64,000 nucleotides of DNA from Acidobacteriota bacterium (GTDB lineage Bacteria; Acidobacteriota; UBA6911; RPQK01; JADFOI01). The position numbers were made by a program, and so were the translations under genes. The stretch is taken from NCBI GenBank assembly GCA_036338435.1, contig JAYZCG010000037.1:6179-70178 (forward strand), written 5' to 3'. How positions within the stretch are numbered: the stretch's first letter is position 1; every line of letters begins with the position of its first letter. Positions 1-64,000 of the stretch are shown here, piece by piece. The notes below the pieces were generated by a model. It did not search any database and was not told the DNA's origin. It saw only the letters and a list, made by a program, of their open reading frames with translations.

Positions 1-903
1 TTGGACAGTAGTGCCAATACGCCATTGATCCTCTATCTGTTCCGGTGCGATGGTTGTTTCGAACAACTGTTTGTTGCGCTGAATTACAAATTCCAAGGGG
101 ACTCCCTCGCTATTGTTGATCAATTCAGCGCTACTACTGAATCCTTTACCTATCTTCTTTCCAATGCTGACCTGGATAATTTCATCACCCACTTGAAGAC
201 CCGCTTTGGCCGCTGGGGTGTTCGCTTCTAAGTCTGCAACGATGTATGGAATAAAAGGCCCCACACCTATAGTGCCAGTCTCGATTCCTTCTCTGATCGT
301 GGTAGTTACCAATTGATCGAAAACGTTATCGTCACGCTTAATCGAGAATAGTAGCTCCTGGTCGGGACTAATGCTAATTTGCAATTCGGCCTCCTGCCAG
401 GTGGGGATAGATTCTTGATCGATTGCTATTATAGTATCTCCGAGCTGCAGGCCGGCTTGTTGTGCAGGGGAGCCGTCTGCAATGCTCCCGATGATGGCAG
501 GTTGTCGCGAGTATTTTGCAACGGGAATTCCTAGCATGAAAGTCGCAGCTACTAATATGAGGGCCAGGCCAATATTCATAAGAGGTCCCGCCACTGCTAC
601 TGCGAATCTATTACTTTTAGAATGTGACATAAATTCCCCAGGGTCACCTGACAGTTTGTCGTCATAGTTTTCCCCGGCCATCTTGACGTAGCCTCCTAAA
701 GGTAGGAGGCAAATTCGGTAATCGGTGTCGCCCTTTTTAAATCCAACCAAGCGACGGCCAAATCCTAGCGAAAAAACTTCAACCCTAATGCCGAGAAACT
801 TAGCAACAGCGTAGTGTCCGAGCTCGTGAATGAAGATCATGACTCCAAGCACAAATAGAAAAGATATGATGCTAAAGCCGATGGAATTGAGTATCGTCAA
901 ATT
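1..903 (-). CDS. rseP: RIP metalloprotease RseP (site-2 protease), C-terminal part truncated by the window edge
   Basis: My own minus-strand translation from the TTG at 903..901 gives LTILNSIGFSIISFLFVLGVMIFIHELGHYAVAKF... This has the HExxH zinc motif followed by PDZ-like sequence (IAIDQESIPTWQEAE...). GGAGG lies 10 nt upstream of the TTG. The ORF is missing from the ORF track because it lacks an ATG start and runs off the window. Canonical uppS-cdsA-dxr-rseP synteny. Confidence 0.7.
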
Positions 904-987
904 AGTCGAACCTCCTCAGAATTATAATATCGGGGCCATTGTCCGTCGGTTATCAGATTCTTGTCAAATTAAGCTCCCAGCCAAGGG

Positions 988-2163
988 TTAGGCTGGCTTT
1001 ACCCCTTTGACGGTGTTTTCAGCTTTTTGGCGAGCTAGATGATCAACCTCTAATACTGTTTCCAGGTCATTCATTGGAATGGGTTGGTGCTGATTCAAAA
1101 CTTTCTCGACGACCTCTGGAATAGATGAAAATGGTAAAGATCCACTTAGGAAAGAGTGAACGGCTACTTCATTGGCTGCATTTAGAGCAGTGGGATACGT
1201 CTGCCCACTCTCTAATGCCTGATAGGCCAATCGGATACAAGGGAATTTGTTCCAATCGGGCGGATGGAATTCCAGTGCCGAGAGAGAAAGTAGATCTAGT
1301 CGGGGTAAATGCGAGTCCCATCGTTCTGGATATGCAAGGGCGTAGAGGATCGGAGATCTCATGTCCGGGGTGCTCATCTGTGCAAGTACTGTCCCATCTA
1401 CAAATTCTACTAGCGAATGGATGATAGATTGAGGATGAACAACAATAGATATGTGATTGTGGTGGATGCCGAATAGGTGGTGGGCTTCGATAACTTCCAG
1501 TCCTTTGTTCATCAGGGTGGCTGAGTCAATGGTGATCTTGGGTCCCATGGTCCATGTTGGGTGATCCAGAGCCTCTTCAATCGTGACCTCGTTAAGGTGT
1601 TCTGGACTACTGTCAAAGAAAGGGCCCCCTGAAGCCGTTAGAACTAACCGGTGAACCTCTTCATTTTCTGCTCCTCGTAAGCACTGGTGCAGGGCAGAGT
1701 GTTCGCTATCAACGGGGAGCAGAGTGACCTTTTTATCCCGTACAATAGACATTATTAACTCGCCTGCCATCACCAAAGTCTCTTTATTGGCTATCGCAAT
1801 ATCTTTCTTCCCGAGCAAGGCGTGATAGGTCGGCACTAAGCCTGCAGCGCCTTCGATGGCGGCGACCACCATATCTACATCGGAGTGTGTGGCGACTTGG
1901 GTTACACCCTTTTCTCCAGACAAGACTTCAATCGTGGGGAGCCGTTCTCGTAGTTCCTGAGCAGCTTGTTCATTCCACAGAGCAATTGCCTGGGGACGAT
2001 ATTTGAGTGCTTGATCGTATAAAGTATCGACACTCTTCCGGGCGGCTAATGTAGAGACCTGGAAGCGATCAGGATAAAGATCAACGAGGTCTAAAGTACT
2101 TTTGCCAACGGAGCCAGTGGATCCCAAGATTGATAGTTTTTTCAAATCGTCCCATTCTACCAA
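988..2163 (-). CDS. dxr: 1-deoxy-D-xylulose 5-phosphate reductoisomerase
   Basis: 391 aa. N-terminal LSILGSTGSVGKSTLD NADPH-binding motif, with LPVDSEHSA and full-length Dxr-like sequence. Confidence 0.93.
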   Translation of the reverse strand: MVEWDDLKKLSILGSTGSVGKSTLDLVDLYPDRFQVSTLAARKSVDTLYDQALKYRPQAIALWNEQAAQELRERLPTIEVLSGEKGVTQVATHSDVDMVVAAIEGAAGLVPTYHALLGKKDIAIANKETLVMAGELIMSIVRDKKVTLLPVDSEHSALHQCLRGAENEEVHRLVLTASGGPFFDSSPEHLNEVTIEEALDHPTWTMGPKITIDSATLMNKGLEVIEAHHLFGIHHNHISIVVHPQSIIHSLVEFVDGTVLAQMSTPDMRSPILYALAYPERWDSHLPRLDLLSLSALEFHPPDWNKFPCIRLAYQALESGQTYPTALNAANEVAVHSFLSGSLPFSSIPEVVEKVLNQHQPIPMNDLETVLEVDHLARQKAENTVKGVKPA

Positions 2164-2936
2164 ATCAGAAGGAAGTGATAGGCTGGAAGAGCAACAAAGA
2201 GACTGTCAAGACGATCAAGTACGCCGCCGTGACCTGGCAGTAAATTGGAGCTATCTTTGAAATTTGCTGAGCGCTTTATTGTGGACTCGAACAAATCACC
2301 CAGCATACCCGCTGCTGCTAGAACGAGTCCGCTTAGTAGTAGATATAGCATGGACCAGGTTGGCAGAAAATAGTACCCAAATACTATAGCAACGAGAACC
2401 GAACCCAGTAGTCCAGCTAGGTATCCTTCAAGGGATTTGTGCGGGCTAATTTTTTTGATGACTTTGTGTTGTCCCCATTTTCGACCTACTAAATAGGCAA
2501 CTGTATCACCGGCCCAAATTACCGAAAGGATTAGCAACAATTCCTCCCATCGTCCGTTTTTGTGCAGACTTCCAGCAATGGACACGGGAACACTTATGTA
2601 GACGATAGCTAGTAGGTTAGCTGACGCTGAGATGAATCCGCCCTTATCTTTACCAAATTGCAGCACACTATTGCCTATACAGATTAGAGTCGTGAGTATA
2701 AGAAAATTTATTAGCCAGACAGGGGAAAGGATCCATATCCAAGATAGTAATATGGCTAATACAAAGGTGAGTCGGTGTCCTTTAACATTGTGGATGGCTA
2801 GAAGTTTAAAGAGTTCAACAAGGCTCAGAAGGATGATGATATCGAGCAATACGAGGAAAAGATAAAAAGGGAGATAGCGTATAGCAATTATAACTAGGGG
2901 AATCAGCAACCCTGCGGTGGTGACTCGGCGTATCAT
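2157..2936 (-). CDS. cdsA: phosphatidate cytidylyltransferase (CDP-diglyceride synthase)
   Basis: 259-aa polytopic membrane protein lying between uppS and dxr. The C-terminal region GHGGVLDRLDSL matches the CTP-transferase signature. 7-nt overlap with dxr. Confidence 0.8.
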   Translation of the reverse strand: MIRRVTTAGLLIPLVIIAIRYLPFYLFLVLLDIIILLSLVELFKLLAIHNVKGHRLTFVLAILLSWIWILSPVWLINFLILTTLICIGNSVLQFGKDKGGFISASANLLAIVYISVPVSIAGSLHKNGRWEELLLILSVIWAGDTVAYLVGRKWGQHKVIKKISPHKSLEGYLAGLLGSVLVAIVFGYYFLPTWSMLYLLLSGLVLAAAGMLGDLFESTIKRSANFKDSSNLLPGHGGVLDRLDSLFVALPAYHFLLIW

Positions 2937-3724
2937 GATGTACTCTGCAGGGAGGTAAGGCGAATTCCTCCATAACGGCGTTCACGGCTTTGGAATTCCA
3001 CTATTGCTTCAAGTAAATGCCTTCCACGAAAGTCTGGCCAGAGTACCTCGGTAACCGAGATTTCCGCATAGGCAATCTGCCACAGAAGAAAGTTACTAAT
3101 GCGCATCTCTCCACTGGTACGGATCAACAGGTCAGGTTCGGGGAGTCCCTTTGTGTAAAGACTACGTTCTATGTCCTCTTCGCTGATGGGGAAGGTTGTT
3201 GAGTTTTCTAGTAAGCGATTGAAAGCATCCACAAGTTCAGTACGACCGCTATAGTTTAAGGCAACGACCATTCTTGTCCCACCATTTCCACGGGTTTCTT
3301 CTTCTGCATTTTTCAACTCCTTGCGAACTGATGATGGCAGTTCGTCTACACGTCCTATTGCTTGGAACCTAAGATTGTTTTTGTGTATGTTGGGCAGTTC
3401 CATTCGAATGTATTCCTTGAGTAGGCGCATGAGTTGACTAACTTCTCTCTGAGGTCGTTTCCAGTTTTCAGCTGAAAAGGCATAGAGTGTAAGCACTGGA
3501 ATCAATAGCCGAGCAGCAGTTTCGACGACCGCTCTAACTGCAGCAATGCCGGCCCGATGTCCTGCCATGCGTGGCAAATGGCGTTGCTTTGCCCACCGGC
3601 CGTTTCCGTCCATTATTACTGCAACATGCTGAGGGAGTTTGTGGGGGTCAATGCGTTCTAAAAGTTCTATTTCAGGGCTGTGAGGGTCGAATATTCCCTC
3701 AAACTCTTTTGTTAGCTCTTTCAT
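2933..3724 (-). CDS. uppS: isoprenyl transferase (undecaprenyl-diphosphate synthase)
   Basis: HVAVIMDGNGRWA and LTLYAFSAENWKRP motifs. Start moved to the internal MKELTKEF; the ORF-track N-terminal extension is likely non-coding. 4-nt overlap with cdsA. Confidence 0.88.
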   Translation of the reverse strand: MKELTKEFEGIFDPHSPEIELLERIDPHKLPQHVAVIMDGNGRWAKQRHLPRMAGHRAGIAAVRAVVETAARLLIPVLTLYAFSAENWKRPQREVSQLMRLLKEYIRMELPNIHKNNLRFQAIGRVDELPSSVRKELKNAEEETRGNGGTRMVVALNYSGRTELVDAFNRLLENSTTFPISEEDIERSLYTKGLPEPDLLIRTSGEMRISNFLLWQIAYAEISVTEVLWPDFRGRHLLEAIVEFQSRERRYGGIRLTSLQSTS

Positions 3725-3840
3725 TGAGTTGACGGTCACTTTACCATATCTGCATTGACTCAGAAAACTCGGTCTGTATATCACACAGAAGGGTTTGAGG
3801 AAGACACCGATTTTTTGCCGCGTTTATAGTCAATGGAGTA

Positions 3841-4575
3841 TTAGTACCAGGTTTTCATCAGATACAGCCCCTGGGGCGGCGCTGTGGGGCCGGCTGTTTT
3901 GCGATTCTTAGATTTTAAGATTTTGGGGATGTCATCCGATGGTCTTTTGCCGGAGCCAATTTGTAGAAGCGTTCCTACGATATTACGTACCATGTGGTGG
4001 AGAAAACCGTTTGCTTCGACACGGTACGTTATATGGGATCCACATGTTTTGATCTGTGAGAGATGGATTTGGCGGATTCGACTCTTGACTCGCGTGGCTG
4101 CAGCAGCAAATCCTGTGAAATCATGGGCCCCATATAGGTATTGTGTGGCTTTCTGCATAGAACCAACGTCGAGGGGATGCCTCACATGAAGGATGTATCC
4201 GTGGAGGAATGGGGATAACGTAGGGCCGTTGTATATCTGATATTCGTACCGTTTTTTGATGGCATTCTTCTGAGCATGAAAGTTTGACGGAACAGGACTC
4301 AAGTGAATGACTCTAATGTCCCAAGGTAGGATGCCGTTGAGGGAGAGAATAAGTTTTTTTCGAGGAATTGGTTGATCGAGGCTGAAGTGAGCAACCTGTG
4401 CCATGGCGTGTACACCAGAATCAGTTCGACCAGCACCGACTATACTAATGGGATGTCCTGTAATGGTGTTGAGAGCATCCCGCAGCTGGCCCTGGACAGT
4501 ATCCTGATTTTTCTGAATCTGCCAGCCTGCATATCTAGTCCCTACATATTTCAATGTTACTTTATACTTGGCCAT
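3841..4575 (-). CDS. truA: tRNA pseudouridine(38-40) synthase
   Basis: MAKYKVTLKYVGTRYAGWQIQ... GAGRTDSGVHA contains the catalytic Asp motif. Start taken at the internal Met. Confidence 0.85.
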   Translation of the reverse strand: MAKYKVTLKYVGTRYAGWQIQKNQDTVQGQLRDALNTITGHPISIVGAGRTDSGVHAMAQVAHFSLDQPIPRKKLILSLNGILPWDIRVIHLSPVPSNFHAQKNAIKKRYEYQIYNGPTLSPFLHGYILHVRHPLDVGSMQKATQYLYGAHDFTGFAAAATRVKSRIRQIHLSQIKTCGSHITYRVEANGFLHHMVRNIVGTLLQIGSGKRPSDDIPKILKSKNRKTAGPTAPPQGLYLMKTWY

Positions 4576-4691
4576 CGCACCCGCTCCTGCTTGGACGATC
4601 CTATGTAGATGATTAGGTGTCAGCAACTTACTCTGACTGTCCATGTTACAATACACCTCTTACTATACTGGCAAGGGAACACAAAAATATC

Positions 4692-5444
4692 ATGTCAGGA
4701 CATTCCAAGTGGCATTCCATAAGGCACAAGAAGGCTAGTGCCGATTCCAAGAGAGGGAAACTTTTTACTCGCCTAATCAAAGAGATAAGTGTCGCTGCTC
4801 GTCTTGGTGGAGGCGAACTGGATGCCAATCCTAGACTACGGGCAGCTGTGCAGTCAGCCAAAGATGCAAATATGCCTCAGAACAACATCAAACGTGCCAT
4901 TATGAAGGGGACAGGGGAATTGCCAGGTCAAAATTATGAGTCGGTTTCTTATGAGGGATACGGACCTGGAGGTGTGGCTATCCTTGTAGAGGCTCTTACT
5001 GACAACAAGAATCGAACAGTAGCTGAATTGCGCCATATTTTCTCCAAACAAGGGGGGAATTTGGCTGAAACTGGGAGTGTACAGTGGATCTTTGAAAGAA
5101 AAGGATACATTCTTGTGGATTCGGAAAAGGTTACCGAGGAGCAGTTGCTAGAAGTGGCTCTGGAAGCAGGTGCTGAAGATCTGAAATTTGAGGGAAGCAC
5201 TTTTTATATCTACACTGCCATGGAGCATTTTGAGGCGGTCAAACAGGGTCTCGAAGTTGCAGGCATTGCAATCGAATCTGCTACCCTAACGATGGTTTCC
5301 CAGACCGATGTGCGGTTAGCAAACAAACAGGCAGAGCAAATGTTAAAGATCATGGATGCTTTGGATGATCATGAAGATGTGGCCAACACATATGCTAATT
5401 TTGATATTGACGAAGCCCAGATGGAGATATTAGCAGGGACTTGA
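4692..5444 (+). CDS. yebC: YebC/PmpR family DNA-binding transcriptional regulator
   Basis: MSGHSKWHSIRHKKASADSKRGKLFTRL... is a highly characteristic YebC N-terminus. Start moved to the internal Met. Confidence 0.9.
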   Translation: MSGHSKWHSIRHKKASADSKRGKLFTRLIKEISVAARLGGGELDANPRLRAAVQSAKDANMPQNNIKRAIMKGTGELPGQNYESVSYEGYGPGGVAILVEALTDNKNRTVAELRHIFSKQGGNLAETGSVQWIFERKGYILVDSEKVTEEQLLEVALEAGAEDLKFEGSTFYIYTAMEHFEAVKQGLEVAGIAIESATLTMVSQTDVRLANKQAEQMLKIMDALDDHEDVANTYANFDIDEAQMEILAGT

Positions 5445-5467
5445 TAAATGGAGCGGTCAGCGTTTAG

Positions 5468-5992
5468 TTGTATCATGATTCGGTGGTTATTCTAGGAGTT
5501 GATCCCGGTAGTCAAGTGACCGGATACGGACTCATCGACGTTGAAGGGAATCATATCGCCTGTATCGGATACGGAGGTATTGCAGGTACTGTCAAAGGTC
5601 AGTCTAATCTTTTCTCCGATCGGCTGAAACGGATTTATGCAGGGCTGTGCGAGCTATTAAAGCGGCACACTCCAGCCGTGGTGGCGGTAGAAGGCGTCTT
5701 TCATGCCGTGAATGCCAAAAGTGCCCTGAAACTGGGTCAGACCAGAGGCGTTGTCCTGTTAGCTGTGGGACAGTTTGAGATCCCTTTAGTCGAGTACATG
5801 CCTCTGGCCGTCAAGAAAGCAGTGGTTGGGTATGGGAGGGCCAGCAAGGGACAGATTCAAATGATGGTACGCACTCTACTCAATCTCCGAGAAGAACCTC
5901 AGCCCCATGATGCCGCAGATGCCCTTGCCATTGCTTTGTGTCATGCCTTCACTGCTAAAGGAACACAGTCTCTACAGTCTAATCTCAGGTAA
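5468..5992 (+). CDS. ruvC: crossover junction endodeoxyribonuclease RuvC
   Basis: VILGVDPGSQVTGYGLID... carries the RNase H-fold catalytic Asp. Putative TTG start. ruvAB are not adjacent. Confidence 0.88.
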   Translation: MYHDSVVILGVDPGSQVTGYGLIDVEGNHIACIGYGGIAGTVKGQSNLFSDRLKRIYAGLCELLKRHTPAVVAVEGVFHAVNAKSALKLGQTRGVVLLAVGQFEIPLVEYMPLAVKKAVVGYGRASKGQIQMMVRTLLNLREEPQPHDAADALAIALCHAFTAKGTQSLQSNLR

Positions 5993-6085
5993 AGTGATTT
6001 GCGCATTTTCCTTTCCTCCTTTTCCTGTACTTGAGGTTCCACAGTGTTTAATGCATACTTGCCAAAGTCTTGATGAGCTTGGATT

Positions 6086-6820
6086 ATGCATAAATTTTAT
6101 GGTGGGTTTCTGAAGTCATTGGGCCAAAGGTTCTTGTGCTCAGCTAACCCACTTCATGAGGTCTCCAGCGTACGGTCAACTCTGTTTGTGGTGGGGCTTG
6201 TTTTTATTCCTTCCGGTTGTGCGGTTTCTCCAGAAGTGAGTGAGAGTGTTGATGAATCTGTGATAGTTGAAGAAGAGCTAGATGTTCCGGGTGAACCGCA
6301 TGCTGTTCTAGTAACGGATCGGGGTAATCTTGTAATTCAATTATTGCCAGAGCTAGCACCTAAAACTGTAGAGAACTTTGTAGAACTGGCGGAAACAGGT
6401 TTTTACGCTCGTACCGTATTTCACCGGATAATACCTAACAAAATGGTTCAGGGAGGCGATCCTAATTCCAAGGATAACGATCCTTACAACGACGGTCAGG
6501 GGAATAGTGGAAAATTCCTTAAGGCTGAGTTTAGTTCATACCCTTTTTCTCGCGGAATGGTTGCCATGGCTCGCCAGCCAGGGGATCCCAATTCTTCTAG
6601 TAGTCAATTTTTCATTGTCCTAGAACGTTCTCCCGAGTGGGATGGTGACTACACGATATTCGGAAAGGTGGTTGAGGGGATCGATGTAGCTGATCAGATT
6701 TCAAGAATCCCCTTATCCAATGATGTGAGGTTGCGAGGACGGCCCGCTGTGTCCATCCGTATTAGACGGATCATGATCGAATCTAGAGTAGTTGAGGAAG
6801 AGTCTAAAGAGGCAGAGTAG
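6086..6820 (+). CDS. peptidyl-prolyl cis-trans isomerase, cyclophilin type, secreted
   Basis: N-terminal hydrophobic signal region followed by a cyclophilin core (FHRIIPNKMVQGGDP... MVAMARQPGDPNSSSSQFFIV). The exact start is uncertain. Confidence 0.85.
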   Translation: MHKFYGGFLKSLGQRFLCSANPLHEVSSVRSTLFVVGLVFIPSGCAVSPEVSESVDESVIVEEELDVPGEPHAVLVTDRGNLVIQLLPELAPKTVENFVELAETGFYARTVFHRIIPNKMVQGGDPNSKDNDPYNDGQGNSGKFLKAEFSSYPFSRGMVAMARQPGDPNSSSSQFFIVLERSPEWDGDYTIFGKVVEGIDVADQISRIPLSNDVRLRGRPAVSIRIRRIMIESRVVEEESKEAE

Positions 6821-6877
6821 CGTCCGATAGGGTGTGGGGCATTTCCGTCAAGAACTTGTCGAGGGAATTGTGGGTTT

Positions 6878-7516
6878 CTAGTCTTCTTTTTCCAAGCGTT
6901 GATCGCCTCGGTACTGGCCAATCCGAACACGTGCAGGACGGAGCACTTGATCATCCCATCGAAATCCGGCCTGTAGTACTTCCGTGACGTGGGAGTCAAG
7001 TGTTGGGTCATCTACGGGAACTGTTCCGACAGCTTCGGACTCGTGTGGATTGAACGGTTGATGGAGCACTTCCATAGGTTCAATCCCAATGAATTTCAAC
7101 TTGCTCAGGAGGAGATCTAAGTTAAGCTGAACACCCTCTCTCAGATTTTCCGGAGTAGATGCTTTGTCAGCCGACTGGAGAGCTCGTTCAAAATTGTCAA
7201 TAATCTCCAAAAAGTTGTGAAAAAGGTCAAGTTTCTCTTGGGTTAATTGACGTTCGAAATCCTTTTGGAGTCGTGCCCTATAGGCTTCGTTTTCCTCGTC
7301 TATCTGTGTGAGCTTTTCCTTGAGTGTGTGCTCAGCCAGTTCGGTCCTTGCCTTGAGTTCTTCGACTATAGTTGGATATTTTTTATGCGATTCGGAAGCC
7401 TCTTCGACTGTAGACTCTTCTTGAGCCCAGAAGCGACGATCCGTTACACGCATTCTGGGAGTTGTCTCAGTATCTTCTTTAGATTCTGGAAGTTTGCTCG
7501 GTTTTTGCTTTGTCAT
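6878..7516 (-). CDS. grpE: nucleotide exchange factor GrpE
   Basis: Coiled-coil N-terminal region followed by a GrpE C-terminal beta-domain (GIEPMEV... VLQAGFRWDDQVLRPARVRI). dnaK lies 32 kb away rather than adjacent. Confidence 0.85.
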   Translation of the reverse strand: MTKQKPSKLPESKEDTETTPRMRVTDRRFWAQEESTVEEASESHKKYPTIVEELKARTELAEHTLKEKLTQIDEENEAYRARLQKDFERQLTQEKLDLFHNFLEIIDNFERALQSADKASTPENLREGVQLNLDLLLSKLKFIGIEPMEVLHQPFNPHESEAVGTVPVDDPTLDSHVTEVLQAGFRWDDQVLRPARVRIGQYRGDQRLEKED

Positions 7517-7653
7517 ATTTACATGCTCTCTAGACGAATATAAGATTTGAATGATCCTGGGTCAAACTTAGCACAGGGATAGGGTGGATCTATCGTGGAT
7601 TCATGGACAGAGTTGATCTCTATAGATAGAGTTGGCCTGATCGAAGGCCCGCT

Positions 7654-9018
7654 CTATTTTTTCTTCATTAAATACAGCACCCGCTCACTCTCAGCAATGG
7701 GAGCCGATGCTTCAATCGTGAATGTTTCCCGGAACTCCCGTTCAAATCCTTGCTGGGTGTAGTCGGGGAAAATGTCCTCTCGTGTGGACAGGAGTCGCTT
7801 CACCTGGGAGTCGGTCTTGGGAACAAACTCAATAATGAGATGTTTGCAGATTTGTCCCAGGAAGGCTGAGATGTGGGCGAAAGGAAGGTTGTTTGAGATG
7901 GCCAGATGGTGAATGAGGGCCAAGGCCAAAACCGTATCGGCTGGCCCACGCTCGATCAGCGAAGTTCTCTCTTGGTTGCCCCAGCCGATTCCCGGACTCG
8001 GGTTGGTCAAATCGAGCAACAGGGGAAGGATCTCGGTTTCTCCCCGCTTGACGCTTTCCCGGTAATGGTTCTCGACGGCCCACGAATCGATATCGAAGCA
8101 AACAGTCAGGTGATTTCGTTCGGCGGCCAAGCGAGCAAACAATCCCGTATTAGTCCCCAGATCCCAAGCCATTCCCGGCCTGATTCTATCCAGAAACTTA
8201 CCCACCAGCCGCTTCTTCTCCTCCAGGGCTACCGAGGAGTAGTTGGTTGCATCGTAATAGTCGGCCCATTCGGTCGAATCGCCCTTCCATCTCAGCCGTT
8301 TCACGATGGTCTGCAGGTTGTCCACTATTCCGAGAAGAGCGGTGCGGCTGACATGGCGTTTGGTGGGGACTTGCTTGCTGGAGAAGTATTTTTGGCTCTT
8401 GGCATGAAGGTGAATATGAACCCATAGGGAAGGCCTGAGAAGAGTGGTGATGGGCAGCAGGGATCTCGCCAGGTCCAGCGGGACTCCATCGATGTGAATG
8501 CGAAGCAGTTGGCTCAGGCGGATGTCGCGGTAGACCATCAATAGGAGCGGTGCGAGAAAGTGCTGGCAAAACTGTCGGTAGGCTACCCATGGCTCTCCTT
8601 CTAGATATTTTTCAAAAGAAAGCGTGTCGATTAGCAGCGCAGACCCCTCCTTGAACTGAATGTTGTAGGCGCTGCTGTCCTTCAGGGTCATTCCAAAATC
8701 GAGTGCTCGGGCCTGAATTTCGAGGGTCGTTAAGGCTGCCTCCTTCAACTGGCTGAAGCACCACTCATAGGGGTAGGAGATAAAAGGGATCCGCTCGGGT
8801 GCCAGGATCCTATGGAACTCGGAATGATCTTTTTCCAGAGGAATGTCGACTTCCCGGTGAGGAATCAAAAGCTTGCTCTCGACCAGCGCGTCGTATAGCC
8901 CTGAGGACATCAACAGGTCGTAGTGGTCCCCATAAACCGGGTTGACCTGGCGGTAGAGCTGATGATCGCGAGAGAAGAGAAAGCCGCTGGGGTCCCGGAA
9001 AGAGGCCGGAAGTTTCAT
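7654..9018 (-). CDS. two-domain enzyme: N-terminal atypical protein-kinase-like/phosphotransferase-like domain fused to a C-terminal class I SAM-dependent methyltransferase
   Basis: C-terminal MAWDLGTNTGLFARLAA (motif I), VCFDID (motif II) and LALALIHHL are a classical Rossmann methyltransferase. The N-terminal ~290 aa contain LKDSSAYNIQF (D-x4-N catalytic-loop-like) and LLIDTLSFE (DFG/IDxE-like), resembling APH/Kdo-kinase folds. Start placed at MKLPASFRDPSGFLF (9018), which overlaps the upstream small ORF's stop by ATGA. Function is inferred. Confidence 0.6.
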   Translation of the reverse strand: MKLPASFRDPSGFLFSRDHQLYRQVNPVYGDHYDLLMSSGLYDALVESKLLIPHREVDIPLEKDHSEFHRILAPERIPFISYPYEWCFSQLKEAALTTLEIQARALDFGMTLKDSSAYNIQFKEGSALLIDTLSFEKYLEGEPWVAYRQFCQHFLAPLLLMVYRDIRLSQLLRIHIDGVPLDLARSLLPITTLLRPSLWVHIHLHAKSQKYFSSKQVPTKRHVSRTALLGIVDNLQTIVKRLRWKGDSTEWADYYDATNYSSVALEEKKRLVGKFLDRIRPGMAWDLGTNTGLFARLAAERNHLTVCFDIDSWAVENHYRESVKRGETEILPLLLDLTNPSPGIGWGNQERTSLIERGPADTVLALALIHHLAISNNLPFAHISAFLGQICKHLIIEFVPKTDSQVKRLLSTREDIFPDYTQQGFEREFRETFTIEASAPIAESERVLYLMKKK

Positions 9019-9245
9019 GGGTCCTTGTCTTCTGGGCTGGTGGAGAAAAGTGCGGTGAAAAAGAGCTTGATCCTTCTCCAATAGACCTTGATCGCCAGAA
9101 AAAACGCAAAGAAGGCGGCCACCATCGCCTGAACCACCATACTGCCAGTGCCGGGGTCGAGGTAGGCGTGAACGGTGGGGGGATAGAGCACAAAGGTCAC
9201 TCCCAGCAAAAGGACAAGTTTGGTCGAGGTTTTCCAAGCTTTCAT
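9015..9245 (-). CDS. small membrane protein (76 aa), translationally coupled to the downstream kinase-like/methyltransferase gene
   Basis: MKAWKTSTKLVLLLGVTFVLYPPTVHA reads as a signal-peptide/TM-like segment. It is followed by YLDPGTGS, a second hydrophobic helix and a basic WRRIK cluster. AGGAGA lies 11 nt upstream of the ATG. Its stop shares ATGA with the next gene's start. Confidence 0.45.
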   Translation of the reverse strand: MKAWKTSTKLVLLLGVTFVLYPPTVHAYLDPGTGSMVVQAMVAAFFAFFLAIKVYWRRIKLFFTALFSTSPEDKDP

Positions 9246-9729
9246 GGATCGATGCTTCTCCTGTTGCCTGTAATGATTATCCTCTTTTCATGAGAAGTTG
9301 GCAAGCCTCAGACTCCCAGGAAAAAGTGTCATTTGTCCCGGATACTCAGAGCAGAGGAAGGTCAATCTAAACCCGAGACTTTCTCTTTTTGAATGGTCCA
9401 CAAATGTGGGAGCTGGCCATTCACCTGTCCCAAAAGGATGTGCGAGCGACGATTATCTGCACGCTTGGCATCGCGTCTGCATGATCACTATCAGTGGGTG
9501 GCAACGTTCTCTGTTAAGTTCTCCCCATTGCCCTCACATGGATTGTCCACCCACACCCTGTTCATATCCACCGACACTGACTCCACCGCCCATGAAGCGT
9601 TTCTTAACTTCTTTTCTCCCTGACAATACTTCGGTCCAGAGAAGGAAATCCCTGTGCACTCGGCGATGCTGAGTATTCCATAGTTTGCATGCCCCTTGTC
9701 CAACTGATTTTAGTGAGTAGAATGTAGGA

Positions 9730-12700
9730 ATGGGGACGAGACCAAATTTTATCACGCATGCCCTTCACCTCTTCATTCTAGTCGCTTTTGCAATCGCACA
9801 ACCTGTGTTCGACTTACTGTCTAGCAACGCAGAGTTTTTTGTTGCCCGGCAATCTAAACCGATCGACATTATTCTTCTGATCTTGATCGTCTGTCTTCTT
9901 CTCCCTTTACTACTAATTCCTTTAGAGGCAATCGCCGCTCTGGTTGGTCGTCAGTTCCAGAAATGGGTGCACGGTATTTTGGTAGCCCTCCTCCTGGCGG
10001 CAATCTGCCTTCAAATTCTGAAGCTGATTCCGGGTGTGCCCGGTGCTGCACTGGTCATTGGAGCATTGTGTGCAGGCTCAGCAATCTCGGTCGTCTACTC
10101 GAATTTCCATCTTGCTCAGACGTACGTCAGCGTGCTATCGCCCGCTATTTTGATTTTCGCTTCGCTGTTTTTATTGGATTCACAGATTTACAAGATCGTG
10201 TTTGAAGTCCAAGACACGGAGGTCACCTATCCGGACATTGACGCCACTGCTCCTGTGGTCATGATAGTTTTCGACGAATTTCCTCTGATTTCATTGTTAG
10301 ATGAGAACCGTCAGATCGATGGAGTCCGATACCCGAATTTTGCGGCTCTGGCGAGAGAATCGCACTGGTTTAGAAATGCAACTACGGTCAGCGAGGGAAC
10401 CCTAATCTCAATTCCTGCCATGTTAAATGGTCTTTACCCCAATTTTGAAAATCCTCGGTTGCCGATCTTGAGTGACCATCCCCATAACCTCTTCACGTTG
10501 ATGGGTGGTTCCTACGACCTTCACACCCTTGAAAATAGTACGCAATTGTCCCCAGAGAAATCATTCCTCAATCGACAGACGCTGGCCGAACGGATGAGCG
10601 CCCTACTGTCAGACTTGACCATTGTATATCTACATCTTCTCTTGCCAGCGGACTTGGTCAGCGACCTGTCCCGAATCACGGAGTCCTGGAAGGACTTCAG
10701 ATCCCCCAATACGGAGGAGAGGAAGAGGTGGGAGGACTTCGAAACTGACTGGTCAAGACGTCAACTGAAATTCTTGGAGTTTGTCGATTCCATTCATGAT
10801 ACCGGACAGCCCACTTTGCATTTTTTCCACTCCATGCTGCCTCATGCGAGCTGGAAATACCTCCCCAGTGGAAAGCTCTATACGTTATATGAGAGACCAG
10901 GAGTCAAAGGAGTGATCGGACCGAATAATGTAGGCGAAGACGTCAATCGATGGCGGAACGACGACTGGCTTGTTACTCAAGGTCATCAGCGACATCTTCT
11001 TCAGGTTGGTTTCGTGGACAAGCTGCTAGGAGTGTTCGTCTCTAAACTAAAGAAAGCTGGTGTTTATGATTCGTCCCTGATTGTGATCACCGCCGACCAT
11101 GGAGCTAGCTTTCGGGCCAACGATTCACGGAGATCCGTGACCAAGACGAACTACGCCGATATTATGTCGATCCCCCTATTCATTAAGGCGCCTTACCAAA
11201 AGGAAGGGGTAACGAATGATCGCAATGTGGAAACAATCGACATCCTTCCCACAGTCGCTGACGTTCTTGACATTCCTTTTCCGTGGAAGGTCGATGGGCA
11301 TTCAATGCTGGATAACTCTCAGCCGGAAAGAAGGGAGAAGCTTATTTTTTCCGATCGGGGCGAGAAGTTCGCATTCGATGCAAGACTCGAAGTCAAGTAT
11401 GAGAGCCTGAAGAGAAAACTGGTACGTTTTAACTCAGGACCTTGGGATCGACTATTCACAATCGGTCCCTATCCAGACCTGGTTGGAAAGAGGGTTGCAG
11501 AAATAGATGTGTCAGGAACGGCTGGCATGACAGTGGAAGTTAATGGGAAAAGTTTTTTTAATCACGTTGATGTCGACTCCTCGTTTGTCCCTGCTCAGAT
11601 CACAGGCCGAATAGTTTCGAACTCCGATTCCAAGCACTCACTTGACCTAGCGATCTCTGTCAATAACACGATTCGGGCAATTACACGCAGTTCGTCTCAA
11701 TTCGCCGCTGACGAGGAGTTCTCCGCAGTTGTTCCGGAGTCAGCTTTTCGAAGTGGAGAAAACGATGTGGAGGTCTTTGTGGTGATCGACGTGAATGGAA
11801 AACCTTGGCTGGCCAGCACGAAGGAGGCTCCGGAGGTGGAATTCTCAATTTCGTTGTCAGATCAGCTTGGTGAGATGCTGATTTCTTCAAACGGGAAACG
11901 CATACCCGTTAAAGTGAAGGACCTTTCAGGATGGGTTGGGGCCAGGATCGATGATGAGACAGACCGAGTGGAAATACGGGGTTGGGCCGTAGATCAAAAG
12001 CAGTTGAGTGTCCCAAGTGTCATTCTGGTTTTCAGGGATGAAGAGCTTCTCTATTCAGGAAAGACCAGTGTGGCAAGACCTGAAATTGCGACTGAATTCG
12101 GTTCCGAAGCGCTTTTGAATTCGGGATTTCTGTACGAGTTCCCCGTAGAAGAGTTCGACGAGCTTGCCCATACGGAACTCCGAGTTTTCGCGGTGTCCGA
12201 TCGAGATTCCGCTTCAGAATTAGGTCATCCTGAAAAAAACACCTCATTCTGGCCTTTTGGACCCAACCCGGAAGCTTCTGGGAAAGTGTCTCAATATGAT
12301 TGGGATTCAACGATTCGATTTGGCGCTGGTGGAAATGCGCGGCAATATCAGGGTCGTGGTTGGTCTGTTGCGGGGGAGGGGCATACGTGGACTGTTGGAC
12401 CAGAAGCTTCGCTCGTCCTGGCAGCCTCCGAACCTGAGTCTTCCGTGCTCTTGAAGGCCTTGGTGAAAGCCTTCCTAGTGTCGGAACGGCTCAATGAGCA
12501 GAGAGTGCGTGTTTCAGTTAATGGCCAGATGGTGGGGGAGTGGACGATTGCTGGTTCCGAGTTCGAGGAGCGAACAGTCCTTGTGCCTGCGGGACTGCTG
12601 ACCGAACCGGAAAAGACAGTTATTGTGTTCGAGACACCTGACTCGTCCATTCCCGCCCAACTCGGACTTGGTTCTGACAAGCGGAAACTGGGAATTGCCT

Positions 12701-12738
12701 TCCACCAAATCAGTTTAGTTCAACATCAGGACCGCTGA
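9730..12738 (+). CDS. membrane-anchored sulfatase-like (alkaline-phosphatase superfamily) hydrolase/transferase with ~450-aa C-terminal domain of unknown function
   Basis: 1002 aa. About 5 N-terminal TM helices, then a sulfatase-like core (VMIVFDEFP...ITADHGASF). This is the LtaS/OpgB/EptA-type architecture. The C-terminal half (aa ~550-1002) has no family I can name. Divergent from the 9015-9245 operon across a 484-bp intergenic region. Confidence 0.72.
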   Translation: MGTRPNFITHALHLFILVAFAIAQPVFDLLSSNAEFFVARQSKPIDIILLILIVCLLLPLLLIPLEAIAALVGRQFQKWVHGILVALLLAAICLQILKLIPGVPGAALVIGALCAGSAISVVYSNFHLAQTYVSVLSPAILIFASLFLLDSQIYKIVFEVQDTEVTYPDIDATAPVVMIVFDEFPLISLLDENRQIDGVRYPNFAALARESHWFRNATTVSEGTLISIPAMLNGLYPNFENPRLPILSDHPHNLFTLMGGSYDLHTLENSTQLSPEKSFLNRQTLAERMSALLSDLTIVYLHLLLPADLVSDLSRITESWKDFRSPNTEERKRWEDFETDWSRRQLKFLEFVDSIHDTGQPTLHFFHSMLPHASWKYLPSGKLYTLYERPGVKGVIGPNNVGEDVNRWRNDDWLVTQGHQRHLLQVGFVDKLLGVFVSKLKKAGVYDSSLIVITADHGASFRANDSRRSVTKTNYADIMSIPLFIKAPYQKEGVTNDRNVETIDILPTVADVLDIPFPWKVDGHSMLDNSQPERREKLIFSDRGEKFAFDARLEVKYESLKRKLVRFNSGPWDRLFTIGPYPDLVGKRVAEIDVSGTAGMTVEVNGKSFFNHVDVDSSFVPAQITGRIVSNSDSKHSLDLAISVNNTIRAITRSSSQFAADEEFSAVVPESAFRSGENDVEVFVVIDVNGKPWLASTKEAPEVEFSISLSDQLGEMLISSNGKRIPVKVKDLSGWVGARIDDETDRVEIRGWAVDQKQLSVPSVILVFRDEELLYSGKTSVARPEIATEFGSEALLNSGFLYEFPVEEFDELAHTELRVFAVSDRDSASELGHPEKNTSFWPFGPNPEASGKVSQYDWDSTIRFGAGGNARQYQGRGWSVAGEGHTWTVGPEASLVLAASEPESSVLLKALVKAFLVSERLNEQRVRVSVNGQMVGEWTIAGSEFEERTVLVPAGLLTEPEKTVIVFETPDSSIPAQLGLGSDKRKLGIAFHQISLVQHQDR

Positions 12739-13076
12739 GGTTGAGATCCCGGTCGGGCAGACGTCGGTAAATCTAGTCAACTCAGGTTGGGAAGCAGGAT
12801 CTTCTCACGCCGTTGAACTGGTTTACAAAGATGCGAAGGGCAACACCAATTCTGTAAGCGGGGGTCATTTACGTCCGGTAGAGTCCAACTGAATGATGGA
12901 ACTTCACTCGGCACGAGAAAACAGCTATTGACCATATACTGACCACCCAAAATCACAACGAACCACAACCATTCGATTTGAGTGACTTTGCCGAGAGGCA
13001 ATGAAAGTAATGAGAAGCCTGATAAACCGTTAATAATAATGGGGTTTAACCCTGTTTTGTGCTTTCTCAAAGTAGA

Positions 13077-14606
13077 TTATGAATCGGGGATGAGCAGGAC
13101 TTGGCCCCGGAGGATTCGGTGAGGATTTTTAATGTGGTTGGCTTGTTGTAGTTGCCATATGGAAATGCCGAATCGAGTGGCAATCCTTTCCAATGTGTCG
13201 CCCCGCCTTACTTGATATTGGTCAGGTCTAGATGGATTGTCTGTAGTTCCGGTAACATAAAGTAACTGATCCGGATATATTCGGTTGGCATTGGAGATGT
13301 TGTTGTCCTGCTGTAACAGACGGATGGATGTTCCCAGATTTTTAGCGATATAGCTTAAGGTGTCTCCATACTGAACACGGTAGGCTACCGAACCATTAGC
13401 AGTCACGAAGGTCTGGGTTGACAATGTGGTGGCTGAGTCCAAAGCCATTTGCACAGTCTCTCTCATACCTTTTGGAAGCCGTAGGGTAAGACCGCGCGGG
13501 AGAATTTTGGATTTTTGCCAGATGGGCTGGCGAATCTGGGGATTGTATTCTTGGATTATTTCTTCACTCAAATCGGGGATGCTGGTGATGTGGATAAGGT
13601 GATGGGATCGATCAAGAACTAGGCTATCAAATTGTATCGGTTCAGCAATATTCAAGTGGCCAAAGTAGTCGTTGTAATTACGGGCTACGTCTACGGCAGC
13701 AAGGAATTCAATGTAAAAATTTTTACTGGCATATCCAAAGGTTGGAGATGTGTAGTGGTTGATGATCATTTCAAGATCATTACCGTAAAGCCTCTTAGCC
13801 CTTGCCATTCCGTTACGACCATGGTTGAAAGCTGTGATGGCCAGTGGCCAACTCCCTAGGGTTTTGTAGTTCTGCTGTAGCAAACGTGCGGCAGCCTCAG
13901 TTGCTTTTAATGGATCGAGTCGTTCGTCAACGTAGCTATTGATGGTCATGTATTGGCGCCCAGTGCTGCGAATGAATTGCCAAATCCCAGCTGCTCCTCG
14001 TTTAGAATAGGCACCGTGATCAAAAGATGACTCCACGTGTGGAAGTAGAGCTAACTCTTTTGGAACGTTGTGTTGCTCGAGAATTTTTTCAATGCTATCG
14101 AGATATTTACCCGAACGGATAAGACTTTCTCTGAATTTTTCTTTGATACCGCGCTGAGAGTGGATATTGCGTATTAATCGTTCAAGTTCTGCCGATGTAG
14201 GGGTGTACCCGTGAGACTTTAAAATCCTAATAATCCGTTTATGTTCCTCAGTGAGCCGATTGGAAGTAGATCCCCATTTGCGAATATCATCCATGATTGT
14301 CTGGAGTTCTCGTTCCCTTGTTTCAAGTTCTCTCTTTTGACGTTCGGATGCGACGTTATCATTGGGAACACTCTTACCAACCTGTGCCACATCGTAGATC
14401 AGTTGGAGATCATTCTGATCGTGGAAAACGACCTCTCCCTCTCCATAGTGAGTGAAGATTGCTTTCCAGAACTCTAGTTTTTCCTCAAGTCCTTCAAGAG
14501 GGAACTGATCAGAAATTTGTTCTAGTTGAAAAGATCCGAGGAAAAGGCCCGATGGTAGGGAGAGAAGTAGGCATAAAAACCTGAACATGAGGGGTGATGT
14601 TAGCAA
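13077..14606 (-). CDS. mltD: lytic transglycosylase (MltD-like) with two C-terminal LysM domains
   Basis: Signal peptide, an SLT catalytic region (LPHVESSFD... AAGIWQF) and two LysM repeats (YRVQYGDTLSYIAKNLG..., YQVRRGDTLERIATRFG...). Confidence 0.85.
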   Translation of the reverse strand: MLTSPLMFRFLCLLLSLPSGLFLGSFQLEQISDQFPLEGLEEKLEFWKAIFTHYGEGEVVFHDQNDLQLIYDVAQVGKSVPNDNVASERQKRELETRERELQTIMDDIRKWGSTSNRLTEEHKRIIRILKSHGYTPTSAELERLIRNIHSQRGIKEKFRESLIRSGKYLDSIEKILEQHNVPKELALLPHVESSFDHGAYSKRGAAGIWQFIRSTGRQYMTINSYVDERLDPLKATEAAARLLQQNYKTLGSWPLAITAFNHGRNGMARAKRLYGNDLEMIINHYTSPTFGYASKNFYIEFLAAVDVARNYNDYFGHLNIAEPIQFDSLVLDRSHHLIHITSIPDLSEEIIQEYNPQIRQPIWQKSKILPRGLTLRLPKGMRETVQMALDSATTLSTQTFVTANGSVAYRVQYGDTLSYIAKNLGTSIRLLQQDNNISNANRIYPDQLLYVTGTTDNPSRPDQYQVRRGDTLERIATRFGISIWQLQQANHIKNPHRILRGQVLLIPDS

Positions 14607-14638
14607 AACCGTCCGACCATGAGAAAGACTGATGTCCT

Positions 14639-15157
14639 TTACTTCTTTATACTGCGCAGTTTGTTCTGAATCTTCTGGACAATCTGATCAGGTGACTTCT
14701 GCGCCACTTCAACGTGGATATCGGCTAGTCTATATTGCATCTCACGGAACTGGAAAAGGGATTCCCACTGATCGAGATTCTTTGACAGGGGGCGATTTTG
14801 GGAGTTCTCACAACGTTCTTTTGCTAATTGAAGGGGCAGCTTCAACCAGACCGAGATTCCATGTTTGGCAATGAAGCTCTGATTGGACTTACTAATAAAT
14901 GCCCCACCTCCAAGGGCCATTACGCAGGGCTCGCGACATTGACTTTGTAGGAGACTATGCGATTCCAACTTTCTGAAAAACTGTTCTCCTTCGGTCTTAA
15001 AGATAGTCGTAATTGTCTTGTTGTGTTCTTTTTCGATCATTACATCCAAATCATAAAAGGGGCGCTTCATCTCATGGGCAAGGACTGGACCGATGGTAGA
15101 TTTGCCACTACCCATAAATCCGACAAGATAGATATGTTTGGTCATTGTACGATTCAT
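14639..15157 (-). CDS. aroK: shikimate kinase
   Basis: IYLVGFMGSGKSTIG Walker A. 172 aa. 4-nt overlap with aroA. Confidence 0.9.
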   Translation of the reverse strand: MNRTMTKHIYLVGFMGSGKSTIGPVLAHEMKRPFYDLDVMIEKEHNKTITTIFKTEGEQFFRKLESHSLLQSQCREPCVMALGGGAFISKSNQSFIAKHGISVWLKLPLQLAKERCENSQNRPLSKNLDQWESLFQFREMQYRLADIHVEVAQKSPDQIVQKIQNKLRSIKK

Positions 15158-16440
15158 AAATAAAGAGATTTTAATTGTTCGAAAAAATCTGGGAATGAGA
15201 TAGAGACACAGGCAGGTTGGTCTAGTTCAACCGGTTCTTTTGCTATGAGGCCTGCGATTGCAAAAGCCATAGCAATGCGGTGATCCCCAAAGGTTTGAAC
15301 CGTCCCTCCTTGAATGGTTTGGTTCGGGGGTATATCAAATCCATCAGGTAATTCTTCTACTTGGATCCCTAGGTTTCTTAAGTTGACAACTACCGAGTTG
15401 ATCCGATCAGATTCTTTCTTCCTGAGTTCTTCACCTCCACGGACACTAAGCCCATTGTGCAGGCGTGTCCCTAAAATCGCCAGAACGGGGATTTCATCAA
15501 TCATGCTGGCAAGACATTGCCCACTGAGTTCACGTGGAAATCTCCTGAGTACTTCTGGACTGAACTGAATGGTGAGATCACACATCGGTTCAGCGTTAAA
15601 CTTCCTCGGATTAGCTCGCTCAACCTTTGCCCCGGATTGTTCGAGCAACGTCAGAAGGGCGGTGCGGGAAGGGTTTATTCCTACACCACGTAAGCACAGG
15701 CGTGAATTTGGAAGTAAGAGTGTTGCGATGATGAAAAATACTGCAGCTGAAAAATCTCCTGGGATTTGCATTGTGGTGGCATCCAGGGAGGCGGGTCCTG
15801 TTACCATAAGGCGTTGATCGGTTTTTGTACACTGGATATTGAAAAAAGGTAGAGCCCGTTCGGTGTGGTCACGGGAGGGCATATTTTCGACCACCGTGGT
15901 TTTTCCACAGGCCATTAGTCCTGCCAGTAGAATGCAGGATTTAACCTGTGCGCTGGCAACAGGTAACGGGTACTCAATTCCAGTAAGTTGGGTGCCGGAC
16001 ACACTTAAAGGTAGAAATTGTTCATCTCTAGCTTGAATGCTCGCTCCCATCTGGCTCAAAGGACTAATGATGCGGCGCATGGGCCTACGATTCAACGACT
16101 CATCCCCTTGTATGGTGGAAGTAAAAGGAGATCCGGCCAACAGAGCTGAAAGCAGGCGGATGGTGGTTCCGCTGTTTCCTGCATCAAGTATTGTACGGGG
16201 TTGGTGAAAATTTCCCCAACCCAAGCCTTGAATTTCAATTCCTTTTTCCGATTGTTGGATTTCAATTCCTAGCTTTCGCAAGCAATTGAGGGTCGACGCA
16301 CAATCATGGCTTTGTGAGAAGCCTTCAATAGAAGTGGTTCCGTGGGCCATGGCACCCAGAATTGCATAACGGTGGGAAATAGATTTGTCGCCTGGAAGGC
16401 TAATGGCTCCTTCTATCGAAGGGGTTGGTTCTATACGCAT
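15154..16440 (-). CDS. aroA: 3-phosphoshikimate 1-carboxyvinyltransferase (EPSP synthase)
   Basis: LPGDKSISHRYAILGAMA and a full-length EPSPS-like sequence. Start chosen at the internal MRIEP to avoid overlap with uvrB; it may instead be 16482. Confidence 0.88.
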   Translation of the reverse strand: MRIEPTPSIEGAISLPGDKSISHRYAILGAMAHGTTSIEGFSQSHDCASTLNCLRKLGIEIQQSEKGIEIQGLGWGNFHQPRTILDAGNSGTTIRLLSALLAGSPFTSTIQGDESLNRRPMRRIISPLSQMGASIQARDEQFLPLSVSGTQLTGIEYPLPVASAQVKSCILLAGLMACGKTTVVENMPSRDHTERALPFFNIQCTKTDQRLMVTGPASLDATTMQIPGDFSAAVFFIIATLLLPNSRLCLRGVGINPSRTALLTLLEQSGAKVERANPRKFNAEPMCDLTIQFSPEVLRRFPRELSGQCLASMIDEIPVLAILGTRLHNGLSVRGGEELRKKESDRINSVVVNLRNLGIQVEELPDGFDIPPNQTIQGGTVQTFGDHRIAMAFAIAGLIAKEPVELDQPACVSISFPDFFEQLKSLYL

Positions 16441-16453
16441 CTTAAGTCCAATT

Positions 16454-18538
16454 TTAGTGAGTGGGCCTTGGACCCGTATCACTGGAAAATCCCAGCAGCA
16501 AATCCATTTCTCTTAAACGCTTAATTGTATCTCTGAAATCTGCTGCTTTCTCAAATTCGAATCGTTGTGCTGCCTTTTTCATCTGAGATTCCAAGTTTTT
16601 GATCTCTTGGTGGATCTCCTCGGCAGAGGAATATTGTTCAATATTCTCAGTGATAGCAGGAATCTCATAGTAGTCCAATTGTGTCATCTCCAGCAGGTTT
16701 TTGTTAATGGGTTTCAAAATAGTTGTCGGTGTAATTCCATGCTGCTTGTTGTACTGTTGTTGGATTACGCGACGACGTTCCGTTTCTTCGAGCGCCATTT
16801 TCATGGATCGGGTGATGATGTCAGCGTACATAATAACCTTGCCGTTGATGTTTCTCGCAGCTCTTCCAGCTGTCTGAATAAGGGAGGTACTACTTCGTAA
16901 AAATCCCTCCTTATCGGCATCTAGAATGGCCACTAGGGACACTTCCGGCAGATCTAGACCTTCTCGTAAGAGGTTGACTCCAATTAGCACATCAAACTTG
17001 CCCATGCGAAGATAGTTCAGGATCTTGACGCGATCCAATGTGTTGATCTCAGAGTGTAGATAACAAACGGCAATGCCCAATTCCGTGTAATATTCACAGA
17101 GGTCCTCCGACATTCTCTTTGTAAGGGTCGTCACTAGGATACGTTCCTTTTGTGCAGTTCTTTTGCGGATTTCCTCCAGTAAATCTTCTATTTGTCCCTG
17201 TACGGGCCTCACTTCTATGTCCGGATCCATCAGGCCGGTGGGACGGATGATTTGTTCGGTTACTTGGTGGTTAGATTGATCCAGTTCATAGGATCCAGGA
17301 GTCGCCGACACAAATAGTGTTTGGGGAAAGCGTTCTTCAACTTCAGCAAAGTTAAGAGGCCGATTATCTAAAGCAGATGGCAACCGGAATCCATATTTGA
17401 CCAAATTGAGTTTCCGGGAGCGGTCTCCCTTGTACATACCTCGCAACTGTGGAATGGAGACGTGACTTTCATCAATAAATATCATGGAGTCTTCCGGTAG
17501 ATAGTCCACTAAGGTAGGGGGTGGGTCTCCTGGTAGTCGACCCGTGAGGTGTCTAGAGTAATTTTCGATCCCCTTGCAGTAGCCTACGGATTTAATCATT
17601 TCCAAATCAAACATTGTTCTTTGGTATATCCGTTGAGCCTCTAAAAGCAAACCCTGCTTCTCTAGTTGAACGTGGTGTTCCTCAAGCTCTTCTTGAATGC
17701 TCTCGAATGCTGATTCCCACTGCCCTCTGGGTATGACATAGTGAGATGTAGGATAGATGGGAACGCGTAAATGGCTCTTGATGAGTTCTCCTGTGAGAGG
17801 ATCAAACTGATGTATTCCATCAATCTCATCGCCAAACAGCTCAATTCTAATCCCGTAGTCACCGTAGGCAGGCACGACCTCTACGACATCGCCTCGTACA
17901 CGAAACATTCCTCGAGTCAGCTCACTATCACTCCGATCATACTGGATTTCAACTAGCTTCCGTAGGATTTCTTGGCGTGTGATCCGTTGACCTTTTTCCA
18001 GCATCAACAGCATACCGTAGTAAGCCTCTGGTGAACCGAGTCCATAGATGCAGCTGACACTTGCCACGATCAGGCAATCACGTCTTTCGAAGAGCGATCT
18101 GGTTGCTGAATGACGTAGACGATCAATCTCATCATTGATTAACGCATCTTTCTCAATATAGGTGTCACTGGCAGGTAAGTAGGCTTCGGGCTGATAGTAG
18201 TCATAATAACTGACGAAATATTCCACAGCGTTGTGCTGAAAGAAATTTTTGAATTCTTGGTACAGCTGTGCAGCGAGGGTTTTGTTGTGACTCAGAACCA
18301 GTGTCGGACGGTTAAGCTTCTCGATAATTTTGGCCATAGTGAACGTTTTTCCTGATCCCGTAACGCCCAGCAAGGTGAGATGTTGCTGACCATCGTCGAT
18401 TTTGGTTACCAGTTCATCGACAGCCTTACTTTGATCAGGACTTGGATGGAAGCTGCTGACTAACTGGAATTCTGCAGACTCAGACCAAGCCTGTCCGTAC
18501 GAGACACCGGAATAAGAGGGGCCCTTTGCGCTGGCCAT
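16454..18538 (-). CDS. uvrB: excinuclease ABC subunit B
   Basis: 694 aa. [14 protein letters not shown] Walker A, helicase motifs and a C-terminal UvrB/UvrC interaction coiled coil. Confidence 0.95.
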
Positions 18539-18646
18539 AACTCTCTATTATATGACAACAGATGTCTATGTAAGTTCATCGGAGAATTTATCCTAATTTT
18601 ACGACTCGTATCATCCAAGAGCGTCATTGAGGTGACGTACACTGAA

Positions 18647-18742
18647 ATGGTGAGTTCGGTTATTTGCCCCAACTGTGGACATTCCATGTCAGAACGGCGT
18701 TGCAAGTTCATTTGTCCTAACTGCCGATATACGGAGACGTGA
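18647..18742 (+). CDS. possible 31-aa zinc-ribbon peptide (CxxC...CxxC)
   Basis: MVSSVICPNCGHSMSERRCKFICPNCRYTET, found by manual reading of the 500-bp uvrB/galE divergent intergenic region. Too short for the ORF track. Weak RBS. Confidence 0.25.
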   Translation: MVSSVICPNCGHSMSERRCKFICPNCRYTET

Positions 18743-19034
18743 AGTGATCTTGTCCTGCCGGTTCTGGTAGGCGAAGAAACACCCGAAGAAACCCACAAGG
18801 ACCTTGAGCAAGCCTGATGTTTGTCTGGTTTTTGTCCGGGCATTCTGGATTATGAATCCTGTCTTTTATCCTGTTAAACTGAGGGAGAATCAGGCAATAC
18901 TCTCGAGAAACTTAGGATGTGCCAATGAGGAGTTGTGAAGATGGGTACGGGTTTTAGAAGGTAGCGGTGTACAACGATGTAAAGCAGTTGAGCTGTATGT
19001 TTTTGATAAGATCAGATGCTAACGGTCGGATTAA

Positions 19035-20012
19035 ATGAAGTCTATCTTGGTTACCGGAGGTGCCGGCTATATTGGTAGCCATACTGTACGCGAACTTGCG
19101 TGCAACGGCTATCGTCCTATCAGTCTCGACAATCTTAGCAAAGGACATGAACGGGCTGTTGTTGCTGGGGATTTGGTTAAGGGTGAGTTAGCAGATGAGG
19201 AATTACTGGAATCGATTTTTCAGAAATATTCGGTAGATGCGGTGATGCACTTTGCTGCGTTGTGTGAAGTGGGCGAGTCAGTTGAGCATCCTCGTCTTTA
19301 CTATGAGCAGAACATGGTTAACTCATTGACCCTTCTACGGGTTATGCTTCGCCATGATGTCCGAAAATTTATTTTGTCGTCTACTTGTGCTACCTATGGG
19401 GATCCTCAACGTATTCCAATCGATGAGCTACACCCTTTACAACCAATCAATCCGTACGGGGCGAGTAAGGTAATGGTTGAAGAGGTGCTCAAGGAATATG
19501 ATAGGGCCTATGGGCTCAGCTTTGTTTCTTTGCGCTACTTCAATGCGGCCGGAGCCAGTCTGGATGCAAGGTTAGGTGAGTCCCATAATCCCGAAACTCA
19601 TTTGATTCCACGGATTCTGAAAGTAGCAACAGGCGAGCTGGCAATGGTTCAGGTGTTCGGCAATGACTACCCGACTGTAGATGGAACTTGTATTCGAGAT
19701 TATGTCCATGTTCTGGATCTGGCTTCCGGACATGTGGCTGCATATCAGTGGCTGTGTGAGGGAGGAGATAGCGAAGTCTTTAATCTGGGTACAGGCCAGG
19801 GGTGCAGTGTGATGGAACTTGTTGAGGATGTACGTCAGCTTACCGGTCGGAAGATCTCATTGGAAGTGTCTGGTCGTCGGTTGGGGGACCCTCCTTGTCT
19901 GGTGGCCAATTCCGACAAGGCACACCAAATATTAAAATGGAGACCTGAACACTCGGACATAGAGACAATACTTTCCACAGCTTGGGCTTGGGAACAGGAC
20001 AGAAAGTATTAG
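19035..20012 (+). CDS. galE: UDP-glucose 4-epimerase
   Basis: VTGGAGYIGSH NAD-binding motif, YxxxK, and 325 aa with the GalE-like C-terminus. Confidence 0.85.
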   Translation: MKSILVTGGAGYIGSHTVRELACNGYRPISLDNLSKGHERAVVAGDLVKGELADEELLESIFQKYSVDAVMHFAALCEVGESVEHPRLYYEQNMVNSLTLLRVMLRHDVRKFILSSTCATYGDPQRIPIDELHPLQPINPYGASKVMVEEVLKEYDRAYGLSFVSLRYFNAAGASLDARLGESHNPETHLIPRILKVATGELAMVQVFGNDYPTVDGTCIRDYVHVLDLASGHVAAYQWLCEGGDSEVFNLGTGQGCSVMELVEDVRQLTGRKISLEVSGRRLGDPPCLVANSDKAHQILKWRPEHSDIETILSTAWAWEQDRKY

Positions 20013-20192
20013 ATAGTGAACGTGAAGCTAGCAACAGATCCAAACAAAGAATCTACAACCGGCGTTGTGGAAATCAATGCAGATCACAATTATAGTATTT
20101 AAACATGTAAAGTAGCACAATAGGCAGGAGGTTATGCGGTCAGTCTGGGTGAATTTTAAAATTAGACTCCTGGTTTCTTTTGTTGAGATGTT

Positions 20193-21125
20193 ATGCGTAT
20201 TTTAGTAACGGGTGGAGCCGGCTTCATTGGTAGCCACCTATGTAAGTCTTTTATCGAACAGGGCCACGAGGTTTTGTGTCTCGACAACCTCTTTTCCGGA
20301 TCCAAAATCAATGTCCAGTCCTTCTTAGACCATGCGTCTTTTGAGTTTGTCCGTCATGACATTATTGAGCCGATTCTCCTAGAAGTTGAGCGTATCTACA
20401 ATCTAGCGTGTCCTGCATCGCCCGTCCATTATCAGTACAATCCGGTTAAGACGGTCAAAGCTAATGTTATAGGTACCATAAATATGCTCGGCATGGCCAA
20501 GCGGGTTAAGGCTCGTATTCTTCAAGCCAGCACGTCGGAAGTTTATGGAGATCCGCAGGTGCAACCTCAACGGGAAAGTTATTGGGGAAATGTTAATCCT
20601 ATCGGATTACGCAGTTGTTATGACGAAGGGAAACGGGTCGCTGAGACTTTAATGATGGATTATCATCGGCAGAATCAGGTAGACATCCGAATAGCACGAA
20701 TCTTCAACACCTATGGCCCGCAAATGTCGATTAATGATGGCCGGGTTGTCAGCAACCTCATTGTACAGTCTCTTCAGGGTAAACCGCTTACTATCTACGG
20801 AGATGGCTCCCAAACACGCTCTTTTTGCTATGTCTCTGACATGGTTCTGGCATTGGAGCAATTGATGGCCTGCGATGGTGTACACCATCCCGTCAATTTG
20901 GGTAATCCTGCAGAATCAACAATCCTATCTTTGGCTGAACTGATTTGTGAATTAACAGGTACCCGGTCGGACATCCAGTTCAAGCCTCTTCCAGAAGATG
21001 ATCCCGTGCGACGTAGGCCTGACATTTCTGAAGCGCACAAGCTACTGGGATGGAAACCGGAGGTCGACCTGAAGACAGGGTTATGCAGGACAATCGAGTA
21101 TTTTGACAATCTTTTGCGAGAGTAA
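20193..21125 (+). CDS. uxs: UDP-glucuronate decarboxylase (UDP-xylose synthase) family SDR
   Basis: [15 protein letters not shown]... [17 protein letters not shown]... [11 protein letters not shown] is nearly identical to the UXS consensus. Confidence 0.88.
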
Positions 21126-21216
21126 AGAAACATGATATTTTTCGCAGGCAGTGCCATTTGCTAAAATGGCTTGCTCTAGCGAAGTTCAATCATTAGGCTG
21201 TTAGTGGAGGTGTAAA

Positions 21217-21573
21217 GTGTTAGCGTCGTACGTCCCGATTTTGATTTTTATAGTAATTGCCTTGTCACTTCCTGTTGTGGGCCTGACTGTCGGCTGGATG
21301 GTGCGTCCCCAAAAGCCCAATGCGTCCAAGTTGATGCCTTACGAATGTGGGGTTGATCCCGAAAGCGACGCTCGAGATCGATTCTCAGTTCGCTTCTATA
21401 TCATTGCGATCCTTTTTGTGGTGTTTGACGTTGAGACCATTTTTCTATTCCCATGGGCGATCATTTATAGTCAACTCCCAGTTTTTCTTTTTATTGAAAT
21501 GGTAGTGTTTTTGGGTATTTTAATTGTGGGATATTTTTACGTGTGGAAGAAAGGTGCCTTGGAATGGGTATAG
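21217..21573 (+). CDS. nuoA: NADH-quinone oxidoreductase subunit A
   Basis: 118 aa with 3 TM helices. PYECG and [12 protein letters not shown] motifs. GTG start preceded by GGAGG. Confidence 0.9.
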
Positions 21574-22064
21574 TTGAAAATCGAATGCACGAGAACATTG
21601 TGACGACGACTGTTGATTCAGTTTTTAATTGGGCCAGAAAATCTTCCCTCTGGCCTATGACGTTTGGATTGGCCTGTTGCGCGATTGAGATGATGGCAGC
21701 TGGCGCCTCCCGATTCGACATGGATCGATTTGGTGCGGGAATTTTCCGTCCTTCTCCCAGGCAATCTGATCTAATTATAATTGCGGGGACGGTTACCCTC
21801 AAAATGGCTGAGGTTATTCAGCGCCTGTATGACCAGATGCCGGATCCCAAGTGGGTTATCTCCATGGGTGCTTGCTCGAGTGCAGGTGGACCTTTTGATA
21901 CGTATTCTACTCTTCAGGGTGTCGACAAAGTCATTCCAGTTGATGTCTATATTCCCGGGTGCCCACCTCGTCCTGAAGCGTTGTTGTACGGTTTAATGAG
22001 ACTTCAAGACAAGATCGATCAAATGACCATTTCCAAAAGTACCGAGAAACGTCAGGCAAGCTAG
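21564..22064 (+). CDS. nuoB: NADH-quinone oxidoreductase subunit B
   Basis: [29 protein letters not shown] and PGCPPRP supply the N2 cluster cysteines. Start placed at the internal MGIVENR. Confidence 0.93.
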
Positions 22065-22123
22065 CCCGATATTAGTACACTCGGACAAGAGCTATACATA
22101 CAATTACTATTCCGTAGGATGAA

Positions 22124-22852
22124 ATGAGCGAAGAGGACAAAACACAAGAACCCCCGAAATCCGAAGAGGGAGCAGTTCAAGAGTCGGAAAGTCAGGAGGA
22201 CAAGCAGTCAGGGGAATCAGAGGAGAAGAAGGTGTCTACTGACTCGGTAAAGCCGGACCGGTCTGTCACGACTCAAAAGACAGCTGGCGCTCCACCGACC
22301 AAGGTTGCTAAGAAGGTTGCTAAGAAGAAGGGCCCGACCTATGAGGATTTGGTCGATAATGCCCTCCTCAACGGACTACAAGAGAAGTTTCCCAAAGGGG
22401 TGCTATCAGGCCAATCCTTTTTGGATCAAGTTACGTATACGGTTACGCTAGATGTACTGTATGACGTCCTACTATATCTTCGGGATGATACAGATGCAGA
22501 CTATGACTATTTGGTTGACCTCACGGCATTAGACCATCTAGATAATGAAGAACGGTTTTGTTTGGTCTATCACCTTTATTCTCACAAGAAAAAGAGTTTT
22601 ATCCGTGTTCGGTGTGCCGTAGATGAAAGCGAGTCTGCCCCTTCAGTTGTTGCCGTATGGAAGACTGCCGACTGGATGGAGCGGGAAGTATACGATCTTT
22701 TTGGGATTAAATTTATGGGTCACCCTGACTTGAAACGTATTCTTTTGCCCGACGATTGGCACGGTTATCCTCTGAGAAAAGATTATGACATCAAGCTACA
22801 AGACCAGGCATGGATCGGTAAACACTTGCGAATTACAAGGACTCCAGAATGA
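22124..22852 (+). CDS. nuoC: NADH-quinone oxidoreductase subunit C with ~75-aa low-complexity N-terminal extension
   Basis: NuoC core ([11 protein letters not shown]... [21 protein letters not shown]) preceded by an acidic, then Lys-rich segment ([13 protein letters not shown]). Confidence 0.88.
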
Positions 22853-23970
22853 ATTCAATAGAAGAACCCACTGTTCTTGATACTAGAGTACTTGAAGTCA
22901 ACATGGGGCCGCAGCATCCATCCACTCACGGTGTGTTGCGAGTCAAGTTGAAATTGGATGGTGAGAAAGTTGTGGATGCTGAGTGCATTATCGGATATCT
23001 CCATCGGGGCATTGAAAAGATCAGCGAAAATCGTTCCTACATAGAGTGCGTTCCATATTACGATCGAACTGACTACATCGCTGCTGTTTCTAATGTCTAT
23101 GGCTACCTTTTGGGCGTGGAAAAGATGATGGGGATTGAGGTTCCGGATCGAGGTCGCTATATCCGGATCATGATGGTGGAATTGAATCGTATTGCGAGCC
23201 ATCTGCTATGGTTGGCAACTCATGCCATCGACATCGGGGCCATGACGGTCTTTCTATATTGTTTTCGGGAGCGCGAAGAAATCCTCAAGCTGTTCGAAGC
23301 TCTTTTCGGTGCACGATTGACCACTCATGCTTTCCGTGTAGGGGGGCTTTGGAAAGATCTACCTTCTGGGTTTGAACGTGAAGTAGGTAAATTTGTCGAC
23401 GAATTTCCAGCCCACATCGATGAATATGAGCAACTACTAACCGAGAATCGAATCTGGTTAGCCAGAACTAAGGGCGTTGGCGTGATTTCCGGAGAAGAAG
23501 CAATCGAATGGGGTTTAACAGGACCTCCACTGCGTGGTTCTGGCGTGGATTATGACTTGCGGAAGGCGCGACCCTATGGAGGCTATGATGAGTTCGACTT
23601 TGACGTACCTCTCGGGGAGAATGGTGATACATATGATCGCTATGTAGCGCGCGTTGAAGAAATGCGCCAAAGTCTGCGTATCATTCAGCAGGTGTTGGAT
23701 CGGTTACCTGATGGTCCTGTGCGAGGAAAGGCACCGAAAATAGTCAAGCCGCCTGTAGGAGAATATTATTCTGGAATCGAAAGTCCCCGCGGAGAGTTGG
23801 GGTACTACATCGTAAGTGACGGTTCAGCTCGGCCGTTTCGAGTGCGGATTCGGCCTCCTACATTTATTGGTCTGCAGGCGTTACGTAGGTTAGTTAAAGG
23901 ACATCTCATGGCAGACGTTATCGCCATTATAGGGACGTTGGATATTGTCCTGGGCGAGGTAGATCGATGA
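22849..23970 (+). CDS. nuoD: NADH-quinone oxidoreductase subunit D
   Basis: [15 protein letters not shown]... 373 aa of 49-kDa subunit sequence. Confidence 0.95.
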
Positions 23971-25073
23971 CCGAACTCTTACTTATTTACGCTATTATTC
24001 CTCTTATCAAGATCGGAGCCATTGTACTGATTTTGTCGGGAGCGATTGCCTATCTAACTTTACTTGAGAGGAAACTCATTGCACACATACAAGTTCGCCT
24101 AGGACCCATGCGGGTGGGATGGCACGGTCTCTTGCAGCCGATTGCCGATGGTCTCAAGTTTATCCTCAAGGAGGACATCGTGCCTTCCAAGGCCGACTCC
24201 CTCATTTTCACTATTGCACCAATGATCTCATTGATTCCTGCTTTCGTAGTTTTTGCCGTAGTTCCATTTGGTCCTCCCGAGATGTTCGCGGGAGTACTTC
24301 ACACAATCTTAAGTTGGTTCCTAGAGCCGTCTAGTGTGGATACGGTCATTAAAAGCTCGATTGCTTCCGGAGGCTTTGTAACCGACATCAACATTGCCGT
24401 GTTATTTGTTTTATCTGTTTCATCAGTGGGTATTTTGGGCGTTATCCTAGGAGGATGGGCTTCCAACAGTAAGTATCCACTGCTAGGGGCACTACGATCT
24501 TCAGCTCAGATGGTGAGTTACGAGGTCGCTCTTGGATTTTCAATTATCAGTGTTCTGTTGTATGCAGGATCTTTGAGTCTGGTGGAAATTGTACAACAGC
24601 AACAGACGGCCGGAGTGTGGTACATCTTCTATCAGCCGGTGGCATTTTTCTTGTTCTTGGTGTGTGGTTTAGCTGAAACCAATCGTCTCCCCTTTGACCT
24701 TCCCGAGGCAGAAACCGAGCTGGTGGGAGGGTTTCATACCGAATATAGTGGGTTCCGTTTTTCCCTTTTCTTTTTGGCTGAATATGCCAATATGATTACG
24801 GTGTCGGCAATAGGCGTCACCCTTTTCTTGGGAGGGTGGTTGCCGCCATTCCCAAACGTTGCGTGGCTCGATTTCTTGGGCATTCTTCCTTCTGTAGTGT
24901 GGTTTTTGGTCAAGGTTTTCCTGATTCTATACCTCTTTATTTGGATACGGGGAACTCTACCACGTTTTCGTTTTGACCAACTTATGAGCTACGGTTGGAA
25001 AGTGTTGTTACCTATGGCACTTGGGCATTTGATTGTTTACGCTGCTATTAAGGCAATGTGGGAAACATTATGA
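23967..25073 (+). CDS. nuoH: NADH-quinone oxidoreductase subunit H
   Basis: Polytopic ND1-like protein with [25 protein letters not shown]. Confidence 0.93.
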
Positions 25074-25531
25074 ATTTTCTAAAGCGAATTTTTTTGGTAG
25101 ATATTTTAAAGGGGATGGCGGTAACTTTTCGTTACACCTACAAGAGTGTCTACACGGAACAGTATCCCAAAGAGAAGCCTAAACTGGCCGGAAGGTATAA
25201 GGGGGCCCCACGCCTGAATAATGACCCTGAAACAGGAGAGACCCTTTGCATTGCCTGTGATCTTTGTGCTGAAATTTGTCCCGAAAATCTCATAGTGGTA
25301 GGCTCCCAGCGTGATCCGGAAAGTAGGAAGAAAGTGCTGACCCACTACACATTTGACACCTCACGATGTCTTTTTTGTGGGTTATGTCAGGAAGTGTGTC
25401 CCACGAATGCTGTCGAACTTACCCAGGACTTTGAATTAGCAACCTACAGTCGCAAGTCCATGGTATGGGACCGCAAGCGGTTGGAGAAGGGCTGGGATCG
25501 TATTGAATTTGGCAAGAATTACCATAAATAG
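25070..25531 (+). CDS. nuoI: NADH-quinone oxidoreductase subunit I
   Basis: Two 4Fe-4S ferredoxin motifs, [12 protein letters not shown] and [12 protein letters not shown]. Start at MNFLK shares ATGA with the nuoH stop. Confidence 0.92.
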
Positions 25532-25630
25532 GTTTTGACAGTATTTAAGTTGGAAAAAGACCATGATGTGAGGATCATCAATATAGATCCCACAATTATG
25601 GAAGTATGAACTAGAATCTATAACATAAGT

Positions 25631-26143
25631 ATGGAATCCATTCTTTTTTACATTTTGGCAGGGATATTGGTTGTTTTTGCCATTCTCACGGTGACGGCAC
25701 ACAATCCAGTACGAAGTGCTGTCTACCTGATCTCAGCCCTCTTGGCTACAGCAGGACTCTTCTTTTTGTTGGAAGCAGAATTTTTGGGGGCCGTCCAGAT
25801 TTTGGTGTATGTAGGGGGGATAATGGTCCTGTTCCTCTTTGTCATTATCCTGGTTAACGTGCGTGAGATGGAAGCGCAGCGAAGAGCAAGTCGACAGTGG
25901 AAAACTGCTGTGGTGTTGGGGGTGGTACTATCTTGTGAGTTCATTATCTTTGTGGTGCGAGGGGCTGATATCTTTTCAGCAGAAGCGATGAACTCATCTC
26001 TGGTCGTTGGGACGCAAACTCACAACACAGAATCAGTCGGTAGACTTCTTTATAGCACCTATCTTTTACCTTTTGAAATAGCTTCTATTTTGTTATTGGT
26101 GGCCATGGTGGGTGCTGTGGTCTTGACCATGAAGGAACACTAG
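25631..26143 (+). CDS. nuoJ: NADH-quinone oxidoreductase subunit J
   Basis: 170-aa ND6-like membrane protein in operon position. A 100-nt gap precedes it. Confidence 0.85.
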
Positions 26144-26148
26144 CAAGT

Positions 26149-26451
26149 ATGGTGGATATTGGGCACTATCTAATTTTAAGTACCGTTGTTTTCACTATCG
26201 GCGTGATCGGAGTGTTGACGAGACGCAATGTAATTATCATTTTGATGTCCATTGAGTTGATGCTTAACGCCGTCAACTTGAATCTGATTGCTTTTTCTGA
26301 CCACCTTCACAGTCTTTCGGGTCAAGTATTTGCAGTTTTTGTCATTACAGTGGCCGCTGCTGAGGCAGCCGTGGGGTTAGGTATTGTGATTGCGCTTTTC
26401 AGCAACAAAGAGACGGTCAATGTCGACGAAATAGATTTGATGAAAGGATAG
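26149..26451 (+). CDS. nuoK: NADH-quinone oxidoreductase subunit K
   Basis: 100-aa, 3-TM ND4L-like protein with a conserved Glu in TM2/3. Confidence 0.9.
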
Positions 26452-26454
26452 TGG

Positions 26455-28524
26455 ATGCTCGAATATCTATGGCTTATTCCCGTTCTGCCTCTCTTGGGGT
26501 TTGCCGTCAACGGGCTGGTAGGGCTTTGGAAAGTGTCCCGGACCGGGAAACCACAATCTAAGCCATTTGTTTATTCTGTAGCCTGTGGGAGTGTGTTTTT
26601 GGCTTTTTCTCTCGCAGTGGGATGTTTTTGGAGCCTAATCCAGCTCGATCCTCACGACCGGATTATCGAGCAAGACCTTTTTACCTGGATTACCGGGGGA
26701 GCAGTGCGAACTATGAGCGGTGATCTGGCCAACCTTCACATCAATTGGGGCATGCAGCTCGACCCCTTGTCTGCGGTGATGATTTTGGTGGTGACCGGGG
26801 TTGGATTTCTCATTCACGTGTATGCCATCGGCTACATGGCTGACGACGAAGAAGGATTTTATCGCTTTTTTTCTTATATGAACTTGTTCATGTTCATGAT
26901 GTTGACATTAGTTTTGTCCAACAATTTTCTGGTTATGTTCGTGGGATGGGAAGGGGTTGGTCTTAGTTCCTATCTTTTAATCGGCTATTACATTCACAAA
27001 AAGAGTGCTGGCGATGCCGCCAAGAAGGCATTTGTAGTAAATCGCATTGGTGATTTTGGTTTTATCATTGCCATCATGATGATTTTTTCCTATTTTGGCA
27101 CGGTAGATTTTACTGAAGTCTTTGAGGGTGTAGAGGCTATTTTTCCTACTCCGGAATTAATGTGGGGACCGCTCAGTTGGATCGCGTTACTCCTTTTTGT
27201 TGGCGCCATGGGGAAGAGTGCCCAGATCCCGCTCTATGTATGGTTGCCCGATGCCATGGAAGGCCCGACTCCGGTAAGTGCACTCATCCATGCCGCCACC
27301 ATGGTCACGGCTGGTGTTTACATGGTGGCACGCTCCAGTGCCATTTACAGTCGTGCTCCTGACGTACTTTTAATTGTGGCGGGCATTGGGATTTTTACAG
27401 CCCTTGTAGCCGCCACGATTGCCATGTTTCAACAGGACATAAAGAAGGTTTTGGCTTACTCCACTGTAAGCCAGCTAGGCTACATGTTTGCAGCCTTGGG
27501 TGTGGGTGCTGTTGCTGCTGGTGTTTTCCATCTCATGACCCATGCCTTTTTCAAAGCCCTTCTCTTTCTGGGATCCGGAAGTGTGATTGTTGCTCTGCAT
27601 CATGAGCAGGATATGAGAAAGATGGGGGGGCTCAAAAAATACCTTCCCACCACTTGGTGGACCATGGGAATCGCTACATTAGCTATTGCAGGTGTTCCAG
27701 GATTATCTGGCTTCTTTTCTAAGGACGAGATTTTGTGGCGATCCTTCAGTAATCCTCAAGGTCACATATTGATCTGGATAGTGGGGGTACTGGTGGCGGG
27801 GATGACTGCGTTTTATATGATGCGGATGATGTTCCTTACCTTCCATGGGGAGGAGCGGCTCTTGCCAAAGGTGGCTCATCACGTTCAGGAATCTCCCCTT
27901 GTGATGACCGTCCCATTGATGATTTTGGCTGTGGGATCAGCCATTGTAGGATTTTTAGGCCTGCCGGCTTGGTTGGGCCCGAACATATTCGAACATTTTC
28001 TGGAACCAGCCTTTGCAACCCATTATCAGGCTACTGAGGAAGTTCATCACTATGCCCACTCTACGGAAATTCTCTTAACCGTTTTTTCCGTGACCTTGGC
28101 AGCAATGGGGATTTATATTGCCTACTATTTCTTTATTCGGCACAAAGAGAAGTCAACTTGGTGGGTGGAAAAATTTCGCGGGGTTCACCAGCTGGTCTAC
28201 AACAAATACTACGTGGATGAGACCTACGATCTTTTGTTTGTCAACCGGGCCAAGGATACGGGACGATTCCTTTCTGCTTTTGATAGTAATGTCGTAGATG
28301 GGTTTGTCAATGGAAGTGCAACGATCACTCGGATTTCAGCTTGGATTTCAGGTCAGGCTGATATCCATATTGTAGATCGGATCGTCAATCTAATAGCCGA
28401 GATCTTTGAGTATTCGAGCTCTCTACTTCGCAAGGTCCAGACAGGGCTGGTGCAGCGGTATGCCCTCTTTTTCGTGATAGGCATCATTCTGGTGATCAGT
28501 CTTTATCTCTACTTAGGAGTTTAG
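26455..28524 (+). CDS. nuoL: NADH-quinone oxidoreductase subunit L
   Basis: 689-aa antiporter-like subunit with a C-terminal long helix region. Confidence 0.93.
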   Translation: MLEYLWLIPVLPLLGFAVNGLVGLWKVSRTGKPQSKPFVYSVACGSVFLAFSLAVGCFWSLIQLDPHDRIIEQDLFTWITGGAVRTMSGDLANLHINWGMQLDPLSAVMILVVTGVGFLIHVYAIGYMADDEEGFYRFFSYMNLFMFMMLTLVLSNNFLVMFVGWEGVGLSSYLLIGYYIHKKSAGDAAKKAFVVNRIGDFGFIIAIMMIFSYFGTVDFTEVFEGVEAIFPTPELMWGPLSWIALLLFVGAMGKSAQIPLYVWLPDAMEGPTPVSALIHAATMVTAGVYMVARSSAIYSRAPDVLLIVAGIGIFTALVAATIAMFQQDIKKVLAYSTVSQLGYMFAALGVGAVAAGVFHLMTHAFFKALLFLGSGSVIVALHHEQDMRKMGGLKKYLPTTWWTMGIATLAIAGVPGLSGFFSKDEILWRSFSNPQGHILIWIVGVLVAGMTAFYMMRMMFLTFHGEERLLPKVAHHVQESPLVMTVPLMILAVGSAIVGFLGLPAWLGPNIFEHFLEPAFATHYQATEEVHHYAHSTEILLTVFSVTLAAMGIYIAYYFFIRHKEKSTWWVEKFRGVHQLVYNKYYVDETYDLLFVNRAKDTGRFLSAFDSNVVDGFVNGSATITRISAWISGQADIHIVDRIVNLIAEIFEYSSSLLRKVQTGLVQRYALFFVIGIILVISLYLYLGV

Positions 28525-28527
28525 CCG

Positions 28528-30087
28528 ATGAGTTTTTTTATGGAAAACATTTTAACCATAGTGTGTTTTTTCCCGCTACTCGGAGTAGCACTCATTGTAG
28601 TGTGGCCCAAGGGAAAGGAACATGACCAAAGTATCAAGTGGATAGCCAATCTCGTGGCTCTCATTGGTTTCTTCATTTCGCTACCGCTGATAACTGAGTT
28701 CAACAATGTTCAGTACATCGACTCGGAAACCGGGATGAGGTTTGTGTTCAAAGCGGATTGGATTCCCACCATTGGGGCACAGTACTCTTTTGGTATTGAT
28801 GGAATCAGTATGTTACTGATTCTGTTGACAACACTTATGGGGTTTATTGCTATTCTTTCTTCCTGGACTGCCGTAACTGAACGGGTCCGGGAGTACTATT
28901 GTTATTTTCTATTGTTACAAGTAGGAATGCTCGGTGTTTTTATGGCACTGGACTTCTTTCTCTTCTACGTTTTTTGGGAAGTAATGTTGGTGCCCATGTA
29001 TTTCATCATTGGAGTATGGGGGGGACCCAGAAGACTTTATGCCGCGATCAAGTTCTTTCTTTACACTTTAGCTGGATCGGTTCTTCTTCTGCTTGGCATT
29101 CTAGCGCTTTATTTTTACCAGCACAGTGTAACCGGTGTCTGGTCCTTCGATGTATTGGCCATGCAACAGTTAAACATCCCCATGGGTCTCCAGACCTGGA
29201 TTTTTCTAGCTATGTTTTTTGGGTTTGCCATTAAGGTACCCATGTTTCCCTTTCACACTTGGCTTCCCGATGCACATGTAGAGGCTCCTACGGCTGGTTC
29301 TGTAATTCTGGCTGCCATCCTGCTAAAAATGGGAACCTATGGGTTTGTGCGCTTTAGCCTACCCATTCTTCCTGAAGCCACCATGTTTTTTCTCTACCCT
29401 TTGCTAGTTTTGTCGGTTATCGGAATCATCTATGGTGCTCTGGTGGCCATGATGCAAAAGGATATGAAGAAACTCGTGGCATATTCTTCGGTAAGTCACT
29501 TGGGGTTTTGCATGCTGGGAGTTTTTGTTGCTACCCCGGTGGCATTGGAAGGGGGCATCCTGCAAATGATAAACCATGGAGTTTCCACCGGAGCTCTTTT
29601 TCTGATTGTGGGTATCATTTATGAAAGGCGGCACACACGCATGATTGCCGATTTTGGAGGCCTTTCCCTTATCATGCCAGTTTACGCTACTGTTTTTCTG
29701 ATTATGACTCTTTCATCCATTGGCATGCCTACGCTGAACGGATTTATTGGGGAATTTATGGTTTTGCAAGGCGTTTTTGCTGATCCCACCTATAGGCTGT
29801 GGGCTGTATGGGGTGCGGTAGGCATAGTTTTAGGGGCAGCCTATATGTTGTGGCTCTACCAGCGGGTAATGTTCGGCAAGTTGGAGCATGAGGAGAACCG
29901 GAATCTTCCCGATCTTAATTGGCGTGAGATGGCAACGTTTGTTCCGCTGATTATCCTGGCGTTCTGGATCGGTCTTTACCCAAAGACTTTCTTAGATTAT
30001 CTGCATGAGCCGGTAAATCAAATCGTTGAGAGGGTACGTCCTAATGAATTTTCACCTTTGCCGGCACAGGCTTTCTTGAGGGAATAA
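28528..30087 (+). CDS. nuoM: NADH-quinone oxidoreductase subunit M
   Basis: 519-aa antiporter-like ND4 homolog. Confidence 0.93.
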   Translation: MSFFMENILTIVCFFPLLGVALIVVWPKGKEHDQSIKWIANLVALIGFFISLPLITEFNNVQYIDSETGMRFVFKADWIPTIGAQYSFGIDGISMLLILLTTLMGFIAILSSWTAVTERVREYYCYFLLLQVGMLGVFMALDFFLFYVFWEVMLVPMYFIIGVWGGPRRLYAAIKFFLYTLAGSVLLLLGILALYFYQHSVTGVWSFDVLAMQQLNIPMGLQTWIFLAMFFGFAIKVPMFPFHTWLPDAHVEAPTAGSVILAAILLKMGTYGFVRFSLPILPEATMFFLYPLLVLSVIGIIYGALVAMMQKDMKKLVAYSSVSHLGFCMLGVFVATPVALEGGILQMINHGVSTGALFLIVGIIYERRHTRMIADFGGLSLIMPVYATVFLIMTLSSIGMPTLNGFIGEFMVLQGVFADPTYRLWAVWGAVGIVLGAAYMLWLYQRVMFGKLEHEENRNLPDLNWREMATFVPLIILAFWIGLYPKTFLDYLHEPVNQIVERVRPNEFSPLPAQAFLRE

Positions 30088-30090
30088 TTA

Positions 30091-31593
30091 ATGTCCGAAC
30101 TTCCACAGATCACAAATCTTTTGGAGTTCTTTCTCTTTAACGGAAGGGCTATCGGTCCTCAGCTACATCTGATTCTCTGGGGATTGGGGTTGTTGTGTGT
30201 AGATTTCCTGATTCCCAAGAACAAAAGTCGTGTTGGGGCATTTTTTGCCACAGGCGGGATTGTGATGTCGGCAATTCATCTCTATAGACTTTGGGGTGAC
30301 ACCCAGCCTTCGGCTTTTTACGGGATGGTTACGCTCGATTCTTTTGCCATCTTCTTCAACATGCTCTTTCTGGTATCCGCTTTGTTAACAGTGGTGATGT
30401 CTTACCGGTACATGGAGGTGGAAGAGGAACAACGTACGGAATACTATGCATTAATTCTTTTTGCCACCTCCGGAATGATGTTTATGGCGGGTGCGATTGA
30501 TCTAATCAGTCTCTTTATTGGACTTGAACTGATGTCAATTGCTACATACATTTTGGTGGGATTTCTGCGGCGGAATAAACGATCTAATGAGGCTTCTATA
30601 AAGTACTTTCTATTGGGGGCTTTCTCAAGCGGTGTCATCTTGTATGGGATGTCTCTACTGTACGGACTAGGGGGTAGTACCAACTTAAGTGAAATTGCTT
30701 CACAGATCGCTGGGCTGCAGGATAATACACTCCTTTACTTGGCTACTTTTTTAATAATAGCGGGTCTGTGTTTTAAGATTGCTGCCGTTCCATTTCATAT
30801 GTGGGTTCCTGATGCATATGAAGGTGCACCAACTTCGATAACGGCGTTTATGTCGGTGGCTGTTAAAGCAGCAGCCTTTGCTATTTTCCTGCGCATTATC
30901 TTTGTGGTTTTTGCGGACTCGCGGGAGATGTACAGCTTTGTTTTGGCTGTGATTGCGATGATTACCATAACTTGGGGAAATGTGGCTGCCATAATCCAGC
31001 CAAATATAAAGCGCTTGCTGGCGTATTCTAGTATCGCCCATGCTGGATTCATTCTCATGGGGGTAGTAGTGGGAACCAGATCCGGAGTAACGGCTGTTGC
31101 TATCTATCTTTTGGCGTATACCTTCATGAATCTAGGTGCTTGGGCAGTAATGATTTTGCTGCGGCGCCAGGATATTTCAGGAGAAAGATTGGAAGATTTT
31201 AACGGTCTTTTTTTTAAGCACCCGGCCATTGCAATACTCATGTTGATATTTTTTCTTTCCCTGGCAGGGATTCCTCCCTTTGCCGGATTTGTCGCTAAGT
31301 ATTTTGTTTTTGCGTCAGTGATAGAAAGCATTTTTACAGAAGGCGGAGGTAATACTTCTATTTTGATATGGTTGGTTTTGGTGGCTGCTCTCAATGTAGT
31401 AGTTTCCCTGTACTACTACTTCCGCATTGTGGTGGCTATGTTTGTCAAGGAGGATTACTTGCCAGTTGGTGTGAGTTTCTCGGGAGGGCTAGTGTTAGTA
31501 TTGGTCATTACGGGCTCTCTAACGGTTCTGATCGGGATTTATCCACAGCCTTTTATTGACCTGGCTCGCGAGGCTAGTCAGTCCTTTCTTTGA
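30091..31593 (+). CDS. nuoN: NADH-quinone oxidoreductase subunit N
   Basis: 500-aa antiporter-like ND2 homolog. Last gene of the nuo operon. Confidence 0.92.
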   Translation: MSELPQITNLLEFFLFNGRAIGPQLHLILWGLGLLCVDFLIPKNKSRVGAFFATGGIVMSAIHLYRLWGDTQPSAFYGMVTLDSFAIFFNMLFLVSALLTVVMSYRYMEVEEEQRTEYYALILFATSGMMFMAGAIDLISLFIGLELMSIATYILVGFLRRNKRSNEASIKYFLLGAFSSGVILYGMSLLYGLGGSTNLSEIASQIAGLQDNTLLYLATFLIIAGLCFKIAAVPFHMWVPDAYEGAPTSITAFMSVAVKAAAFAIFLRIIFVVFADSREMYSFVLAVIAMITITWGNVAAIIQPNIKRLLAYSSIAHAGFILMGVVVGTRSGVTAVAIYLLAYTFMNLGAWAVMILLRRQDISGERLEDFNGLFFKHPAIAILMLIFFLSLAGIPPFAGFVAKYFVFASVIESIFTEGGGNTSILIWLVLVAALNVVVSLYYYFRIVVAMFVKEDYLPVGVSFSGGLVLVLVITGSLTVLIGIYPQPFIDLAREASQSFL

Positions 31594-31823
31594 CTGTTTG
31601 ATCAGACATTAATTCTTCTGCTAAATGCGTGGCACACGACCATATTAGAACACGATATTGAGGGTTCTTTGGACCCATTGCCATTGTGCATCTTTCTTGT
31701 TATGATCCACCCTTCTTCCGGCTCGGGGAAGCTAAGGTCGGGATGCTGATTTTTTGTTGGGAGCGAAGTGATCTCCCCTGAGTGTAGTGGTAGGGGACAG
31801 ACTTTTGGTAGGTTGTTTTCATT

Positions 31824-32066
31824 ATGTCCGGTCGGCGCGACGAATTTCTTGCGAAATCTTTCCAATATATGCAAGACAGCATCCGTAGAGCAGGACCAGC
31901 GGTTTCCGCTGGGTACACTCTGGTAGGAGCAATTCTTTTGTTGGGTGGTGTCGGATATCTGATTGACTGGTGGTGGTTTAACAGCCCCTCCTGGTTTTTA
32001 GTGGGGGGATTAATGCTGGGTATTGTCATCGGGTTCTACGAACTGGCCAAAGCTGTCTTTAGATAA
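31824..32066 (+). CDS. atpZ: AtpZ/AtpR-family small membrane protein (ATPase_gene1)
   Basis: 80 aa. Basic N-terminus, then 2 TMs with the GYLIDWWW motif. Located immediately upstream of atpI. Confidence 0.7.
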   Translation: MSGRRDEFLAKSFQYMQDSIRRAGPAVSAGYTLVGAILLLGGVGYLIDWWWFNSPSWFLVGGLMLGIVIGFYELAKAVFR

Positions 32067-32428
32067 TGAATTTCTTGTATTGCATCGTCGTGTCGTGTTT
32101 GGGTTCCTGGGGACTTGTCTCATTGGTGGTTTTTCCTGATGTGTTGGTAGAGACATTCCTTGGCATGGTGGCCCCATTGCTGTTGGCTATCGTGACGGTG
32201 CTCCTGGTGGAAAGGACTTATTCTCGAGAACCAGCCAAGCTTACAGTGCGTATGACAAAGGCATTTTTGGGTAAGATGCTTTTCTATGGTATTTACATCT
32301 CACTGGTTTTAGGCGTTTTTCTATTTCAGGCAACACCATTTATCATCAGTTTCACTGTATATTTTTTGGGACTTCATCTGGCCGAGGCTCTACATTTCCG
32401 TGTTCTCTTCCAGACCTGTTCAGATTAG
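32066..32428 (+). CDS. atpI: ATP synthase protein I
   Basis: 120-aa, 4-TM protein preceding atpB. Confidence 0.65.
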   Translation: MNFLYCIVVSCLGSWGLVSLVVFPDVLVETFLGMVAPLLLAIVTVLLVERTYSREPAKLTVRMTKAFLGKMLFYGIYISLVLGVFLFQATPFIISFTVYFLGLHLAEALHFRVLFQTCSD

Positions 32429-32441
32429 GGATGCAATGATG

Positions 32442-33362
32442 AACATAGAGACAGTTGAGATGGTCCAACATACTGAGGGATTTGATGCGGGGACAATGAT
32501 TATTGAGCATATTGCCAATAGCTCCATCGATCATCCAATTATCCACTTGCCCCAGGTGCTTGGTATTGATTTTTCTGTCACAAAGCATGTCCTGATGTTG
32601 TGGGTTGTTGCAGCTTTTCTATTCGTCGTTATAACTTGGACAACCCGAAGATATCTGCGACAGGATCGACCGGTACCTACCGGGTTTATGAATGGCCTGG
32701 AAATGGTTGTGCAGGGTATTCGTGACTCTATCGTTCGTCCGAATGTGGGGGACAAGTTCGTGAATACCTGGACTCCTCTTGTACTGACATTTTTTGTTTT
32801 CATTCTGAGTGCCAACGCAGTTGGATTAATTCCCATTTTTGAAATCATTGGCCTTCTGGATCGTTTTGTTTTGCACACAGCTCATGGGTCTTTTATTAAC
32901 AGCGTGTTGCATGGAGGGACGACAATCACAGCCAACTTTAATGTCACGGCTGCCTTGGCCACGATCACTTTTTTTTCTATCATCATTGCGGGAACAAAAG
33001 CCCATGGGTTTCTCCAACATTGGAAGAATCTAGCCCCGGGTGGTCTTGCTTGGCCCATTTATATTATTTTAATTCCGATCGAAATTATGGGAATGCTAGT
33101 GAAGCCTTTTGCGTTAACTATGAGGTTGGCGGCTAACATGACAGGAGGGCATATAGCCATTCTTTCCATTCTTTCTTTTGTTTTTATATTCAGCGAGTTG
33201 TTTCAAACTGCTCTGGCCGGGGTGGGCGTTGGTCTATTCGTGTCGATTCCTTTGGCTGTAGCTATTTCCGCTTTGGAGATCATCGTTGTGTTGGTTCAGG
33301 CGTATGTCTTTACTCTTTTGACGGCTGTGTTTATCGGTATGGTAATTAACGTTCACCACTAA
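32442..33362 (+). CDS. atpB: F0F1 ATP synthase subunit a
   Basis: C-terminal LRLAANMTGGH contains the essential Arg of subunit a. Polytopic. Start placed at MMNIE. Confidence 0.9.
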   Translation, partial: NIETVEMVQHTEGFDAGTMIIEHIANSSIDHPIIHLPQVLGIDFSVTKHVLMLWVVAAFLFVVITWTTRRYLRQDRPVPTGFMNGLEMVVQGIRDSIVRPNVGDKFVNTWTPLVLTFFVFILSANAVGLIPIFEIIGLLDRFVLHTAHGSFINSVLHGGTTITANFNVTAALATITFFSIIIAGTKAHGFLQHWKNLAPGGLAWPIYIILIPIEIMGMLVKPFALTMRLAANMTGGHIAILSILSFVFIFSELFQTALAGVGVGLFVSIPLAVAISALEIIVVLVQAYVFTLLTAVFIGMVINVHH

Positions 33363-33386
33363 AATAGAAATTAGGAGGTTACCTTA

Positions 33387-33611
33387 ATGGAAGTTTTGCA
33401 TTATTTCGGTGCTGCTATAGGACTTGGTTTAATTGTGATCGGTGCTGGTCTGGGAATTGGTAGGTTTACCGCCGCCGCCGCTGAAAGTATTGCCCGTCAG
33501 CCTTCGGCCGCCGATAAGATTACCGGGGCTGTTAATTTGCCACTTTTTCTACTCGAAGGGGTCGCCATTTTAGCGGAGGTATTTGTTCTGTTGGTTGTCC
33601 TTATGAAGTGA
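33387..33611 (+). CDS. atpE: F0F1 ATP synthase subunit c
   Basis: 74-aa hairpin protein with an ion-binding Glu in LLEGVAIL. GGAGG RBS. Confidence 0.93.
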   Translation: MEVLHYFGAAIGLGLIVIGAGLGIGRFTAAAAESIARQPSAADKITGAVNLPLFLLEGVAILAEVFVLLVVLMK

Positions 33612-33662
33612 CCGATACTAGTTATGATGAACTGTTTTTAAATAGATCGGACGGAGAGTGTT

Positions 33663-34166
33663 ATGGATAATCCTCTGGTTCAGCTAGATCCGGGGTTGTT
33701 TATTTGGACAATTTTAACTTTTCTAGTGCTCCTGGCGTTGTTGGGTAAATTTGCCTGGAAACCCCTTCTTGCAGCGTTGGATAGGCGTCATGAGATGATC
33801 AATGATGCCTTGGACAATGCGGAAAAGGCGAAACAGGAGTTAGGACAACTTCAGCAAGATTCAGCAAAGATTGTCTCCGAAGCCAGAACTGAGGCCCAGG
33901 AAATCGTGGGGAAGAGCAGAGTTGAGGCAGAAAAGCTAAAAGGGGACATGGTGGAAAAGGCGAGAGAGGAAGCTGATTTCATCGTGCGTAATGCGGAAAA
34001 GAAAATTGAATTGGAGATGGCAAAGGCTCTCGCAGAACTTCGTAACGAAGTAGCGGACTTGTCACTTCTGGTTGCCTCCAAGCTGATTCAAAAGAATCTT
34101 TCAAAAGAAGAGAATCAAGTACTCATCGAGGAGTCTCTCAAGAAGATCGAAGCCTATCGAACTTAA
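33663..34166 (+). CDS. atpF: F0F1 ATP synthase subunit b
   Basis: N-terminal TM followed by a long charged helix. 167 aa. Confidence 0.88.
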   Translation: MDNPLVQLDPGLFIWTILTFLVLLALLGKFAWKPLLAALDRRHEMINDALDNAEKAKQELGQLQQDSAKIVSEARTEAQEIVGKSRVEAEKLKGDMVEKAREEADFIVRNAEKKIELEMAKALAELRNEVADLSLLVASKLIQKNLSKEENQVLIEESLKKIEAYRT

Positions 34167-34285
34167 ACGGATCAATTGATTTTATGAGAGATGTTTCTAT
34201 CTTCAAACCGATTTTGCTTCTACAACGAATTCATAGCTGATAAGATCGCACAAGAATTTGTTGAAGAGATGAACGGAGTAATATC

Positions 34286-34723
34286 ATGCCTCGTCTAAAG
34301 TTTGTCGTTGCTGGAGGGCTTATACTTGGGGCCATAACCTATCTGATGTTCAGTGGGATCAGCGATTCTATGGTCTATTACTATACGGTTTCCGAGGCTT
34401 TGGAATTGGCCCAGGAGGATGCCGGAAAAGGAATTCGTGTCAGTGGTTATGTCTCTTCTGGCACTATTGAAAGAGAAGAAAGTGAATCTAGGGTGGGGTT
34501 TTTAGTCTATGATAGGGATGGTGCACATACTTTACCTGTTGTCTATCAGGGTATTATCCCTGACACTTTCAAAGATGATGCTGAGGTGGTGGTGGAAGGC
34601 AACTACGACCTAGAGGAGGAAGTCTTTCATGCAAATGTGCTACTGGCTAAGTGTCCTTCCAAGTATGAAGCTATGGGCGACGAACATCCCGAAGACATTT
34701 CCTTGGCTGAAGAAGCCAATTGA
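34286..34723 (+). CDS. ccmE: cytochrome c maturation heme chaperone CcmE, CxxxY variant
   Basis: N-terminal TM and OB-fold region. The C-terminal LAKCPSKYE replaces the canonical LAKHDEXY: Cys at 34652-34654 and Tyr at 34664-34666. Confidence 0.85.
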   Translation: MPRLKFVVAGGLILGAITYLMFSGISDSMVYYYTVSEALELAQEDAGKGIRVSGYVSSGTIEREESESRVGFLVYDRDGAHTLPVVYQGIIPDTFKDDAEVVVEGNYDLEEEVFHANVLLAKCPSKYEAMGDEHPEDISLAEEAN

Positions 34724-34732
34724 GTAAAGTCG

Positions 34733-36715
34733 ATGGTCAATCTGGGCCATTATTGTCTGATAGCATCTTTCGTTGTTTGTAGCTATGGGATCCTTGCGTC
34801 TGTCTGGGGGGGCATCAAGAACCACCTTCCCTCCGTCCGTAGTGCAGAAAACAGTGTAATTGCCAATTTTGCTTTCATAGTAGTAGCTTCTATCTGTCTC
34901 TGGTATCTGCTCCTTACGGATCAGTTCCAAGTTGAATATGTAGCTGGCTACAGTGCAACCGATATTCCAAATCGGTTTAAATTTACTGCCTTTTGGGGGG
35001 GTCAAAAAGGTAGTCTCCTTCTCTGGTCTTTGGTGTTGTCACTGTTTTCGTTCGTTCTTGTAGTTCAGAATAGGTACCGCTATCGAGATTTGATGCCTTA
35101 TGCCACGGCCGTTCTCTTAGGCATAAATTTATTTTTTGTGCTTGTATTGAATTTTGCCACCAATCCTTTTGAGGTTATGGATTTTGCACCGGCTGACGGG
35201 CAGGGACTCAACCCATTGCTTCAAAACTGGTACATGATTATTCACCCCCCGAGTTTGTTTTTAGGCTATGTTGGCGTGGCTGTTCCCTTTGCTTTGACCA
35301 TGGGCGCCCTTATCGTTGGGCGTTTGGATACCTCATGGGTGCGTACCACGCGTCGTTGGGCTCTTGTGGCCTGGATTTTCCTCACCTTTGGGCTGACGTT
35401 GGGTGGTAGATGGGCTTACGAAGAACTGGGATGGGGAGGCTATTGGGCATGGGATCCGGTTGAAAACGCATCATTGATGCCCTGGCTTGTTACTACGGCA
35501 TTTCTCCATTCTGTAATGATCACAGAGAAAAAGGGGATGCTCAAGGTCTGGAATTTCACGCTTGTTTTACTGGCCTTCGAACTTTCCATCTTCGGGACTT
35601 TCATTACCCGTAGCGGAATAGTTTCCTCGGTTCATTCCTTTGCTCTGTCAAATCTCGGGCCGTTTTTTTTAGTTTTTCTGATCACAAGTACACTTTTTGG
35701 TCTTTTCTGGATCTTCTATCGTTCATCGGAGTTGCAGAGCGAACAGAGGATGAGGTCTTTCCTTTCCAGAGAGGCATCCTTTCTACTCAACAACCTTTTA
35801 TTTGTAGGCATTTGCTTCACTGTTTTTTGTGGAACGGTATTTCCAATTATTTCGGAGTTGGTCACAGGTGAGAAGATTTCAGTCTCGATACCGTTTTTCA
35901 ATACCGTCAACATGCCATTGGGTCTAGCACTATTGATTTTAACCGGAATATGCCCACTCATAGCTTGGCGAAAAGCCTCATGGAAAAATTTTCGGAGAAA
36001 CTTTGTAGTCCCTCTGACGATAGGTCTAGCGACCGGTGGCATTCTTTTCATGTTGGGTGTACGCGAGTTCATTCCATTAATATTCTTCTGTTCCTGTGGA
36101 TTTGTCACCACGACAATGGTGTATGAATTTTATAAAGGTGCACGTGCTCGCCAAACCATTAGACCTTCGGGTTTTCTAGTGGCTTTGACCGACCTTACCC
36201 TAATGAACAAACGCCGTTACGGGGGCTTTATTATTCACGTAGGGGCAGTTCTTGTATTTGCTGGCATTGTTGGTAGTTCTTTCTTCAAGAGTGAGGGGCT
36301 CTTCACTGTGGTTGCTGGAGAGGAGTTTACACTAGGCGATTATACCGGCCGATTTTTAGATATAACTTCAAGAAGTGATCCAGAGAAAGATGTGGTGTCA
36401 GCACGTTTAGAGATCTTGAAGGGAGGAGTGAGCAAAGGCCAATTGACCCCGGAAAAACACTTCCATCACAAAAATGAGCAACCAATGACGGAGGTGAAGA
36501 TCCACTCGACCTTAATGGAGGATCTTTATGTAGTTTTGTCGGGTTGGGATGATCAGCAACGGGTTACCTTTAATGTTTTTATCAATCCGATGGTTCAGTG
36601 GATCTGGATTGGCATTGGTGTCATGGTGCTCGGGGGTGTATTTGTTCTCTTGCCCAACAAGAAGGTGGTCGTTTTAAAGAGATCTATGCAGGAGGTCGGA
36701 GATGGGGGTGCTTAA
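34733..36715 (+). CDS. ccmF: cytochrome c-type biogenesis protein CcmF (heme lyase subunit)
   Basis: 660 aa. WGGYWAWDPVENASLMPWL is the WWD domain. Multiple TM helices. Confidence 0.93.
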   Translation: MVNLGHYCLIASFVVCSYGILASVWGGIKNHLPSVRSAENSVIANFAFIVVASICLWYLLLTDQFQVEYVAGYSATDIPNRFKFTAFWGGQKGSLLLWSLVLSLFSFVLVVQNRYRYRDLMPYATAVLLGINLFFVLVLNFATNPFEVMDFAPADGQGLNPLLQNWYMIIHPPSLFLGYVGVAVPFALTMGALIVGRLDTSWVRTTRRWALVAWIFLTFGLTLGGRWAYEELGWGGYWAWDPVENASLMPWLVTTAFLHSVMITEKKGMLKVWNFTLVLLAFELSIFGTFITRSGIVSSVHSFALSNLGPFFLVFLITSTLFGLFWIFYRSSELQSEQRMRSFLSREASFLLNNLLFVGICFTVFCGTVFPIISELVTGEKISVSIPFFNTVNMPLGLALLILTGICPLIAWRKASWKNFRRNFVVPLTIGLATGGILFMLGVREFIPLIFFCSCGFVTTTMVYEFYKGARARQTIRPSGFLVALTDLTLMNKRRYGGFIIHVGAVLVFAGIVGSSFFKSEGLFTVVAGEEFTLGDYTGRFLDITSRSDPEKDVVSARLEILKGGVSKGQLTPEKHFHHKNEQPMTEVKIHSTLMEDLYVVLSGWDDQQRVTFNVFINPMVQWIWIGIGVMVLGGVFVLLPNKKVVVLKRSMQEVGDGGA

Positions 36716-37163
36716 CGCGTCTTTTCTGGGACTCGTTTTGTCTAGTTCCTTGATCTGGGCTCAGGTTTCTCCTAGGGAGGAAATTGTCAATAGGGCCATC
36801 GAAAATCTGATGTGCACTTGTGGGTGTCCACATCTGATTGGTCAATGTGGGGATGAATGTGGTGTGGCTCCTCAATTGATTAATGAAATCTCAGCTCTCG
36901 TGGATAGAGGAAGTACGGAAGACGAAGTTTATGCTGCATTTGAAGCCAAATACGGACTGGTCGTTCTTGCCGTTCCCAGGATGGAGGGGTTTAATATGTT
37001 GCTCTGGATATTACCCTTCCTAGGTATATTTATAGGAGCCGTCGTCGTGTTCGTAGTATTCAAGCGCTTGAAGCCTAGTGGTAGAGATGATGGAAGGCAG
37101 AGAGGGGAAACACACATTAGTAGTGAATACCGTGAGCTCATCGACAGGGAAGTGGGGCGTTAG
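36702..37163 (+). CDS. ccmH: cytochrome c-type biogenesis protein CcmH/NrfF family
   Basis: Signal peptide, redox-active Cys cluster (LMCTCGCPHLIGQC) and a C-terminal TM anchor. Confidence 0.75.
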   Translation: MGVLNASFLGLVLSSSLIWAQVSPREEIVNRAIENLMCTCGCPHLIGQCGDECGVAPQLINEISALVDRGSTEDEVYAAFEAKYGLVVLAVPRMEGFNMLLWILPFLGIFIGAVVVFVVFKRLKPSGRDDGRQRGETHISSEYRELIDREVGR

Positions 37164-37475
37164 ATGGCTTTGTTGATTGCTCCAATCTTGTTGATTACAG
37201 CAGTTTTGTATATTGCCTATCCTCTTCTCAAGGAGGAGAGTGAACCTGAAGATCAGATGGCCGACGAAAGGAATGCCGAAGACCAAGCCCTTCAGAATAG
37301 GAGTGATATTATCGCTGTCCTAAAGGACATTGATATGGATTATCGCATGGGTAAACTGTCTAAACACGACTATGAAACTCTGAAGGGTGATTTTGAGAAC
37401 CGTGCTGTAGAGGCATTTCAGCGACTCAAATCGTTTCAGACAAAGGGTGGTCAATCCGAGAAGATAAAGTCCTGA
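37164..37475 (+). CDS. short CcmI/CycH-like membrane protein (TM + charged helix, no TPR region)
   Basis: N-terminal TM followed by DIIAVLKDIDMDYRMGKLSKHDYETLKGDFENR. This resembles the segment after the TM in the CcmI portion of E. coli CcmH. Confidence 0.5.
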   Translation: MALLIAPILLITAVLYIAYPLLKEESEPEDQMADERNAEDQALQNRSDIIAVLKDIDMDYRMGKLSKHDYETLKGDFENRAVEAFQRLKSFQTKGGQSEKIKS

Positions 37476-37477
37476 AA

Positions 37478-38206
37478 ATGTTGGATTCCCCTATTTCTCT
37501 TTTACAACTTTCTCGAGTCACTAAAACATTCGGGCCGGTCAAAGCCGTCTTGAATGTTGACTTAGAAATCTGTGTGGGAGACTTCTTAGCTATTTTTGGA
37601 CCCAATGGAGCAGGCAAAACGACCCTGTTAAAAGTAATAGCTGGGTTGACTCAACCAACCAGTGGAACGGTTCAATTTGCATTACAGAACTACAAAATTG
37701 GACGAGAAAAGGTAGGTTACGTCTCCCACCAGAGTTTTCTCTACAATGAACTTACGGGAACTGAAAACCTCAAGTTTTATGGACACTTATATGGGGTTAG
37801 TGATACCACTGGACGGGCCAACACGATGCTTGACAAGATGGGGCTTCGGGATGCTTGTAGTCAGAGGGTTCGTGGATATTCACGGGGTATGAAACAGAGG
37901 CTGACTCTGGCCCGTGCGCTTTTAAACGAACCTGATCTCCTCTTACTTGACGAGCCTTATACAGGGTTGGACCACCATGGCAGTCAACTTCTCACTGAAG
38001 TGTTATACGGTCTTAAGGAAGAAGGACGAACTATTTTGCTCATTACACATAATCTGCGTGCAGGACTGGAATTGTGTAGTAGAGTTGTCATTCAGAATAG
38101 AGGGGAAATAGTCTTTCAGGGATTGCGTCAGCAAGTTGATGTGGCTGAGTTTGAGAAGCTCTACTTTCAAGTGGTCGAAGATAGCAAAGGGCCACGAAGG
38201 ACATAA
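37478..38206 (+). CDS. ccmA: heme exporter ATP-binding protein CcmA
   Basis: GPNGAGKTTLL Walker A, ABC signature YSRGMKQRL, Walker B LLLLDEP. Confidence 0.88.
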   Translation: MLDSPISLLQLSRVTKTFGPVKAVLNVDLEICVGDFLAIFGPNGAGKTTLLKVIAGLTQPTSGTVQFALQNYKIGREKVGYVSHQSFLYNELTGTENLKFYGHLYGVSDTTGRANTMLDKMGLRDACSQRVRGYSRGMKQRLTLARALLNEPDLLLLDEPYTGLDHHGSQLLTEVLYGLKEEGRTILLITHNLRAGLELCSRVVIQNRGEIVFQGLRQQVDVAEFEKLYFQVVEDSKGPRRT

Positions 38207-38217
38207 CGGAAGGCAGA

Positions 38218-38895
38218 ATGAATCAAGCTATTCTCACTTGGATATTGGCAGAAAAGGATCTCAAGGTAGAATGTCGGTCACCTCAAGCTTTTTTGACCAC
38301 GATTTTCTTTGCTGTACTAATCTTAGTGGTTTTTAATTTCGCCTTCGATCCCGGTAGTCAGGCTACCCGGGAAGCGACCCCAGGAATCCTATGGGTGGCA
38401 TTACTTTTTCCTGGCATTATTCAACTAAATCGTTCTTTTCAGAGCGAGATGGAAGAGGGCACTCTGTATGGCTTGACTTTATCACCGATCGATCGCGGAC
38501 TCTTGTATATGGGCAAACTTCTTGCCAACTGGGCTTTTTTAGTAGTGGTGGATCTTTTGGTTCTCGTGGTATTTATCATTTTCTACAATTTCAGTTTCTC
38601 AGTTCAGATGCTTTGGGTGGCTCTGATTATCGTTTTGGCAAGTGTCGGTTTCACAGCTGTTGGCACCATTTTTGCCGCAATGCTTTGTAGCATGCGTACC
38701 AGGGAAGTGTTGCTGCCCATTTTACTCTTTCCAATAATCATCCCTATAATTCTAGCAGCGGTCAATGGGACCCAGGAGGTGCTTATCTTGGGAGAGACTG
38801 AGTTTCTTAAGAGATGGCTTCAGTTATTGATTTCATTCGATGTTATTTTCGTAGCTACAGGATTTTTACTATTTGACTATGTCGTTGCAGATTGA
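38218..38895 (+). CDS. ccmB: heme exporter protein CcmB
   Basis: 225-aa, 6-TM permease in ccmA-B-C order. Confidence 0.85.
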   Translation: MNQAILTWILAEKDLKVECRSPQAFLTTIFFAVLILVVFNFAFDPGSQATREATPGILWVALLFPGIIQLNRSFQSEMEEGTLYGLTLSPIDRGLLYMGKLLANWAFLVVVDLLVLVVFIIFYNFSFSVQMLWVALIIVLASVGFTAVGTIFAAMLCSMRTREVLLPILLFPIIIPIILAAVNGTQEVLILGETEFLKRWLQLLISFDVIFVATGFLLFDYVVAD

Positions 38896-39616
38896 TCAGC
38901 ATTCTCGGAAACTTGCCAGGCGGTATATCCAAGTGGCTACTGGACTTCTGATTCCGCTATATGTGTTGATTGCAGTAGCTCTCTATGGGATATTTATTTA
39001 TGCTCCCACCGAGAGGGAGATGGGCGATGTGCAACGGATCTTTTACTTCCATATGGGCACTGCCTGGAATGCTTTCCTCACTTTCTTCGGTGTTTTTGTG
39101 GCTGGGATAGCCTATCTTGTCACTCGCAAAGCATGGTGGGATAGTCTTGCAGCTGCGTGTGCTGAAATAGGTATGGTTTTCACCTCAATTGTTATGATAA
39201 CCGGGTCGATCTGGGCCAAGCCAATCTGGAATACCTGGTGGGCATGGGGTGATCCTCGGTTGATGACCACAATGGTTTTGTGGCTCATTTATGCGGCCTA
39301 CTTCCTTCTTCGGTCTAGCTTCCCGGAGGGTGATAAAAAGTATAAATATTGTGCTGTGTTCGGGATCATTGGTTTTCTAGATGTCCCGCTTGTTTGGATG
39401 TCTATCCGTTGGTGGAGAACCATCCATCCGGTTGTGATAACAGGGGATGGAGCAGAACTGGCGTCGGAGATGATACATGTATTGATTATCTCTTTGATCG
39501 CAACGACCGTTCTCTGCATCACGTTGGTAGCATTGCGAATGGCTATGCGTTTAAATGCTAGTGTGGTTGATGAGATCGTTCAGAAATTTGAACGGCGGGG
39601 GGTTACGAGATCATGA
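38873..39616 (+). CDS. ccmC: heme exporter protein CcmC
   Basis: WNTWWAWGDPRL WWD motif, with conserved His residues. Confidence 0.9.
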   Translation: MTMSLQIDQHSRKLARRYIQVATGLLIPLYVLIAVALYGIFIYAPTEREMGDVQRIFYFHMGTAWNAFLTFFGVFVAGIAYLVTRKAWWDSLAAACAEIGMVFTSIVMITGSIWAKPIWNTWWAWGDPRLMTTMVLWLIYAAYFLLRSSFPEGDKKYKYCAVFGIIGFLDVPLVWMSIRWWRTIHPVVITGDGAELASEMIHVLIISLIATTVLCITLVALRMAMRLNASVVDEIVQKFERRGVTRS

Positions 39617-39747
39617 ACTTTCTTTTTGCAGGGTATCTTGCGGTGTGGACAATTCTATTCGTTTATCTTGCTTACCTTATGAAAAGTCAAAAGCAGGTTA
39701 ATGCTAAGTTAGAGAAACTCTTAGACAAACTGGACAATGAACATTGA
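39613..39747 (+). CDS. ccmD: heme exporter protein CcmD (44 aa)
   Basis: MNFLFAGYLAVWTILFVYLAYLMKSQKQVNAKLEKLLDKLDNEH, found manually. ATGA overlap with the ccmC stop. Typical single-TM CcmD. Below the ORF-track size cutoff. Confidence 0.7.
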   Translation: MNFLFAGYLAVWTILFVYLAYLMKSQKQVNAKLEKLLDKLDNEH

Positions 39748-39887
39748 TCGTATCGTGTGAATGAGAGATGGTCTGTGCAACAAAAGGTTGTGCGCTGGCC
39801 TCTTTCCAATCCCCAGGATGTTCTAGAATTTTTAAATAGCCCATCACTATTCTCTTACTCCGTTGTGGCCGTACGGTATTGCGTTCC

Positions 39888-39916
39888 TTGACACAAGTAT
39901 ATCCAGATCTTATAGA
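39888..39916 (+). promoter_or_regulatory. possible sigma70-type promoter upstream of dnaK (TTGACA-17 nt-TATAGA)
   Basis: Perfect -35 hexamer at 39888-39893, a 17-nt spacer and a weak -10 at 39911-39916, about 60 nt upstream of the dnaK GTG. No CIRCE element is present. Confidence 0.2.
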
Positions 39917-39977
39917 AATGACGGGTCACACGTGCAGGTGAAGGCGCGGGGTAAGTGAGTCAAACTAGGAGGAAGCT

Positions 39978-41960
39978 GTGAGTAAAATTATTGGAATTGA
40001 CTTGGGAACAACCAACTCGGTGGTTGCCTTGATGGAGGGTGGAGAACCAACAGTAATTACTAATACTGAAGGTGGACGCCTTACTCCTTCGATTGTAGCC
40101 GTTACTAATAATGATGAGCGATTAGTGGGGCAGGTGGCCAAGCGCCAAGCGGTAACAAATCCTGACAATACGGTCTACTCGATCAAACGTTTCATGGGTC
40201 GAAAATACGGTGAGGTAAAGGAAGAGATTACGATGGTGCCCTATCAAATTGAAAAGTCTTCCAATGGAGATGCATGGGTTAAGTTTGGTGGCAAAGACGT
40301 TTCTCCTCCAGAAATTGCAGCTATGATTCTGCAAAAGTTAAAGGCCGCTGCGGAAGAGTATCTAGGCGATACGGTCACTCAGGCGGTGATTACGGTTCCG
40401 GCTTATTTTAATGATTCTCAACGTCAAGCTACTAAGGATGCAGGAAAGATCGCAGGGCTTGAGGTTCTAAGACTAGTGAATGAACCAACGGCAGCCGCTT
40501 TGGCTTACGGGTTGGACACGAACAAAGATCAGACAATTGCTGTATTTGATTTTGGTGGAGGAACCTTTGATATCTCAATTCTTGAGATAGGCGATGAAGT
40601 GGTTGAGGTGAAGTCAACCAATGGCGATACTCATCTGGGTGGCGACAATCTAGATCAGCAAGTGATCGATTGGATTGCCGAAGAATTTCAAAAGGATCAG
40701 GGGATCGATCTTTCACAGGATAAGATGGCCTTGCAGCGTCTCAGAGAAGCCGCGGAAAAGGCTAAGATGGAACTGTCGACTACCCAAGAAACAGATATAA
40801 ACCTACCTTTCGTAACGGCTGATGCAAGTGGACCAAAACATCTGAATATGAAACTTACAAGGGCCAAGTTTGAACAGCTCGTAGAAGATGTTCTTCAGCG
40901 GACTTTGCCTCCCTGCAAACAGGCCCTTGAAGATGCGGGATTAGAGCCGGGAGAGATCGATGAAGTAGTCCTTGTGGGCGGGTCTACTCGTATACCTCGA
41001 GTTCAAGAAATAATTAAAGATTTCTTTGGTCGGGAGCCTCATAAAGGAGTAAATCTCGATGAAGTGGTTGCAGTTGGAGCCGCAGTCCAGGCGGGTATTT
41101 TGGGTGGGGATGTAAAGGATTTACTCCTATTGGATGTAACACCACTTTCCCTAGGGATTGAAACTCTTGGAGGGGTAGATACGATATTAATATCTAAAAA
41201 CTCTACGATTCCAACAAAGAAAACGCAGGTTTTTTCGACAGCAGCGGACAATCAAACTTCTGTGGAGATCCATGTGTTGCAGGGAGAACGTCCAATGGCA
41301 AAGGATAATAAATCATTGGGTACATTCCACCTTACTGACATCCCTTCGGCACCCCGCGGGCTCCCACAAATTGAGGTGACCTTTGATATGGATGCAAACA
41401 GCATTCTCAAGGTTAGCGCAAAAGATCTTGGAACTGGAAAAGAACAGGACATTACTATTACCAGTTCTAGTGGCTTGGACGAAGAAGAAATCAAGAAAAT
41501 GGTTGAGGAAGGGGAGGAGAATGCTGCAGACGACCTTCTCAAGAAGGAAGAGATTGAAGCCCGAAATCAAGCTGACAACTTAGTGTATAACACTGAAAAA
41601 CTACTCAATGAAAATCGTGACAAAATCAGTGAAGCTGATGCCAAAACGATAGAGGATGCCCTGGCTGAAACAAAAAAAGCGGTCGAGGAAGGTGGTGTCG
41701 AGCAAATCAATCAAGCCACTGAAAAGTTAACTCAGGCATCCCATCGGCTGGCAGAGGCTATGTACCAGACCACCCAGGAGCAGAGTGGCGGAGATCCATC
41801 GCAGGCTTCTACGGAAACGACTGCCGACGAGAAACAGGGAGATGCTGACGTTATTGATGCCGAGTATGTCGATGTCGATGCGGATGACGCGAAGGATGCG
41901 GATGACGCGAAGGATGCGGATGACTCGAATGATGCGGATGACTCGAAGGATGGGGAATAA
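39978..41960 (+). CDS. dnaK: molecular chaperone DnaK
   Basis: [21 protein letters not shown] and full Hsp70 sequence. GTG start with an AGGAGG RBS. Acidic repetitive C-terminal tail. Confidence 0.96.
41877..41948 (+). repeat. 4 x 18-bp in-frame tandem repeat (gatgcggatgacgcgaag / ...tcgaat / ...tcgaag) encoding (DADDAK)n in DnaK tail
   Basis: Direct reading of 41877-41948. Units 1 and 2 are identical; units 3 and 4 differ at 2-3 nt. Confidence 0.9.
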
Positions 41961-42093
41961 GCACGATTGTCATCGGTAACCTGAACATATCTAGCAAATG
42001 ACGGGAAGAGCCTAAGACATAACATGGTGTCCGAGTGCTGTTCTGCCGCTTGTCAGGTAAATCGACTCTTACAGCCACTGTATCCAAGAACAA

Positions 42094-42561
42094 TTAAGAT
42101 CCAGACAGGGTTGATTGAGTATTTCTCTCTGCTTTTTTCAGGCTATGTCGAATTCTTTTGTAAATATTCCTCAGCTTGGACTGATAGATTCTGTGGGGAT
42201 GATTCTCGTCGTGAAGGAGCGTTTTAATCTGCTTTAGACTTCGTTCCAATTCTGGCACTACAAGAGTGGTGTGGGTGGGATCATAAGGAGTGCAAATAGA
42301 AGGCATTCCCAGTTCCATAAAGACCTTTAAATAACGGGCAGTACGCATATCAGGGCAGGTGATTCTTCTGTGAGCGGCTTTGAGTTCATAGCCCAGAAAA
42401 GTATCAACAATTTGCGGTTTGCATTTACGTCCTGGTAGGACCACCACTCGTGTTTTGAGGGGCAGTACTTCGAGGGCGTAGATATCACTCAGTTTCTTGA
42501 TTTCTTGCTGGATAGTTGTGTTAGCACTTACCACTTGCATTGTTTTAATCCTGGGAATCAT
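42094..42561 (-). CDS. hypothetical protein (~155 aa)
   Basis: ORF 42094-42744. The 5' part overlaps the divergent DedA gene start, so the start is placed at the internal Met (MIPRIKTMQVV). I recognise no family. Confidence 0.4.
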   Translation of the reverse strand: MIPRIKTMQVVSANTTIQQEIKKLSDIYALEVLPLKTRVVVLPGRKCKPQIVDTFLGYELKAAHRRITCPDMRTARYLKVFMELGMPSICTPYDPTHTTLVVPELERSLKQIKTLLHDENHPHRIYQSKLRNIYKRIRHSLKKAERNTQSTLSGS

Positions 42562-42720
42562 ACCTGAGTTTGTTCTTCTGTGCTTTCGTACGTTTTTGCT
42601 GCAGTGATTTGAGCTACCAGATTGTATTTCCCCCATCCTGGAACATTTTCCAGTAATCCTATCTCCACGTTGTGGGGAAGGGGAATATGGTACGATGGGG
42701 GATTCTAGATAAGTAATGCA

Positions 42721-43371
42721 ATGCTCCTCATGACCACGGAACAATTCTGGGCTTACTTTGAAGTTTTAATCAGACACACGTATGAATTCATTGAAGGTCT
42801 GGGAGGGATAGGTCTGTTCGTTATTGCTCTCGCAGATTCTTCATTTTTGTCCTTGCCGGAAGGAAATGATGTGCTGATTGTTGTGCTTTCCACGGGGGGG
42901 ACATGGGGGTTGATGGCTTACTATGTTGTTATGACTACGGCCGGTTCCGTTTGTGGATGTAGCATTCTTTACTTGGGCGGATATCGAGGCGGGAAGTTTC
43001 TGAAGAAACGCCTAAAAGGGGGGATGGCAGAAGATATGAAACGTCTCTATAGACGTTGGGGAATGTGGGCTATCTTGATCCCCAGCATTTTACCTCCTCC
43101 CACACCGTTTAAGATCTTTGTGCTCTCTGCTGGATTGTTTCGGGTACCTTTCTCCAAGTTTCTACTCTCTGTTGTAGTTGGTAGGAGCATACGATATTTC
43201 ACATGGGGAATTCTGGCCGTACTATACGGAGAAGTGATTAAAAGATTCATCGAAGGGAATTTACGTGTAGTAGGAACTGTTATTTTTGCTTGTTTGACCA
43301 TCATTGGTGTTAGTTATGCGATAAAGTTGATTCGAGAAAAAAAGAAATTACCTCAGCACGAAGTAACATGA
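42721..43371 (+). CDS. DedA/YqaA (SNARE-associated, TVP38/TMEM64) family membrane protein
   Basis: 216 aa. GIGLFVIALADSSFLSLPEGNDVLIVVL and GRSIRYFTWG are typical of the YqaA/DedA family. Confidence 0.75.
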   Translation: MLLMTTEQFWAYFEVLIRHTYEFIEGLGGIGLFVIALADSSFLSLPEGNDVLIVVLSTGGTWGLMAYYVVMTTAGSVCGCSILYLGGYRGGKFLKKRLKGGMAEDMKRLYRRWGMWAILIPSILPPPTPFKIFVLSAGLFRVPFSKFLLSVVVGRSIRYFTWGILAVLYGEVIKRFIEGNLRVVGTVIFACLTIIGVSYAIKLIREKKKLPQHEVT

Positions 43372-44240
43372 AAAAAATCTTTGTTATTGTCTGGGCGCTC
43401 GTCTTGGTAGGTTGTGGCGCCGTTAAAAAAAGAACTATTGTCGAGATTCCGTCTGCTTATGCTGATGCTCAACGGGCCAATCTTGATGAGCTTGTAGAAC
43501 TTATCAATGGCGGTTACGCAGTTACCAAAACTCTTTCTGCTTCTAGCCTTGAGGTGGAATTTACTGGAGGATCTGTTGGGACCGGACAGATGGAAAAATA
43601 TCGTAGTGCCAAGGGCTATTTGGTCGCACAATGGCCTGATTCTATGTACTTTAACATTCTAAACCCCCTAACCAGTTCCACTTTGGTGGTGATGGCTACA
43701 GTTGGGAAAACTTTTCAGGTCTGGGTTCCGGGAGACAATAAGTATCTGACAGGAAGTACAGATGTGGTGCTAAAAGAAGAAAATCCCCTTTTAAATGTCC
43801 GTCCCCATCACCTTATGAAGGGGATTTTGGTAGAGCAGATCCCCGTCAATAGTTCCCGCTACCGTTCTTTTCTAGAGGAGGAAGAGGATGAGAGATTCAA
43901 ATATTATGTCGTTGGAGTCATTGATCTCGAGGGGAATGCACAGTCTGTTCAACTGGTGAGAAAGCTCTGGATCGAGCGGAGTACTATGCACCTAGTTCGT
44001 CAACAATATTACGAAGCAGGATCTCTAGTGAGTTCTGTTATTTATGAGAGGCCAAGTGAAGTTGACGGAGTATTGATCAACTCAGACATTAGAATTGAAA
44101 GGAAACGAGAAAGTTATAGCATAAGACTGAGACTGTCTCCCGAAGGGATCAGGATCAATCCATCTGTGAGAGAAGGTGTTTTTGACCTGCCGGTACCGCC
44201 CGGAGCTGAACTGTCAGTGGTAGGTGAGACAACTGGTTAA
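43368..44240 (+). CDS. LolA/LolB-fold lipoprotein (outer-membrane lipoprotein-sorting protein-like)
   Basis: Lipobox LVGC. The C-terminal GVFDLPVPPGAELSVV resembles the LolA-family 'FxFxPPxGxxV' terminus. 290 aa. Confidence 0.55.
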   Translation: MKKIFVIVWALVLVGCGAVKKRTIVEIPSAYADAQRANLDELVELINGGYAVTKTLSASSLEVEFTGGSVGTGQMEKYRSAKGYLVAQWPDSMYFNILNPLTSSTLVVMATVGKTFQVWVPGDNKYLTGSTDVVLKEENPLLNVRPHHLMKGILVEQIPVNSSRYRSFLEEEEDERFKYYVVGVIDLEGNAQSVQLVRKLWIERSTMHLVRQQYYEAGSLVSSVIYERPSEVDGVLINSDIRIERKRESYSIRLRLSPEGIRINPSVREGVFDLPVPPGAELSVVGETTG

Positions 44241-44298
44241 GAGCTGGAACTCCATCAGCGCTGTTAAAATTCGGCAAACCTGCTAGAATTCGAAGGTA

Positions 44299-45390
44299 AT
44301 GTTTAGACTAATTCTTCAGAACCTAAGACAACGTCCTACCAGAACCTTGGTCAGTGTTGTGGCGGTGGCTCTTGGAGTCATGTTGTTGCTGGTTAGTCTG
44401 GGATTGTCCTATGGCCAGCTGATGGATACTACCCAGCGAACGAAGGGTATTGGGGGGGATTTCATTCTTCAACCCTCAGATGCTTCTCTCTTCTTTGCGC
44501 TCAACAGCGGTACTTTACCGGTGAGAGTGCAGAGGGTGATTGAGAAGGTGGAGGGGGTTGCGGCAGTGACTCCCGTTCTGGCTAAATTTCTAGGCGATCA
44601 GTTTCATTTGGTTTTTGGCATCGATCCGGATAGCTTTGCTCAGGTCAATAAGGGGCTCACCTTTGTGGCGGGGGAGCGATTCTCCGGTCCCCGTGAAGTT
44701 ATCATTGACACCATTTATGCCAACTCAAAACAACTCAGTGTAGGGGACTCCCTGCAACTCCTAGGAAATGAATTTGTGGTTGCAGGCGTTTTTTTGCAAG
44801 GTACGGGAGCGCGGGTACTGTTGCCCTTAAGTACTTTACAAGAGCTGAACGGGACCCCGGAGAAGGCAACGATGTTTTTTATACGGGCCAAAGCTGGCAC
44901 CTCATTGGAGCAAGTATATGACTCATTGCAGGAGAGGTTTGCGAACTACAAGATAACTAAAGCATCGGAATTACAGGCTATGATCATGGACAACACACCA
45001 GCCTTCAAGCAGTTTGTTTCAGCAATGGTTTTCATTTCCGTAACGATTAGTTTTTTGATCATTTTGCTATCAATGTACAGTACTATCACTGAGAGGACTC
45101 GAGAGATCGGGATTCTGAAGTCATTGGGTGCGTCTAGGGCCTACATCATAAGGCTTATACTGAATGAGTCCTTGATAATTTGTGTGGCAGGAGTAGGTCT
45201 GGGATTTGCGTTGACCTATGTAATGATTCAGGCTATTTTTTCAGCATTTCCAAGTATGCCGGTCACGATTACATTGTTTTGGAGGGTAACTTCGGCAATA
45301 GTAGCACTGGCAGGCGGTATACTGGGAGCGCTTTATCCAGCGGTTAAAGCATCACATATGGATCCTGTGAGAGCACTGGGATATGAATAG
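44299..45390 (+). CDS. FtsX-like ABC transporter permease (LolC/E/MacB family)
   Basis: N-terminal TM, a ~220-aa periplasmic domain and a C-terminal 3-TM FtsX domain ([16 protein letters not shown]). Confidence 0.8.
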
Positions 45391-46108
45391 GAATCCAATT
45401 AGTCATAAGAAAGTCGTGGTGGCCATTCAAGATCTACAGATGGTTTACCAGGTGGGCAAAGTAGAAGTCCCAGCACTACGGGGAGTTGATTTTACTGTGC
45501 GGGAAGGTGAGTTTGTCGCTGTCACGGGACCAAGTGGTTGTGGGAAATCTACTCTACTGCATCTCATGGGAGGCCTTTTAAAACCCAGTTCTGGACGTAT
45601 TTTGATAGACGGTACTGATATCGGTTCTGTAAGTGACGTGAAGCGCACTGAAATCCGACGCCGAAAGATGGGGTTTGTTTTCCAAAGCTATAATCTGCTT
45701 TCCACGCTAACTGCTAAGAATAATATCGATCTTGCCAAACAAATTCAGGGTTCTTCCCACCACGAACCGGGAAGTACTCGTGAGATTCTCCGATTACTGG
45801 GTCTGGAGGACAAGATGAATCATACTCCTTCGGAGCTTTCTGGGGGAGAACAACAGCGTGTTGCTATTGCTAGGGCGGTAGTTAGTAGGCCTTCTATTTT
45901 GTTGGCCGATGAACCCACTGGAAGTCTTGACTCTGACAATTCGCGTATGGTTTTGGATATGCTGCAGGGCCTCAACAAGATGCACGGTCAGACAATTATT
46001 ATCATCACACATGATTCGGAGGCAGCTGCAACGGCCAGCCGCACGATCGAAATGAGTGATGGTAAAATTGTCAATGGGGCACCGAATGTCTTATATGCAA
46101 TGGAGTAA
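45383..46108 (+). CDS. ABC transporter ATP-binding protein (LolD/MacB-type)
   Basis: [25 protein letters not shown] and [12 protein letters not shown]. 8-nt overlap with the permease. Confidence 0.88.
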
Positions 46109-46119
46109 AAGTATTTTCA

Positions 46120-46338
46120 ATGCTGGCAAATTTTGCACATGCTACATTTAGAATATTGTTCTGGACTTATCCGCGTGGTTGTTGGCAATACGATATTGTT
46201 TGTGGGGTGATTCTGGCATTTATCTTTCTGGTCCCCAATACCATTTTCGATGGTTCTGTATTGCACCAAGAACAAAAAGTTGCAGCTAGTGTAAGCGAGG
46301 AGAGAGTTAGCATCTCCGCGGATGACGAAATTGAGTGA
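46120..46338 (+). CDS. possible small membrane protein (72 aa)
   Basis: ORF with a single hydrophobic helix (IVCGVILAFIFLV). No clear RBS. Lies between the ABC ATPase and the second LolA-like gene. Confidence 0.25.
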   Translation: MLANFAHATFRILFWTYPRGCWQYDIVCGVILAFIFLVPNTIFDGSVLHQEQKVAASVSEERVSISADDEIE

Positions 46339-46397
46339 CTGGGATATCGGCTCAGGATCCAATCAAGATCACTTCTTCATACTATTCTTGGGGGAAG

Positions 46398-47108
46398 GAA
46401 GCTTTGTTGTCGAAAGCTAGAAGCCTAGAGTTCTGTGGGTATTTTGCTCTGTTTGTGCTGATCTCATGTTGCGCATCTGGAACGGTGTTGCAGGCTTTGA
46501 CTCTGGAGGAAATTCTTACAAAGATAGATCAGAGAGGGGCAACTCTGAGATCCATGAGCGCCTCGATCAGTCAGAGAAAATGGACAGATATTTTGGAGGA
46601 ATTCGATCAAGGTGAAAGTGGTCGGTTCGATTTTCTGAAAGTTGCGGGAAAGATTTATCTGAGACGAGATATCATTAAACCTCAGAAGAATAGTCTCGTC
46701 ATTGGAGATGGGAAAATATCGTTTTATCAACCCAGTATCAAACAATTACAGAGGTATGATCTCGGGCAAAGACGCGACCGGGTAGAATTTCTCCTTCTTG
46801 GATTTGGTTCCAGCAAAGAGGCCTTGCGAGAAGTCTATGACATCCAGTTGGGTGAACAAGAAATTGTCGAGGGTCGTGAAACCTATCCTTTGTCACTGAA
46901 TCCCAAATCAGAACAGGTGTCCGCTCATTTTAGTCAGATTGTTCTATGGATTGACACCGAGTTGTGGGTCCCTATTCAGCAGAAACTCGTGGAGCCAACT
47001 CGGGATTATTTGTTGATTCGTTTCGATGATATTGATTTGAATCCAATGATCACAAAATCAAGGTTTGATTTGAAGATCGCTGATGATGTGCAGGTGGTTG
47101 GATCCTGA
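46398..47108 (+). CDS. LolA-family outer-membrane lipoprotein carrier-like lipoprotein
   Basis: Probable TTG start after GGGGGAAGGAAG. Signal peptide with lipobox LISC. LolA-like core (DFLKVAGKIYLRRD... ISFYQPSIKQLQRYDL...) and a C-terminal RFDLKIADDVQVV. Confidence 0.6.
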   Translation, partial: EALLSKARSLEFCGYFALFVLISCCASGTVLQALTLEEILTKIDQRGATLRSMSASISQRKWTDILEEFDQGESGRFDFLKVAGKIYLRRDIIKPQKNSLVIGDGKISFYQPSIKQLQRYDLGQRRDRVEFLLLGFGSSKEALREVYDIQLGEQEIVEGRETYPLSLNPKSEQVSAHFSQIVLWIDTELWVPIQQKLVEPTRDYLLIRFDDIDLNPMITKSRFDLKIADDVQVVGS

Positions 47109-47203
47109 TCGTGAAGAATCCGCATAGTGTGGGATTTGAGCTTCCTGAGTCCCACTCCAGCGCAAAAAACTCTACGGTTTAGGGCAATGGGAGTTAGCGC
47201 TTG

Positions 47204-47875
47204 TCATTCCGTTTTAGAATCTGGGTGTTGAATGGCAGGTTCTGGGCTGTAGACTTCTTGTTCTTTTTCAGACTGCCGATTAGATATGACCCAGGTGGAT
47301 TTTCCCGTCATGCAGGCCCGGGTATATAAAATCCTATGGATAACAGTCCAGTTTGAGAGGACGGCGATGACCCAAATAACAGGATCCATGCTGTAAAAGG
47401 AACCAATTATGAGCAGGACAATTCTCTCAGGTCTTTCCAGAAAACCAACTTTGCATTTTGGAATTAAAGATTCAGCGCGTGCCCGTGCATAACTGGTTAG
47501 CACTGACCCCATCATTACTATGCCCACCAAAACAACATAGGTCATTCTATCTTCACGACCGTACCAGATGATCAGTCCTAAATACATGATCAGATCTGAA
47601 TACCTATCCATGATCGAATCAAAGAAGGCTCCAAAACGAGTCTCGTTGTTGGTCATCCGAGCCACAATCCCATCGACCATATCAAATAGTCCGGCTATGA
47701 TTAGAATAATTCCCGCGGCTGAAAAGTGACCCTGTGAAAAGGTGTAAGCCGTGACAATGCTCATCAAAAATCCCAAGAAAGTCAGATGATTGGGTGTGAT
47801 CCGTAAAAAAACAAGTGCTTTGACAATACCTCTCAGCAGGATTTCAGCACTCTCTCCAATCTTGTGGGAAATCAT
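47204..47875 (-). CDS. pgsA: CDP-alcohol phosphatidyltransferase (PgsA-like)
   Basis: D-G-x2-A-R-x8-G-x3-D-x3-D motif (DMVDGIVARMTNNETRFGAFFDSIMDRYSD). 223-aa polytopic protein. Confidence 0.8.
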   Translation of the reverse strand: MISHKIGESAEILLRGIVKALVFLRITPNHLTFLGFLMSIVTAYTFSQGHFSAAGIILIIAGLFDMVDGIVARMTNNETRFGAFFDSIMDRYSDLIMYLGLIIWYGREDRMTYVVLVGIVMMGSVLTSYARARAESLIPKCKVGFLERPERIVLLIIGSFYSMDPVIWVIAVLSNWTVIHRILYTRACMTGKSTWVISNRQSEKEQEVYSPEPAIQHPDSKTE

Positions 47876-47888
47876 AAGATGATAAGTT

Positions 47889-49298
47889 CTAGAAGAGCTC
47901 TAATTTAATGGTTAAGAATTCTTTTGGGTTTTCCCGAAAATCATAGAGTAGCTTAAGCATTTCAGCTGAGACTGCATTGAGATTCTGGTAGAGTTGCTCG
48001 TCGTTGGCTAAGCGCCCCAAAGTACCTTTACCTTGCTGCATATTTTCGACAAGTACTGCAATTTGATCAAGTGATTGGCTCAGATTTTGGTACAGTTGGT
48101 CATCCTTTGCCAATTTCCCCAAGGTTCCCTTACCTTCTTCGATGCGCTGAGTGATGGTTACAATATTCTCCACCAGATTGTCACTCTTGTCATATATGGA
48201 GGAATCGTTGACCAATTTACCCAAGGTTCCCTCGCTTTGATCAATTTGGACCAGGATATCTCGCAAACGGCCTGTTGATTCGCTGATTTCATCATAAACT
48301 TCGTGTTTCTGGATTAATTGGGCAAGGGTTCCCTCTCCTTCTTTGAAGTCGCGAACCAACTGTGTAGTTTGTTCCACTGTTTGAATAGCACTCACTAGTG
48401 CCCGATTTAAATTGTCATAGAATGCAGAGTCATTGAAGAAGGTTCCTACCGAACCTTGACCCTCAGCTAGAGGCTGAAAAATCTGGGTTAGTTTGTCGGA
48501 AAGGCCAGACAGGTTTGCTAGGACGTCGTCTGCTCCCGTTATGATCTCCTGGAAACCAGGTTGGCTGGTTCCGGTGATTAAAACAACCTCACGTACTGTA
48601 GTACCTATTAATCCTTCAATGGTTTCTTCAACTACGATGGGCGGACCATCACTTCTTCCCAGAGATATCTCAATGTATTTATCTCCGAGCAGGCCAATGG
48701 ATCCGAGAGAGATATGACTATCTTTTTTGATCCAATCACGATACTCAGATCTAATTTCAGCCGACACAATAATATTTTGGAGGTTGGAGCGATCCTTTAT
48801 AATTTCTTCGCGTATACTTCCCAAGTTACCTTTTTGGCGTCTAAGTTGTCGCTCGAGTTCCTCGACTTTGTCCTTGGCAATTCTAGTTGGGTGAGTCTTA
48901 TCTCCCTGCTCTTGTAGAACTTGAGCATATTCTTGTTGTGCCTGGATCAGGAGCTCTTCACTTGCCGGAATTTCCATCTCCAGTTCTTGTATTTGCTGAG
49001 TTTTGAGATCAATTTGTTCGAGAAGTATTTGGTTGGATTGAATATCGGGGATTTCGCTATTCCGAGAAATCTGAACATCGACGACATTGCCCACTTCGAC
49101 GCCTGCCAGCAACACAATATCACCGGGTTTTAATCCCGAGACGTTGTTCAAGTAGGTTTTAGCGTAAAACGTGTCCTCCAGTAGGCCCACCTGTGTTCCA
49201 ATGGTAAAGATAGCGGTGCCTAAAATAATACAGGTGACCAAGATGAAGATTCCCACCTTGAGTTCTGAAAAATTTGGTCTACTATCTTGTGAGTTCAT
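47889..49298 (-). CDS. mlaD: MlaD/Mce-family protein with long repetitive C-terminal extension
   Basis: N-terminal TM and MCE domain (NVSGLKPGDIVLLAGVEVGNVVDV). About 280 aa of coiled-coil with four ~26-aa repeats (GKGTLGKLAKDDQLYQNL... / GKGTLGRLANDEQLYQNL...). Confidence 0.85.
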   Translation of the reverse strand: MNSQDSRPNFSELKVGIFILVTCIILGTAIFTIGTQVGLLEDTFYAKTYLNNVSGLKPGDIVLLAGVEVGNVVDVQISRNSEIPDIQSNQILLEQIDLKTQQIQELEMEIPASEELLIQAQQEYAQVLQEQGDKTHPTRIAKDKVEELERQLRRQKGNLGSIREEIIKDRSNLQNIIVSAEIRSEYRDWIKKDSHISLGSIGLLGDKYIEISLGRSDGPPIVVEETIEGLIGTTVREVVLITGTSQPGFQEIITGADDVLANLSGLSDKLTQIFQPLAEGQGSVGTFFNDSAFYDNLNRALVSAIQTVEQTTQLVRDFKEGEGTLAQLIQKHEVYDEISESTGRLRDILVQIDQSEGTLGKLVNDSSIYDKSDNLVENIVTITQRIEEGKGTLGKLAKDDQLYQNLSQSLDQIAVLVENMQQGKGTLGRLANDEQLYQNLNAVSAEMLKLLYDFRENPKEFLTIKLELF

Positions 49299-50140
49299 TG
49301 GTTCACCTCACCGTTTGACCCTTCATCTGGGTAGAAGGTCCATGACAGGAAATCCTGAATATATGAATCTTCTGAATTTTGAAGCATTTCATTGTTCCCC
49401 TCAAAAACCGTAGCGCCATCTTTCAACATCACAAAACGAGTATTTGAGGGACGAAAATCTTTGTCATTATCAGTTCTAAAGACTACCTCCCGATCAGCTT
49501 GGAGATCTGCAGATTCCCTGGCCAGTGTGATGGCCATGTGCAAGTCATGTGTAACAACAATGGAAGAAACATCCTCTAGATCACGAAGCTTCATGATTAG
49601 TTCGCAAATGGTGCGGCTCGTAATGGGATCTAGTCCGGCCGTAGGAGCATCATAGAGCAGAATGGGAGGATTTTCCACTAGAGCTCGTGCAATTCCTACC
49701 CGCTGAATCATTCCCCCAGAAAGTTCGGAAGGGAATTTGTCGATTGCATTTTCCAGTCCTATGAATCCAAGCAATCGGTGCACTGTGTCATCTATGTCCT
49801 TCTCCCCGTATGTTGCACTTTCTCGCATGCGGTAGGAGACGTTCTCACCTACTGTCAAGGAATCAAACAGTGCTCCCTCCTGGAAAATAATGCCGATGGT
49901 TTTGCGGATGTCCATTAACTCCAATTCTGACAGACTGGTTATCTCTTTGTCTCCAACAAACACTCGGCCTGAGTCTGGTTTAATCAAACCCAAGACCATC
50001 CGGAGAAGAGTTGTTTTTCCTGAGCCTCCTTTCCCCAGCACAACCTTTGTTTCACCAGACTGTACGTCTAAGTTGAAGTCCTTGAACACCACACGTTCAC
50101 CAAAGGATTTGTACACGTGCTCAAAGCGGATGACACTCAT
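49295..50140 (-). CDS. mlaF: phospholipid ABC transporter ATP-binding protein MlaF
   Basis: LGKGGSGKTTLL, LSGGMIQRVGIARA and ILLYDAPTAGLD. Confidence 0.88.
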   Translation of the reverse strand: MSVIRFEHVYKSFGERVVFKDFNLDVQSGETKVVLGKGGSGKTTLLRMVLGLIKPDSGRVFVGDKEITSLSELELMDIRKTIGIIFQEGALFDSLTVGENVSYRMRESATYGEKDIDDTVHRLLGFIGLENAIDKFPSELSGGMIQRVGIARALVENPPILLYDAPTAGLDPITSRTICELIMKLRDLEDVSSIVVTHDLHMAITLARESADLQADREVVFRTDNDKDFRPSNTRFVMLKDGATVFEGNNEMLQNSEDSYIQDFLSWTFYPDEGSNGEVNQ

Positions 50141-50896
50141 TTATCTAAGCTCCATCATTAGTCTGCTGATAAAAAAATCTGTGATGATCACGAGTACAGA
50201 GGAGATCACCACTGCTCGAGTCGTGGATCGACCCACTCCACGAGTACCCCCAACCGTGTACAAGCCATGGTAGCAGCCAATAATTCCAATGATAAATCCG
50301 AAAGCCAATGGTTTCAGCAGTCCCTCAAGGGCATCATTGTAGGTCAACGAGCGTAGGGCAATACTCCAGTATAGAGAAGTATTGAGATGCAATGTGTAGA
50401 GGGACACAAGCCACCCTCCAATCAACCCAAAAAGATCAGCCACCACTGTGAGCAATGGGACCATCATGGTAGTGGCAATCAGTCGTGGAGCTACAAGTTT
50501 TTTGATAGGATCAGTCCCTAAAGCCCTCATGGCATCAACCTGGTGGGTAACGACCATGGAGCCTAGTTGAGACGCAATGCCTGAACCTACACGACCGGCA
50601 AGCATCAATCCTGTTACGACCGGTCCTAGCTCTCGGATTAAAGACAAAGAAACCAACTGTCCTGTAAGATTAATGGCTCCAAATGACTTCAGTGATTTTG
50701 CAGACTGGAGCGATAGGACTCCCCCGGTGAAATAACCTGTCAGCATGATGATAAGTATAGAACCGATACCGATCACCTCCATCTGTCTCAGGATGTCATC
50801 AAAGTAACGGGGCTTTCGTCCCAGACTGGTCACAGCGCGATATGATAGGAGGGTAACTTCCTGGATTTCCCTCAGTGCTTGGTATAATAATCTCAT
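50141..50896 (-). CDS. mlaE: phospholipid ABC transporter permease MlaE
   Basis: 251-aa MlaE-like polytopic permease. First gene of mlaEFD-pgsA. Confidence 0.85.
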   Translation of the reverse strand: MRLLYQALREIQEVTLLSYRAVTSLGRKPRYFDDILRQMEVIGIGSILIIMLTGYFTGGVLSLQSAKSLKSFGAINLTGQLVSLSLIRELGPVVTGLMLAGRVGSGIASQLGSMVVTHQVDAMRALGTDPIKKLVAPRLIATTMMVPLLTVVADLFGLIGGWLVSLYTLHLNTSLYWSIALRSLTYNDALEGLLKPLAFGFIIGIIGCYHGLYTVGGTRGVGRSTTRAVVISSVLVIITDFFISRLMMELR

Positions 50897-50996
50897 CTAC
50901 CCTAGTATTGTAGACTGATGGGGAAAACGGGCTCAACTATTCAAGTAAGATAGTGCTAAACTAAATCTTTCAACTTTGAGCTAATAGGCGGACAAA

Positions 50997-52166
50997 ATGC
51001 TTCGATTTTTTACATCCGGGGAGTCACATGGCCAGGCACTTGTTTCTATTGTAGAGGGATTTCCGGCCAACGTATCACTAGACGTGGGCTTTATTAACGC
51101 TGAATTGAAGCGCAGAATGGGAGGATACGGGCGAGGGGCCCGGATGAAAATTGAGAGTGATGAGATTGAGATTTTAGCTGGAGTCAGACACGGTTACACA
51201 CTCGGATCTCCTATTGCATTTGTAATTCGCAACCGCGACTGGGTGAACTGGATAGGGACCATGTCGTCAGAGCCAGATCCCGAAGGGGCTAAGAAACGCC
51301 GTGTCACCCGTCCTCGCCCAGGTCATGCAGATTTAGTAGGGACCCAAAAGTACCAGTTTAAGGATATGAGAAATGTCTTGGAACGTTCCAGTGCTAGGGA
51401 GACTACTTCCCGTGTAGGGGTGGGGGCCTTGTGTAAACTTTTATTGAAGGAACTTGGAATAGTCGTTTACAGTCATACCATTAGCATCAAGGCAGTACAT
51501 CTTTCTGACGAGGGGCTGGAGAAGGTATCCAAGGACTCAATCCCACAAATCGAATCTTCCGAGATGCGTTGTGTGGATCCCTCTCTGGATGAAGAAATGA
51601 AAAGAGCGGTTGATCAGGCTATTGAGAAGGGCGAAACGGTGGGAGGAACTTTTGAAATAAGGGTTATAGGAGTGCCCCCAGGTGTTGGAAGTTATGTTCA
51701 CTGGGATCGAAAACTGGATGGGCAACTTGCCCAGGCCATCATGTCGATTAATGCAATAAAGGGAGTTGATGTGGGTAGCGGGTTAGAAGCAGACCCATAT
51801 GGAAGTCAGTTCCACGATGAAATTTTTTATGATGGGAAAGCTCGACAATTTTATCGAAAGACGAACCATGCGGGAGGGATCGAAGGAGGAACCTCGAACG
51901 GTGAAGAAATAATTGTTCGAGGCACTGTTAAGCCAATTCCCACATTGCGTAAGCCTTTGATGTCTGTTGACTTTGAGAGTAAGGAACCCTTTGAAGCACA
52001 GTATGAGCGTTCCGACACCTGTATTGTTCCGGCTGCAGGAGTCGTTGGAGAGGCTATGGTTAGTATCGTTTTGGCACAGGCTATCCAGGAGAAGTTTGGA
52101 GGAGATACCATCCAAGAAATCCAGACAAATCTCACGAGCTATCGTAATACCCTGCGGGAAATGTAG
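50997..52166 (+). CDS. aroC: chorismate synthase
   Basis: MLRFFTSGESHGQAL... GGYGRGARMKIE... RPGHADL signatures. Confidence 0.95.
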   Translation: MLRFFTSGESHGQALVSIVEGFPANVSLDVGFINAELKRRMGGYGRGARMKIESDEIEILAGVRHGYTLGSPIAFVIRNRDWVNWIGTMSSEPDPEGAKKRRVTRPRPGHADLVGTQKYQFKDMRNVLERSSARETTSRVGVGALCKLLLKELGIVVYSHTISIKAVHLSDEGLEKVSKDSIPQIESSEMRCVDPSLDEEMKRAVDQAIEKGETVGGTFEIRVIGVPPGVGSYVHWDRKLDGQLAQAIMSINAIKGVDVGSGLEADPYGSQFHDEIFYDGKARQFYRKTNHAGGIEGGTSNGEEIIVRGTVKPIPTLRKPLMSVDFESKEPFEAQYERSDTCIVPAAGVVGEAMVSIVLAQAIQEKFGGDTIQEIQTNLTSYRNTLREM

Positions 52167-52174
52167 AAGTCTAA

Positions 52175-52684
52175 ATGATTCGTACCATCCTTAAATACGG
52201 AGCCCCCGAACTTGGCACTGAAAGTCGTCCCATTACCCAGGTCAACAATGAAGTCAAGGCCCTGGCGAAGGACATGTTGGAAACGATGTATGCAGCTCCG
52301 GGCGTTGGTCTCGCAGCGCCTCAGGTAGGAGTTAATGTTCGTTTGATTGTTGTTGATATCTCAGGAGGAGAGGAGAAAGGCCATCAGGTCGTTCTCATGA
52401 ACCCAGAAATTATCAAGCAGGAGGGGAGTCAAGAAGGGGAAGAGGGATGTCTAAGTATTCCTGGATTTACTGCGGTGATTGAGCGTCCTAGCAGTGTAGT
52501 CGTTTCGGCTCAGGATCTTGAAGGAAATCCGCGCGAAATAGAAGCTGATGGGCTTTTGGCACGTGTTTTGTGTCATGAAGTAGATCACCTGAATGGCATT
52601 CTTTACCTGGATCTTATATCGAAATTGAAGCGAGATCTGATTAAAAGAAAAATCAAAAAACTTATTCGTGCTGGGGAGTGGTAA
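52175..52684 (+). CDS. def: peptide deformylase
   Basis: GVGLAAPQVG, EGCLSIPG and HEVDHLNG motifs. Confidence 0.95.
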   Translation: MIRTILKYGAPELGTESRPITQVNNEVKALAKDMLETMYAAPGVGLAAPQVGVNVRLIVVDISGGEEKGHQVVLMNPEIIKQEGSQEGEEGCLSIPGFTAVIERPSSVVVSAQDLEGNPREIEADGLLARVLCHEVDHLNGILYLDLISKLKRDLIKRKIKKLIRAGEW

Positions 52685-53643
52685 TGCGTGTGGTGTTCCT
52701 GGGGACACCAGGTTTCGCTGTTCCTTCTCTTCGTGCACTGCACAGCTGCACTGAGCCTGTCTGTGAACTAGTGGGTGTTGTCACTCAGCCTGATCGTCCT
52801 GCGGGACGGGGACAGAAGCTAACTCCCTCACCCGTGAAGATGCTGGCGACAGAATATGGCATACCTGTTTTCCAGCCTGAGTGTCTGCGCAGCGGTGATG
52901 TCGCACAGAAATTTGTAGAACAAGTCAATCCTCACTTAATGATCGTGGTCGCCTTTGGTCAGATCTTAGAGCCTGAGTTGTTTAGTTATCCTCCATTAGG
53001 AACTCTGAACGTTCATGCTTCTCTACTTCCTAAGTATCGGGGTGCTGCCCCGGTCGTTCATGCTCTCTTAAATGGAGAGCATGAAACCGGCGTCACGATC
53101 ATGAAAATTAACGAAGGCATGGATACCGGAGCAATCCTGTCCCAGTCTACGGTAAAAGTGGGAAGTGACACCAACGCTGCAGAACTGGAAAAAGTTTTGG
53201 CGCATCAGGGAGCTGAATTGTTAATACAAACTATTTCGGGCTATGCAACTGGGGAAATCAACCCTGTTTTTCAGAACAGTGAACAAGTAACGTATGCCCC
53301 TCGAATTGGAAAAGGAGATGTTCGGATTGATTGGAGTTGGGATTCCTTGCAAATTCACAACAGGGTTAGAGCCCTGAATCCACGCCCAGTGGCAACTACA
53401 AACTTCCGTGGTAAGACGGTCAAGATTTGGCGAACGTCGATGGTCCAGGAGAAAGTAAAGGACCTTGATGGATGTCACTCTCCGGGGGTTATCTTGAGTC
53501 TTGACCGCCAGAAGCTACTTGTGGCTTGTGGTGGAGGGTGTTGTGTGTTGATTGAGGAACTCCAAATGCCAAATCGGAGACGTATTTCTGCTGGTGAATT
53601 TATTAATGGGATGACGCCTGAGGTAGGGGAGGCCTTTACTTGA
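52684..53643 (+). CDS. fmt: methionyl-tRNA formyltransferase
   Basis: MRVVFLGTP..., SLLPKYRGAAP and HALLNG. ATG at 52684 chosen over the upstream GTG. Confidence 0.93.
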   Translation: MRVVFLGTPGFAVPSLRALHSCTEPVCELVGVVTQPDRPAGRGQKLTPSPVKMLATEYGIPVFQPECLRSGDVAQKFVEQVNPHLMIVVAFGQILEPELFSYPPLGTLNVHASLLPKYRGAAPVVHALLNGEHETGVTIMKINEGMDTGAILSQSTVKVGSDTNAAELEKVLAHQGAELLIQTISGYATGEINPVFQNSEQVTYAPRIGKGDVRIDWSWDSLQIHNRVRALNPRPVATTNFRGKTVKIWRTSMVQEKVKDLDGCHSPGVILSLDRQKLLVACGGGCCVLIEELQMPNRRRISAGEFINGMTPEVGEAFT

Positions 53644-54914
53644 AAAGTACCCCCCGCTCTCTCGCTGTAGGTTTCTTGACTGATCTTTTCAACGATCACA
53701 GGCATCTTGATTCTCTAAGCCAAAACACTGAATTCCTAGATTTTGATTCGCGCGATCGTCGTTTTGTAACCGAATTAGTCTACGGAGTGTTGAGAAATCT
53801 CAAACTACTGGATCATTACCTGGAAAGCTTGTCACACACAACATTAAAAGAATTGGACGCGACCGTACTGTGGATATTAAGGGTGGCTCTGTATCAAATA
53901 GAGTTTCTGCGCACTCCAAATCATGCTGTAGTGAATGAGGCTGTTGAGACATGTCGCCGATTCCGCAAGGCATCTGCCCATAGCTTTGTGAACGCAATTT
54001 TGAGAGGCTTCTTACGTGAGAGAATCCCACTCCCAAAAGGTGAGTCTAGTAGTGATTTAGCAGTGCGTTTCAGTCATCCTGAATGGCTCGTCAAGCGATT
54101 TTTAAACCGATATGGCATCAAGCAAACCATAGCTTTACTCAAGCGGAACAATCAGCCGCCTTCATCAGTACATTGGGTCAACGTCTTCATGACTGATTTG
54201 CCGTCTCTTTGCAAGGAGCTTGAAGAAGACCAGATTACCTACGAGGTACATTCCTATTTACCTAACTGTATAAGTATCCAATCCTCGGGGTTTGTCGAAC
54301 ATCCAGCTTATCAGGAGGGACGATGTTTCCGTATGGATGCAGCCAGTCAGGAGGTGGCCTACCTAGAAAATCTAACTAATCGGAAGGTGCTGGGGGATTT
54401 CTGCTGTGCCCCAGGGGGTAAGTCCTTTCTGATCGCTTCCCAGATGGAGGATGGGGCCAAGTTATTTTGTTGTGAGGTGAATTTTTCACGTCTCCTGGAG
54501 ACGGACAATCGAGCGCAATTTCTCAATGTCCCTAATCTGAATCTGATCAATGCGGATCTCAGCGTTCACCCCCCTTTTAAGGAGATATTTGATTTTGTCC
54601 TTTTGGATGTCCCTTGTAGTGGGATTGGTACGTTACGTTCCAATCCTGACATTCGGTGGAAAATTCTTGAAAAGGACCTGAATCGATTCCATGACTTGCA
54701 GGTGTCTATACTCCAGAATGGGTTTTCCTCTATCCGTCCTGGTGGACAACTTACCTATTCCACCTGTTCGACTGAGCCTGAGGAAAACGAATGTGTTATT
54801 GAGGAATTCCTGGCCCACGAGAAAAGAGCGTTAGCAATCGGAGAGTTTCATCGAACTTTTCCAGAGCCGCACCTGGGAGATTGTTTCTTTGCAGCACGTA
54901 TTAGACACATATGA
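53640..54914 (+). CDS. rsmB: 16S rRNA (cytosine967-C5)-methyltransferase RsmB (Sun)
   Basis: NusB-like N-terminal domain and MTase core (DFCCAPGGKS... LDVPCSGIGT... TYSTCS). TTG start is uncertain. Confidence 0.88.
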   Translation: MKSTPRSLAVGFLTDLFNDHRHLDSLSQNTEFLDFDSRDRRFVTELVYGVLRNLKLLDHYLESLSHTTLKELDATVLWILRVALYQIEFLRTPNHAVVNEAVETCRRFRKASAHSFVNAILRGFLRERIPLPKGESSSDLAVRFSHPEWLVKRFLNRYGIKQTIALLKRNNQPPSSVHWVNVFMTDLPSLCKELEEDQITYEVHSYLPNCISIQSSGFVEHPAYQEGRCFRMDAASQEVAYLENLTNRKVLGDFCCAPGGKSFLIASQMEDGAKLFCCEVNFSRLLETDNRAQFLNVPNLNLINADLSVHPPFKEIFDFVLLDVPCSGIGTLRSNPDIRWKILEKDLNRFHDLQVSILQNGFSSIRPGGQLTYSTCSTEPEENECVIEEFLAHEKRALAIGEFHRTFPEPHLGDCFFAARIRHI

Positions 54915-54989
54915 AACTAATTTGCTAGATTAACTCTGTGCGGTACTGCATTTTAAATGTTAGATCGATGATGTAAGGGGTTAAGTATT

Positions 54990-55733
54990 TTGATACTCAA
55001 GGCAAGTAACAATTTCCAGGAGCGACTGTTGCATGCAGGTAAGTTAATGGTTTTGTTTGGGATTCTTGTTGCTGTAGGGCTTTTTAGTGCCTATGTGGGA
55101 ATGCGCATTGCCGTGCGGGGTACAGAAGTTCAAGTGCCTGCCGTTTTGGGACAGTCAGTGGGAGAGGCAGGTCAGTTGTTAAAAGAGGTACACTTGCAAA
55201 ATGAGGTTATCGGAGAGCGATTTGACCCTGAGTTTCCAAAGGGAACCATTATTTCCCAGCATCCGCAACCGGGGGGGAGAATGAAGGCTCAGGGTAGGGT
55301 CCAACTGATTATTAGTTTGGGTAAGAAAACAAATCCAGTACCTGATCTGACGGGGGCTTCTTTGCGGGTGGCACGTTTGCTTGCAAGACAGGCTGGATTT
55401 GAGTTCGGTAACATTAGTGAGATCTCTGCTGTGGGGGTCGAAGCGGATCATATTGTTGAGCAATTTCCACCTCCTCAGTCAAGAGATTTTCTGAGTCCTA
55501 GGATTGACATCCTGGTCAGCAAAGGAGATTTGTCTCGTTATGTGATGCCTGATGTGGTGGGGCAGAGTATGAACAAAGTATTACCTTTTTTTAAGAGTAA
55601 CAAGTTTGCGTTGGAAAATATCCGATATGTTTCGCTTGCCAATGTTTCTGCTGGGCTAGTCATTAAGCAATTTCCGGAACCTGGCTACCTTTTGATGGGC
55701 AAAGATTCGATTAATCTGGAGGTGTCGCGCTGA
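54990..55733 (+). CDS. membrane-anchored protein with three PASTA domains and no kinase domain
   Basis: 18-aa cytoplasmic N-terminus, TM, then 3 PASTA repeats (VPAVLGQSVGEAGQLL.., VPDLTGASLRVARLL.., VMPDVVGQSMNKVL..). Occupies the position that prkC holds in def-fmt-sun...prkC...rpe clusters of Firmicutes. Confidence 0.7.
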   Translation: MILKASNNFQERLLHAGKLMVLFGILVAVGLFSAYVGMRIAVRGTEVQVPAVLGQSVGEAGQLLKEVHLQNEVIGERFDPEFPKGTIISQHPQPGGRMKAQGRVQLIISLGKKTNPVPDLTGASLRVARLLARQAGFEFGNISEISAVGVEADHIVEQFPPPQSRDFLSPRIDILVSKGDLSRYVMPDVVGQSMNKVLPFFKSNKFALENIRYVSLANVSAGLVIKQFPEPGYLLMGKDSINLEVSR

Positions 55734-56395
55734 TGGGTCTAGTGGCTCCTTCGATTCTTTCTGCAGATTTCCTGAATTTGGGTAGTGACGTACGCGTTAT
55801 GGAGAAGGCAGGAGCCCAGATGCTCCATGTGGATGTTATGGATGGACATTTCGTCCCCAATTTGAGTATTGGAATCCCGGTTATTAAAGAACTCAGGCGG
55901 AGCACAGATCTGCTTTTAGACGTACACTTGATGATTTCCAATCCCGAAGAAATGTTTTCCCAATATATCAGCGCTGGAGCAGATTATCTCAGTGTGCACT
56001 ACGAGGCCACCAATCATCTGGATCGTTTGGTGGAAAGTATACGAGAAAATGGGGCCCAACCTGGTGTAGTGCTAAATCCCCATACTCCAATCTCGGTATT
56101 GGATGAAATTCTTCCGAAATGTCATCATGTATTGATTATGTCAGTAAACCCAGGATTTGGTGGGCAAGAATTTATTACTAGTAGCTTCAACAAAGTGAGA
56201 AAATTAAAGGAATTGATTAGTTCGAAGAATCTAGAGATTAAGATCGAGATCGATGGTGGAATGGGACCTGAGAATACTCAGGAGGCCGTTGAGGCTGGGG
56301 TTGACATAGTCGTGGCAGGGTCAGCAATATTCGGATCTAAAAGTCCTGAGAAAGCTTTTCACAAAATGCAACAGGTTGTTGGTAGTTCTACTTAG
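55733..56395 (+). CDS. rpe: ribulose-phosphate 3-epimerase
   Basis: APSILSADF, HVDVMDGHFVPN and VDGG motifs. ATG overlaps the preceding TGA. Confidence 0.95.
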   Translation: MGLVAPSILSADFLNLGSDVRVMEKAGAQMLHVDVMDGHFVPNLSIGIPVIKELRRSTDLLLDVHLMISNPEEMFSQYISAGADYLSVHYEATNHLDRLVESIRENGAQPGVVLNPHTPISVLDEILPKCHHVLIMSVNPGFGGQEFITSSFNKVRKLKELISSKNLEIKIEIDGGMGPENTQEAVEAGVDIVVAGSAIFGSKSPEKAFHKMQQVVGSST

Positions 56396-56401
56396 GTAAC
56401 A

Positions 56402-57394
56402 ATGCAATTTCTATTTAGAGTGGCAGTGCTGAGTTTGACGGTTGTGTTGCTTACTTCCTGTGGCCAGAAAAGTGCAGGCCTTCAGGAGGGAGCGGTTGCG
56501 CCTGATCAGCAGCTGTTTGAGACCGGAATGCAATACTTAGAAAAGAATCAGTTTATAAAGGCTCGGTTGGCCTTTCAGACTCTTGTCAACACTTACCCTG
56601 ATAGCGAGCATACGCCGGCCTCATTTCTTGCTATAGCTGACTCCTTCTACAAGGAGGCAGGAACTACCAATTTATTGCAGGCCGAGACCCAGTACAAAGA
56701 TTTCATCATCTTCTATCCTACACATCAGATTGCCGATGATGCGCAAATGAAGATAGCTGCTGTTAATGTCCGTCTGATGAGAGAGCCCGACCGTGATTCC
56801 ACCTATGCCATCAAGGCCGAAAAAGAATTAGACAAGTTCCTGGAAATTTATCCTGACAGTGAGTTAGCCCCCACAGCGGAAGAGTTTCTATGGGAAGTCC
56901 AGGAAAATATGGCTGATGGACTTCAAGGTGTTGGAGACTTTTATTTTGAGAAGGATTCCTATCTGGCCTCTGAAAGTAGATATCAAGAAGTACTCGACCG
57001 GTATCCTGAATACAGCAGAGTAGGCACTACGTTGTACCGTCTGGGTCAGTCACTGGAAAACTTGGGCCGTATTGAGGAAGCCGCTGTGTACTATTCAAGA
57101 TTAGTTTCTGAGTATCCATTTAGTGACTACGAAGGGTCGGCAAGAGAACGCTTAGTTCTCCTTGAAAGACCAGTGCCCAAGGTAGACATCAGGCAAGCTG
57201 CAACTAACGAGAGAAAACATGATCGAAGAGTTGACAAAGGATTTTCTGTGCTAGATCCAATTCGCGGTGTTTGGCATATCTTTACCAGTGGACCGGATCC
57301 ATATGAAGTGGCTCGTCAGCGTGCAGAAGAACGGAAGCAACGGGAACAGGTTGCCTCTCAACGGAATCCAACCTCCGACAACAAAAATAATTAA
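56402..57394 (+). CDS. bamD: outer membrane protein assembly factor BamD (TPR lipoprotein)
   Basis: Lipobox LTSC, TPR-like repeats and a BamD-like sequence pattern. Confidence 0.78.
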   Translation: MQFLFRVAVLSLTVVLLTSCGQKSAGLQEGAVAPDQQLFETGMQYLEKNQFIKARLAFQTLVNTYPDSEHTPASFLAIADSFYKEAGTTNLLQAETQYKDFIIFYPTHQIADDAQMKIAAVNVRLMREPDRDSTYAIKAEKELDKFLEIYPDSELAPTAEEFLWEVQENMADGLQGVGDFYFEKDSYLASESRYQEVLDRYPEYSRVGTTLYRLGQSLENLGRIEEAAVYYSRLVSEYPFSDYEGSARERLVLLERPVPKVDIRQAATNERKHDRRVDKGFSVLDPIRGVWHIFTSGPDPYEVARQRAEERKQREQVASQRNPTSDNKNN

Positions 57395-57448
57395 CTCGCG
57401 TTATGCATGAGTTTTTTGTTGCAATCTAGAAACCATCAATCCTGACTA

Positions 57449-60115
57449 ATGGCTGATAATAGATCGATTCCTAAATTATATGACCCAGTTGCTGTGGAAG
57501 AGAAATGGTGTAGTTGGTGGGAGGAGCATGGGTTTGCCCGTGCTGAAATTGATGCCAGCAAGCCCTACTACTCCATAGTATTACCGCCTCCCAACGTCAC
57601 TGGCAGTTTGCACATGGGGCATGCTCTCAATATCACTTTGCAGGATGTACTTATTCGCTGGAAGAGGATGCAGGGCTTTGATGTGCTCTGGTTGCCAGGT
57701 ACCGATCATGCCGGTATTGCTACACAGAACGTTGTGGAACGTCGTTTGGCTGAAGAAGGGAGACAGAGGACTGATCTAGGACGGGAGCAGTTTGAAAAAA
57801 TAGTTTGGGATTGGAAGGATAAAGCTGAAGAGGACATTCTGAATCAGGTTAGGCGACTGGGTTGTTCATGTGACTGGAGTCGTCAGAGATTCACTTTAGA
57901 TGAAGGGCTTTCACGTGCAGTTCGAGAAGTATTTGTCCGACTCTATGAGGACGGTTTGATTTACCGGGGGGAATATCTTGTCAACTGGTGCCCACGCTGT
58001 ACTACTGCCATCTCCGATTTGGAAGTAGAATATAAACCAGTTCCGGGAAAGCTCTGGTACATACGGTATCCACTTGAAATGAGTGGTGATGTGTTGGTGG
58101 TAGCGACCACCCGTCCGGAGACGATGCTAGGCGATACTGCTGTTGCAGTTCACCCCCATGATGAGAGATATAAACGGCTGGTGGGTAGCACCGTTGTCTT
58201 GCCACTGGTAGATCGCAAGATTCCGGTCATCGCTGATGATTTCGTAGATCAAGAGTTCGGCACGGGTACTGTTAAGATCACTCCTGGCCATGACCCCAAT
58301 GATTTTGAGGCAGGTAGACGCCATCAACTTCCCATTGTAAAGGTTATTGGGGAGGACGGTTGCATGACTCAAGAAGCAGGAGTTTATGCGGGGATGGATC
58401 GCTACGAAGCCCGGGACAAGATCATTACAGATTTGCAGGGCCAAGAGTTGATCGAGCAAGTTCAGGAATATGATCACAATGTTGGCCAATGTCAAAGATG
58501 TGAAACCGTTGTCGAACCACTAGTTTCGAAACAGTGGTTCGTAAAGGCAAAGCCCCTTGCCGAGGTCACTGTTGAGGCAGTGAAAGCAAAACGAACTGTT
58601 TTTGTTCCTGAAAACTATGAGCGTATTTACTTCGAGTGGATGAACAACATTCATGATTGGTGCATCAGTCGCCAACTCTGGTGGGGACATAGGATTCCTG
58701 CTTGGTATTGTGGTGATTGCCAAAAGTTGACAGTTGCACGTGAAGTTCCGAGTAACTGTGAGTACTGCCAGAGTAACTCTTTGGAGCAAGAAACCGATGT
58801 TCTGGATACGTGGTTCAGCTCTGCTTTGTGGCCATTTTCTACCATGGGTTGGCCAGATCAGACCACAGATCTGGAGAGATATTATCCCACCACCACTTTG
58901 GTAACAGGGTTTGACATCATCTTTTTTTGGGTTGCACGAATGATGATGATGGGACTGAAATTCATGAATGATGTTCCTTTTCGCACCGTTCACATCAACG
59001 GACTAGTCCGGGATGAAAAGGGAAAGAAAATGTCCAAATCACGAGGGAATGTGATTAATCCACTACAGGTTATGGATGAATATGGGACGGATGCCATGCG
59101 TTTTACCCTGGCGGTCATGGCCACTCCTGGCACAGATATTCCTTTTTCTATTTCTCGGATGGCAGGATATAGAGCATTTTGTAACAAAATTTGGAATGCT
59201 GGCCGGTTTTTGTTGTTAAACCTTGAAAGCCAGGAGCCTACCTCAAAAGATGAGATGGACACTCTTAAGAAAAGCAAGCAACTAAATTTGGGTGAACGTT
59301 GGATTCTGAGCCGCTTGCAAAGAGTCATTTCAGATACAAATGACAATCTTGAAAAGTTCCGATTTCATGAAGTTAGCAATGCACTTTATCATTTCTTTTG
59401 GCACGATTTTTGTGACTGGTTTGTGGAATACGCCAAGCTGAATATGACTAGTGTGGATCTGGAGAAGAAGAATAGAACCTGTCGAGTTGCCCTATATGTT
59501 CTAGAAGAAAGCTTGAAGTTGCTACATCCGTTTATACCCTTTATCACTGAAGAACTGTGGCATGCGCTGCCTCATTCCGGCGACTCTTTAATGCAAACTC
59601 GGTATCCAGTTGCTTGTTCTCAATGGGTAGATGTGGAAGCTGAAGAGCAGATGGTAGGCTTTCAGGAATTAGTCACAAAGATCCGCACTGCTCGCTCTGA
59701 GAACAACATCGATCCTCGGAAGAGAATCCCCATAGAGTTGGCATGCCAACAGGAGTCTAAGAGTTTTCTCGAATGGCAAATCGATCCGATCAAGAGTCTG
59801 GCCCACTTGGACCAGGTTGAGTTGGTTTCCCATCTGACAATTCAGGAAGGACAAATCCGCGGGGTTTCCCAACTGGCCGATTTTGCACTGACTCTGGGCG
59901 ACATTATCGATGTGAAATCTGAGCGTCACAGGCTTACCCAGCAAATCAGCCGTAATGAAGACAATGTGCAGCGTCTTCAGAAGCAGTTGCAGAATTCGGA
60001 GTTTGTTAACAAAGCCCCGGAGAACGTAGTTGCGACTGTTCGAGAACGACATGCTGAGACAGTTGAACAACTTGAGAAACTGCGGGAGAAACTCGATGAA
60101 CTTCCTCAGTCTTGA
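57449..60115 (+). CDS. valS: valine--tRNA ligase
   Basis: PPPNVTGSLHMGHAL (HIGH), KMSKSRGN (KMSKS) and a C-terminal coiled coil. 888 aa. Confidence 0.96.
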   Translation: MADNRSIPKLYDPVAVEEKWCSWWEEHGFARAEIDASKPYYSIVLPPPNVTGSLHMGHALNITLQDVLIRWKRMQGFDVLWLPGTDHAGIATQNVVERRLAEEGRQRTDLGREQFEKIVWDWKDKAEEDILNQVRRLGCSCDWSRQRFTLDEGLSRAVREVFVRLYEDGLIYRGEYLVNWCPRCTTAISDLEVEYKPVPGKLWYIRYPLEMSGDVLVVATTRPETMLGDTAVAVHPHDERYKRLVGSTVVLPLVDRKIPVIADDFVDQEFGTGTVKITPGHDPNDFEAGRRHQLPIVKVIGEDGCMTQEAGVYAGMDRYEARDKIITDLQGQELIEQVQEYDHNVGQCQRCETVVEPLVSKQWFVKAKPLAEVTVEAVKAKRTVFVPENYERIYFEWMNNIHDWCISRQLWWGHRIPAWYCGDCQKLTVAREVPSNCEYCQSNSLEQETDVLDTWFSSALWPFSTMGWPDQTTDLERYYPTTTLVTGFDIIFFWVARMMMMGLKFMNDVPFRTVHINGLVRDEKGKKMSKSRGNVINPLQVMDEYGTDAMRFTLAVMATPGTDIPFSISRMAGYRAFCNKIWNAGRFLLLNLESQEPTSKDEMDTLKKSKQLNLGERWILSRLQRVISDTNDNLEKFRFHEVSNALYHFFWHDFCDWFVEYAKLNMTSVDLEKKNRTCRVALYVLEESLKLLHPFIPFITEELWHALPHSGDSLMQTRYPVACSQWVDVEAEEQMVGFQELVTKIRTARSENNIDPRKRIPIELACQQESKSFLEWQIDPIKSLAHLDQVELVSHLTIQEGQIRGVSQLADFALTLGDIIDVKSERHRLTQQISRNEDNVQRLQKQLQNSEFVNKAPENVVATVRERHAETVEQLEKLREKLDELPQS

Positions 60116-60950
60116 CCCTTTGTTGCGGCAGGCCTTAGCTGAGGACCTGGGAAGAGGAGATGTCACCACTGATGCAATTTTAGGGCTGACGGATATCTCA
60201 AAATTGGATGTAACAAGATTTCAGGCGACTTTGACGGCCAAGGAAGAGCTTGTTCTTGCCGGATGGCCTATCTTCGTTAGGATATTTGAACTTTTGGGAA
60301 AGGTCAAAGCTCAAACTCGTTTTGAGGAAGGAGCCACAGTATCCTCGGGAGACATCGTGGGAACATTGGAGGGAGCGGGTTCTTTGTTGCTGACGGGCGA
60401 GCGTGTAGCCCTGAACTTTTTGCAGCGGATGTGTGGAATTGCCACATTGACTCAAGACTATGTTAAACGAGTTGCGCATACTCAGACCAAACTTTTGGAT
60501 ACACGTAAAACTACGCCTTTGTGGAGAGTGTTAGAAAAGTATGCAGTCAGAATCGGTGGAGGGCACAATCATAGATCTGGTCTAGATGACGGGATTCTCA
60601 TTAAGGAAAATCATGTAACTGTTGCAGGAGGGATAAAAGAGGCCATTGAGGCCTGTCGCAATTCTGTGCATCATCTCCAGAAGATCGAAGTCGAGGTAAG
60701 GAACTCTGAGGAGATAATGCAAGCTCTTAGTTCAGGAGCAGATATTTTACTTCTGGACAATATGACGCCAGAACAGGTTCATGAAGCAGTGAAGATGGTT
60801 AAGTCACGTTGTGTAATTGAGATCTCGGGAGGAGTTAATACAGACAACGTTGTACGGTATGCTGAAGCAGGAGCTGACTTTGTTTCCTTGGGGATTTTAA
60901 CGCATTCATCTCCTTCATCAGATCTAAGTCTTATTCTGGAAATCAGATGA
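60093..60950 (+). CDS. nadC: nicotinate-nucleotide diphosphorylase (carboxylating)
   Basis: LRQALAEDLGRGDVTTDAI and a QPRTase fold. Start placed at MNFLSLD, overlapping the valS end by 23 nt. Confidence 0.88.
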   Translation, partial: SMNFLSLDPLLRQALAEDLGRGDVTTDAILGLTDISKLDVTRFQATLTAKEELVLAGWPIFVRIFELLGKVKAQTRFEEGATVSSGDIVGTLEGAGSLLLTGERVALNFLQRMCGIATLTQDYVKRVAHTQTKLLDTRKTTPLWRVLEKYAVRIGGGHNHRSGLDDGILIKENHVTVAGGIKEAIEACRNSVHHLQKIEVEVRNSEEIMQALSSGADILLLDNMTPEQVHEAVKMVKSRCVIEISGGVNTDNVVRYAEAGADFVSLGILTHSSPSSDLSLILEIR

Positions 60951-61567
60951 AAACTGTGACACAGGGGATCGGTCCGTTCTTCAAGAAGTTTGACTATCTC
61001 GAAAGCATCGATTCGACCAACGAATATTTGAAGTCTTATGTAGCTGAAGGGGAGCCGAGGATTGTAGTGGCAGGAGAGCAAACGGCCGGGAAAGGACGGT
61101 ATTCTCGCAGATGGTATTCTCCGCTTGGAAAGGGGTTGTATGTGTCGTATTTACTGTACCCTGGATGGCATATTGGTCGGATTCCTTTCCTAGAGATGTT
61201 AGCGGGATTGGCGGTTGTCGGTGCCGTTGTAAAAACAGCACCGACCACTTTTTCAGTCAAACTCAAGCGTCCCAATGATGTCTACATTTCAGGGAAAAAA
61301 GTCTGTGGGGTTCTAACTGAAACAAGCACATCCCAGAATCAGATTTTATGGGCCATCATTGGGATTGGAGTTAATCTCTATCAGAAGGAATTTCCAGGAG
61401 ATTTAGACCGAACGGCCACCTCACTGAGAGCACAAGGTTTGAGTGTAAATGACCCTCTCGATTTCTGCGAAATTCTGACTCAAGAATTGCAACATCTGTA
61501 TGGAGAACTGACAGAAGGGCGATGGAAACATCTTCAGGACAAATTCGAAAACTTGCTTTTAAGTTAA
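60947..61567 (+). CDS. birA: biotin--[acetyl-CoA-carboxylase] ligase (class I, no HTH domain)
   Basis: GEQTAGKGRYSRRWYSPLGKGLYVS matches the BPL GRGRxGRxW-type motif. Confidence 0.85.
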   Translation: MKTVTQGIGPFFKKFDYLESIDSTNEYLKSYVAEGEPRIVVAGEQTAGKGRYSRRWYSPLGKGLYVSYLLYPGWHIGRIPFLEMLAGLAVVGAVVKTAPTTFSVKLKRPNDVYISGKKVCGVLTETSTSQNQILWAIIGIGVNLYQKEFPGDLDRTATSLRAQGLSVNDPLDFCEILTQELQHLYGELTEGRWKHLQDKFENLLLS

Positions 61568-61574
61568 CAGGAAT

Positions 61575-62519
61575 ATGAATGTTTTTAGCCATTGGGAATC
61601 AAGTTACTATAAGCGGCTGAAGAAAGCACTTGCAGTCACCAAGGACACGATAAGTCAGCAAATAAGCGGAATAATAGGTGGGGCGGATAGTCCTATCACC
61701 GCAAGTCATCTAGAAGAGCTAGAAAACATCTTGATTGGTGCCGACATCGGAGTTCAGACTAGCCTAGCAATACTTGAAGAAATCCGAGAAAAAGTTCGTG
61801 GGATGACGGCTATATCAGAAAATCAAGTAAGAAGAATGATCCAAGATCAGATTTTGAACATTCTCAAGACTGTGCAGAACGTAGATACAGAAAACATACA
61901 GACAATTCGACCCCACGTGGTCTTTGTAGTGGGTGTCAACGGTGTTGGCAAAACGACGACGGTTGGCAAACTAGCACATCTCTTTCAACAGGAGGGGAAA
62001 AATGTATTGGTGTGTGCGGCAGATACTTTTCGTGCAGCTGCAACCGAACAGTTGGAAATATGGGCCGACCACACCGGGGCTGATATTGTGAAACAAGATG
62101 AAGGGACTGATCCATCTGCAGTTCTTTTTGATGCAATGGCGGTGGCTCGTGCCAGAGATAAGGACGTGCTGGTTGTGGACACTGCTGGGCGTCTTCATAC
62201 CAATACAAATCTACTGGAGGAGCTAAAGAAAATGCGGCGTGTAGCCGCTCGGGAAATTAATGGAGCTCCTCATGAGGTATACCTAGTTTTGGATGCTACG
62301 ACAGGACAAAATGGTCTGAGTCAGGCTCGAGAGTTTTTCAAGCAGATTGGAATCACAGGGATTATTGTTGCTAAGTTAGATGGTACTGCCAAGGGAGGTA
62401 TCGTCATTGCCATTGCCCGAGAACTCAAAATTCCAATCTGCTACGTGGGCATAGGGGAACAGCAAGAAGATCTGATCCCATTTTCAGGAGAAGCTTTCGC
62501 CAGGTCCCTGGCCTTTTAG
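61575..62519 (+). CDS. ftsY: signal recognition particle-docking protein FtsY (NG domain)
   Basis: VVGVNGVGKTTTVGKLA (G1), DTAGR and KLDGTAKGG. 314 aa. Confidence 0.92.
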   Translation: MNVFSHWESSYYKRLKKALAVTKDTISQQISGIIGGADSPITASHLEELENILIGADIGVQTSLAILEEIREKVRGMTAISENQVRRMIQDQILNILKTVQNVDTENIQTIRPHVVFVVGVNGVGKTTTVGKLAHLFQQEGKNVLVCAADTFRAAATEQLEIWADHTGADIVKQDEGTDPSAVLFDAMAVARARDKDVLVVDTAGRLHTNTNLLEELKKMRRVAAREINGAPHEVYLVLDATTGQNGLSQAREFFKQIGITGIIVAKLDGTAKGGIVIAIARELKIPICYVGIGEQQEDLIPFSGEAFARSLAF

Positions 62520-62594
62520 CCGGTAAAAATATGCCTTCTCGTAGTAGCACTCTCTTACAGCATATCTGAGCGGAATGGACGGTGTGTTTGTGCC

Positions 62595-63281
62595 CTATCT
62601 TTGTCGGGGTCGGTTGCTGAATAATGCGATCAAAAAGATGCCCGAAATGAATCCTCCAATGTGAGCCCACCAGGCTACTCCACCCATTACATTGGTGGCC
62701 GATCCGATCGCTGCTGTTCCGTTAAAGAGTTGGACAACAAACCAAAATCCTAGGACCAATATGGCTGGGAGTTCTACCACTGGCCAGATGATGAAGAAAG
62801 GCAACAGCGTGAGGACACGTGCAAATGGATAGCTAATCAGATAGGCACCTAGGATACCCGCTACAGCACCACTTGCTCCGATTGTGGGAACTGGGCTGTC
62901 AATGTTGAAAATAATGTGTGTAACACCAGCTAGAATACCGCACAAAAGATAGAAAAACAGAAACCTAATCGGGCCCATTCGGTCTTCTACATTGTCGCCG
63001 AATATCCACAAAAACCATATGTTGCCTAGTAGATGAACAAAACCCGCATGTAGAACGATCGAAGTCAATATTGAGATAGTTACCTCTGTCAAGACCACTG
63101 GAGGGTTGTGTCCGACCAGCTGGAGTTTAGAGGGGATGACACCATAAGTGCCAATCAGGTTGTTGAATCCCTCCCGGGACAGAGACAACTCGTATATGAA
63201 GACCACCACATTGGCCAGGATAAGCGTAATCGTCATTAGGGGGAAGCGACGTGAGGGAACACTGTCCTTAAAGGGGATCAT
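62595..63281 (-). CDS. rhomboid family intramembrane serine protease
   Basis: 6-7 TM helices. GASGAVAGILGAY contains the catalytic GxSG, with a downstream His in a TM helix. Confidence 0.82.
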   Translation of the reverse strand: MIPFKDSVPSRRFPLMTITLILANVVVFIYELSLSREGFNNLIGTYGVIPSKLQLVGHNPPVVLTEVTISILTSIVLHAGFVHLLGNIWFLWIFGDNVEDRMGPIRFLFFYLLCGILAGVTHIIFNIDSPVPTIGASGAVAGILGAYLISYPFARVLTLLPFFIIWPVVELPAILVLGFWFVVQLFNGTAAIGSATNVMGGVAWWAHIGGFISGIFLIALFSNRPRQR

Positions 63282-63307
63282 TGTTCAAAAGGAGCTGGTC
63301 TTGCTTC

Positions 63308-64000
63308 CTATAGGTGGATGAGCTGGGTAAACTTTATGGCTGGGATATTATGTATTTTCTCTAATGTATCTTCCGGTATTTCACCGTCTGTGTTGACGAC
63401 TCCTATGGCGTGAGATTGATCACCATCTCGTCCCAAAACAAAGGAGGCGATGTTGATCTTTGCATTTCCCAGGATCATACCAACCTGTCCAATGACTCCG
63501 GGAGTGTCTTCGTTGCGGATAAAGAGAATTTGGTTGCCAAGCTCAGTTTCCACAGGGATACCATCAATCGAGACCAAACGAAGATTGCCCCGATGTAATA
63601 TAGCTCCTTCGATCCACTCGGTCTTTTCATGTGATCGTAACTGGATGCTAATCAGATTGCTGTAACTACGCTGTCGACTACTCACGGTCTCAATGATGGA
63701 AATACCACGTTCCTTTGCATGATTCCGAGCGTTGATTAGGTTAATCTCCTCCGAGAGCATAGGGTTTAGGAGTGCCTTTAAAATATAATTGCTGATGGGT
63801 TTGTAATTTAATTGTGCTAGGTTACCGTAGTATCGAATGCCTACCTCGGAAATTCTGATTTCTGAAATCTGCGAGATGAAAGAACCCAGTTTTTCTCCCA
63901 AACTGACATATGGTTGGATCTGATCCAGTTCTTTGCCGCTCATTGAGGGGAAATTGACCGCATTCAGAATCACTTTTTGCTGTAAATAAGTGGTCACCTG
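63308..64000 (-). CDS. serA: D-3-phosphoglycerate dehydrogenase, C-terminal ASB+ACT domains (N-terminal part beyond the window end)
   Basis: C-terminus LFIRNEDTPGVIGQVGMILGNAKINIASFVLGR is an ACT domain. The ORF is open to the window edge. Confidence 0.8.
   Translation of the reverse strand, partial: QVTTYLQQKVILNAVNFPSMSGKELDQIQPYVSLGEKLGSFISQISEIRISEVGIRYYGNLAQLNYKPISNYILKALLNPMLSEEINLINARNHAKERGISIIETVSSRQRSYSNLISIQLRSHEKTEWIEGAILHRGNLRLVSIDGIPVETELGNQILFIRNEDTPGVIGQVGMILGNAKINIASFVLGRDGDQSHAIGVVNTDGEIPEDTLEKIHNIPAIKFTQLIHL

Follow-up and report, generated by a model that had tools for sequence, protein, structure and literature searches.

What does a PASTA protein do when it occupies the chromosomal slot of a PrkC-type kinase and carries no kinase domain? 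The question is raised by a gene in a metagenome-assembled genome of an Acidobacteriota bacterium, lying within the window analysed here (the whole stretch of DNA under study, 64 kb in length). The gene, its parts and its neighbors are as follows.

52175-54914, plus strand: upstream cluster of def (52175-52684; Pfam Pep_deformylase), fmt (52678-53643; Formyl_trans_N/C) and rsmB (53640-54914; NusB, RsmF-B_ferredox and Methyltr_RsmB-F)
54915-54989, plus strand: rsmB-PASTA spacer of 75 nt; every forward frame is interrupted by stops, and there is no kinase remnant
54975-54980, plus strand: Shine-Dalgarno-like AAGGGG, 9 nt ahead of the TTG start (sequence reading)
54990-55733, plus strand: kinase-less PASTA gene encoding a transmembrane (TM) helix and three PASTA domains; 247 aa, TTG start, TGA stop (ORF list and sequence)
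54990-55043, plus strand: cytoplasmic stub, aa 1-18, with the lowest conservation in the protein (mean top-residue frequency 0.47 in 78 family members)
55044-55100, plus strand: TM helix, aa 19-37, the strongest hydrophobic 19-mer (mean Kyte-Doolittle 2.33); conservation 0.74; within the AlphaFold2 (AF2) helix 6-43
55101-55127, plus strand: juxtamembrane MRxAVRGTE motif on the periplasmic side, aa 38-46; no other segment is as conserved (mean top-residue frequency 0.88)
55128-55325, plus strand: PASTA domain 1, aa 47-112; best Pfam stretch 47-109
55326-55529, plus strand: PASTA domain 2, aa 113-180; Pfam stretch; AF2 helix 125-134 plus strands
55530-55730, plus strand: PASTA domain 3, aa 181-247; Pfam stretch; family-specific KQFPEPGY and INLEV(A/S)R motifs
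55731-55735, plus strand: TGATG stop/start overlap of the PASTA gene and rpe, predicted translational coupling
55733-56395, plus strand: rpe (ribulose-phosphate 3-epimerase; Pfam Ribul_P_3_epim, 268 bits)
56402-57394, plus strand: bamD (YfiO outer-membrane lipoprotein; Pfam YfiO, 103 bits)

A sequence-only reading of this DNA had described an 18-aa stub, a TM helix and three PASTA domains, flanked by def, fmt and rsmB upstream and rpe downstream. The neighbors were confirmed by strong Pfam matches, and the architecture by the ORF itself, its hydropathy profile, Pfam and structure prediction. The PASTA assignment also survived the HMM search: PF03793 matched the protein in three stretches with 100.6 bits (E=4.5e-29) against a gathering threshold of 23.2 bits, and PASTA was the only Pfam family detected. 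The ORF product is identical over its 247 aa to GenBank entry MEE2822491.1 ('PASTA domain-containing protein [Acidobacteriota bacterium]'), so that the start call is independently agreed, and a longer N-terminus is prevented by an in-frame TGA at 54969-54971. Promoter and terminator matches upstream of the gene were no more numerous than expected by chance; the spacer region holds one weak promoter-like match (54902-54931), likewise no better than chance. As judged from the arrangement of the genes, the PASTA gene is predicted to be expressed from a housekeeping cluster, def-fmt-rsmB-PASTA-rpe, and to be translationally coupled to rpe.

In the AF2 model (mean pLDDT 88), a single long helix spans aa 6-43, and behind it come three alpha/beta modules, each of helix plus strands, in keeping with the tandem PASTA fold (a helix on a three-stranded sheet). 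Single domains reach TM-scores of 0.76-0.77 with PASTA3/4 of PknB and PASTA4 of StkP. The host is a diderm member of the Acidobacteriota and no Firmicute; its diderm envelope is indicated by bamD downstream of the PASTA gene and by MlaDEF and LolA-like genes upstream of it in the window. The PASTA protein spans the inner membrane once (bitopic topology): its short N-terminus is cytoplasmic, and its three PASTA domains lie in the periplasm, where, the host being diderm, they face a thin peptidoglycan layer.

By sequence and chromosomal position, the protein is seen to correspond to the TM-plus-ectodomain half of PrkC/Stk1/PknB-type kinases. PrkC of B. subtilis, Stk1/PknB of S. aureus, StkP of S. 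pneumoniae and PknB of M. tuberculosis likewise have one TM helix, after which come PASTA repeats outside the cytoplasm, and the number of repeats in Stk1 of S. aureus and PrkC of B. subtilis is the same as in the window protein, namely three. The best NCBIfam match was the Stk1/PknB PASTA-kinase model NF033483, aligned in one collinear stretch (aa 19-246 with profile positions 337-563 of 563) with 102.1 bits, which is below the curated whole-protein cutoff of 450 bits. The same order of one TM helix and C-terminal PASTA repeats emerged from the alignment with P0113, the nearest true PASTA kinase among those retrieved (BLASTP: aa 11-232 with P0113 aa 321-542, E 2e-21), which is collinear over the TM helix and the first two PASTA domains and reaches into the third. 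An exhaustive search of representatives brought up mainly giant multi-PASTA proteins, since every repeat adds to the score, and gave no usable order of the nearest kinases. Solved-structure relatives found by a PDB sequence search were kinase ectodomains only, with no PBP among them. In a comparison of folds, Foldseek placed the PknB, Stk1 and PrkC ectodomains on top (E~1e-12) and PBP2x/PBP1 at ~1e-5.

The domain register relative to the kinases is only modestly preferred (79.7 bits in register vs. 65.5 bits when shifted by one domain). In Smith-Waterman comparisons, PASTA1 best matched PASTA1 of P0113 (107, vs. 85 and 63) and PASTA2 best matched its PASTA2 (68, vs. 52 and 50). PASTA3 is diverged from the kinase PASTA3 (29); it pairs one-to-one with PASTA3 of a kinase-less protein, P0131 (103), and, unlike the PASTA kinases, carries its own KQFPEPGY motif. 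The membrane-distal PASTA3 is often decisive in kinases, and because of its divergence the ligand specificity of the window protein may differ from theirs.

PASTA kinases also share the def-fmt-rsmB ... rpe neighborhood with the window protein. The locus of P0113 reads def-fmt-DUF116-rsmB-rlmN-FHA-PP2C-kinase-rsgA-rpe, and in B. subtilis prpC-prkC-cpgA adjoin rpe (PMC6449344). Unlike these loci, the window has no PP2C (which in the case of P0113 is adjacent to the kinase gene), rlmN or rsgA next to the PASTA gene. Likewise, where PASTA kinases have an N-terminal Hanks-type domain with a juxtamembrane linker (together ~330-350 aa), the window protein begins 18 aa before its TM helix. The HRDxKxxN kinase motif was found in none of the six frames of the window, and Pfam detected no Pkinase, PP2C or FHA domain among its ~45 ORFs. 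In turn, tblastn with a kinase domain matched neither the window nor any of 30+ related loci, and the 30+ flanking regions of relatives contained no kinase, PP2C or FHA gene.

The lack of a kinase domain is a property of the whole family. All of ~80 close homologues (41-80% identity) are kinase-less, as are the distant Elusimicrobiota and Aminicenantes-like ones, and a set of 85 homologues with identity down to 28% consists of PASTA-only proteins. The window protein bears the family hallmarks: a length of ~250 aa, a short stub, a TM helix, GMRxAVRG, three PASTA domains and a C-terminal KQFPEPGY...INLEV(A/S)R (alignments A1 and A2). As the broad alignment A1 offered no conserved stretch of 7-10 columns, related loci were sought with the tighter alignment A2, in which M38 and R39 as well as PASTA3 residues Q227, P229, E230, P231 and G232 are invariant.

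The gene context is equally conserved. The PASTA-rpe-bamD order was kept in 27/27 Acidobacteriota loci examined, with rsmB preceding the PASTA gene in every one that has an upstream flank, and the window shows this rsmB-PASTA-rpe-bamD arrangement together with the rpe overlap. The window shares its T(G/A)ATG stop/start overlap (TGATG or TAATG) with 26 of the 27 loci. At three loci (L013, L014 and L024), rsmB and the PASTA gene are separated by 1.7-1.9 kb; considered as possible kinase genes, these inserts turned out to be genes on the opposite strand, a HExxH peptidase-like one and a hypothetical one. Among Elusimicrobiota, fmt-PASTA-rpe was found in 3/3 loci, and rpe is missing beside the PASTA gene only in the Aminicenantes locus L036. 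Relatives have a receiver-domain gene two genes downstream; the window lacks it. Proteins of a sister clade are annotated with an N-terminal extension of 30-100 aa of Thr/Ser- and Lys/Arg-rich repeats; the DNA of this Thr-rich tail is built of 8-nt repeats open in all frames, which pair with a complementary array upstream to form a long hairpin, and the tail may thus be a mis-called structured leader.

Coincidental placement of the kinase-less PASTA family is not borne out, the synteny being conserved in relatives; the family is old, under purifying selection in Acidobacteriota and has relatives in Elusimicrobiota. The description of the protein as PrkC with its kinase domain removed holds as far as it has the TM and PASTA half of a PrkC-type kinase in the equivalent slot. 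Simple or recent removal, in contrast, finds no support in the ~80 kinase-less homologues, the stops in the spacer and the negative tblastn search; the kinase remnant thought possible at 54915-54989 is not there. The position of the protein in the PrkC slot and its conservation in at least two diderm phyla indicate that the PASTA sensor module leads a life of its own without the kinase.

Similar forms seem to exist elsewhere. Elusimicrobiota (~335 aa) and Aminicenantes-like (239 aa) proteins also combine a TM helix with three PASTA domains, lack a kinase and are encoded beside fmt and/or rpe. The Elusimicrobiota forms differ in an extra C-terminal domain of ~75 aa without a Pfam match and in that no rsmB lies between fmt and the PASTA gene. 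In Borrelia burgdorferi, BB0063 is annotated as a PASTA protein and lies two locus tags from def (BB0065); this kinase-less protein is likened to the window protein by annotation only. Identity of the kinase-less PASTA proteins of other phyla to the window protein is only 27-37%, and they bear generic annotation only. We found in the literature no functional study of PASTA proteins in Acidobacteria, diderms or spirochetes, or of 'stand-alone' or 'PASTA-only' proteins.

Class B PBPs (PBP2x, SpoVD and PBP1 of S. aureus) have in common with the window protein the PASTA fold and a presumed ability to recognize, where synthesis takes place, peptidoglycan or its precursors. Yet the window protein has neither their transpeptidase domain, which precedes the PASTA domains in PBPs, nor their pedestal domain, and its PASTA domains directly follow the TM helix, while those of PBPs are C-terminal and far from it. 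The SpoVD model TIGR02214 matched with E=0.14 and only over the PASTA tail. The small size of the protein, its generic annotation and the lack of a catalytic domain might suggest that the ORF is decaying, arose by chance or is a PBP fragment with no function of its own, but this is highly improbable: full-length orthologues with invariant motifs span 41-80% identity, and the coupling to rpe is conserved. We rejected both the PBP-fragment and the pseudogene explanations based on this conservation and on the similarity ranking, in which kinases stand far above PBPs.

We consider it somewhat better than an even bet (probability roughly 0.55) that the window protein is a kinase-independent, inner-membrane-anchored periplasmic binder of peptidoglycan or lipid II, acting via its TM and juxtamembrane segments on a membrane partner. 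Like other PASTA modules, the ectodomain would bind periplasmic peptidoglycan material, either lipid II or uncross-linked stem peptides. The output would bypass both a fused kinase and the poorly conserved 18-aa stub, and would proceed via the TM helix together with the adjoining, invariant MRxAVRGTE motif. Their partner would be an integral-membrane protein, most plausibly a synthase of the cell wall or a component of the divisome or elongasome, and the contact would report on wall synthesis or direct it to places where substrate is available. The conservation ranking, from the juxtamembrane segment (0.88) through the TM helix (0.74) and the PASTA domains (~0.70 in 78 family members) down to the stub (0.47), counts in favor of output through the membrane segment. 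A precedent for kinase-independent effects of PASTA ectodomains is given by the PknB PASTA domain, which perturbs mycobacterial growth when overexpressed alone (PMC4632501).

A synthase is not the only partner with which this conservation agrees: a TM kinase would fit equally well, since conserved TM and juxtamembrane segments are expected of an intramembrane protein-protein interface. The protein could accordingly be the sensor subunit of a split PrkC, pairing by its TM helix with a Hanks kinase encoded as a separate membrane protein; genes for PP2C and FHA partners would lie elsewhere in the genome, and binding of muropeptides or lipid II would then gate dimerisation and activation of the partner kinase. 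PASTA kinases are indeed believed to switch on when ligand makes their ectodomains dimerise (PMC6213207), the repeats at the N-terminus of the sister-clade proteins could offer phospho-acceptor sites, and the receiver-domain gene of relatives also counts in favor. We nonetheless regard this co-receptor as rather unlikely. Neither the window, the 64 kb of this genome that were covered, nor the 30+ flanks of relatives supplied a kinase, PP2C or FHA gene, and the stub, of no more than 18 residues, is poorly conserved. The receiver-domain gene does not extend to the window, and the Thr-rich tail is absent from its protein; given the 8-nt repeats, open frames and hairpin, we downgraded this tail as evidence for cytoplasmic signalling.

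How the kinase-less form arose is a matter of history, and an ancient loss would be compatible with a kinase-independent binder. According to such a scenario, an ancestral PrpC-PrkC cassette lay between rsmB and rpe, and kinase, PP2C, rlmN and rsgA were deleted once, leaving a PASTA stump that serves mainly as a structural or localisation factor. The slot and the collinear TM and PASTA homology held in common with the full kinase locus, as well as the positional orthology of PASTA1 and PASTA2 to those of the kinase, speak for it, but kinase-less forms fill this slot in at least two diderm phyla with no intermediate or remnant seen, and we deem it improbable. A single gain is as parsimonious as a single loss if the carriers all fall to one side of the bacterial root, so that the data favor neither. 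The opposite direction is, tentatively, a possibility, although we would not rate it as probable: a stand-alone protein with one TM helix and three PASTA domains between fmt/rsmB and rpe would be ancestral (Acidobacteriota, Elusimicrobiota and Spirochaetota), and a PP2C-Hanks kinase cassette would have been fused later at the same locus, giving rise to the Gram-positive PASTA kinases.

PASTA kinases are treated in reviews as a hallmark of Gram-positive wall sensing (e.g., PMC6213207). Here, the sensor half stands alone in two or more diderm phyla, conserved, tied to housekeeping genes and at a syntenic position. Since the protein is known by generic annotation alone, the value of these data would lie in what can be compared and hypothesized from them, not in a demonstrated new mechanism. 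The family may serve as a natural 'kinase-deleted' experiment on what PASTA ectodomains do independently of phosphorylation, and it provides a locus-level scenario for the origin of PASTA kinases, by fusion or by loss. It also offers a tractable entry point to a little-known diderm envelope protein, BB0063 of B. burgdorferi. Should the stand-alone PASTA protein prove ancestral, it would have a conserved, kinase-independent role in diderm peptidoglycan synthesis or division, exerted via its invariant membrane-proximal segment.

We found that the open reading frame at 54990-55733 encodes, as the sequence-only reading had proposed, a protein with a short stub, a transmembrane (TM) helix and three PASTA domains, and no kinase. 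The gene is defined by the following features:

54990-55733, + strand: PASTA gene, TTG start, 247 aa
9 nt 5' of the TTG start: Shine-Dalgarno sequence AAGGGG
54969-54971: in-frame TGA upstream of the start

The in-frame TGA rules out a longer N-terminus. Pfam PASTA (PF03793) matches the protein in three stretches (E=4.5e-29; 100.6 bits, cutoff 23.2 bits), which upholds the domain assignment by HMM, and no other Pfam family was matched. Residues 19-37 constitute its top hydrophobic 19-mer, leaving an 18-aa N-terminal stub, and an AlphaFold2 model computed from a 24-sequence alignment (mean pLDDT 88.2) presents a single long helix (aa 6-43) that leads into three helix-plus-strand modules. The product spans the membrane once (bitopic, N-in) and exposes a triple-PASTA ectodomain to the periplasm. 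The same 247 aa are deposited as GenBank MEE2822491.1, "PASTA domain-containing protein [Acidobacteriota bacterium]". Pfam also recovered the flanks named from sequence, def, fmt and rsmB upstream and rpe downstream, together with aroC upstream.

The top NCBIfam model for the protein is NF033483 (Stk1-family PASTA kinase), matched with 102 bits, below the model's cutoff of 450 bits, in a single stretch aligning aa 19-246 with profile positions 337-563 of 563; compared with these kinases, only the TM-plus-PASTA half is covered. Among solved structures, the family profile matched kinase ectodomains only (S. aureus 3py9 and 3m9g; M. tuberculosis PknB), and in the comparison with kinases and PBP2x that had been suggested, Foldseek gave better E-values for the PknB, Stk1 and PrkC ectodomains (~1e-12) than for PBP1 and PBP2x (about 1e-5). 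The nearest full-length PASTA kinase retrieved, P0113 (583 aa, Pkinase plus three PASTA domains), is encoded in a def-fmt-DUF116-rsmB-rlmN-FHA-PP2C-kinase-rsgA-rpe locus, the arrangement familiar in Firmicutes, whose conserved prpC-prkC-cpgA genes lie next to rpe (PMC6449344). In BLASTP, aa 11-232 of the window protein are collinear with aa 321-542 of this kinase (26% identity, E 2e-21), in an alignment which covers the TM helix, reaches into the third PASTA domain and scores 79.7 bits in register versus 65.5 bits when shifted by one domain. By Smith-Waterman, PASTA1 scores best against the kinase PASTA1 (107; others 85 and 63) and PASTA2 against PASTA2 (68; others 52 and 50); PASTA3 has diverged from that of the kinase and finds its one-to-one match in PASTA3 of P0131, a kinase-less relative (score 103). 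Taken together, the NF033483, ectodomain, locus and collinearity matches indicate that the protein is, by position and sequence, the counterpart of the PrkC-type sensor half, and the proposed likeness to the TM and PASTA half of PrkC in the same slot stands. The family profile matches 28,466 proteins of a 50%-identity representative library, including giants, 2,000-5,200 aa in length, in which as many as 30 PASTA-like stretches occur (P0135-P0281).

The idea of a PrkC with its kinase domain removed does not hold in the sense of a recent truncation. PASTA is the sole Pfam domain in all 85 relatives from the protein search (100% down to ~28% identity), which are mostly 244-331 aa long; one has 352 aa, and a few are fragments. 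The 75-nt rsmB-PASTA spacer, proposed as a place to look for kinase remnants, contains stops in every forward frame, and a tblastn query made of aa 1-330 of the nearest real PASTA kinase, covering its kinase domain and juxtamembrane segment, gave no match in the window or in >30 related loci.

Three relatives possess 1.7-1.9 kb more DNA between rsmB and the PASTA gene. A kinase in these inserts was considered and rejected, as they carry an opposite-strand HExxH peptidase-like gene or a hypothetical instead: in loci L013 (2439-3698, -) and L014 (4437-5666, -) the product is a membrane protein of ~410 aa that contains the metalloprotease motif HELGH, and in L024 (4406-5794, -) it is a 462-aa secreted hypothetical. 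PASTA-rpe coupling is retained in all three. The rsmB of L014 is extended at its C-terminus (4353-4460), where the peptide GGTSVV is repeated four times in tandem; other rsmB copies lack this extension.

The synteny, whose absence from relatives would have refuted the proposal, proved to be conserved in them. The rsmB-PASTA-rpe-bamD order was found wherever flanks exist in 27 Acidobacteriota loci (tblastn with the window's proteins; PASTA protein identity 43-79%), usually with mlaE(-)-aroC-def-fmt before and valS after. Like the window, 26 of the 27 loci show a TGATG or TAATG in which the stop codon of the PASTA gene and the ATG of rpe overlap, and this constitutes a conserved translational coupling; besides this link to rpe, the gene is co-expressed with housekeeping genes. 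A distant relative (28% identity) has an inverted rsmB-fmt-def-aroC block at a distance of ~2 kb, and an Aminicenantes-like form is found in a PASTA-rpe-epimerase-bamD locus. In Elusimicrobiota, three independent loci, one from a named Elusimicrobiaceae MAG, share the organization fmt-PASTA-rpe-rpsP-KH-trmD-rplS and encode proteins of 332-340 aa with a TM helix, three PASTA domains and a ~75-aa C-terminal extension. This extra domain (…HRIHYELPQGKNxNRVKI…RIYVDGILVREKEMK) is conserved in P0098, P0084, P0115, P0119 and P0133 (loci L031, L035 and L037) and has no Pfam match. Some PrkC proteins carry a C-terminal domain after the PASTA repeats, and the extension may be an analogous beta-sandwich. 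In B. burgdorferi, BB0064 is presumably fmt. Its neighbors are BB0063, annotated "Pasta domain protein" (PMC3757035), and BB0065, peptide deformylase (PMC3828560).

The protein is under purifying selection. Conservation, expressed as the mean frequency of the commonest residue in 78 family members, is distributed as follows:

Residues 1-18: stub, 0.47
Residues 19-37: TM helix, 0.74
Residues 38-46: juxtamembrane MRxAVRGTE, 0.88
Residues 47-247: PASTA domains 1-3, 0.69-0.71

Constraint is thus strongest at the membrane and immediately beyond it, rather than on the cytoplasmic side. PASTA3 contains an invariant QFPEPG motif, and a C-terminal INLEV(A/S)R is kept up to the stop codon.

In a sister clade (~60% identity), the annotated N-terminus is made up of ~10-aa units rich in Thr/Ser and Lys/Arg, 30-100 aa in all, always starting with MTKRP and repeating roughly H[ED]STKREA[PR]T; such units are absent from the window.

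L010 5645-6005, also L001 8001-8133: sister-clade repeat tract (proteins P0013-P0043)

The underlying DNA is built of 8-nt repeats, (AGCACGAA)n, which read through in every frame without a stop; farther upstream, the spacer carries a complementary (GCGTTCGT)n array, and the two pair in a single long hairpin (MFE -155 kcal/mol, z = -5.0). The repeat may be a real cytoplasmic phospho-acceptor-like tail, or else a structured leader, or a REP-like element, wrongly annotated as coding sequence.

The host of the window is a member of Acidobacteriota, not a Firmicute. All named homologues of the protein come from Acidobacteriota MAGs, bamD (YfiO, 103 bits) lies directly 3' of rpe, and the minus strand upstream of the PASTA gene carries mlaE, mlaF and a long mlaD, with LolA-like and LolCDE-like genes farther upstream. 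The other genes are housekeeping (dxr, uppS, ruvC, grpE/dnaK, uvrB, aroA/aroK, nuo, atp, ccm). MlaD (47889-49298, -) is unusually long (469 aa); coiled-coil-like repeats follow its MCE domain, and its homologues bear a long Pfam PF28544 "Helical_needle" extension. It recalls the long MlaD of Veillonella parvula, proposed as a trans-envelope bridge (PMC10665443). Two minus-strand ORFs have no Pfam match, one of 527 aa (7654-9237) and one of 216 aa (42094-42744), the latter overlapping the start of a + strand VTT-domain gene by ~24 nt. Several relatives encode a stand-alone receiver-domain (Response_reg) protein between bamD and valS (L006 8400-9068, L001 10593-11315, L002 10686-11228, L032 9635-10141), whereas the window has only 54 nt there (57395-57448), which indicates that the gene was lost in its lineage.

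As for function, PASTA modules are established as binding muropeptide or lipid II and as localising to wall-synthesis sites (review PMC6213207; PMC3145798, PMC4632501). By analogy, the protein would bind periplasmic peptidoglycan precursors or uncross-linked stem peptides, and would pass on or exploit this binding via its conserved TM and juxtamembrane segment, the target of which would be an integral-membrane partner. The main rival, which we consider unlikely, makes the protein one part of a split receptor, partnered by a TM Hanks kinase from another gene. Within the 64 kb of the window, Pfam detected neither Pkinase nor PP2C nor FHA domains among ~45 ORFs, and none of the six frames contains an HRDxKxxN motif. 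The favoured partner is a wall-synthesis or divisome component, i.e., the role would be kinase-independent. While the identity and homology of the protein are near certain, the mechanism itself is a tentative proposal, at somewhat less than even odds; for the whole explanation, comprising identity, homology and a kinase-independent wall-synthesis mechanism, we estimate a probability of about 0.55.

All kinase-less forms seen come from diderm phyla and the kinase forms from Gram-positive-type loci, a distribution which a single fusion or a single loss explains equally well. The PASTA domain, the generic annotation and the architecture are already known to databases (IMG name "beta-lactam-binding protein with PASTA domain"). 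Our literature search turned up no publication that deals with kinase-less PASTA proteins in diderms or with the syntenic equivalence of their genes and prkC. Rather than a demonstrated new mechanism, the kinase-less PASTA family represents a testable evolutionary and functional lead.
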